Assembly: GCF_900090215.1 (NCBI RefSeq)
Contig: NZ_LT594522.1
Coordinates: 1 to 32,000, forward strand
Direction: 5' to 3'
Origin: a secondary endosymbiont of Trabutina mannipara
GTDB taxonomy: Bacteria; Pseudomonadota; Gammaproteobacteria; Enterobacterales; Enterobacteriaceae
Length of the DNA: 32,000 nucleotides
The notes under the pieces were generated by a model, which was given only the letters and a program-made list of their open reading frames with translations, did not search any database and was not told where the DNA came from. The translations under genes and the position numbers were made by a program. This document shows, piece after piece, positions 1 through 32,000 of the stretch (within the stretch, counting starts at the first letter, position 1; every line of letters starts with the position of its first letter).

Positions 1-56
1 ATTATATAATAATATAATATATAAGAATATTATATAATAATATAATATATAAGAAT
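1..56. repeat. Perfect tandem duplication of a 28-bp unit (attatataataatataatatataagaat x2)
   Basis: Positions 1-28 and 29-56 are identical when read directly. Confidence 0.9.
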
Positions 57-64
57 AATATAAT

Positions 65-127
65 ATCTAATATAATAGATATAATATAATAGATATAATA
101 TAATAGATATAATATAATAAATATAAT
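65..127. repeat. Tandem array of a 14-bp unit (atataatataatag), about 4.5 copies
   Basis: Copies lie at 65-78 (13/14), 79-92, 93-106 and 107-120 (13/14), with a partial copy at 121-127. Confidence 0.85.
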
Positions 128-159
128 TTTATCTTAAAGATAATTTTTGATAATCTTTC

Positions 160-525
160 TTAAAAAGTTAAGATAACATTATATTTAGATAAATAATGAC
201 GTAGATATTTAGCTGATAAAAACTCAAAATCTAATATATATTCAATATTTGAATTTAAACCACGTTCCATTGCAGAATCAGCACACATATATATTTGATT
301 AATATCATATATTGATAAAATACTAAATTTAACAGTAAAATTTTTAGCTAAAATTTTAGCTGGTTGTTGTTTAGATAAAAGTAATAATACTCCGTCAGAA
401 ATAAAAAATACACCTATTTTATTAGATTTAGATAAGGATGAAATTGCTAATAATAAATCAAGTCCTTCACTACTTGAAGTATTTCCATATGGTCCATTAG
501 TAAAAATAAAAGCGATACTCTTCAT
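160..525 (-). CDS. tusC: Sulfurtransferase complex subunit TusC (DsrF family), for 2-thiouridine tRNA modification
   Basis: The 121-aa ORF aligns end to end with my recollection of E. coli TusC (MKRIAFVF...FFIADGV...YDVILRF versus MKSIAFIF...FFISDGV...YNVILTF). It lies directly downstream of tusD, as in E. coli. Confidence 0.85.
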   Translation of the reverse strand: MKSIAFIFTNGPYGNTSSSEGLDLLLAISSLSKSNKIGVFFISDGVLLLLSKQQPAKILAKNFTVKFSILSIYDINQIYMCADSAMERGLNSNIEYILDFEFLSAKYLRHYLSKYNVILTF

Positions 526-603
526 CTAACTATAACTTAACTTAGTTTTATTCCTATAAACCTATTTTATTCCTATTCAAACAAAACTATTATTAAATAT
601 TGA

Positions 604-1002
604 TTAAAATTGAATAAAACGATCACAAAAAAATAATGCTTGTGCAAAATAACTTAAACTAACAAGGTTAAAATAATTTTGAAAATTACCAATTTTATTT
701 TTTTTATTAAGCATAATTGTTTGTTCTGTTTTAACAAGACCTCGTCTTATTGCAGCAGAAACACAAATATCTAATCTTATTTTATATTTTTTTGCAAGTT
801 CACACCAAGCTAGTATTAGATCTATTTCATCAATAGCGGAAGTAATTAAACTATTAGCATTATTTACTCCATTTTGATAAAAAAATATAGTACTAATATG
901 ATTATTAGATTCTAATAGTGTTTTAGTAAATTGTAGTGCAATAATAGAATTTTGTTTTTCATAAGCGGTAGCAGTTATCATAATGCAATAATTTAAATTC
1001 AT
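604..1002 (-). CDS. tusD: Sulfurtransferase complex subunit TusD (DsrE family)
   Basis: The 132-aa ORF carries the motifs FFYQNGVNNAN, ICVSAAIRRG and CDRFIQF. These match E. coli TusD (FFYREGVYNAN, ICVAAALRRG, CDRVVQF). Confidence 0.85.
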   Translation of the reverse strand: MNLNYCIMITATAYEKQNSIIALQFTKTLLESNNHISTIFFYQNGVNNANSLITSAIDEIDLILAWCELAKKYKIRLDICVSAAIRRGLVKTEQTIMLNKKNKIGNFQNYFNLVSLSYFAQALFFCDRFIQF

Positions 1003-1020
1003 TTGTTCTCATTTGTTATA

Positions 1021-1076
1021 TTTGAATTATGATATTATTTATATTTTATTTGAAATATGATATTATTTATATTTTA
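1021..1076. repeat. Tandem duplication of a 28-bp unit (27/28 identical) in the tusD/tusA divergent spacer
   Basis: tttgaattatgatattatttatatttta (1021-1048) is followed by tttgaaatatgatattatttatatttta (1049-1076). A separate 23-bp direct repeat, ataatatgttaattttaatgtta, occurs at 1113-1135 and 1147-1169. Confidence 0.85.
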
Positions 1077-1228
1077 TATTAGTGATTTTATTAAAATATT
1101 GATATTATTAAAATAATATGTTAATTTTAATGTTATATTTAATGTTATAATATGTTAATTTTAATGTTAATTAAATAAAAAATAAATTTTAAATTTTTAA
1201 TTTTTAATGTTTTTTTAATTTTTTATTT

Positions 1229-1471
1229 ATGTTTGATACTGATCAAATTTTAGATGTTTGTGGTTTATTTTGTCCAGAACCACTAATAATGGTACGTAAA
1301 ATTGTACGTAATATGAAAGATGGACAAACTTTGCTAATTATAACTGATGATTTAGCTACAGTTAGATATATTCCTTATTTTTGTCATTTTATGAAACATA
1401 CTTTATTAGAAAAAAAAGTAGACTATTTACCCTATCATTTTTTTTTAAAAAAAGGAATCAATAAATCATAA
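1229..1471 (+). CDS. tusA: Sulfur carrier protein TusA (SirA/YhhP)
   Basis: The 80-aa ORF contains the CPEP active-site motif (GLFCPEPLIMVRKIVRNM...LLIITDD). This matches E. coli TusA (GLRCPEPVMMVRKTVRNM...LLIIADD). Confidence 0.85.
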   Translation: MFDTDQILDVCGLFCPEPLIMVRKIVRNMKDGQTLLIITDDLATVRYIPYFCHFMKHTLLEKKVDYLPYHFFLKKGINKS

Positions 1472-1555
1472 TTTTTATTATAAATTTATTTTGACAATTT
1501 AAACATTTATAGCATATTAATTTTTATTACAAAACAGAATAATAATGAGGGTTAT

Positions 1556-1870
1556 ATGTACGCAGTTTTCCAAGCTGGTGGAAAACAACACCGAGTAGTT
1601 AAAAATCAAATTATTAGAATTGAGAAATTGAATATTTTAGTGGATAAAATAATTGAATTTAATCAAATTATAATGATTGTTAATCATCCTAAAATTCAAA
1701 TTGGTAATCCTTTTCTTATAAAAAGTAAAATTATAGCTAAAATAATTGCTCATGGACGTTATAATAAAATTATGATTATAAAATTTAATCGTCGTAAACA
1801 TTATCGTAAACATATTGGTCATCATCAATTATTCACCGATATTAAAATATCAGATATTGTAGAGAATTAA
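1556..1870 (+). CDS. rplU: 50S ribosomal protein L21
   Basis: The N-terminus MYAVFQAGGKQHRV is a canonical L21 start. The ORF is 104 aa and is followed 3 nt later by rpmA, the conserved rplU-rpmA-obg order. Confidence 0.92.
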   Translation: MYAVFQAGGKQHRVVKNQIIRIEKLNILVDKIIEFNQIIMIVNHPKIQIGNPFLIKSKIIAKIIAHGRYNKIMIIKFNRRKHYRKHIGHHQLFTDIKISDIVEN

Positions 1871-1873
1871 TTC

Positions 1874-2131
1874 ATGGCACATAAAAAAGCAGGTGGTTCT
1901 ACCCGTAATGGACGTGATTCAAAAAGTAAACGTTTAGGAGTTAAGCATTTTGATGGAGAGATTATAAATGCTGGTAGTATTATTATTCGTCAACGTGGAA
2001 CTCATTTTCATCCAGGAAAAAATGTAGGATACGGAAAAGATTATACATTATTTGCTTTAATTTCAGGTACCGTTAAATTTAACAAAAAAGGACCTAAAGG
2101 TCGTAAATTTATTAGTATAATTGCTAATTAA
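1874..2131 (+). CDS. rpmA: 50S ribosomal protein L27
   Basis: [16 protein letters not shown]...RQRGT.FHPG is the canonical L27 signature. The ORF is 85 aa. Confidence 0.95.
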
Positions 2132-3160
<1,029 letters not shown>

Positions 3161-3254
3161 AAATTTTGATATAAAAGAACATCAAAATATCATAATTTAT
3201 ATGAAAATATTAAATTTTTTTTAAATTTTTAAATTAAAATTAAAATTAAAGTTC

Positions 3255-3279
3255 TCCTGCGGGCTTAAAGCCAGCAGGA
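3255..3279. terminator. GC-rich hairpin between convergent obgE and cspC, likely a bidirectional intrinsic terminator
   Basis: tcctgcgggc / ttaaa / gccagcagga forms a 10-bp stem with one mismatch and a 5-nt loop. Both flanks are A/T-rich (aaagttc before it and gatttaaaattt after). It is a clear GC island in AT-only spacer. Confidence 0.6.
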
Positions 3280-3334
3280 AGATTTAAAATTTAGTTAATT
3301 TATTTAATATTTAAAATACTTTAATCTTTAATAT

Positions 3335-3544
3335 TTAGATTGTAGTTACATTAATCGCTGAAGGTCCTTTTTGACCATCTTGAATTTCAAATTCTACATT
3401 TTGACCTTCAACTAAAGTTTTAAAACCATTACTTTGAATAGCAGAAAAGTGAACAAATACATCCTTACTACCATCATTTGGAGTAATAAAACCAAATCCT
3501 TTTGATTCATTAAACCATTTTACTTGACCTTTAATTTTTGCCAT
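3335..3544 (-). CDS. cspC: Cold-shock-domain protein, CspC-like
   Basis: The 69-aa [61 protein letters not shown] is almost identical to E. coli CspC as I recall it. It is closer to CspC than to CspE. Confidence 0.85.
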
Positions 3545-3810
3545 TTTTATATTTCCTTTTAATTATTTTAATCGCATTTTTGCGATAAAAAAGAAAAAAC
3601 TAAATTTTTTATAAAAATATAAATATACAAAAAAGTAATAAAATTATTTATATGTAAAATTTTATATTTTAAATATATAAAAATTATATCTAGTTTTATC
3701 TAACTGCGTTATCACATAATATGTAAATAATGGCAAGTGATTTTTAATCAAAGATTAATATTATTTTATTTATATTTATTATTTTTTACAATCATTAAGG
3801 ATTAATATTT

Positions 3811-4612
3811 ATGAATTATTTATGAAAATTATGTATTTTAGTAACAGGTATTGCTAATAATAGTTCAATTGCTTATTGTTTTGCTATATGAAAAGGTGCA
3901 TAGCTTGCATTTTCTTATCAAGAAATAAATTTAAATTAAGATTATAAAAATTTGCTGCTAATTTAAATTCTATTTTTAATTCTTTAATTCTATTTTTTAA
4001 TTTCTAGTATTACCATGTGATGTAACAACAAATACAAGTAGATACAAGTATTAAAAAATGATTTAATAGTCTTGCATATATTTGGGTAAAATTTGATTAT
4101 TTTGTACATTATATATCTTAATCTTATGTTCCTAAAACACAATTAGATAGTGACTATGTTAATTAATCGTGAAAGTTTTATTATTACACACGATATTAGT
4201 TCTTATAGTTTTGTAGTTATGGCTAAAGCTAGTAGGTCAATGCTTAAATCTTCTCTAATTACATTTGACTTCTATACATTTGACTTCTATAGGAGCTGAA
4301 CGTACTATTATAATGGGCTGAGGGCTGACTGAGTTAAATCATTATATGGCAATGCTATGGGTCCACATAATATTCAAATTAATGCTATTTATGTAGGTCA
4401 TGTACTTTATCTGCATTAGGTATAAAAAAAGTTTTTAAAATATATCTTATTATAAATCAGTAACACCCATTAGGAATTTAATTTGATGATATTGGTTTTT
4501 CTGCTTTTTATGTTCAAATTTATCAACAGGAATAACTGGAGAAATCATACATGTAGAAGATGGAGGTTTAAATTCAATTGCTATGATGAATTTATTAGAA
4601 TTTATTAGATAA
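3811..4612 (+). pseudogene. fabI: Enoyl-ACP reductase FabI pseudogene with many in-frame stops and frameshifts
   Basis: Recognisable FabI segments survive in shifting frames: ILVTGIANNSSIAY, LAFSYQ, HDISSYSFVVMAKA, GAERTI, VTPIR and TGEIIHVEDGGLNSIAMMNLLE. TGA, TAG and TAA codons interrupt the reading frame from codon 5 onward. There is also a 15-bp internal tandem duplication at 4261-4290. Confidence 0.85.
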
Positions 4613-4739
4613 ATAATTCATTTATTAAAAATAATTTATATCATTAGCTATTAAAATGAAATGCAATTTATTATTTTTTTTATTAGATTATTTAGATTAG
4701 AATTAAATTATTATAAATCTATATAAAAAAATAAAAAAT

Positions 4740-4769
4740 AGATTTAATTATAATAGATTTAATTATAAT
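4740..4769. repeat. Perfect tandem duplication of a 15-bp unit (agatttaattataat x2)
   Basis: Read directly at 4740-4754 and 4755-4769, in the spacer between the fabI pseudogene and the topA 3' end. Confidence 0.9.
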
Positions 4770-4908
4770 CTAATATTTAATTATATGTAATGTATTTAAT
4801 ATGTAATTAGTTTATAATTTTTAAAATTTTTTTGTTTTAAAAACTAAAACTAATGTACTCCATAAAATGAAAATAAAAATGTAAATAAAATATTACTATT
4901 ACATGATA

Positions 4909-7124
4909 CTAAAGTGTAGCTATATCGCTTTTACTTAAAATTTTTATGGTATTTTTACAAGTATCATTGATACACAACATATAATTTCCAAAACAACCTT
5001 GTTTTAAATACATATTATAGCTACATTTTTTACATTTTGTTGTTATAATATGATTTAAATTACTTTTTTTAATTTTATATCCATTACATAATGGATTTTT
5101 ACCACAAATATAAAAAATATTATGTTGACCGTAAATAATATAACAATCCATAATTGTATTGCAATTATGACAATATTGCTGAGGTAATAATATATCTTTT
5201 TTAAGATTAAAATTTTTAATTATATTTAAAATTTCTAATTTTGGAATTAAATTAATAGTATTTTTGCATTTTTCTTTTATATTCATAGTATAACTGGAAC
5301 AACCAAGAAAAACACCAGTACTAGTAGTACAAATCATCATTTTCTTTTTACAGATTGAACAATCAATATCAGTAATTACTGATTTATTTAATTGCATACC
5401 ACCATCTTTAGGATCTTTTTTAGCAATTTCTAATTTTTGTAAAAATTTTTTAAAAAAAATATTTAATACATTTTTCCAATATTGTTGATTAATAGCTATT
5501 AAATCAAGATTATTTTCCATTTTAGCAGTAAAATCATAACTAATTAATTCATTAAAACTTTCTTCTAATCTATCTGTTACTATTTCTCCTATTTTTTTTG
5601 CATAAAAACGATTATCTATTGTATGTACATATCCACGATTTTTAATTGTAGTGATAATTGATACATATGTAGATGGTCTACCAATACCTTTTTTTTCAAG
5701 TTCTTTTACTAAAGATGCTTCACAATAACGAACAGGAGGTTTAGTAAAACATTGATTAGGTATTAATTTAATAAGTTTTAATTTTTCTCCTATTTTTAAT
5801 ATTGGTAATATTTTATCGTTATAATGTTGGCCTAACAAAGGCATAATTTTAATCCATCCATCAAAAAGCAATGTTCTACCAGAAGTATGCAATTTAAAAT
5901 TATCAGCTTTTACAGTAATATTAATAAAATTATATTTTGCTGACATCATTTGACAAGCAATAAATTGATTAAATATTAAGTTATATAAGTTTTGTGCATC
6001 TAATTTTAGATTTTTTATTTTTTTTTCTGAGATAATATTAATGTAAGAAGGACGAATTGCTTCATGTGCTTCTTGAAGATTATTTTTATTAGTATATTTT
6101 CTTTCTTTTTTTGAAAGATAAGATTTTCCGAAAACTTTTAAAATATATTCACGTGCCATATTAATAGCATCTTGACTTAAATGAGTAGAGTCAGTACGCA
6201 TATAAGTAATATAACCAGCTTCATATAATTGTTGTGCTAATAACATAGTTTTTTTTATATTATAATTAAGACGAACATTAGCTGCTTGTTGTAGTGTGGC
6301 AGTAGTAAATGGTGCACTTGGTTTACTAAAAGTAATTTTTTCAAAACTATTAATGACAAAAAAATCTATTTTTTTTAATATATCTATTGCTAATTTAATT
6401 TTATTTTTATTTTTAGGTTTAAATATTTTTTCTTTTTTATGTGTTACTTGTAGTGTTAATGGTAAATTTTTAGAATTTTTTAGATAAGCATATAATTTAT
6501 AATATTCTTCTGAAACAAATGATTTAATTTTACGTTCTCTTTCTACTACTAATTTAACAGCTACTGATTGAACTCGTCCTGCTGACAAGCCACGTGATAT
6601 TTTTTTACATAATAGAGGAGAAATCATATATCCTATTATGCGATCCATAAATCTTCTTGTTTGTTGAGCATTTACATAGTTAATATTTAATTTTTTAGTA
6701 AATTTAAATGCTTTTATAATTGCATTATGGGTAATTTCATTAAATACTACTCTACTAAAATTAGTATTATTACCACCTATTACTTTACGTAAATGCCAAG
6801 CTATTGCTTCTCCTTCACGATCTAAATCAGTTGCTAAATAAATATGATTTACTTCTTTAGCAATTTTTTTTAATTCAATAATTATTTTTTCTTTACCAGG
6901 TAAAATTTCATATGAAGCATTCCATTCATTAAATGGATCAATTCCTATTTGATTAAATAATAATTTATGTGAATTTAATTTTGTTTTTTTTTATAATTTA
7001 AATTTTTTTGTGATAAATCACGGATATGACCAAAGCTAGATTTTACTATATATTCTTCTCCTAAATATTTATTTATTGTTTTAGCTTTAGCAGGAGATTC
7101 AACAATAACTAAGAATTTATTCAT
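4909..7124 (-). CDS. topA: DNA topoisomerase I, interrupted by a frameshift in an A9 tract, so either rescued by slippage or a very young pseudogene
   Basis: The ATG at 7124 opens [37 protein letters not shown]..., the TopA Toprim N-terminus, and this frame stops at codon 50 (6977-6975). A second frame opens at 6990 and encodes ...[20 protein letters not shown]...[17 protein letters not shown]...[10 protein letters not shown], running into the listed 579-aa ORF (4909-6648). That ORF carries the catalytic region and three Cys4 zinc-ribbon motifs. The span is 2216 nt, one short of a multiple of three. Confidence 0.88.
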
Positions 7125-7145
7125 TATAATTTTATTTACCTTTAT

Positions 7146-7369
7146 TCATAGCCTATAATCTACGAAATTCATGATTCCTTCTGGACGGATAACATTATAT
7201 ATACCATTAATTGAAATAATTTTTTTAAAAAGTTATTTTAAAAAAGCAGCTTTACCATCTTTAAGTTGCACACTATTTATACATTTATACGAAGTAAATA
7301 ATCAAAAATAGTTTTTCTGCCTTTTAGATAAGGTATGGGATGTACAAATTTACCCTTTGGGTTTATGAT
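7146..7369 (-). pseudogene. rluB: Short degraded relic resembling 23S rRNA pseudouridine synthase RluB (YciL)
   Basis: Minus-strand fragments GRKTIFDYL, LKDGKAAFLK and INGIYNVIRPEG..VDYRL resemble RluB segments GRPTVFDRL, LEDGPAAFKT and INQWYNVTLTEGRNREVRRL. The position between topA and trpE matches E. coli gene order. It is higher in GC than the surrounding spacer. Only about 70 codons remain and the frame is broken. Confidence 0.4.
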
Positions 7370-7576
7370 AAACTATCATACGATAAACTATATTTTAATT
7401 TTATAATATAAATTTAAAATATAAATTTTAAATTAATCTCAATACGATCACCTAAATTAGCTTTATAGCTTTATTTTTGTTTAAGAATGTCTTTGTTTTA
7501 AAATTTTTTATTTTTTTATACTAAATTTTTTATTGTAAATATGCTATTATAAATAAAAAATAATCTTAAAAGAAAA

Positions 7577-9154
7577 ATGTTAAATAATAATATAGAAGTT
7601 TTATATGCAAGAGCTAATTATAATACTAATTCTATAGCTATATTTAATAAATTGTGTGGTAATCGTCCTGCAACACTTTTATTGGAATCAGCTGAAATTG
7701 ATAAAAAAAATGATATTGAAAGTATAATAATAATTGATAGTGCACTACGTATTACATCTTTGGGTCAAACTGTTATAATTAAAGCTATAAGTAGAAATGG
7801 TTATGCACTATTATTACAATTAAAAAATATTTTACCTAAAACTATAAAAATAATTAATTATCAATTTAGTATGAAATTATTATTTCCATTAATTGACAAA
7901 AATCTTGATGAAGATGCTAGATTACGTTCGTTATCAGTATTTGATTGTCTACGTTCTTTACTAAAATTAGTAAACCAACCTCCAAATATGCCTAAAGCAA
8001 TGTTTTTTGGTGGATTATTTTCCTACGATCTTATATCAGTATTTGAAAATATACCAATTTTACAACAAAAACAGCATTGCCCTGATTATTGTTTTTATCT
8101 AGCTGAAACATTATTAACTATTAATCATCAGCAAAAAAACTGTGAATTACAGTGTAGTCTTTTTAGATCTAGTTTAACTGAAAAAAATCGTTTGCAACAT
8201 CGACTTAAAGAATTACAATATCAAATTAATCAATCACCAGAATTAATACAACATCAAATTATTGATAATATGAAGTTAACATACAACCATAGTAATGAAG
8301 AATATCGAAAAATTATACGTTGTATGCAACAAAAAATTATAAAAGGAGAAATTTTTCAAGTAGTACCATCACGACGATTTTTTCTTCCTTGTCCTTCAAC
8401 ACTTGCTGCATATTCTACATTAAAGAATATTAACCCTAGTCCATATATGTTTTATATGCAAGATAATGAATTTACTCTTTTTGGTGCTTCACCAGAAAGG
8501 TCTTTAAAATATGATCCTAATACAAGACAAATTGAAATATGCCCTATTGCTGGAACTAGGATACGTGGTCGTCATATTGATGGAACATTAGATGTTGATC
8601 TTGATAGCCGTATTGAGCTAAATATGCGTTCTGATCATAAAGAACTTGCAGAACATTTAATGTTAGTAGATCTTGCACGTAATGACTTAGCTCGTATTTG
8701 TGATCCAGGTACTAGATATGTAGCTGATTTAATTAAAGTTGATCGTTATTCTTTTGTCATGCATTTAGTTTCTAGGGTAATAGGAAAATTAAGATCTGAT
8801 TTAGATATGCTACATGCATATCTAGCTTGTATGAATATGGGTACACTTAGTGGAACACCAAAAATACGAGCAATGCAAATAATCGCTGAAGTAGAAGGTG
8901 AACGTAGGGGTAGTTATGGAGGTGCTATTGGTTACTTTACTGCTACAGGAATATTAGATACTTGTATTGTTATTCGTTCTGCTTATGTTGAGAATAATAT
9001 TGCTACTGTCCAATCAGGAGCTGGTATAGTATTGGATTCAATTCCACAAAATGAAGTTGATGAAAGTATTAATAAAGCTCGCGCTGTTTTACATGCTATT
9101 GCTACTGCACATGAAGCAAAGGATATTTTAAATGGCAGATATTTTACTACTTGA
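7577..9154 (+). CDS. trpE: Anthranilate synthase component I
   Basis: The 525-aa ORF carries chorismate-binding motifs ([43 protein letters not shown]) and matches E. coli TrpE in length. Its last 23 nt overlap trpG. Confidence 0.93.
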
Positions 9155-9710
9155 TAATATTGATTCATTTACTTATAATTTAGTAGATCAGCTTCGTGCC
9201 TCTAATCATAGAGTGATAATTTATCGAAATAATCTTCCTACTTTTTTTATTATAAAAGAAATTTTAAAAATTAAAAATCCAATTTTAATTTTATCTCCAG
9301 GACCAGGAATTCCTTCTCAAGCTGGTTGTATGTTAGAATTACTTACAAAGTTACGTGGTAAATTGCCTATAATAGGAATTTGTTTGGGACATCAAGCAAT
9401 AATTTTATCTTATGGAGGATATATTGTTCAAGCAGACGAAATAATACATGGTAAAGCTTCTTTAATTAATCACGATAATCAAGATATGTTTGCTGGGATG
9501 TCAAATCCACTTTTAGTAGCACGTTATCATTCTTTTATAGGAAAAGATATACCATCATCACTAACTATCAATGCTAATTATAATAATATAGTTATGGCAA
9601 TACGTAATAATAATGATAGAATATGTGGTTTTCAGTTTCATCCTGAATCTATTTTAACTACTCAAGGAACTCATTTATTAAATAATACAATTTTATGGGC
9701 TCTTTCGTAA
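9132..9710 (+). CDS. trpG: Anthranilate synthase component II (glutamine amidotransferase only, no fused phosphoribosyltransferase domain)
   Basis: [22 protein letters not shown]...SPGPG.PS.AGCM...GICLGHQAI...[10 protein letters not shown] matches residues 1 to about 195 of the E. coli bifunctional TrpG-D protein. The ORF stops at the domain boundary after 192 aa. Confidence 0.92.
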
Positions 9711-9804
9711 AAAATTAATAATTAGTAATAAAATTAACAGTTGTTTAAAATATTATTCAAATTTTATTTGAAATACGTAATTTTTTAAAAGGATTTTAAA
9801 ATAG

Positions 9805-11169
9805 ATGAAAGATACAATACTTACTAAAATTATTAAAGATAAATATGAATGGATAACTAAACTTAAAAAATTATATCCATTAAAAAGTTTTAATCATAAA
9901 GTTAATCCTAGTACACGCAGTTTTTATCATGCAATTTCTGATAATAATAAAATAGAATTTATTCTAGAATGCAAAAAAGCATCGCCTTCTAAAGGAATTA
10001 TTTGTTCTGATTTTGATCCAATTAATATTGCCAGTATTTATCGACATTATGCTTCAGTAATTTCTGTACTAACAGAAGAAAAATATTTTAAAGGAAATTT
10101 AAATTTTTTAAGACAAGTAAGTCAGTCAATTAACCAACCAATATTATGTAAAGATTTTATTATTGATCCTTGGCAAATTTACTTAGCACGTTTATATCAA
10201 GCTGATGCTATTCTACTTATGTTATCTATTCTTAATGATGATAATTACTGTAAACTAGTGACAGTAGCACACCATTTAAATATGGGTATCTTAACTGAAG
10301 TTATCAACAATAAAGAACGTAATCGTGCAATTTCATTAAAAGCAAAAGTAATAGGCATTAACAATCGTGATTTAAGATATTTATCTATTAATTTAAACAG
10401 AATTAATGTTTTAAGTCCAAAATTACCAGCAGATATAAATATTATAAGTGAATCTGGCATTACTATTTGTAATAAAGTACGTAAAATAAGTAACTATACT
10501 AATGGATTTTTAATTGGCAGTACTTTAATGGCTGAAACAAATTTAATAACATCTCTATTTAAGATCCTCTTAGGAGCAAATAAAGTTTGCGGTTTAACCC
10601 GTACTATAGATGCGCGAGCTTCCATAGAATCAGGAGCTATTTATGGTGGACTTATTTTTATTCCAGGTACCCCAAGAGTTATAAATGAAAACATTGCCCA
10701 AAATATTATTTCTAGTGCTGCATTGCATTATGTAGGAGTATTTAGTAATAATTCAATCAAAAAAATTGTAAATATTACTACTAAATTAGCAATATCAATT
10801 TTACAACTACATGGCAATGAAAATCAAAATTATATTGATATATTAAATCAATATTTAGTATCAGATGGTTATCTTTGGAAAGTATTCGATATTTTTAATA
10901 TTATACTACCAATTAATAATTTATCTAAAATAGATCGCTATGTACTTGATAATGGTGGTGGAAGCGGTAAATCTTTTAATTGGTTACTCTTAAATGAAAT
11001 AAAATTAGATAATATTATGTTAGCTGGGGGATTAACTACAGCTAATTGTATAGCTGCAACACGTTTAGGATGTGCTGGAATTGATTTTAATTCCAAATTA
11101 GAAATTGAACCTGGTATTAAAGATCATAAAAAAATATCTACTGTATTTGATACATTACGTTCTTATTAA
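9805..11169 (+). CDS. trpC: Bifunctional indole-3-glycerol-phosphate synthase / phosphoribosylanthranilate isomerase
   Basis: The 454-aa ORF is colinear over its full length with E. coli TrpC(F). Shared segments include [53 protein letters not shown] and QLHGNE. Confidence 0.92.
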
Positions 11170-11216
11170 AAAGTATAATTTTAAGTATAATTTTAATATA
11201 TAAAATAATTATAACT

Positions 11217-12407
11217 ATGACACTAATTAATCCATATTTTGGCGAATTTGGTGGTATGTATGTACCACAAATACTAGTACCTGCACTTCTTCAATTAGAA
11301 GAAGAATTTGTAAATGCACAAAATGATCCTAAATTTAATATAGAATTTAAAAATATGCTTACTAAATATGCTGGAAGACCCACTCCAATAACAGAATGTC
11401 ATAATTTAACTATTGGTACTAATGCTAAATTATATTTAAAACGTGAAGATCTGCTTCATGGAGGTGCTCATAAAACAAACCAAGTATTAGGTCAAGCATT
11501 ATTAGCTAAACGTATGGGAAAAACTGAAATTATTGCTGAAACTGGAGCTGGTCAGCACGGAGTAGCTTCTGCTTTGTCTTCTGCATTATTAAGATTAAAA
11601 TGTCGTATTTATATGGGTGCTAAAGATATAGAACGTCAATCACCAAATGTATTTCGTATGAAACTTATGGGCGCTGAAGTGATTCCAGTACATAGTGGAT
11701 CTTCAACTTTAAAAGATGCTTGTAATGAAGCATTGCGTGATTGGTCTGGTAATTATGAAAAAGCACATTATATGTTAGGTACTGCAGCTGGTCCACATCC
11801 TTTTCCAACTATAGTACGAGAATTTCAAAAAATGATAGGCGAAGAAACAAGAGCACAAATGTATGAACAAGAACATTGTTTACCCAATGCAATAATTGCA
11901 TGCGTTGGAGGCGGATCTAATGCTATAGGCATATTTAATGAATTCATTAATGAACCTAAAGTTCGTTTAATAGGAGTAGAATCGGGAGGTTTAGGTATTG
12001 AAACAGGCAAGCATGGAGCTTCTTTAAAATATGGAAGAACCGGAATTTATTTCGGTATGAAATCACCTATGCTACAATCATCTGAGGGACAAATTAAAGA
12101 ATCTTATTCTATTTCTGCTGGTCTTGATTTTCCTTCTGTTGGTCCTCAACATGCCTATCTTAATAGTATAGGTCGTGCAGAATATGTATCGATAACAGAT
12201 AAAGAAGCCTTAGATGCTTTTAAGATTCTTTCTCGTTATGAAGGAATTATACCTGCACTGGAATCTTCCCATGCACTTGCTTATGCATTAAAAATGATTA
12301 GATCAGAACCAGATAAAAAGCAAATTTTAGTAGTAAATTTATCAGGTCGCGGGGATAAAGATATTTTTACAGTTCATAAGATTTTATCTTCAAAAGGAGA
12401 AATTTAA
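11217..12407 (+). CDS. trpB: Tryptophan synthase beta chain
   Basis: [43 protein letters not shown] and GGGSNAIG are the canonical TrpB PLP motifs. The ORF is 396 aa. Confidence 0.96.
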
Positions 12408-13228
12408 TGGAACGATATAAAAAATTATTTAGTAAATTAATAAATTCTAATGAAGGTGCTTTTGTACCATTTGTAATACTTGGAGATCCTAATCCCATAA
12501 TTTCTCTGCAAATTATTGATACAATTATTAATGCTGGAGCTGATGCTCTTGAATTAGGTATTCCATTTTCGGATCCTCTAGCAGATGGACCTACTATTCA
12601 AAAAGCTAATTTACGTGCATTTAATTCAGGAGTTACATTTGATTCTTGTTTTGAAATGTTAACTACAATTCGTAAAAAATATATATCAATCCCTATTGGG
12701 TTGTTAATTTATGCTAATTTAGTATATAATAAAGGATTAGATTTTTTTTATTATCTTTGTAATAAAGTTGGTATTGATTCTGTGTTGGTAGCAGATGTAC
12801 CTTTATTAGAGAGCCTTTCTTTTCGAAATTCTGCTCGTCGTTATAATATATCCCCTATTTTTATTTGTCCTCCTAATGCTGATCTTCTTCTTTTACAAGA
12901 AATAACTTTATATAGTAAAGCATATATTTATTTACTTTCACGTCCTGGTGTTACTGGTATTGAAAATAAAGGTAATATATTATTAACTAATTTAGTTAAT
13001 AAGTTGAAAAAATATAATGCAGCACCTATCTTACAAGGTTTTGGTATTTCTGAACCAGAACAAGTACGTATTGCGTTACATAATGGAATATCAGGTGTAA
13101 TATCTGGATCAGCAATAATATCTATTATTGAATATAATTTAAATAATACATCTTTAATTTTTAAAAAAATTTTTAAATTTATTTTTGAAATGAAAGCTGC
13201 AACTTATTTAAAAAAACTTTCTTTATAG
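12407..13228 (+). CDS. trpA: Tryptophan synthase alpha chain
   Basis: The start overlaps the trpB stop (TAATG), giving translational coupling as in E. coli. Motifs include [32 protein letters not shown] and GFGIS. The ORF is 273 aa. Confidence 0.93.
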
Positions 13229-13383
13229 AGAGAGAAGACTAAATTAAAAATTATCTATATTTATGTTTTAAAATTAACTTAAATAAAATTTATATAAAAT
13301 TTTAATAAAAGTTCTATTTATTACATCTTTGATGAGATACTCTTAGTGATCTAAAATCACTTAAAACAGGATTTTTATTATCT

Positions 13384-14844
13384 ATGATAATGCTTTTTTG
13401 TACTATAAGCAACTGGCTATCAATATTATTTTATTGGTTGTTAATTACAAGCGTAACTTTACGGGTAATAATGAAACGTCGTGCAGTACCTGCGGCTATG
13501 TCTTGGTTATTAGTAATTTATATTTTACCTTTGTTAGGTATTATGATCTATCTTTTATTCGGTGAATCTAATCTAGATAAATATCGTAAAAAACGTAGTA
13601 AAGATATATGGCAATCTACTACTAAATTGATTAAAAATCTTAAAGAATATCAACGTATTTTTTCTAATGAAAATAGTGAATTAGCTAGCTCTTTATTTAA
13701 ATTATGTGAAAATAGACAGGGATTTAAAGGTCTTAAAGGTAATAAAATAAAATTATTAACTAACACAGATAATGCATTAAAGATGCTAATTAATGATGTT
13801 AATAAAGCACAAAAAAATATTGAGATAGTTTTTTATATTTGGCAAATAGGTGGCTTAGTAGACAAAGTAGCAGAAGCTTTAATGGCTGCAGCACGTAGGG
13901 GAGTGCATTGTAGGTTAATACTAGATTCAGCAGGAAGTATGAATTTTTTTCGTAGTTCTTATCATTCAAAAATGCGTGCTGCTGGAATTAATATAGTAGA
14001 AGCACTACATGTAAGTATTTTATGTATATTTATACGACGTATGGATTTACGACAGCATCGCAAAATGGTGTTAATTGATAATTATATTGCATATACTGGA
14101 AGTATGAATATGGTAGATCCACGTTTTTTCAAAAAAAATATAGGTATTGGTCAATGGATAGATATTCTTCTACGTATAGAAGGACCCATAGCAGTAGTTA
14201 TGGGTATTATATTTTCATATGATTGGGAAATAGAAACTGGTGAACGTATTCTTCCACAACCCAAAATAAATATTATACCATTTTCAAAAAAATCAGAAAA
14301 TATTATTCAAATAATTGCTTCAGGTCCTTGTTTTCATGAAGGAATTATCCATCAAGCATTGCTTACATCTATTTATGCAGCACGTAAAAAATTAGTTATT
14401 ACTACACCTTATTTAGTTCCAAGCGATGATTTACTTTATGCTATTTGTACCGCAGCACAGCGTGGAGTAAAAGTACATATTATAGTTCCCCGTTATAATG
14501 ATTCATTATTGGTCAGTTGGGCTAGTAGAGCATTTTTTACAGAACTTTTAGAAGCTGGTGTGCACATATACCAATTTGAAGATGGTTTATTACACACAAA
14601 GAGTGTTTTAGTAGATGGTCAATTAAGTCTAGTAGGTACAGTAAATTTAGATATGCGTAGTTTATGGTTAAATTTTGAAATAACTTTAGTTATCGATGAT
14701 ACAAATTTTGGTAATGATCTTGCTAAAGTACAAAATTATTATATGAAAAGATCAAAAATTCTAGCAAATAGAATTTGGTCACAGCGTCCATACTGGCAAC
14801 GTATTATTGAACGCTTATTTTATTTTCTTAGTCCATTACTTTAA
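13384..14844 (+). CDS. clsA: Cardiolipin synthase A
   Basis: The 486-aa ORF is colinear with E. coli ClsA ([20 protein letters not shown]; two HKD motifs RQHRKM..IDN and [11 protein letters not shown]; C-terminus ERLFYF.SPLL). The start could be Met1 or Met3. Confidence 0.93.
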
Positions 14845-14956
14845 TTTTTAATAACTTATCAAGTAATAAAATTTATATAAAAATTTGATTTATTATATAT
14901 AATTGTAGATTAATAAATAAAAAATTAATCTTTTTAACAAGATACGTACTACTAAT

Positions 14957-14986
14957 ATAATTAATTAATTTATAATTAATTAATTT
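14957..14986. repeat. Perfect tandem duplication of a 15-bp unit (ataattaattaattt x2)
   Basis: Read directly at 14957-14971 and 14972-14986, in the clsA/xthA spacer. Confidence 0.85.
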
Positions 14987-15000
14987 ATCGAATTTAGATT

Positions 15001-15034
15001 AGATTTATAATTATAGATAGATTTATAATTATAG
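15001..15034. repeat. Direct repeat agatttataattatag x2 separated by 2 nt
   Basis: Copies lie at 15001-15016 and 15019-15034, in the same spacer as the previous repeat. Confidence 0.85.
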
Positions 15035-15082
15035 TATGTTAAATAACATTTGTAAAAATAATAAAATTATATTTTCTCAAAT

Positions 15083-15892
15083 ATGATATTTGTTTCTTTT
15101 AATATAAATGGGTTACGTGCTAGAATACATCAGCTTAAAGAAATTATAACTAGATTACATCCTGATGTAATTGGTTTACAGGAAACAAAAGTTCATGACA
15201 ATATGTTTCCTGTAAATGAGATATTAAGTTATGGTTATAATGTTTACTATCACGGACAAAAAAGTCACTATGGAGTAGCATTACTTAGTCGTAAAAAACC
15301 TTTAGAAATTCGTCGTGGATTTTGTACTGATAATAATCAATCTCAAAAAAGGATTATTATGGCTGATTTTATTACAAAAAAAGGATTATTGACGGTTATC
15401 AATGGATATTTTCCACATGGAGAAAATCGTAATCATCCAATAAAATTTCCAGCAAAAGAGTTTTTTTTCCAAAATTTACAGAAATATGTAGAAAAAAACC
15501 ACAATAGTGGAAAATCTTTACTTATTATTATGGGAGATATGAATGTTTGTTTTACAGATCTAGATATTGGTATTGAAGAAAAAAATAGTAATAGATGGCT
15601 TAGTATAGGAAAATGTTCTTTTCTTTATGAAGAAAGAATTTGGGTAAAACGTTTACTTGATTGGGGAATGATAGATACTTATCGTAAAATGAATCCTACT
15701 AATAATGATTATTACTCATGGTTTGACTATCGTTCACGATGTTTTAATAACAATTTAGGACTTCGTATTGATTTTTTATTAGCTTCATTACCATTATCAA
15801 CAATGATTAAAAATACAGGAATAGATTACAATATTCGTGCAATGAATAATCCTTCAGATCATGCACCTGTATGGACAGATTTTAATCTCTAA
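15083..15892 (+). CDS. xthA: Exodeoxyribonuclease III
   Basis: The 269-aa [20 protein letters not shown]...[15 protein letters not shown]...PSDHAPVW is colinear with E. coli XthA, which I recall as 268 aa. Confidence 0.93.
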
Positions 15893-16140
15893 AATATTTT
15901 TTTAAAAAAAAAAGATTTAAGTATGTTTTTTATATTAGTCACTATAATTTTTTTGCAGTATCTGCAGTACTATTTTTTTACATTGTAAAAATAAATTAAA
16001 TTATTGATTTAATATTCTTAATAAAAAACTACTATTTTATGTAAAAAATGAACATATTATTATTAATGGTAAAATTATACGTTTTTTTTATGAAAAAATC
16101 ATCTATTTTTTTTACTAAAAATATTGGATTTTTTTTCCAT

Positions 16141-16656
16141 ATGATAAAAGTATTATATTACTTTTCCCAAAATAGGATAATATGGTTTTTATTAGCACTA
16201 ACTACCTTAACATTAGAAAGTGTTGCACTTTACATGCAGCATATAATGCTATTAAAACCATGTGTATGGTGTATCTATCAACGTTGTACTTTATATGGAT
16301 TATTAATAGCAAGTTTGGTGGGTATTATTGCTCCTAAAACTCCACTACGTTTCGTGGGATTAGCAATTTGGATATATAGTGCTTTACAGGGTTTGTTACT
16401 AGCAATAAATTATCTTAATACTTCTTCGTTTATTATTTGTGATAATTTTTCAAATTTGCCTATTTTGCTACCATTATATAAGTGGTTACCATTAGTATTT
16501 AACACTAATAATAGCTATTGCACTATTAGCAAATTGCGTTTTTTTTCAATTGAAATGCCGCAATTGATGATTATTATATTTATTTTTTATTTAATAATAG
16601 CAGTAATTATTTTGGTTGCACAAATATTACCCTTGTATAAGGATAAACTAAAGTAA
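16141..16656 (+). CDS. dsbB: Disulfide bond formation protein B
   Basis: MIKVLYYFSQNR..W.L.A.T...LE..AL..QH.MLLKPCV.CIY.RC matches E. coli DsbB from its own Met1. Both Cys pairs are retained (CVWC, and C in FIICDNF / NNSYC). I placed the start at Met32 of the listed ORF. The upstream 31 codons are poly-T/AT-rich with no homology. Confidence 0.85.
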   Translation: MIKVLYYFSQNRIIWFLLALTTLTLESVALYMQHIMLLKPCVWCIYQRCTLYGLLIASLVGIIAPKTPLRFVGLAIWIYSALQGLLLAINYLNTSSFIICDNFSNLPILLPLYKWLPLVFNTNNSYCTISKLRFFSIEMPQLMIIIFIFYLIIAVIILVAQILPLYKDKLK

Positions 16657-16678
16657 TTATAAATTATTTTACTTTTAA

Positions 16679-17392
16679 TTATTTTACTTTTCTATTTTTT
16701 TGAAAATTTTTCCATAATACTTCGTTATGCAGATAATTTTGCTTAACTAATCCTATTGGTTTCATATTACCATGATAATACTTATGAAGTGCTAACGGTA
16801 AGATATCCTGTGCGTTAGGTAATAATATTTTCCCATTTATAAGTTGTAAATGTTCATAATTAACAAATGCAGAATTATTCTGCCATCCTGTACCTGCAAT
16901 AGCCCAACATCCGATAAAATCAGCAATTATAGTATCTAATGCTCTAGTTTCTACTATTACTTCGTGTTCTTCTCCAATCCAAATACCTGGTCCTTGACGC
17001 TGATAAGGGGCCCAATATACTTTTTGCATATGCGCATTTATAGCTGTTAATACCTGATTAGCTCCTGTATTACGCCACGCTCCTTCAGCAAGAATTGCTA
17101 ATGTAGAAATTCCAATAAGCGGCAGATCAGCTCCTAAAGCTAATCCTTGCGCAATACCGATACTAATACGTACACCAGTAAAATTACCTGGTCCACAGCT
17201 AAATGCTAGAGCATCAAGATTACTTAATGTAATACCAGCTTCTGATAATAAACTATCTACCATAGGTAAAATAAGTTGCGTATGTTCTTTAGGTGCGATG
17301 GTAAATTTTTTTAATAAAATATCATTATCAAGCATTATAGCTGCTGAACATGCTTCAGTAGCAGTATCGATAGCTAAAATTCTAGTAGGCAT
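16679..17392 (-). CDS. tsaB: tRNA t6A37 threonylcarbamoyltransferase complex dimerization subunit TsaB (YeaZ)
   Basis: RILAIDTATEACS, PKEHTQ.ILPMV, GPG.FTGVRI.IGIAQGLALGA.LP.IG.STL and GTGW are colinear with E. coli YeaZ. Confidence 0.9.
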   Translation of the reverse strand: MPTRILAIDTATEACSAAIMLDNDILLKKFTIAPKEHTQLILPMVDSLLSEAGITLSNLDALAFSCGPGNFTGVRISIGIAQGLALGADLPLIGISTLAILAEGAWRNTGANQVLTAINAHMQKVYWAPYQRQGPGIWIGEEHEVIVETRALDTIIADFIGCWAIAGTGWQNNSAFVNYEHLQLINGKILLPNAQDILPLALHKYYHGNMKPIGLVKQNYLHNEVLWKNFQKNRKVK

Positions 17393-17411
17393 TTATATTT
17401 ATGACATATTA

Positions 17412-18677
17412 TTATATATAAATATTGTAATTATTTTTTTGATCTTGTTGCAATGCAATATAATTTTTCCACCATTTGCTGATTTTGTGTAATTCAGTAT
17501 TTTTTTCTATTTTAGCGCGTAAATTTAAAAAATAATAAGCAGCATAAAACTTATGATTGATTATTAGCTTATTATAACATTGTTTCATGCTCAATTGAAG
17601 TTGCCATATTTCTCTTATTAAGAGAGTTAATCTTTTTGGAATTGCTAAAATTTGAAACTTTTTATCAAAAATATTGTGTATTGCTAGCGAAAAAGCATCA
17701 ATATAAGATATATTTCTTTCATAAATTAATTTTTTTGTATTTTCTAATAAAGGATACCATAGTATAGCTGCAAATAAAAAAGCTGGATTAACTCTTATAT
17801 TTTTGCGCAATTGCTGATCAATATTATATAATGCGCGAATTATCATTAATTCAACATAACTATCGCCATGTTCAGTTAAATTACTACTTACTAACGGAAA
17901 AAGTAGCTGAAATAAATTATATTTTCGTAATAAATAATAGGTAGCTTCACCATATCCTCCATGTAGAAGTTTAATAGTTTCTTCAAACAAACGTGCTGGA
18001 GCAATGTTATGCAATAAAATTGCTAATTGGCAAATAGGTTCTGCAGTTTCATAGCTAATAGTCATATCTAATTTGGCAGCAAAACGTATAGCACGTAGAA
18101 TTCTTAGAGGATCTTCTCTATAACTAATTTCTGGATCACCTATCAAACGAATAGTACCTTTATGTAAATCTTTTATTCCTCCTGTATAATCACGTACTGA
18201 AAAATCAGCTATATTATAATATAGACTATTAATTGAAAAATCTCGTCGCTGTGCGTCTTCTTCAATCGAGCCAAATATATTATCGCGTAGTATCATACCA
18301 TTATGACCAATAATATAGTTATCTAATTTTTTATTAGACTTAAATATCAGATTACTACCTCTGAATGTTGCAACTTCAATAACTTCTGATCTAAAAATAA
18401 CGCGAGCTAGTCTAAAACGTCTGCCAACTAATCTACAATTACGAAATAGTTTGCGCATTTGCTCTGGTGTTGCATTTGTTGTTATATCAAAATCTTTGGG
18501 TTTTTTATCCAATAATATATCGCGAACGCTGCCGCCAACTAAATAAGCTTCATATCCTGCTTTATTTAGACGATAAAGTACTTTTAAAGCATTTTTACTA
18601 ATATATTTACGAGAAATAGAGTGTTTAGCACGTGGAATAATATTTAAAGAAGATTTCTTTTTTTGTGTTTTTTCCAT
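17412..18677 (-). CDS. pcnB: Poly(A) polymerase I
   Basis: [24 protein letters not shown] is the class II nucleotidyltransferase motif, followed by [11 protein letters not shown] and ED..RRDF.INSLYY. The ORF is 421 aa. It lies next to dksA as in E. coli, with gluQ missing between them. Confidence 0.9.
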
Positions 18678-18694
18678 ACTTTCACTAATGTATA

Positions 18695-18734
18695 AGTTAG
18701 TAGTTAGATATAATAGTTAGTAGTTAGATATAAT
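18695..18734. repeat. Perfect tandem duplication of a 20-bp unit (agttagtagttagatataat x2)
   Basis: Read directly at 18695-18714 and 18715-18734, in the 107-bp pcnB/dksA spacer where E. coli carries gluQ. Confidence 0.9.
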
Positions 18735-18784
18735 AAAATCTTATACAGATATCATGATCTATCATGCTAGTTATATTCTTATAC

Positions 18785-19237
18785 TTATACAACTATTTGT
18801 TTTTTACGAATTTCATCAATATTTTTGCAATCAATACATAAATTAGCAGTTGGACGCGCCTCTAAACGTCGAATACCAATTTCTACTCCACAGTAATCAC
18901 AGAAACCAAAATTTTTATTTTCTACTTTTTTAAGTGTTTTTTCAATTTTTTTAATAAGTTTATGTTCTCGATCACGATTACGTAGTTCAAAACTAAATTC
19001 TTCTTCTTGTACAGCACGATCTACTGGATCAGGAAAATTAACACTATCATCCTGCATATATGAAATACGCCCTATTTCCTTTTTAAGTTGATTACGCCAA
19101 GCCTCAAGAATACGCTTAAAATGAAGAATTTGTGCTTCATTCATATATTTTTCACCAGGTTTTTGCTGATATGCTTCAACTCCAGCGTTGGTAAGAATGC
19201 TTAAGGAAGATTTTTTACGACTTTCATTTTGGGGCAT
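18785..19237 (-). CDS. dksA: RNA polymerase-binding transcription factor DksA
   Basis: The 150-aa ORF is near-identical to E. coli DksA over [54 protein letters not shown] and the C4 zinc finger ([23 protein letters not shown]). Confidence 0.95.
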
Positions 19238-19400
19238 GTTATTTCTCCTTAAATATAATTTAATATAATCATATTTTTATTATAGAGCAATAAAACATAT
19301 TTTAGTTTCTAGTACAGATTGATAAAATCTCAGAATAATAAAAAAATATAATATCATCATTGCGAAAAAAAACAAGTTAGATACACATAATTGTATCGAT

Positions 19401-19430
19401 GATTATCGATGTTACGATTATCGATGTTAA
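19401..19430. repeat. Tandem duplication of a 15-bp unit (gattatcgatgttac / gattatcgatgttaa)
   Basis: Copies lie at 19401-19415 and 19416-19430 (14/15 identical). A nearby 10-bp unit tttttatatc is repeated at 19479-19498. Confidence 0.8.
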
Positions 19431-19647
19431 TTTTATCTAATAGAATAGATAATAATCTACGCTATTGCTATTTTACTTTTTTTATATCTTTTTATATCTA
19501 TTTTTTATATCCTTGTTTTTATAATAACGTTAATATTTATATTGATGCTAATAGTTCACTAACTTAATACAAAACAAAATATTTTCAATATAAACTATTG
19601 ATGATCGTGTATATAGTAATTTTAAAAAAAATTGAGAATATATAATT

Positions 19648-19994
19648 ATGAGTCAATTTTAAATTGTACCATTACATTTCAATGATTCAGCTGTCAATAA
19701 AGTTAAAAATATTATATCTAATGAAGATAATCATAATCTAAAATTAAGAGTATATGTTATAGTAGGTGGTTGTAGGGGCTTCAAGTATTGTTTTACTTTA
19801 GATGAGAAAGTAAATAAAAACGATATTATTTTTGAAAAAAAAGGTGTATATCTAATTATTGAAAATATAAGCTTATTATATCTTGCAGGTAGTTCAGTTG
19901 ATTATAGCGAAAATTTAGAAGGGTCTCGTTTTATAGTTATTAAACCTAATGCTCTAAGAATACATGCAATTGTGGATTATCATTTAGTATTTGA
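19648..19994 (+). pseudogene. erpA: Fe-S cluster insertion protein ErpA (HesB/IscA family) pseudogene
   Basis: The translation [52 protein letters not shown]...[20 protein letters not shown] tracks E. coli ErpA closely. Codon 5 is TAA. A 1-nt deletion near 19955 moves the conserved C-terminus [10 protein letters not shown] (E. coli TCGCGSSFSI*) into another frame. Confidence 0.8.
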
Positions 19995-20055
19995 TACTAT
20001 TTTAAGTAAATCTAAATTTTAGTAATAAAAAAACTGTTTTTACCAGGAGATAATT

Positions 20056-21279
20056 GTGAAAAAATATCTAGTTGGTGGTGCTGTACGTAACCGAATATTA
20101 AATATTCCAGTTAAAGAAAGAGACTGGGTTGTAGTTGGAGCTACCCCACAAGAAATGTTAGCACAAGGTTATAAACAAGTAGGTAAAGACTTTCCAGTTT
20201 TTTTGCATCCTAAAAGCCGCGAAGAATATGCATTAGCTCGCACAGAACGAAAATTAGATCAGGGGCTACATACAAGTTTCATATGTTATTCTTCTCCCGA
20301 AGTTACATTAGAGGATGATTTACGTCGTCGTGATCTTACTATTAACGCTATTGCTTGCGACGATGCGGGTAATCTCATTGATCCTTATAAAGGATATCGT
20401 GATATCTGTCAGCGATATCTTCGTCATGTTTCTGATGCTTTTATTGAAGATCCTTTAAGAGTATTACGTGTTACTCGTTTTGCTGCAAGTTTAGCACATT
20501 TAAATTTCCGTATTGCTCCAGAAACGCTGCTACTTATGCAGCACATGACTGATAAACTACTATTATTAACTCCTGAGAGAGTTTGGAAAGAGACAAAAAT
20601 AGCTCTTTTAACTCGTAATCCTCAAGTTTATTTTAAAACTTTGCGTGAATGTGGGGCATTAAAAGCGTTATTTCCAGAAATAGATGCTTTATTTGGAATC
20701 CCATCAGTAGCAAAATGGCACCAAGAAATAGATACAGGTATTCATACTCTACTTACTGTTTCAATGGCAGCCAAACTATCAGATGATATAGCAGTACGTT
20801 TTGCCATGCTTTGTCACGATATTGGAAAAGCGATTACTCCGCGCAAAATATGGCCTAACCACCATGGACATGGTTTTATAGGTAGTAAGTTAGTAGAAAA
20901 CTTGTGTCAACGTTTAAAAGTACCTAAATCAATACGTAATTTAGCAAAATTAATAACACAATACCATGATTTACTACATAATGCATATATTACACCAAAA
21001 ATAATAATAAAAATATTTAACAATATTAATATTTGGCACAAATCAGAACGTTTGGAACAGATGATTCTTGCTAGTGAAGCAAATGTTCGTGGTCATACTG
21101 TATTTGAAAATTATGCTTCTCATCAAGGAGAATTTTTGCGTGAAGCTTTCAAGATAGCATCTTCGATAACTGCACACGATATAATTAATGCAGGATTTAT
21201 TGGTACGCAAATTGGTAATGAGCTTAATAGACAACGTAGGTTAGCACTAGTCAAATGGAAAAAAGAAAAAAATAACTAA
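20056..21279 (+). CDS. cca: Multifunctional CCA-adding tRNA nucleotidyltransferase with HD domain (GTG start)
   Basis: The 407-aa ORF is colinear with E. coli Cca. Shared segments include [64 protein letters not shown] and the HD motif LCHDIGK...HHGHG. Confidence 0.92.
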
Positions 21280-21376
21280 AATAAGACTGCAACATTAACC
21301 TCATACTAAAATAGTAGTTTAAATTAATAATTAATCAAGTTACATTGATGCTTTTCTTTTATAGCATATTTAAATC

Positions 21377-22408
21377 TTATTTAAGATGTTGCATGTCCAA
21401 CATCGGTAATTCTTCTAATGGCCAGCGAGGCCGAACTGATATTGATAGATCTGATTGAACATTATCCTTAAATCGTATCATACCTGTATAAGCAATCATT
21501 GCTCCGTTATCTGTGCATAATTCAGGACGAGCGAAGAATATTTTTCCTCCTTGTTGTTGCATCATTTTAGTTAGACTATAACGTAATGACTTATTAGCAC
21601 TAACGCCACCAGCTATTACTAAACGCTGTAAACCAGTTCTATCAAGAGCACGACGGCATTTTATCATTAATGTTTCCACTATTGCATCTTCAAATGCACG
21701 TGCAATATCTGAACGTGTCTGATAGTCATTCTTACTTTTAAGAATTGTTTTTGCAGCAAAAGTTTTTATACCAGAAAAACTAAATTCAAGTCCAGGCCTA
21801 TCAGTCATTGGGCGCGGAAAAATATACCTACCAGGTACTCCTTTCTGTGCTAAATTTGCTAACATCGATCCACCAGGATAATCTAGTCCTAAAAGTTTAG
21901 CTGTTTTATCGAAAGCTTCACCTGCAGCATCATCAAGAGATTTTCCTAGAATTTGATATTTTCCAATATTACTTACAGCAATCAGTTGTGTCTTACTACC
22001 AGACACTAGTAATGCCAAAAAAGGCAATTTTGGTTGATTTATCTCTAGCATAGGAGTTAGTAAATGTCCCTCCATATGGTTAACAGCAATAGCTGGTATC
22101 TTCCAAGCATAGGCTAGTGCACGACCAATGGTGGCCCCAACCATTAAGGAACCTACTAATCCAGGACCTGCAGTATAGGCGACACCGTTAATATCAGATG
22201 CCTGTATATCAGCTTGTTCCAACGCTGCTTGAATTAATGGTACTGTTTTTCTAATATGATCTCGAGATGCTATTTCTGGTACAACACCGCCATAATTAGC
22301 ATGTAGTTTAACCTGGCTATATAATTTATTAGCTAATAATCCTTGTCTTTTATCGTAAATAGCTACACCAGTTTCGTCACATGAGGTCTCAATACCTAAT
22401 ATACGCAT
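21377..22408 (-). CDS. tsaD: tRNA N6-adenosine threonylcarbamoyltransferase TsaD (Gcp/YgjD)
   Basis: [43 protein letters not shown] and GGVSAN are present. It is divergent from rpsU, as in E. coli. Confidence 0.95.
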
Positions 22409-22530
22409 AGTTTATTTTATATAATTATACGGATAAAATGGTATTATACGCACCTTAAAGATTAAAGATATATAAAATAGGACAAAAGCATAAAATTTTA
22501 TCTTTTTATTTTTTAAAATTTTTATAAAAA

Positions 22531-22554
22531 TTTCTAGTTTAGATAAACTAGAAA
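22531..22554. repeat. Perfect inverted repeat with 11-bp arms and a 2-nt spacer (tttctagttta ga taaactagaaa) in the tsaD/rpsU divergent promoter region
   Basis: The reverse complement of 22531-22541 equals 22544-22554 exactly. It lies 59-82 nt upstream of the rpsU ATG. Confidence 0.7.
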
Positions 22555-22612
22555 AATAGTTAAAATTGAAATATATTTAGCATTAATAAATTTTTATTGA
22601 GGTAATATCAGC

Positions 22613-22828
22613 ATGCCAATAATTAAAGTTCGTGAAAATGAACCATTCGACGTAGCATTGCGTCGCTTTAAACGTTCTTGTGAAAAATCAGGAATTTTTG
22701 CCGAAGTTCGTCGTCGTGAGTTTTATGAAAAACCCACAACAAAGCGCAAACGTGCTAAAATATTTGCTATTAAACGTCATCTAAAAAAAATAGCTCGTGA
22801 GAATGTATATCGTAATCGTTTATATTAA
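22613..22828 (+). CDS. rpsU: 30S ribosomal protein S21
   Basis: [45 protein letters not shown] matches E. coli S21. The ORF is 71 aa. Confidence 0.96.
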
Positions 22829-22829
22829 A

Positions 22830-22871
22830 CTAGTAACTTAGCTAAAAGCTCTAGTAACTTAGCTAAAAGCT
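22830..22871. repeat. Perfect tandem duplication of a 21-bp unit (ctagtaacttagctaaaagct x2) in the rpsU/dnaG spacer
   Basis: Read directly at 22830-22850 and 22851-22871. It begins 2 nt after the rpsU stop. Confidence 0.9.
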
Positions 22872-22908
22872 AAATTAGCTACACAGTAAAAAGTGCTTAT
22901 CTAAAATT

Positions 22909-24654
22909 ATGTCTTTAAAAATTCCACGTGTATTTATTAATAATTTATTGGCACGTACTGATATTGTTAATTTAATAAATACACGTATAAAATTAAAAAA
23001 GAAAAGCAAAAATTTTTATGCTTGCTGTCCGTTTCATTATGATAAAATTCCTTCTTTTGTTGTAAATAGTGAAAAGCAGTTTTACCATTGTTTTGGTTGT
23101 GGAGCACATGGTAATGCTATTGATTTTTTAGTAAATTACGAACGTATAGATTTTATCGAAACTATTGAAGAACTTGCAGCTTATCAAGGTATAGAAGTAC
23201 CATATGAAAAAAAATTTTCAAATAAAAATGAACTAAGTTATCGACAAAATTTATATAAATTAATGAATAAAATAAGTTGTTTCTACCAACATAATCTAAA
23301 AAAACAAACAACAGAAAAAGCTTATTATTATTTACAACAGCGCGGATTAAGCGAAAAAATTATTACTAATTTTAGTATAGGATTTGCACCATCTGGTTGG
23401 GATAATATTATTCATCGCTTTGGTTCTTCGAAGGAAGATCGAGCCTTATTAAATAAGGCTGGTATGATAATAAACAATAATAGCCAATCTTATGATCGTT
23501 TTCGAGAACGAATTATATTTCCAATTCACGATACACGTAGTCGTATTATCGGTTTCGGGGGACGTATGTTAGACGATAGACAGCCCAAATATATAAATTC
23601 TCCAGAAACAGAAATTTTTCATAAGGGACATCAGCTATACGGTCTGTATGAAGCTAAACAGCAGCATCTAGAATTAGAAAAACTACTAGTAGTAGAAGGA
23701 TATATGGATGTTATAATTTTAGCAGAGTTCAATATAAACTATGCAGTAGCCCTACTAGGAACTTCAATTACTATTGAACATATTAAGTTACTATATCGTA
23801 CTACTGATTTTGTAGTTTGTTGCTATGATGGTGATTTAGCTGGACGTAAAGCTGCTTGGAGTACACTAGAAAAAGCTCTTCCATATTTAAATGACGGTCG
23901 TCAGCTACGCTTTATGTTTTTAAAAGAAGGTGAAGATCCTGATAAACTAATACGAAAAATTGGGAAAGAAGCTTTTGAACAAAAAATTAAAAAATCATAT
24001 CCAATGTCTACATTTTTCTTTGAAACATTGATGCAACAGGTAGATTTAAGTAGTCCTGATGGTAGAACTAAACTAAGTAAGTTAGCATTACCGCTAATAG
24101 AAAAGATACCTGGAGATACATTACGTCTTTATTTACGTCAGCAGTTAGGTATTAAAATTGGTATTTTAGACGACAACAAATTAAATAAACTATTACAAAA
24201 TACAACAATAAAATTAAATATAAAGTCTCCGTATCAGTGTATAAAAATAACAACTATGCGTAGTTTGATAGGATTATTAGTACAATATCCACGTTTGTCT
24301 AATTTAGTACCAACAGTACAAGGTTTAGAACAAGTAAGTCAACCTGGAGTATCGTTATTTGTTGAATTAGTTAAAACATGCAAATTATATCCTGAAATAA
24401 CTACAGGACAATTATTAGAGTATTATAGAGATAATAAATACCACCATCAGCTTGAAACTTTAGCAATATGGAACCATCTAATAAAAGATCAATTGATAGA
24501 GCAAATGTTTATTGATATTTTAATTAATTTTTACGATTCTATACTTGAAAAACGTCAAGAAAAACTTATTGCAATCGATCGTATTCAAGGATTGACAGGT
24601 GATGAAAGAAGAGAACTTTGGTTGCTAAATAAAACACTAGCTAAAACATTTTAA
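22909..24654 (+). CDS. dnaG: DNA primase
   Basis: It has the zinc-binding motif (CCPFH.DK.PSF.V......YHCFGCGAHGNAIDFL), the Toprim region (VVEGYMDVI, CYDGD.AGRKAAW) and a C-terminal DnaB-interaction domain. The ORF is 581 aa, as in E. coli. Confidence 0.94.
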   Translation: MSLKIPRVFINNLLARTDIVNLINTRIKLKKKSKNFYACCPFHYDKIPSFVVNSEKQFYHCFGCGAHGNAIDFLVNYERIDFIETIEELAAYQGIEVPYEKKFSNKNELSYRQNLYKLMNKISCFYQHNLKKQTTEKAYYYLQQRGLSEKIITNFSIGFAPSGWDNIIHRFGSSKEDRALLNKAGMIINNNSQSYDRFRERIIFPIHDTRSRIIGFGGRMLDDRQPKYINSPETEIFHKGHQLYGLYEAKQQHLELEKLLVVEGYMDVIILAEFNINYAVALLGTSITIEHIKLLYRTTDFVVCCYDGDLAGRKAAWSTLEKALPYLNDGRQLRFMFLKEGEDPDKLIRKIGKEAFEQKIKKSYPMSTFFFETLMQQVDLSSPDGRTKLSKLALPLIEKIPGDTLRLYLRQQLGIKIGILDDNKLNKLLQNTTIKLNIKSPYQCIKITTMRSLIGLLVQYPRLSNLVPTVQGLEQVSQPGVSLFVELVKTCKLYPEITTGQLLEYYRDNKYHHQLETLAIWNHLIKDQLIEQMFIDILINFYDSILEKRQEKLIAIDRIQGLTGDERRELWLLNKTLAKTF

Positions 24655-24794
24655 AATAATGAAGATTATTTCCCTAAAATATCTAGTATAAAGTAGAATT
24701 ACTACTTCTGCTATCAAAGATAAGATAGCCTATATTATTAGCCATACGTAATTAACATCTAATATTAATAATATTAATTTAGTGGATACTTTTT

Positions 24795-26615
24795 ATGGAG
24801 CAAAATTCGAAGTCACAGCTCAAGCTACTTGTAAAACGTGGTAAAAAGCAAGGTTATTTGACTTTTTCCGAAGTAAACGACCATCTTCAGGATGAAGTTG
24901 TAGATCCTGATCATATAGAAGACATTATTCAGATGATAAATAATATGGGCATACAAGTGATGGAAGATACACCTGAAGTTGATGATATGTTGCTGGTAGA
25001 TTCTGATAATGATGAAGATACGGTAGAAGCAGCAACACAAGTTTTATCTAGCGTTGAATCTGGACGTACTAACGATCCAGTACGGATGTATATGCGTGAA
25101 ATGGGTACAGTGGAACTCTTAACTAGAGAAGGTGAAATTGATATTGCTAAACGTATAGAAGATGGTATAAATCAAGTTCAATGTTCAGTTGCTGAATATC
25201 CTGAAAACATAATTTATTTATTAAAACAGTATACTCTGATTGAATCAGGAGATGCTCGTTTATCTGAGCTTATAACTGGATTTATTGATCCTAATGTGGA
25301 AGATTCTATTTTTCCCAATGCAATTCATGTTGGTTCTAAATTAACTACCAACGAAATTGAAGATGTTGAAGAAGATCATGTTGATAGCCCCTATTTAGAT
25401 AGTAGCATCGATCCTGAACTGGCAAAACAAAAATTTATGAGACTACGTGAGCAGTACGAAATAACTAGTAATGTTATAAAACAACATGGACGTAATCATG
25501 AAAAATCAACTTTAGCAATTATAAATCTTTCTGATGTATTTAAACAATTTCGTTTAGTACCAAAGCAATTTAATTATCTAATAAACAATATGCGTACGAT
25601 GATGGATCGTGTGCGCACTCAAGAACGTATTATTATGAAGCTTTGCGTTGAAATTAGCAAAATGCCGAAAAATAATTTTATTACTCTATTTTCTGGTAAT
25701 GAAACTAATTCAAGTTGGTTTAAAACTGCAATAGATATGAATAAACCATGGTCAAAAAAATTGCATGAATTTGATAGTGATATACATTGCAGTTTACATA
25801 AATTACGACAAATTGAAGAAGAAACTGGTCTAACCATCAATCAAGTAAAAGATATTAACCGTCGTATGTCTATTGGTGAAGCTAAAGCACGACGTGCTAA
25901 AAAAGAAATGGTAGAAGCAAATTTACGTTTAGTTATCTCTATAGCTAAAAAATATACTAATCGTGGATTACAATTTCTAGATTTAATTCAGGAAGGAAAC
26001 ATAGGTTTAATGAAAGCGGTAGATAAATTTGAATATCGCCGCGGTTATAAGTTTTCAACCTATGCAACTTGGTGGATTCGTCAGGCTATTACTCGTTCCA
26101 TTGCTGATCAGGCACGCACTATCCGTATTCCAGTACATATGATTGAAACTATAAATAAGCTAAATCGTATATCTAGACAAATGTTGCAAGAAATAGGACG
26201 CGAACCAAATCCAGAAGAACTGGCTGAATATATGCTTATACCTGAAGATAAGATCCGTAAAATAATGAAAATTGCTAAAGATCCCATTTCTATGGAGACT
26301 CCTATTGGAGAAGACGAAGATGCACATCTAGGAGATTTTATTGAAGATACAACACTAGAACTACCATTAGATTCTGCTACTTCTGAAAGTTTACGTGTAG
26401 CCACTCATGCTAGTCTTGCAGGACTTACTGCACGTGAAGCTAAGGTTTTGCGTATGAGATTTGGTATAGATATGCATACAGATCATACTTTAGAAGAAGT
26501 TGGAAAGCAATTTGATGTTACTCGTGAACGTATTCGTCAAATTGAAGCGAAAGCACTACGTAAATTACGTCATCCTAGTAGATCTGATGTTTTACGAAGT
26601 TTTTTAGAGGATTAA
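24795..26615 (+). CDS. rpoD: RNA polymerase sigma factor RpoD (sigma70)
   Basis: [28 protein letters not shown] (region 1.2), [63 protein letters not shown] (region 2) and the region 4 helix-turn-helix [15 protein letters not shown]...[33 protein letters not shown] are present. Confidence 0.97.
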
Positions 26616-26694
26616 TTTTAAAACTATAGTATTTTGTCTATATTTGAAAATATAATATTGTTTTTTTTATCATTTCTAATATTATTGTATTTTA

Positions 26695-26767
26695 GGCCCT
26701 TTAGCTCAGTGGTTAGAGCAGGCGACTCATAATCGTTTGGTCGCTGGTTCAAATCCAGCAGGGGCCA
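26695..26767 (+). tRNA. ileX: tRNA-Ile2 (anticodon CAU, predicted lysidine-modified, ileX-like); 3' CCA not encoded
   Basis: A cloverleaf can be drawn: acceptor ggccctt/aggggcc, D arm gctc-agtggtta-gagc, anticodon arm ggcga-ctCATaa-tcgtt, variable loop tggtc, T arm gctgg-ttcaaat-ccagc. It is near-identical to E. coli ileX as I recall it and occupies the same position downstream of rpoD. The discriminator A is followed by ata, not CCA. Elongator tRNA-Met is the alternative reading of CAU. Confidence 0.8.
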
Positions 26768-26914
26768 ATAAATTTTAAAATTTAAGATTAGTATAAATTT
26801 TTCTATTTAACGATAGAATAAAATTAAAATTAGTCCTATACTAATAATATTGACAATAATACACATAATATATAAAACCTCTTTTTTTTATCTCTTTTTT
26901 TATATTTTATTGTT

Positions 26915-27291
26915 ACTTCTAAGACCTTAGGTGAACGAGGGAGGAATCAGTACTCTATCATCTACATAAAAATCAAGACCGCAAAACAAAAGACACAAGA
27001 TATATTAGTCAAGTACAGAACAGGAATACGTTCTTTAATTCTACTTTAATTCTAAAGTAATTCTAAGTATAACTTTTTAAACCAAAAGGATGCGTTTTCT
27101 ATAAGTTAATCTTGCAGTATATATTTCTATTGGTAAATCTAATGGAAGAAAAAAACTTGATAACACCAAGTGCCAATGCTTCATCCCAAGGATTGTCGGT
27201 ACCATGACCATAATAAATATGTGCAGAATTAAATGTACTAAACGCCCAGCGCAGCATATACTATTTCAGTTATACAAATTTTATTACTCAT
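26915..27291 (-). pseudogene. prmB: Ribosomal protein L3 glutamine methyltransferase PrmB (YfcB) pseudogene; N-terminal remnant only
   Basis: Minus-strand fragments [40 protein letters not shown] and FYVDDRVLIP match E. coli PrmB ([50 protein letters not shown]). They sit in three different frames with stops between them. The SAM-dependent methyltransferase domain is absent. Confidence 0.75.
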
Positions 27292-27351
27292 TTTTCATAA
27301 ATAAATGTTAAAATGTGTAGTAAATTTTTTCATCATTACTATTTTTTGTTT

Positions 27352-27978
27352 TTAGTTTTTTGCTTTTGATACCGTTACCATTGCTGGACGAATAAGCCGT
27401 CCGTTAAGAGTATATCCTTTTTGCATAACCATAATAACTTGATTAGGTTCATGCTCATCAGATTCAATTAAAGTCATAGCTTGATGTATCTCAGGATTAA
27501 ATGGTACTTGAGAATCTCCTACAACATTCAGTCCAAATTTATTTACAACATCTAATAAAGATTTAAGTGTTAGTTCAATTCCTTCAATAGTAGATGCTAG
27601 CATACTATTTTTTTTATCTGACATATCTAGTGCGCGTTCTAAATTATCGATAACAGGCAATAGTTCACTAGTAAAACGTTCCAGTGCAAATTTGTGCGTT
27701 TTCTCAATATCCTGCTCACTACGTCGGCGTAGATTTTCAATCTCTGCTTTAGCACGCAGTACATTATCACGTTCTTTTTGTTGCAATTGGACTAATTCTG
27801 TCTCTAATTCTAAAATACGTTTTTCTTTTAGATCTAAAGATTTATTGAAATCAACTTCAGTATCTTGATATTGTTCTTGATCTTCTAAATTTTTTTCTTT
27901 ATTTTTTATTTTTTCACTTATTTTACTTTCTTTTGATGTTGGCTCATTAAGGGGGGTATTTTGTTCTTTATCACTCAT
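27352..27978 (-). CDS. grpE: Nucleotide exchange factor GrpE
   Basis: MSDKEQ.TP...AE.ENLRRR.E.DIEK.HKFALE.F..ELLPVID.L.RAL...[17 protein letters not shown]...[20 protein letters not shown] matches E. coli GrpE. I placed the start at Met21 of the listed ORF, which corresponds to E. coli MSSKEQ and has ggaga 10 nt upstream. The 20 upstream codons overlap the sigma32 promoter. Confidence 0.92.
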
Positions 27979-28011
27979 TATGAGTTTTCTCCAAGGTCTA
28001 ATTTGGATATT

Positions 28012-28038
28012 AGATGGGGATGAATATATAATATTCAA
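28012..28038 (-). promoter_or_regulatory. Sigma32 (RpoH) heat-shock promoter for grpE
   Basis: The minus strand reads TTGAAT-N13-CCCCATCT. The established sigma32 consensus is CTTGAAA-N13-15-CCCCATNT. The -10 element ends 33 nt upstream of the grpE ATG. A CCCC run is rare in this AT-rich DNA. Confidence 0.7.
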
Positions 28039-28299
28039 TGGTTATTATTAATTTTAGTAAGTTATTAAATAACTAAAAATATTTCAATAAACTTTTTTTA
28101 AAAGTATGATAATACTAAATTAGCATTCTAACAATTCTAACAATTTAATTTATTGTAAAAAAATTTATTTTATAAAAAATATATACTTAAATTTTATTTA
28201 AGTTTTAAAATTTTTTAAGTACCTCTTTACATTTATAAAATAAATATTTTTACAATAAAAATTTTAGATAGCATAAAATATTCAATATACCAATATACT

Positions 28300-28758
28300 A
28301 TGAAAAAATATCAATCAGGAATAATTAATATTTGGCAAAATAAACATATCAAACATAAATTCTTCATTGAGAAAGAATTAGAAGCTGGTCTATCTTTACA
28401 AGGATGGGAAGTAAAATCGCTACGTGTTAATAAATTTAATATTAATAATAGCTATGTTATACTTAAACATGGTGAAGCTTATCTTTTGGGTGCTATTTTC
28501 CAACCAATAAATATTTCTTTTTTTGATTCAATGCGAATTCGTAAATTATTACTAAATAAGAATGAATTAAGTTTACTGTTCAGTAAAATTAAGCGTACTG
28601 GTTATACAGTAGTACCACTATCTCTTTATTGGAAGAAATCTTGGGTAAAAATAAAAATAGGAATAGCTAAAGGTAAAAAAGAATATGATAAACGTACAGA
28701 TATTAAAAAAAGAGAATGGAATATTGACAAAGCACGTATTAGAAAATATAATATTTAA
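28300..28758 (+). CDS. smpB: SsrA-binding protein SmpB
   Basis: [61 protein letters not shown] are colinear with E. coli SmpB. The ORF is 152 aa and ssrA follows immediately. Confidence 0.93.
28724..28752 (+). promoter_or_regulatory. Perfect consensus sigma70 promoter (TTGACA-N17-TATAAT) inside the smpB 3' coding end, positioned to drive ssrA
   Basis: TTGACA lies at 28724-28729, the spacer is 17 nt, and TATAAT lies at 28747-28752. The mature tmRNA 5' G (28762) is 10 nt downstream of the -10 element. Confidence 0.6.
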
Positions 28759-28761
28759 TAT

Positions 28762-29142
28762 GGGGCTGATTTATGGATTTGACGAAATTTGCGAAACCTA
28801 AGGTGCATGTCGAGGTGAGGTTTGCCTCGTAAAAAGCCTCAAAAAAATAAATGCAAATCAATTGCAATATGAATCTGCTTTAGCAGCTTAATCAGTTTAA
28901 TAAACTGAAGATTCCCTTTCTATCCTCTATTTTCTCTTTAAAAGGAATTTAAGAAAGGTTACAAATAAAAGAGATCGCGTTAAATTTTTGTCTGAGGATA
29001 AAACGTTAAATTTAATCAGACTAATTTATTAGTATAACGTGTCAGTTCGTTATTAATAATTAAAATTTAAAATTGTACTAAACATGTAGTGCTAAAGAAG
29101 TAGAAATTTCGGACGCGGGTTCAAATCCCGCCAGCTCCACCA
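28762..29142 (+). ncRNA. ssrA: tmRNA (SsrA), one-piece, 3' CCA encoded
   Basis: The 5' end GGGGCTGATTTATGGATTTGACG.AATTTGCGAAACC.AAGGTGCATG and the 3' end GGACGCGGGTTCAAATCCCGCCAGCTCCACCA match the E. coli ssrA tRNA-like domain. The tag ORF at 28853-28891 (resume codon GCA) reads ANQLQYESALAA then TAA. Confidence 0.95.
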
Positions 29143-29162
29143 TAAAATATAACGATATAAAA

Positions 29163-29648
29163 TTAAAATCTAATTTTTTTACGATATCTACATTGCTGAA
29201 AAAACTTACTAAGTTGTAATGAACATTGCTGTGCTTGTATGCCACTATTTATTATAATTTTATGATTAATATTTTTATTTTTTAATATATTTAAAAATGA
29301 TCCTGCAGCACCATTTTTTTTAGCTTTAGCTCCAAAAACTAAACGACTAATTCTAGCATGTATCATTGCACCAGCACACATTATACATGGTTCTAAAGTA
29401 ACATACATAATTGATTCTAACAATCTATAATTTTTTATTCGTTGTCCTCCTTGACGTAGAGCTATAATTTCAGCATGAGCTGTAGGATCATTATGTCCTA
29501 TGGAACTATTCCAACCTTCTCCTATAATATTTCCATTTAAGATTAATACAGCACCTACCGGTATTTCTTCTTCTACTTCAGCACGTTCAGTTAGCATTAA
29601 AGCATGATTCATCCATAATTTATCACTATAATTCATATAAATATCCAT
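29163..29648 (-). CDS. tadA: tRNA-specific adenosine-34 deaminase TadA
   Basis: W...AL.L...A....E.PVGAVL......IGEGWN..IG..DPTAHAEI.ALRQGG....NYRL....YVTLEPC.MCAGAM.H.RI.R.VFGA match the CDA zinc motifs (HAE, PCxxC). The start could be Met1 or Met5. The gene is convergent with ssrA across a 20-nt gap. Confidence 0.9.
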   Translation of the reverse strand: MDIYMNYSDKLWMNHALMLTERAEVEEEIPVGAVLILNGNIIGEGWNSSIGHNDPTAHAEIIALRQGGQRIKNYRLLESIMYVTLEPCIMCAGAMIHARISRLVFGAKAKKNGAAGSFLNILKNKNINHKIIINSGIQAQQCSLQLSKFFQQCRYRKKIRF

Positions 29649-29719
29649 ATTTTAAAAAATTAGATTAAACTGAATAAGTAATTTTTTTTAAAATATTAAT
29701 TTTAAAATTTATTATAATA

Positions 29720-32000
29720 TTATAATTTAATTCCATTAGAACGTAGATTCTTTAATATTTCAACTAAAAGTTCACTTTTAGTTGAAGCTACTATACGTGA
29801 ACTTCTAACAAATCCAGTTATACTAAGTACTATACCAGCAGAATTTAATTGGCTAAATGTTACTGACGGAGTTGGTGTAACTTGAATTTCTTTATGTTTA
29901 TTATAAACTTCTAAAAGAAGCATGCATACCTTTTCTGTATTAATATCTAGTGAAAATGTTAATTCAATAGTAACTACACCTTGAGCGTTGCCCATAGTAA
30001 TATTACGTACATTTTGGGAAATTAACTGAAAATTAGGTACGATAACTGTTGATCGGTCATTAATTTTGATTTCTGTAGCACGTATATTGATACAACGTAT
30101 ATCTCCTTCTATACCACTAATACTAATTAAATCTCCTACTTTTACTTTTTGCTCTATTAATAAAATTAAACCTGAAATAAAATTTTTTACAATCTCTTGT
30201 AAACCAAAACCAATTCCTACTGTTAGTGCACTAACGATCCAAGCTATATTATCCCATTTAATACCTAAAATAGCTAGTAAAATAAAAATTACTAATACAT
30301 ATACAAAATTACTAAATAATGTTACTAAAGAGTAACGTATTCCAGGTTCTATCATAGTTTTTGTTAAAAAATCTTTTTCTAACCAATTTTTAATTAAACG
30401 TAGGATATATATCGCAATAGCAAAAAATATAAGTGCATTTAGTATATTAGCAGGAACAACAAGTTTTTCGAATACTCCACAGAGTTTAATAACTTTAGGT
30501 ATTAAAGTTAATGGTGTTATATATTCAAAATTACCATTAATTAACGCTATTATAGCAAACATAATTAGTAATATTTTGCTAATAGCTGTAAGTAAAGTAG
30601 AAATTTGTAATAAATGTCGTTCTTCAATATTGAACATATGTTTAATACGCACTCCTATTAAAGTATTAGGAGTAAATACACTTTCGAAGAAATCTACCAT
30701 AAAATGCATTAATAAATAAAAAATAAATAAAACCATAGCAATCCAAACTAATTCATAAGTTAAAAAACGGGCTAGCGATATATAACCTATGAGTAAAGAA
30801 ATAAAAATAGTGATAGAAAAGGTAAAAATACATATTTGTATAATATCTACTATAGCTGAATTTATTTCAATTTTAGATTTTATTGATCGTAAATTTAATT
30901 GAGTACTTTTAATTCTAATTTTAGAAAAACATATAAATAATATAACTGATGTTATCAGCAACGATGATATTCCGTATCCCCAAATAGTTGTAGATACGCT
31001 AGTACTAAGACTACTGTTTAACTGTTCAATAGTACCTGAAATAAAAACTAAAATAGCTAATAATATTGGTATTTTTTTTATTTTATGATATATAGCATCA
31101 TGGATAGTTAAAAACTGCGAATATGAACAATTTTTAGATAAAAAAGCTCTACCGAGACCAAATATCAATGAAGAAAAAAATATTAAACATTTTATACCAT
31201 CAGCAAAATCTATTACTTCATAAGATACATTAGGTAAACTTGTTACCATTAAATAAAATAATTGAGCACCTAAGCTTATATTTAGTACTGTTATTAGTAC
31301 AGTAGAGCAAACTATAAAACTACAATGCATCCGTTCAGGAAGCATATTAATACTGAACCAAAATAATAATTTATCTAAAAAAAGTGAGCTACAAAACCAT
31401 AATATTATCGTTAATACCAATAATATACTAGATACCAAAATAAAGTCAGAAGACCAAGCTTGTTGCCAACATAGATTAATATTATTAACTAAACTAGTTA
31501 TACGATGTTTATCTTCTAACTTAGGATGTAATATAGGTGACCAAAAATTTGCCGAAAAAATACTACCAGAATTAAGAATTAATTGAGATAGTATATTATT
31601 ACGATGGATAGTAACTATTTGTACTAAAATTTTATTAGCACTAAAAATAATAAATTTAGCACATTCTATTTGATTATCTAATAGTTTTTTACGTGCATTG
31701 ATGTTATCACGACTATATGCAATAGTACTAGTTTCTTTCACAAAAGAAGTTGGTGTAGGTCCTATAACATCTAATTGTACCTGCAACTGTGTACTATCAG
31801 GTAGTAATCTAGTAATAAGTGTCTCAGCAGCACTAGTTAACTGTAAAGTATTAGTATTTAAAATACTTAATTGATTATTTGTTATATTTTTTGATAATTT
31901 TTGTTTTAGTAAATCTAGATCTTTTTGTAATTTACTTATTTCAATTACCGCATTAAGCTTTAATGGTATAGAAGCGCCTAGTGTATTTGCACTTGCTGTA
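29720..32000 (-). CDS. Large MscS-family mechanosensitive channel (MscK/MscM/YbiO-like), 5' end beyond the window
   Basis: The C-terminal region has the MscS core (...GFGLQEIVKNFISGLILLIEQKVKVGDLISI.GIEGDI..INIRATEI...DRSTVIVPN). About 10 predicted TM helices lie upstream of it. The reading frame stays open from the listed TTG start at 31786 to position 32000, encoding a coiled-coil-like segment (...LKLNAVIEISKLQKDLDLLKQKL...). The true start is therefore off-window. Confidence 0.75.
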   Translation of the reverse strand, partial: TASANTLGASIPLKLNAVIEISKLQKDLDLLKQKLSKNITNNQLSILNTNTLQLTSAAETLITRLLPDSTQLQVQLDVIGPTPTSFVKETSTIAYSRDNINARKKLLDNQIECAKFIIFSANKILVQIVTIHRNNILSQLILNSGSIFSANFWSPILHPKLEDKHRITSLVNNINLCWQQAWSSDFILVSSILLVLTIILWFCSSLFLDKLLFWFSINMLPERMHCSFIVCSTVLITVLNISLGAQLFYLMVTSLPNVSYEVIDFADGIKCLIFFSSLIFGLGRAFLSKNCSYSQFLTIHDAIYHKIKKIPILLAILVFISGTIEQLNSSLSTSVSTTIWGYGISSLLITSVILFICFSKIRIKSTQLNLRSIKSKIEINSAIVDIIQICIFTFSITIFISLLIGYISLARFLTYELVWIAMVLFIFYLLMHFMVDFFESVFTPNTLIGVRIKHMFNIEERHLLQISTLLTAISKILLIMFAIIALINGNFEYITPLTLIPKVIKLCGVFEKLVVPANILNALIFFAIAIYILRLIKNWLEKDFLTKTMIEPGIRYSLVTLFSNFVYVLVIFILLAILGIKWDNIAWIVSALTVGIGFGLQEIVKNFISGLILLIEQKVKVGDLISISGIEGDIRCINIRATEIKINDRSTVIVPNFQLISQNVRNITMGNAQGVVTIELTFSLDINTEKVCMLLLEVYNKHKEIQVTPTPSVTFSQLNSAGIVLSITGFVRSSRIVASTKSELLVEILKNLRSNGIKL

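Follow-up and report, generated by a model that had tools for sequence, protein, structure and literature searches.

The topA gene (DNA topoisomerase I, type IA) in the analysed window, a stretch of 32,000 nucleotides, occupies positions 4909 to 7124 of the minus strand and is broken into two reading frames at a run of nine A residues. Going by the sequence, its expression may be rescued by RNA polymerase slippage in this run, such that the gene would be kept functional; we favor this interpretation tentatively. The window most likely derives from the 298-kb genome (298,471 bp) of 'Candidatus Trabutinella endobia', a Sodalis-allied mealybug symbiont residing within the bacterium Tremblaya.

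Frame 0 opens with the ATG at 7124-7122 and proceeds through 44 codons that end at 6993; codons 45-47 (AAA AAA AAA, 6992-6984) make up the A run, after which CAA and AAT lead into the TAA stop at 6977-6975, so that the open reading frame encodes 49 aa. Only within 6990-6978, essentially inside the A run, is a junction between both frames possible (Table 1), and the downstream frame contains no ATG, GTG or TTG before 6648. When a tenth A is added, the model encodes a 738-aa protein whose residues 1-736 align in one stretch with E. coli TopA (structures 9gda and 4rul; E = 4.7e-275 in phmmer). Recomputation reproduced all coordinates of the break that had been reported in the sequence-only reading of this DNA, including its points that the frames meet only inside the A9 run, with a TAA (6993-6991) immediately upstream, that the downstream frame encodes roughly 690 residues (694 codons, from 6990 to the TAG at 4911-4909), and that both halves are free of other lesions over 2.2 kb. 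Its further statement that one additional A yields a TopA colinear with that of E. coli is borne out as far as E. coli residue ~749, where the colinearity ends.

Table 1. Features of the topA locus and its flanks (window coordinates).
Feature	Position	Strand	Remarks
Whole topA (DNA topoisomerase I, type IA)	4909..7124	-	Two frames; the 738-aa product needs +1 nt (or -2 nt) in the A run
topA 5' segment, frame 0: ATG, 44 TopA codons, KKK, Q N stop	6975..7124	-	First TOPRIM strand and helix, including the catalytic Glu9 codon
A9 homopolymer in mRNA sense (T9 on the plus strand), candidate slippage site	6984..6992	-	Sole place to join both topA frames
TAA in the -1 frame of topA, directly 5' of the A run	6991..6993	-	Upstream limit of the frame-joining window
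topA 3' segment, -1 frame, 694 codons to TAG 4911-4909	4909..6990	-	DxDxE, Tyr308, three Cys4 zinc ribbons
Second A9 inside topA	6018..6026	-	In frame, unbroken
Eroded fabI (enoyl-ACP reductase) pseudogene, downstream of topA	3773..4640	+	At least 12 in-frame stops, at least one frameshift; intact in Mikella
rluB pseudogene remnant, directly upstream of the topA start	7150..7462	-	tblastn E = 2e-7, with stops

The frameshift in the A9 run is the one lesion in the 2.2 kb of topA, with no further stop or frame break, and seven other A/T runs in the gene, for a total of eight, reach a length of 8 nt or more. Runs of at least 9 nt number only two and together cover 18 of the 2216 nt, so that a randomly placed indel would hit one with p ~0.8%; hence the position of the lesion is not due to chance. 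The lesion therefore arose by a slippage-type event, either in replication or as an error of base calling, which does not demonstrate rescue. At the site of the tract, the relatives encode clustered Lys residues (KKKDKL and similar); Hoaglandella and Pantoea edessiphila have A8 runs there. An in-frame ancestral Lys cluster of the form AAA AAA AAA ACA, that is, A10, is strongly implied. The sequence-only reading had also pointed to an in-frame A9 in obgE (2234-2242) as a sign that such tracts are common in this DNA; this tract is real and in frame, and topA itself has another.

The residues required for catalysis are all encoded: E9 (GAA, 7100-7098), the D100-L-D-R-E motif (D100 codon at 6828-6826) and Y308 within TYMRTD (6204-6202), followed by three Cys4 zinc ribbons whose first Cys codons lie at 5361, 5172 and 5034. 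Within residues 1-37, 31 of the 33 columns with a conservation of 95% or more among 119 homologues are retained, and the share of highly conserved columns kept is 94% upstream of the tract (37 residues) versus 80% downstream of it. E9 is connected to the rest of the protein only in the frame-corrected product. Given that mutation of the TOPRIM Glu abolishes both DNA cleavage and relaxation (PMC7587558), and that no canonical start precedes 6648 in the downstream frame, it can be predicted that TopA is active only as the fused product. Nothing corresponds to the C-terminal ~116 residues of E. coli TopA (domains D8-D9): the alignment stops at E. coli residue ~749, and the Pfam families recorded for the TopA of the window include neither PF08272 nor PF01396, from which we conclude that D8-D9 are absent. 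Long-term relaxation of selection on TopA is not supported: the TopA/TrpE divergence ratio, 1.26, resembles those of other mealybug symbionts (1.21 in Gullanella and 1.05 in Hoaglandella), indicating no long-term extra relaxation.

The rescue can be envisaged as follows. An ancestral A10 in topA would have lost one A through replication slippage, so that A9 remained and the frame was shifted at codons 45-47. On the T9 template, the 9-bp RNA:DNA hybrid could slip back by one base without a mismatch, such that some of the transcripts would carry A10 and a smaller fraction, perhaps, A7 or A13. Normal translation of the slipped transcripts would yield the full-length TopA of 738 aa (or 737 aa), with Glu9 joined to the rest of the protein, and the unslipped transcripts would give only the 49-aa peptide; a minor share of an identical TopA might come from unstimulated -1 slippage of the ribosome on A_AAA_AAA. 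The supply of TopA would thus be reduced to a non-zero level at which the gene could function and stay under selection despite the lesion.

The required change (+1 A) is the slippage product that occurs most often at A/T runs of 9 nt or more. The run length also fits, in that bacterial RNA polymerase slips efficiently in vivo at 9 A or T, with ~50% slippage at the T9 of Thermus dnaX (PMC5009743). Slippage in A/T runs of Buchnera mostly inserts a single base, and the frequency of such insertions increases exponentially as the runs get longer (PMC5574713). In Buchnera and Blochmannia, 12-50% of the transcripts were corrected. The counter-evidence is that, in a transcriptome-wide study of Buchnera, no reading frame was restored by transcription error. 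The key criterion of Wernegreen et al. 2010 is conservation of the frameshift between strains or species. Our searches of genome contigs, metagenome contigs and the protein database detected no conspecific or congeneric sequence and nothing nearer than 60% TopA identity.

Continued use of topA is further suggested by the contrast between its single lesion and the heavy erosion of both neighbors, and by the preservation of its N-terminal piece, Glu9, DxDxE, Tyr and three zinc ribbons. The 1.36-kb gap downstream of topA gave no tblastn match with the topA neighbors of Xenorhabdus and Pantoea, and was resolved as the fabI pseudogene only through comparison with Candidatus Mikella endobia, the closest relative (81% identity in TrpE and 82% in RpoD). 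The fabI remnant retains 70% nucleotide identity with the Mikella gene over 927 nt (E = 1.7e-110; tblastn E = 1e-17), and fabGZI remnants are mentioned in the Trabutinella genome paper. The only Rfam match in this gap, cspA-like, was discarded as it is actually an intact cspE-type gene. On the other side of topA, nucleotide matches to rluB extend over 7125-7462, with the gene intact in both Mikella and Hoaglandella. A tblastn match of the Mikella RluB at 7169-6981, which would place rluB across the N-terminal codons of topA, was rejected because the alignment over-extends there through gaps and low-complexity sequence: the true remnant of rluB stops short of the topA ATG, and there is an in-frame stop at 7148-7146. 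Considering the stops and the frameshift in fabI and the erosion of rluB, dead genes in this genome decay visibly.

The main competitor of slippage rescue is a nascent pseudogene. On this view, a single base was truly lost, and not long ago, from a gene that the intrabacterial symbiont can do without; whatever full-length TopA incidental slippage may produce would not matter, and topA would come to erode like fabI and rluB beside it. Mikella endobia is syntenic across the window, and a 291-bp spacer takes the place of topA; tblastn detected no trace of topA at this site, and no Mikella TopA was found among the protein matches. It thus appears from the genome comparison that topA is cleanly deleted in Mikella at the syntenic locus. 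In a parallel development, topA has been lost in Blochmannia of Camponotus lineages and is a pseudogene in B. obliquus. The deletion in Mikella and the parallel losses in Blochmannia undercut the premise of the sequence-only reading that topA is normally essential, which does not hold for endosymbionts. The source genome carries 27 pseudogenes and is described in its genome paper as still reducing. In view of the loss of topA in Mikella and Blochmannia, and of these 27 pseudogenes in a shrinking genome, a very young pseudogene and slippage rescue are about equally likely; taken by itself, we would give the pseudogene somewhat better than one chance in three. It also agrees with the literature background that the first lesions of endosymbiont genes typically appear in A/T homopolymers, and with the prior loss of the C-terminal D8-D9 domains. 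What speaks against it is that topA has exactly one lesion despite its seven other runs of at least 8 nt, whereas the neighbors carry a dozen or more in a third of its length; with the neighboring pseudogenes so much more damaged, the inactivation of topA would have to be very recent. Furthermore, the start codon, the N-terminal fragment and every catalytic residue are intact, the lesion is of the type (needing +1 A in a run of 9 or longer) best corrected by slippage, and the multiple lesions or lost conserved residues by which an eroding pseudogene is recognized are not seen in topA. The sequence-only reading had likened this break to the rescued poly(A) frameshifts of other endosymbionts; the anatomy, the run length and the +1 A do fit that published class, whereas its argument from essentiality fails.

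Considerably less probable than either of these, although not negligible, is an assembly or consensus artefact or a polymorphism, with the majority tract being A10 and topA intact, or with A9 and A10 alleles coexisting in a pooled polyploid population. An A10 read as A9 is a classic homopolymer error, A10 would fit the KKKxKL pattern of the relatives exactly, and, as the genome paper states, the DNA was pooled from the bacteriomes of 15-20 insects. The public annotation flagged no frameshift and called TopA products of 665 aa (from the ATT at 6906) and 679 aa (from the ATA at 6948). Against this, the assembly was produced with SPAdes from Illumina HiSeq reads at 1216x coverage, and consensus sequences of this kind rarely miscount runs of 9-10 nt, which makes a miscall at topA unlikely. 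Nor is the assembly generally unreliable at homopolymers, given that, of the 25 A/T runs of 8 nt or more located within genes of the window, 24 are in frame and that the remaining 27 genes all match full-length profiles.

Programmed -1 ribosomal frameshifting of the dnaX kind, with no role for RNA polymerase, is improbable. Formally, A_AAA_AAA in frame 0 is an X_XXY_YYZ heptamer, the required shift is -1, and the product would be the same as that of an A10 transcript. However, the 90 nt downstream fold with an MFE of -12.7 kcal/mol compared to a shuffle mean of -15.1 (z = +0.83), folding of 7030-6890 revealed no helix near the slip site, and UCACAAAAAAAUUUAAAUUAU contains no Shine-Dalgarno-like element 10-15 nt upstream of the A run; in E. 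coli, A_AAA_AAA is far less shift-prone than A_AAA_AAG (PMC5009743). Unstimulated ribosome slippage may contribute a few percent. A promoter scan was uninformative (9 matches versus 8.4 expected). That topA works as annotated, through the 665-aa or the 679-aa form, alone or together with a separate 49-aa peptide, matches the public records (P0001, P0121) and is nevertheless very improbable, because the truncated form lacks the TOPRIM Glu9 needed for cleavage and relaxation, has no ATG, GTG or TTG start in its frame before 6648, and leaves the high conservation of the 44 upstream codons unexplained; no split type IA topoisomerase of this kind was found among the matches of the searches made.

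A stronger form of the slippage hypothesis, in which the A9 frameshift is stably maintained, TopA is made solely via slippage, and the tract serves as an attenuator that holds the TopA dose low, appears unlikely. If true, it would mean that a low dose of TopA is matched to a degenerate replication and transcription apparatus, and that a core enzyme of DNA topology depends wholly on transcriptional infidelity in one lineage, with the sister lineage doing without the enzyme.

The topA case is a new candidate instance of an already known kind of poly(A) frameshift, and such frameshifts in core information-processing genes are not new either. If the rescue is real, a DNA-topology enzyme and a bacterium-within-bacterium symbiosis would join the short list of genes maintained through polymerase infidelity, and it would become evident that public annotation misses such cases: the recorded topA product is N-terminally truncated and would be devoid of the catalytic glutamate. 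Should topA prove to be a pseudogene of very recent origin, we would see at this locus how the loss of a gene begins. The gain is incremental either way because the mechanism is known in principle. The reciprocal losses, with Trabutinella retaining topA (with one lesion) in the absence of functional fabI and rluB, and Mikella retaining fabI and rluB in the absence of topA, provide a useful natural comparison.

Among the known systems, the closest are genes of Buchnera aphidicola and Blochmannia in which slippage of RNA polymerase rescues a frameshift in a poly(A) tract (Tamas et al. 2008; Wernegreen et al. 2010; Williams and Wernegreen 2010, PMC3017870). The shared features are an AT-rich, reduced genome, a single indel in a run of at least 9 A, an otherwise intact gene and a required change of +1 A; like dnaX, dnaG and pth, which carry poly(A) frameshifts in Blochmannia vafer, topA is an information-processing gene. 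Unlike those cases, topA is known here from the genomic sequence of one genome, the host system is an intrabacterial Sodalis-allied symbiont inside Tremblaya, and the sister lineage lacks the gene, so that a strong need for it is doubtful.

The dnaX gene of Thermus thermophilus resembles topA in having a run of 9 and stops close by in the alternative frames, and the mechanism proposed for topA, realignment of the RNA:DNA hybrid that adds A's, is the one at work there. In Thermus, the full-length protein is encoded in frame and slippage makes a shorter product at a conserved 1:1 ratio, whereas in topA slippage would be needed for the sole functional product, and there is no sign of programming. 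The E. coli dnaX shares with topA a slippery heptamer of lysine codons and a -1 shift; there, however, the heptamer is A_AAA_AAG and is accompanied by a Shine-Dalgarno-like element and a stem-loop, whereas the A_AAA_AAA of topA has neither stimulator. Finally, the losses of topA in Blochmannia and Mikella affect this very gene in genomes of the same, reductively evolving kind; in contrast to those lineages, the coding capacity for TopA in Trabutinella is complete and conserved, and is interrupted by one repairable lesion.

The topA gene, on the minus strand, starts at an ATG at 7124, from which (6850-7250 read and translated in all frames) 44 codons of the TopA N-terminus lead into AAA AAA AAA, an A9 run (6992-6984; plus-strand T9), followed by CAA AAT TAA with the frame-0 stop at 6977-6975. 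In the -1 frame, a TAA occupies 6993-6991, and the 694 codons that follow are open up to a TAG (4911-4909). A switch between the two frames is possible only at 6990-6978, essentially within the A run, as proposed in the sequence-only reading, all of whose topA coordinates match the minus-strand reading and the translated frames. Its claim that one additional A would yield a protein colinear with E. coli TopA is also borne out: the resulting 738-aa protein aligns with E. coli topoisomerase I structures in one stretch (residues 1-736, E = 4.7e-275). All-frame translation of topA revealed no further stop or frame break, so that both halves are indeed otherwise free of lesions.

In an alignment with 119 homologues, the junction falls in a variable, lysine-rich loop flanked by conserved TOPRIM elements, where relatives have KKKDKL, KKKNK, NKKRK and similar sequences, a pattern that the frame-corrected KKKTKL matches exactly. 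Highly conserved columns are kept at 31 of 33 positions (94%) in the 37 residues that precede the loop, compared to 80% in the remainder. The protein ends after the third zinc ribbon, without domains D8-D9, which make up the final ~116 residues in E. coli TopA; its C-terminal region (4909-5360, minus strand) is the least conserved part, with 65% of the conserved columns kept. Two other AT-rich symbionts, Hoaglandella and Pantoea edessiphila, have A8 runs at the junction site, and the simplest history of topA would be the loss of one A from an ancestral in-frame AAA AAA AAA ACA (A10). The window contains five A/T runs that reach 9 nt or more, four of them intragenic, including two in topA; the chance of a random topA indel landing in either of the latter is ~0.8%, which suggests that the lesion arose by a slippage-type event, although this coincidence alone is uninformative on rescue. 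Homopolymer length in the window peaks at an intergenic T7A10 (15897-15913, plus strand) just 3' of the xthA stop codon.

We tentatively favor the possibility that the A9 lesion is real and is partly corrected by RNA polymerase slippage, such that topA would remain in use. The RNA:DNA hybrid in RNA polymerase spans 9-10 bp, and efficient slippage in vivo occurs at 9 A or T (PMC5009743). Transcriptional insertions in Buchnera are nearly all single-base and located in A/T runs, and become exponentially more frequent as runs lengthen (PMC5574713). Among frameshifted genes of Buchnera and Blochmannia, 12-50% corrected transcripts are quoted in PMC5009743; as a caveat, the Buchnera transcriptome study includes no instance in which a reading frame was restored (PMC5574713). 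Taken together, the literature fits well with RNA polymerase slippage at the topA run.

The principal alternative, that topA is a very young pseudogene, is a realistic one to which we assign a somewhat lower probability, and it turns on whether the gene is still needed. The genome is most likely that of 'Candidatus Trabutinella endobia', a gammaproteobacterium of the manna mealybug Trabutina mannipara, where it resides within Tremblaya princeps (PMC5322300). In support of this identification, RpoD and TrpE are closest to those of Ca. Mikella endobia (82% and 81% identity, respectively), with Sodalis and other mealybug symbionts next, and Mikella and Trabutinella have been grouped in one cluster (PMC11032189). 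The Mikella locus around trpE (L053; tusBCD, tusA, rplU, rpmA, obgE, cspE, fabI, rluB, trpE, trpG, trpC, trpB, trpA, cls, hns, xthA, dsbB, tsaB, pcnB) is syntenic with the window, and in the place of topA, between fabI and rluB, contains only a 291-bp spacer (within L053 8832-9124), with no topA trace detectable by tblastn. No Mikella protein was found among the TopA matches, although the TrpE and RpoD pattern predicts it as the top match; thus, the sister lineage most likely lost topA. The same holds for Blochmannia (PMC4389277), in which the symbionts of Camponotus have lost topA; B. obliquus has it as a pseudogene, and B. turneri still carries the gene. These losses weaken the premise of the sequence-only reading that topA is normally essential.

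The state of the neighboring genes speaks against a dead topA. The eroded fabI pseudogene, which lies in an apparently empty 1.36-kb spacer, is interrupted by at least 12 in-frame stops and one or more frameshifts, and an rluB remnant adjoins the topA start, so that any topA promoter must fall in decayed rluB sequence; intact copies of rluB occur in Mikella (L053 9124-9873) and Hoaglandella (L052 267-1058). Yet topA, at three times the length of fabI and despite eight runs of 8 nt or longer, has a single lesion, and if it is dead, its death would be very recent relative to those of fabI and rluB. The TopA/TrpE divergence ratio (Trabutinella, 1.26; Gullanella, 1.21; Hoaglandella, 1.05; between free-living relatives, ~0.65) indicates that Trabutinella TopA was for the most part of its history under the constraint usual for a mealybug symbiont. 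Among the new elements, the comparison with Mikella is the most informative, showing a reciprocal gene loss: Mikella has fabI and rluB with topA deleted, whereas Trabutinella has topA with fabI and rluB pseudogenized.

Features of topA and other genes in the window
Feature	Coordinates	Strand	Observation
TOPRIM Glu9 codon	7100-7098	-	present in TopA
DxDxE motif (D100)			present in TopA
Active-site Tyr308			present in TopA
Cys4 zinc ribbons (three)			present in TopA
fabI (enoyl-ACP reductase) pseudogene	3773-4640	+	70% nucleotide identity to intact Mikella gene
15-nt tandem duplication	4260-4289		within fabI pseudogene
15-nt tandem duplication	4737-4766		just past fabI pseudogene end
rluB pseudogene remnant	7150-7462	-	directly upstream of topA start codon
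cspE/cspA-type cold-shock gene	3335-3544	-	69 aa, intact; 94% identity to Mikella protein
688-aa ORF, TTG start	29720-31786	-	MscK/MscM mechanosensitive-channel profiles, C-terminal ~270 residues only

That the A9 run is an assembly error or an A9/A10 polymorphism in the sample is improbable. The pooling of bacteriomes from 15-20 insects makes tract-length polymorphism possible, but platform and depth are favorable (Illumina HiSeq, SPAdes, 1216-fold coverage; PMC5322300), every other gene in the window fits its full-length family profile, and 24 of the 25 intragenic A/T runs of at least 8 nt are in frame, making an assembly error unlikely.

The single nucleotide to be added in the mRNA is equivalent to a -1 ribosomal shift, and both yield ...NYKKKTKL... 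The A_AAA_AAA heptamer is formally slippery, but it is far less shift-prone than A_AAA_AAG in E. coli (PMC5009743), the 90 nt 3' of the site are no more stably folded than shuffled sequence (z = +0.83), and no SD-like element was found upstream of the run. Ribosomal frameshifting as the main route is accordingly very doubtful; any full-length TopA would more probably come mainly from transcriptional slippage. A truncated or split enzyme can be practically dismissed: the public annotations, which do not flag the frameshift, give N-terminally truncated products from non-canonical starts (679 aa from ATA 6948-6946; 665 aa from ATT 6906-6904) that would both lack Glu9, an enzyme mutated in the TOPRIM glutamate neither cleaves nor relaxes DNA (PMC7587558), and the downstream frame lacks any ATG, GTG or TTG before 6648, so only the frame-corrected fusion can be active. 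The main text of the genome paper does not mention topA, topoisomerase or homopolymers (PMC5322300).

Elsewhere in the window, trpG (9132-9805 region) encodes a stand-alone 192-aa amidotransferase 94 bp from trpC(F); trpD, the other half of the trpGD fusion in enterobacteria, is missing, as in Mikella (L053 11566-12278); because the bacterial partners make tryptophan jointly (PMC5322300), trpD is presumably supplied by Tremblaya. Between cls and xthA, Mikella has hns (L053 17772-18191), whereas the window has a 238-bp spacer (14845-15082) with no hns trace by tblastn, and therefore hns was deleted in the Trabutinella lineage. The cold-shock gene contains a sub-threshold Rfam match to a piece of the cspA thermoregulator model. 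The N-terminal ~400 residues of the 688-aa ORF have no matches, so the ORF may represent a channel gene that has been truncated or is degenerating. In view of what was found for fabI and rluB, the spacers 19238-20055 (~0.8 kb) and 26768-27351 (~0.6 kb), which contain no ORF of at least 60 aa and no Rfam match, may hold eroded pseudogenes.

The poly(A) frameshift phenomenon is already established in endosymbionts, including the replication and translation genes dnaX, dnaG and pth of Blochmannia vafer (PMC3017870), so topA is a further candidate case of the same phenomenon. In Thermus dnaX, a T9 run, of the same length as that in topA, has been put to productive slippage use (PMC5009743).

Follow-up and report, generated by a model that had tools for sequence, protein, structure and literature searches.

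A tryptophan operon without trpD in 'Candidatus Trabutinella endobia', the inner symbiont of a nested mealybug symbiosis

We analysed a 32-kb stretch of DNA (the window) from the secondary endosymbiont of the manna mealybug Trabutina mannipara. The window is gene-dense, has a G+C content of 27%, and carries a tryptophan operon in the order trpE, trpG, trpC(F), trpB and trpA (Table 1). The predicted TrpE, TrpG and TrpCF proteins are 100% identical to the GenBank entries SBT81896.1, SBT81897.1 and SBT81898.1; for TrpCF this identity extends over 454 aa of the NCBI protein 'Tryptophan biosynthesis protein TrpCF [secondary endosymbiont of Trabutina mannipara]'. Judged by these protein identities, the window comes from the 298-kb (298,471-bp) chromosome of 'Candidatus Trabutinella endobia' (Trabutinella), whose genome was described by Szabo et al. 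(ISME J 2017, PMC5322300). Trabutinella is a gammaproteobacterium living inside the betaproteobacterium 'Candidatus Tremblaya princeps' (Tremblaya) in T. mannipara (PMC5322300, Figure 1 legend). The protein identities and this published location inside Tremblaya together place the operon in the inner symbiont of a mealybug nested symbiosis.

Table 1. Features of the tryptophan operon and of other loci discussed in the text (positions within the window).
Feature	Position	Strand	Evidence or remark
fabI-like (short-chain dehydrogenase) pseudogene, eroded	3811-4594	+	two frames
topA	4909-7124	-	frameshift at A9 run 6984-6992
topA, remaining piece, 579 aa	4909-6648	-
topA, N-terminal ORF, 49 aa	6975-7124	-
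rluB (pseudouridine synthase) remnant	~7150-7461	-	between topA and trpE
trpE, anthranilate synthase component I, 525 aa, intact	7577..9154	+	ORF; Pfam Anth_synt_I_N and Chorismate_bind full length; = SBT81896.1
trpG, glutamine amidotransferase component II, 192 aa, stand-alone, natural stop	9132..9710	+	Pfam GATase only; = SBT81897.1
AT-rich spacer, 94 bp, at the relatives' trpD position	9711..9804	.	3' end = trpC(F) ribosome-binding site AAAAGGA
trpC(F), bifunctional IGP synthase / PRA isomerase, 454 aa, intact	9805..11169	+	Pfam IGPS 6-247, PRAI 259-449; = SBT81898.1
trpB, tryptophan synthase beta, 396 aa, intact	11217..12407	+	Pfam PALP
trpA, tryptophan synthase alpha, 273 aa, intact	12407..13228	+	Pfam Trp_syntA 1-258/259
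cls (cardiolipin synthase), intact	13384-14844	+
gap of 238 bp	14845-15082		no hns remnant (tblastn)
dsbB	16048-16656
erpA-like	19648-19991	+	no listed ORF of at least 80 aa
tRNA-Met(CAT)	26695-26767	+	after rpoD
tmRNA	28762-29142	+	directly after smpB
MscK/MscM-like mechanosensitive channel, 688 aa	29720-31786	-	only C-terminal ~270 residues match models

All five trp genes are full-length open reading frames, and their domains are completely covered according to the ORF listing and Pfam. An earlier note on this DNA, made from its letters, had described TrpG as an amidotransferase only. This was confirmed, as GATase is its sole Pfam domain (residues 5-187). The catalytic columns Cys84, His170 and Glu172 are kept in an alignment with the fused TrpG-TrpD protein of E. 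coli, and TrpG runs to about E. coli residue 192, immediately ahead of the linker of the fusion. The note thus gave the end point of TrpG correctly, but the E. coli fusion is the wrong comparator, because relatives that retain trpD carry it as a separate gene that starts 14-15 bp past the stop of a 192-aa trpG. In alignments, the length and C-terminal end of TrpG match those of Moranella and Gullanella, which live inside Tremblaya in other mealybugs, and TrpG is also 192 aa long in the intra-Tremblaya symbionts Hoaglandella and Doolittlea. A Pfam scan found no phosphoribosyltransferase domain in TrpC(F). Position 1 of the IGPS profile matches residue 6 and is followed by the PRAI domain, and the claim that no transferase is hidden in this protein was borne out.

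The operon is flanked by topA (minus strand) on one side and cls on the other. A plasmid origin of trpEG, as in Buchnera, was rejected because the operon lies between these two chromosomal genes, and it is also disfavoured by the best Buchnera plasmid TrpG among the matches listed, which is ~65% identical. Upstream of trpE, no match to the Rfam Trp-leader was obtained; hence classical attenuation was not detected there. The reading frames of trpE and trpG overlap by 23 nt (9132-9154), as compared to 1 nt in Mikella, Moranella, Gullanella, Hoaglandella and Doolittlea, and the tail of TrpE (…NGRYFTT) resembles a read-through past a lost original stop codon.

The gene for anthranilate phosphoribosyltransferase, trpD, is missing from the operon and from the window. 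A tblastn search of the whole 32-kb window with the intact TrpD of Gullanella as query revealed no similarity to TrpD (best E-value 8.5, as expected by chance). The earlier note had reported trpD as absent with all other steps intact, and its coordinates for the gap proved exact to the base. The accessions SBT81896 to SBT81898 are consecutive, which implies that the depositors too annotated nothing between trpG and trpCF. The absence of trpD is an observation for the 32 of 298 kb read here, and its absence from the entire genome of Trabutinella is based on published statements and on elimination, as set out below.

The trp loci of the sequenced intra-Tremblaya symbionts were retrieved via their TrpCF proteins, and genome sizes were taken from the sequence records (Table 2). 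A scan of a collection of genome contigs with TrpCF as query yielded none but distant relatives, at 28-45% identity. This comparison of sister lineages, which the earlier note had proposed, yielded trpD-less operons in Mikella, Moranella and Hoaglandella and a retained trpD in Gullanella and Doolittlea. The order in the latter two is trpE-trpG(192 aa)-trpD-trpCF-trpB-trpA. The former three show trpG, a gap and trpCF, with no TrpD domain, and thus share the operon architecture of the window.

Table 2. State of the trpD position in six symbionts living inside Tremblaya.
Symbiont	Source	Genome size	trpD position
Gullanella	LN999832	938 kb	intact separate trpD, 335 aa
Doolittlea	LN999833	835 kb	intact separate trpD, 332 aa
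Hoaglandella	LN999835	628 kb	563-bp eroded gap, no ORF
Moranella	CP002243	538 kb	84-bp gap
Mikella	LN999831	353 kb	130-bp gap
Trabutinella	window	298 kb	94-bp gap

On the evidence of these gene orders, the ancestral state is that of separate trpG and trpD genes, with Gullanella and Doolittlea representing the state before the loss. Since the two genes are separate in this lineage, TrpG of Trabutinella ends at its natural stop, and it is a whole gene that is missing. In Hoaglandella, the 3' third of the gap and the 3' end of trpD show a weak collinear match by nhmmer (E = 0.003), and the gap ends in GCAAGAGGATAA, which corresponds to the last codons, the stop codon and the trpC Shine-Dalgarno sequence as found in Gullanella. 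The gap of Moranella keeps CAGCAAGAGGAT, and the last ~12 nt of trpD survive in this spacer. Such remnants of the trpD 3' end are marginal, and were found in Moranella and Hoaglandella only. Moranella and Hoaglandella still have a discernible 3' edge with the ribosome-binding site, and between Mikella and Trabutinella this edge is conserved.

The gap marks the final stage of an ordinary erosion by deletion, which runs from ~1 kb via 563 bp to roughly 100 bp. The 'clean excision' that the earlier note had singled out as unusual is nothing of the kind, as the 563-bp intermediate of Hoaglandella illustrates, and the feature had already been published. The gap sizes (~1 kb, 563, 130, 94 and 84 bp) follow genome shrinkage only loosely. 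What is newly added here is the explicit series of trpD decay over six symbiont genomes, together with the demonstration that the spacer lacks special structure. The series of intact genes, a 563-bp remnant and spacers of 84-130 bp could act as a natural time course of the decay of a redundant gene after symbiont replacement.

Among the matches listed, Mikella is the closest relative of Trabutinella, with 71% identity in TrpCF, and the two cluster in a phylogenomic tree (PMC11032189). In the region covered by both loci they share a highly derived gene order (tusCD, tusA, rplU, rpmA, obg ... trpEG-CF-BA, cls, xthA, dsbB, tsaB, pcnB, dksA). Moreover, the 20 nt at the 3' end of the spacer are near-identical in the two symbionts (alignment z ~3 against shuffled sequences). 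The gene order, the spacer alignment and the tree together suggest that trpD was probably lost before Mikella and Trabutinella split.

Three explanations for the missing step had been offered in the earlier note, with no preference among them, namely relocation of trpD, supply by a co-resident symbiont or the host, and a very recent loss that breaks the pathway. The evidence favours a split pathway, with a co-resident symbiont providing the step. According to the genome paper, tryptophan is made by both bacterial partners jointly, with the same partition of amino acid steps as in the Planococcus citri system, and Tremblaya TM differs very little from Tremblaya PCIT in gene content (PMC5322300). 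Husnik and McCutcheon reported that the tryptophan pathway depends on a Tremblaya gene in three mealybug systems. These three hosts are exactly those with Mikella, Moranella and Hoaglandella, the symbionts that miss only trpD, and the two hosts outside this set are those whose symbiont retains trpD (Gullanella and Doolittlea). The texts covered here do not name trpD, the assignment being made in figures. As the Tremblaya-dependent hosts coincide with the trpD-less symbionts, we infer by elimination that the Tremblaya gene is trpD. Hence, TrpD of Tremblaya very probably fills the gap in Trabutinella, in a pathway split between nested bacteria, and the symbiont's own trpD was very probably lost as redundant and then eroded.

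Relocation of trpD to another part of the Trabutinella chromosome, which would leave the symbiont self-sufficient for tryptophan, has to be considered because 32 of the 298 kb were examined, and because the gene order is heavily rearranged relative to E. coli, which makes relocation mechanistically possible. However, genes seldom relocate in the absence of mobile elements when a genome is as highly reduced as this one. Furthermore, the published analyses assign the missing step to Tremblaya: the genome paper has both partners making tryptophan with a partition like that in P. citri (PMC5322300), and dependence on a Tremblaya gene was reported for three systems that share this operon structure (Husnik and McCutcheon). 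We therefore consider relocation very unlikely. The step could also be supplied by the insect, for instance from a bacterial trpD that the mealybug nuclear genome had gained by horizontal transfer, as mealybug genomes carry the expressed bacterial gap-filling genes cysK, dapF, lysA, bioABD and ribAD. Yet trpD is missing from the listed transferred genes, and the genome paper sets tryptophan and threonine, as amino acids made by the bacteria alone, apart from those that need host genes (PMC5322300), so that the chance of a host-encoded TrpD appears to be slim indeed.

Selection on the remaining trp genes was assessed by comparing Trabutinella with Mikella, using the Nei-Gojobori method for the five trp genes and for twelve non-trp genes of the window. 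The trp proteins had 71-91% amino acid identity and dN/dS ratios of 0.14-0.53, as compared to 54-80% identity and dN/dS ratios of 0.30-0.72 in the twelve non-trp genes; these ratios are meaningful as a relative ranking only, since dS is underestimated at extreme AT bias. In this ranking, trpB (91% identity) had the lowest dN/dS of the window at 0.14, and trpE (81% identity) had a dN/dS of 0.35; TrpA was 75% identical. The trp genes thus rank among the most constrained genes of the window, in agreement with the earlier claim that all five are full length and conserved.

The full-length genes, their position in the conservation ranking and the intact triad columns of TrpG make a decaying pathway unlikely. 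That the pathway is already broken, with the remaining trp genes on their way to becoming pseudogenes, would fit a genome that is still shrinking, with 27 reported pseudogenes (PMC5322300) and with broken copies of topA, a fabI-like gene, rluB and erpA inside the window itself. Against this, the five trp genes have complete domain coverage, they are more conserved relative to Mikella than most neighbouring housekeeping genes, TrpB most clearly so, and the trpD-less operon persists intact in at least four symbiont genomes. Hence, a broken pathway is scarcely credible. The suggestion of a very recent, pathway-breaking loss is likewise disfavoured, given that Mikella has the same gap, that no trpD remnant is left and that the five genes are conserved.

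Searches of the 94-bp spacer for a trpD remnant, at both the protein and the DNA level, found nothing above shuffled sequences. The predicted fold of the spacer is no better than that of shuffled sequence (z = +0.9). No promoter-like or terminator-like site was found on its plus strand, and it had no match in Rfam. The weak AT hairpin described previously does exist, as a perfect 7-bp inverted repeat at 9756-9772, but it is at chance level, with 110 equivalents in the window and one in 39% of the shuffled spacers, and it is absent from the spacer of Mikella. The sole conserved block, TTTAAAAGGATTTTAAAAT, lies directly upstream of the trpC(F) ATG, in the ribosome-binding region, and its conservation is accounted for by the Shine-Dalgarno sequence. 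Given the fold, the hairpin statistics, the site scan and the Rfam search, a structured RNA, a terminator and a promoter were all rejected. The inverted repeat and the conserved final 20 nt notwithstanding, these results leave virtually no chance that the spacer is a functional element (an internal promoter, a terminator or attenuator, or a small RNA) instead of an inert leftover. The genes trpEG and trpCF-BA probably still form one co-transcribed unit.

The supply of TrpD by Tremblaya suggests the following sequence of events. The operon of the ancestor would have been of the Sodalis type, trpE-trpG-trpD-trpC(F)-trpB-trpA, in which trpG and trpD are separate. As Tremblaya keeps its own trpD, the copy in the symbiont would have been redundant. 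The symbiont trpD would then have been inactivated and progressively shortened under the deletion bias that characterises endosymbiont genomes in the course of shrinking, leaving as residue a short spacer that still bears the ribosome-binding site of trpC(F). In the resulting pathway, TrpE and TrpG of Trabutinella would convert chorismate to anthranilate, TrpD of Tremblaya would convert anthranilate and PRPP to phosphoribosyl-anthranilate, and TrpC(F), TrpB and TrpA of Trabutinella would complete the conversion to tryptophan.

Phosphoribosyl-anthranilate is phosphorylated, charged and chemically labile. Trabutinella is reported to have lost all transporters but one mechanosensitive channel, and to have no genes for cell-envelope synthesis (PMC5322300). 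This channel is the sole transporter-like gene left, and has been proposed as a route of metabolite release (PMC5322300); for the Moranella system, it was proposed that products reach Tremblaya via sporadic lysis or leakage through mechanosensitive channels (PMC3804617). Neither aminoacyl-tRNA synthetases nor release factors are present in Tremblaya (PMC5322300), which implies that proteins of the inner cell must enter its cytoplasm anyway. A labile, charged intermediate, the near-absence of transporters and the expected entry of proteins into Tremblaya favour the sharing of enzymes over a double membrane crossing. It therefore seems more likely that the enzymes work in one compartment, the cytoplasm of Tremblaya, which they would reach by leakage or lysis of the inner cell, than that the intermediate crosses the membranes twice. 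A stronger proposal, which we regard as possible but doubtful, is that the outsourcing of TrpD works only if enzymes are shared, either because the Trp enzymes are released into Tremblaya or because TrpD enters Trabutinella, and that trpD, which has eroded repeatedly (in three or more lineages of gammaproteobacteria), did so as a deterministic consequence of its retention by Tremblaya. If enzymes are indeed shared, the trp locus would be a handy marker for protein exchange between nested bacteria. The MscK-like channel encoded in the window (Table 1) bears on the exit of anthranilate from Trabutinella.

The feature itself is already known, as it belongs to the published 'metabolic patchwork' of mealybugs. 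The genome of Trabutinella and its partition of amino acid steps were published in 2016-2017, and a trpD-less operon also occurs in the well-known Moranella/Tremblaya princeps PCIT system of P. citri, where the patchwork was originally described. This is a textbook case of interlocked nested bacteria, in which one middle step of a six-gene pathway would reside in the outer cell, with the flanking steps in the inner cell. Moranella has the same arrangement of trpE, trpG (192 aa), a spacer, trpCF, trpB and trpA; it lives in the same host bacterium species as Trabutinella, and the partition of amino acid steps is reported to be the same (PMC5322300). Moranella differs, however, in being an independent lineage of inner symbionts with minimal synteny with Trabutinella (PMC5322300). 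Its genome is also larger (538 kb versus 298 kb), its trpCF has a G+C content of ~46%, and its spacer retains the end of trpD, whereas the spacer of Trabutinella has no detectable remnant. Mikella endobia PMAR from Paracoccus marginatus likewise has a trpD-less operon in a near-identical derived gene order. In contrast to the window, where these genes are eroded or absent, Mikella keeps fabI-like, rluB, hns and erpA; conversely, the window keeps a frameshifted topA beside trpE, unlike Mikella. The Sodalis-allied Gullanella endobia (from Ferrisia virgata) and Doolittlea endobia (from Maconellicoccus hirsutus) have the same operon frame and a 192-aa TrpG, but an intact separate trpD.

Two symbionts also divide the pathway in Buchnera BCc with Serratia symbiotica SCc (Cinara cedri) and in Carsonella with a secondary symbiont (Heteropsylla cubana), where trpEG and trpDCBA are split and the first partner exports anthranilate. 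In these systems, a single cut places all steps after anthranilate in the second partner. In Trabutinella, trpC(F), trpB and trpA are in one operon with trpEG; only the TrpD step would be outsourced and the pathway would then return. Hence, the Trabutinella-Tremblaya pair would require two exchanges or shared enzymes, and its partners are nested, unlike those of the Buchnera-Serratia and Carsonella systems.

Several other observations concern the remainder of the window. Its G+C content compares with 32.6% for the Trabutinella chromosome (PMC5322300); either the window is exceptionally rich in A+T, or the published value is inexact. A single frameshift, located at nine consecutive A residues, divides topA into two pieces (Table 1), with another frame open across the junction. 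Either topA has become a pseudogene recently, or transcriptional slippage on the poly(A) run rescues it, as described for other AT-rich endosymbionts. The fabI-like pseudogene is ~40% identical to the intact Mikella protein, and fits the report that remnants of fabGZI persist in Trabutinella (PMC5322300). At the site equivalent to that of the rluB remnant, rluB is intact in Mikella, Hoaglandella, Gullanella and Moranella. The erpA-like sequence is 69% identical to residues 1-98 of Mikella ErpA, its frame breaks before the final 13 residues, and it is probably a recent pseudogene; the function of erpA was assigned to Tremblaya (PMC5322300). In Mikella, hns lies between cls and xthA (15495-15914 of the Mikella locus), and tblastn found no hns remnant in the 238-bp gap downstream of cls in the window. 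Trabutinella was reported to be without any known gene for generating a cell envelope (PMC5322300), yet cls is kept in the window and is 80% identical to that of Mikella. The gene dsbB is retained as well. Furthermore, the window contains a tRNA-Met(CAT) gene and a tmRNA gene, the latter with the tag ANQLQYESALAA.
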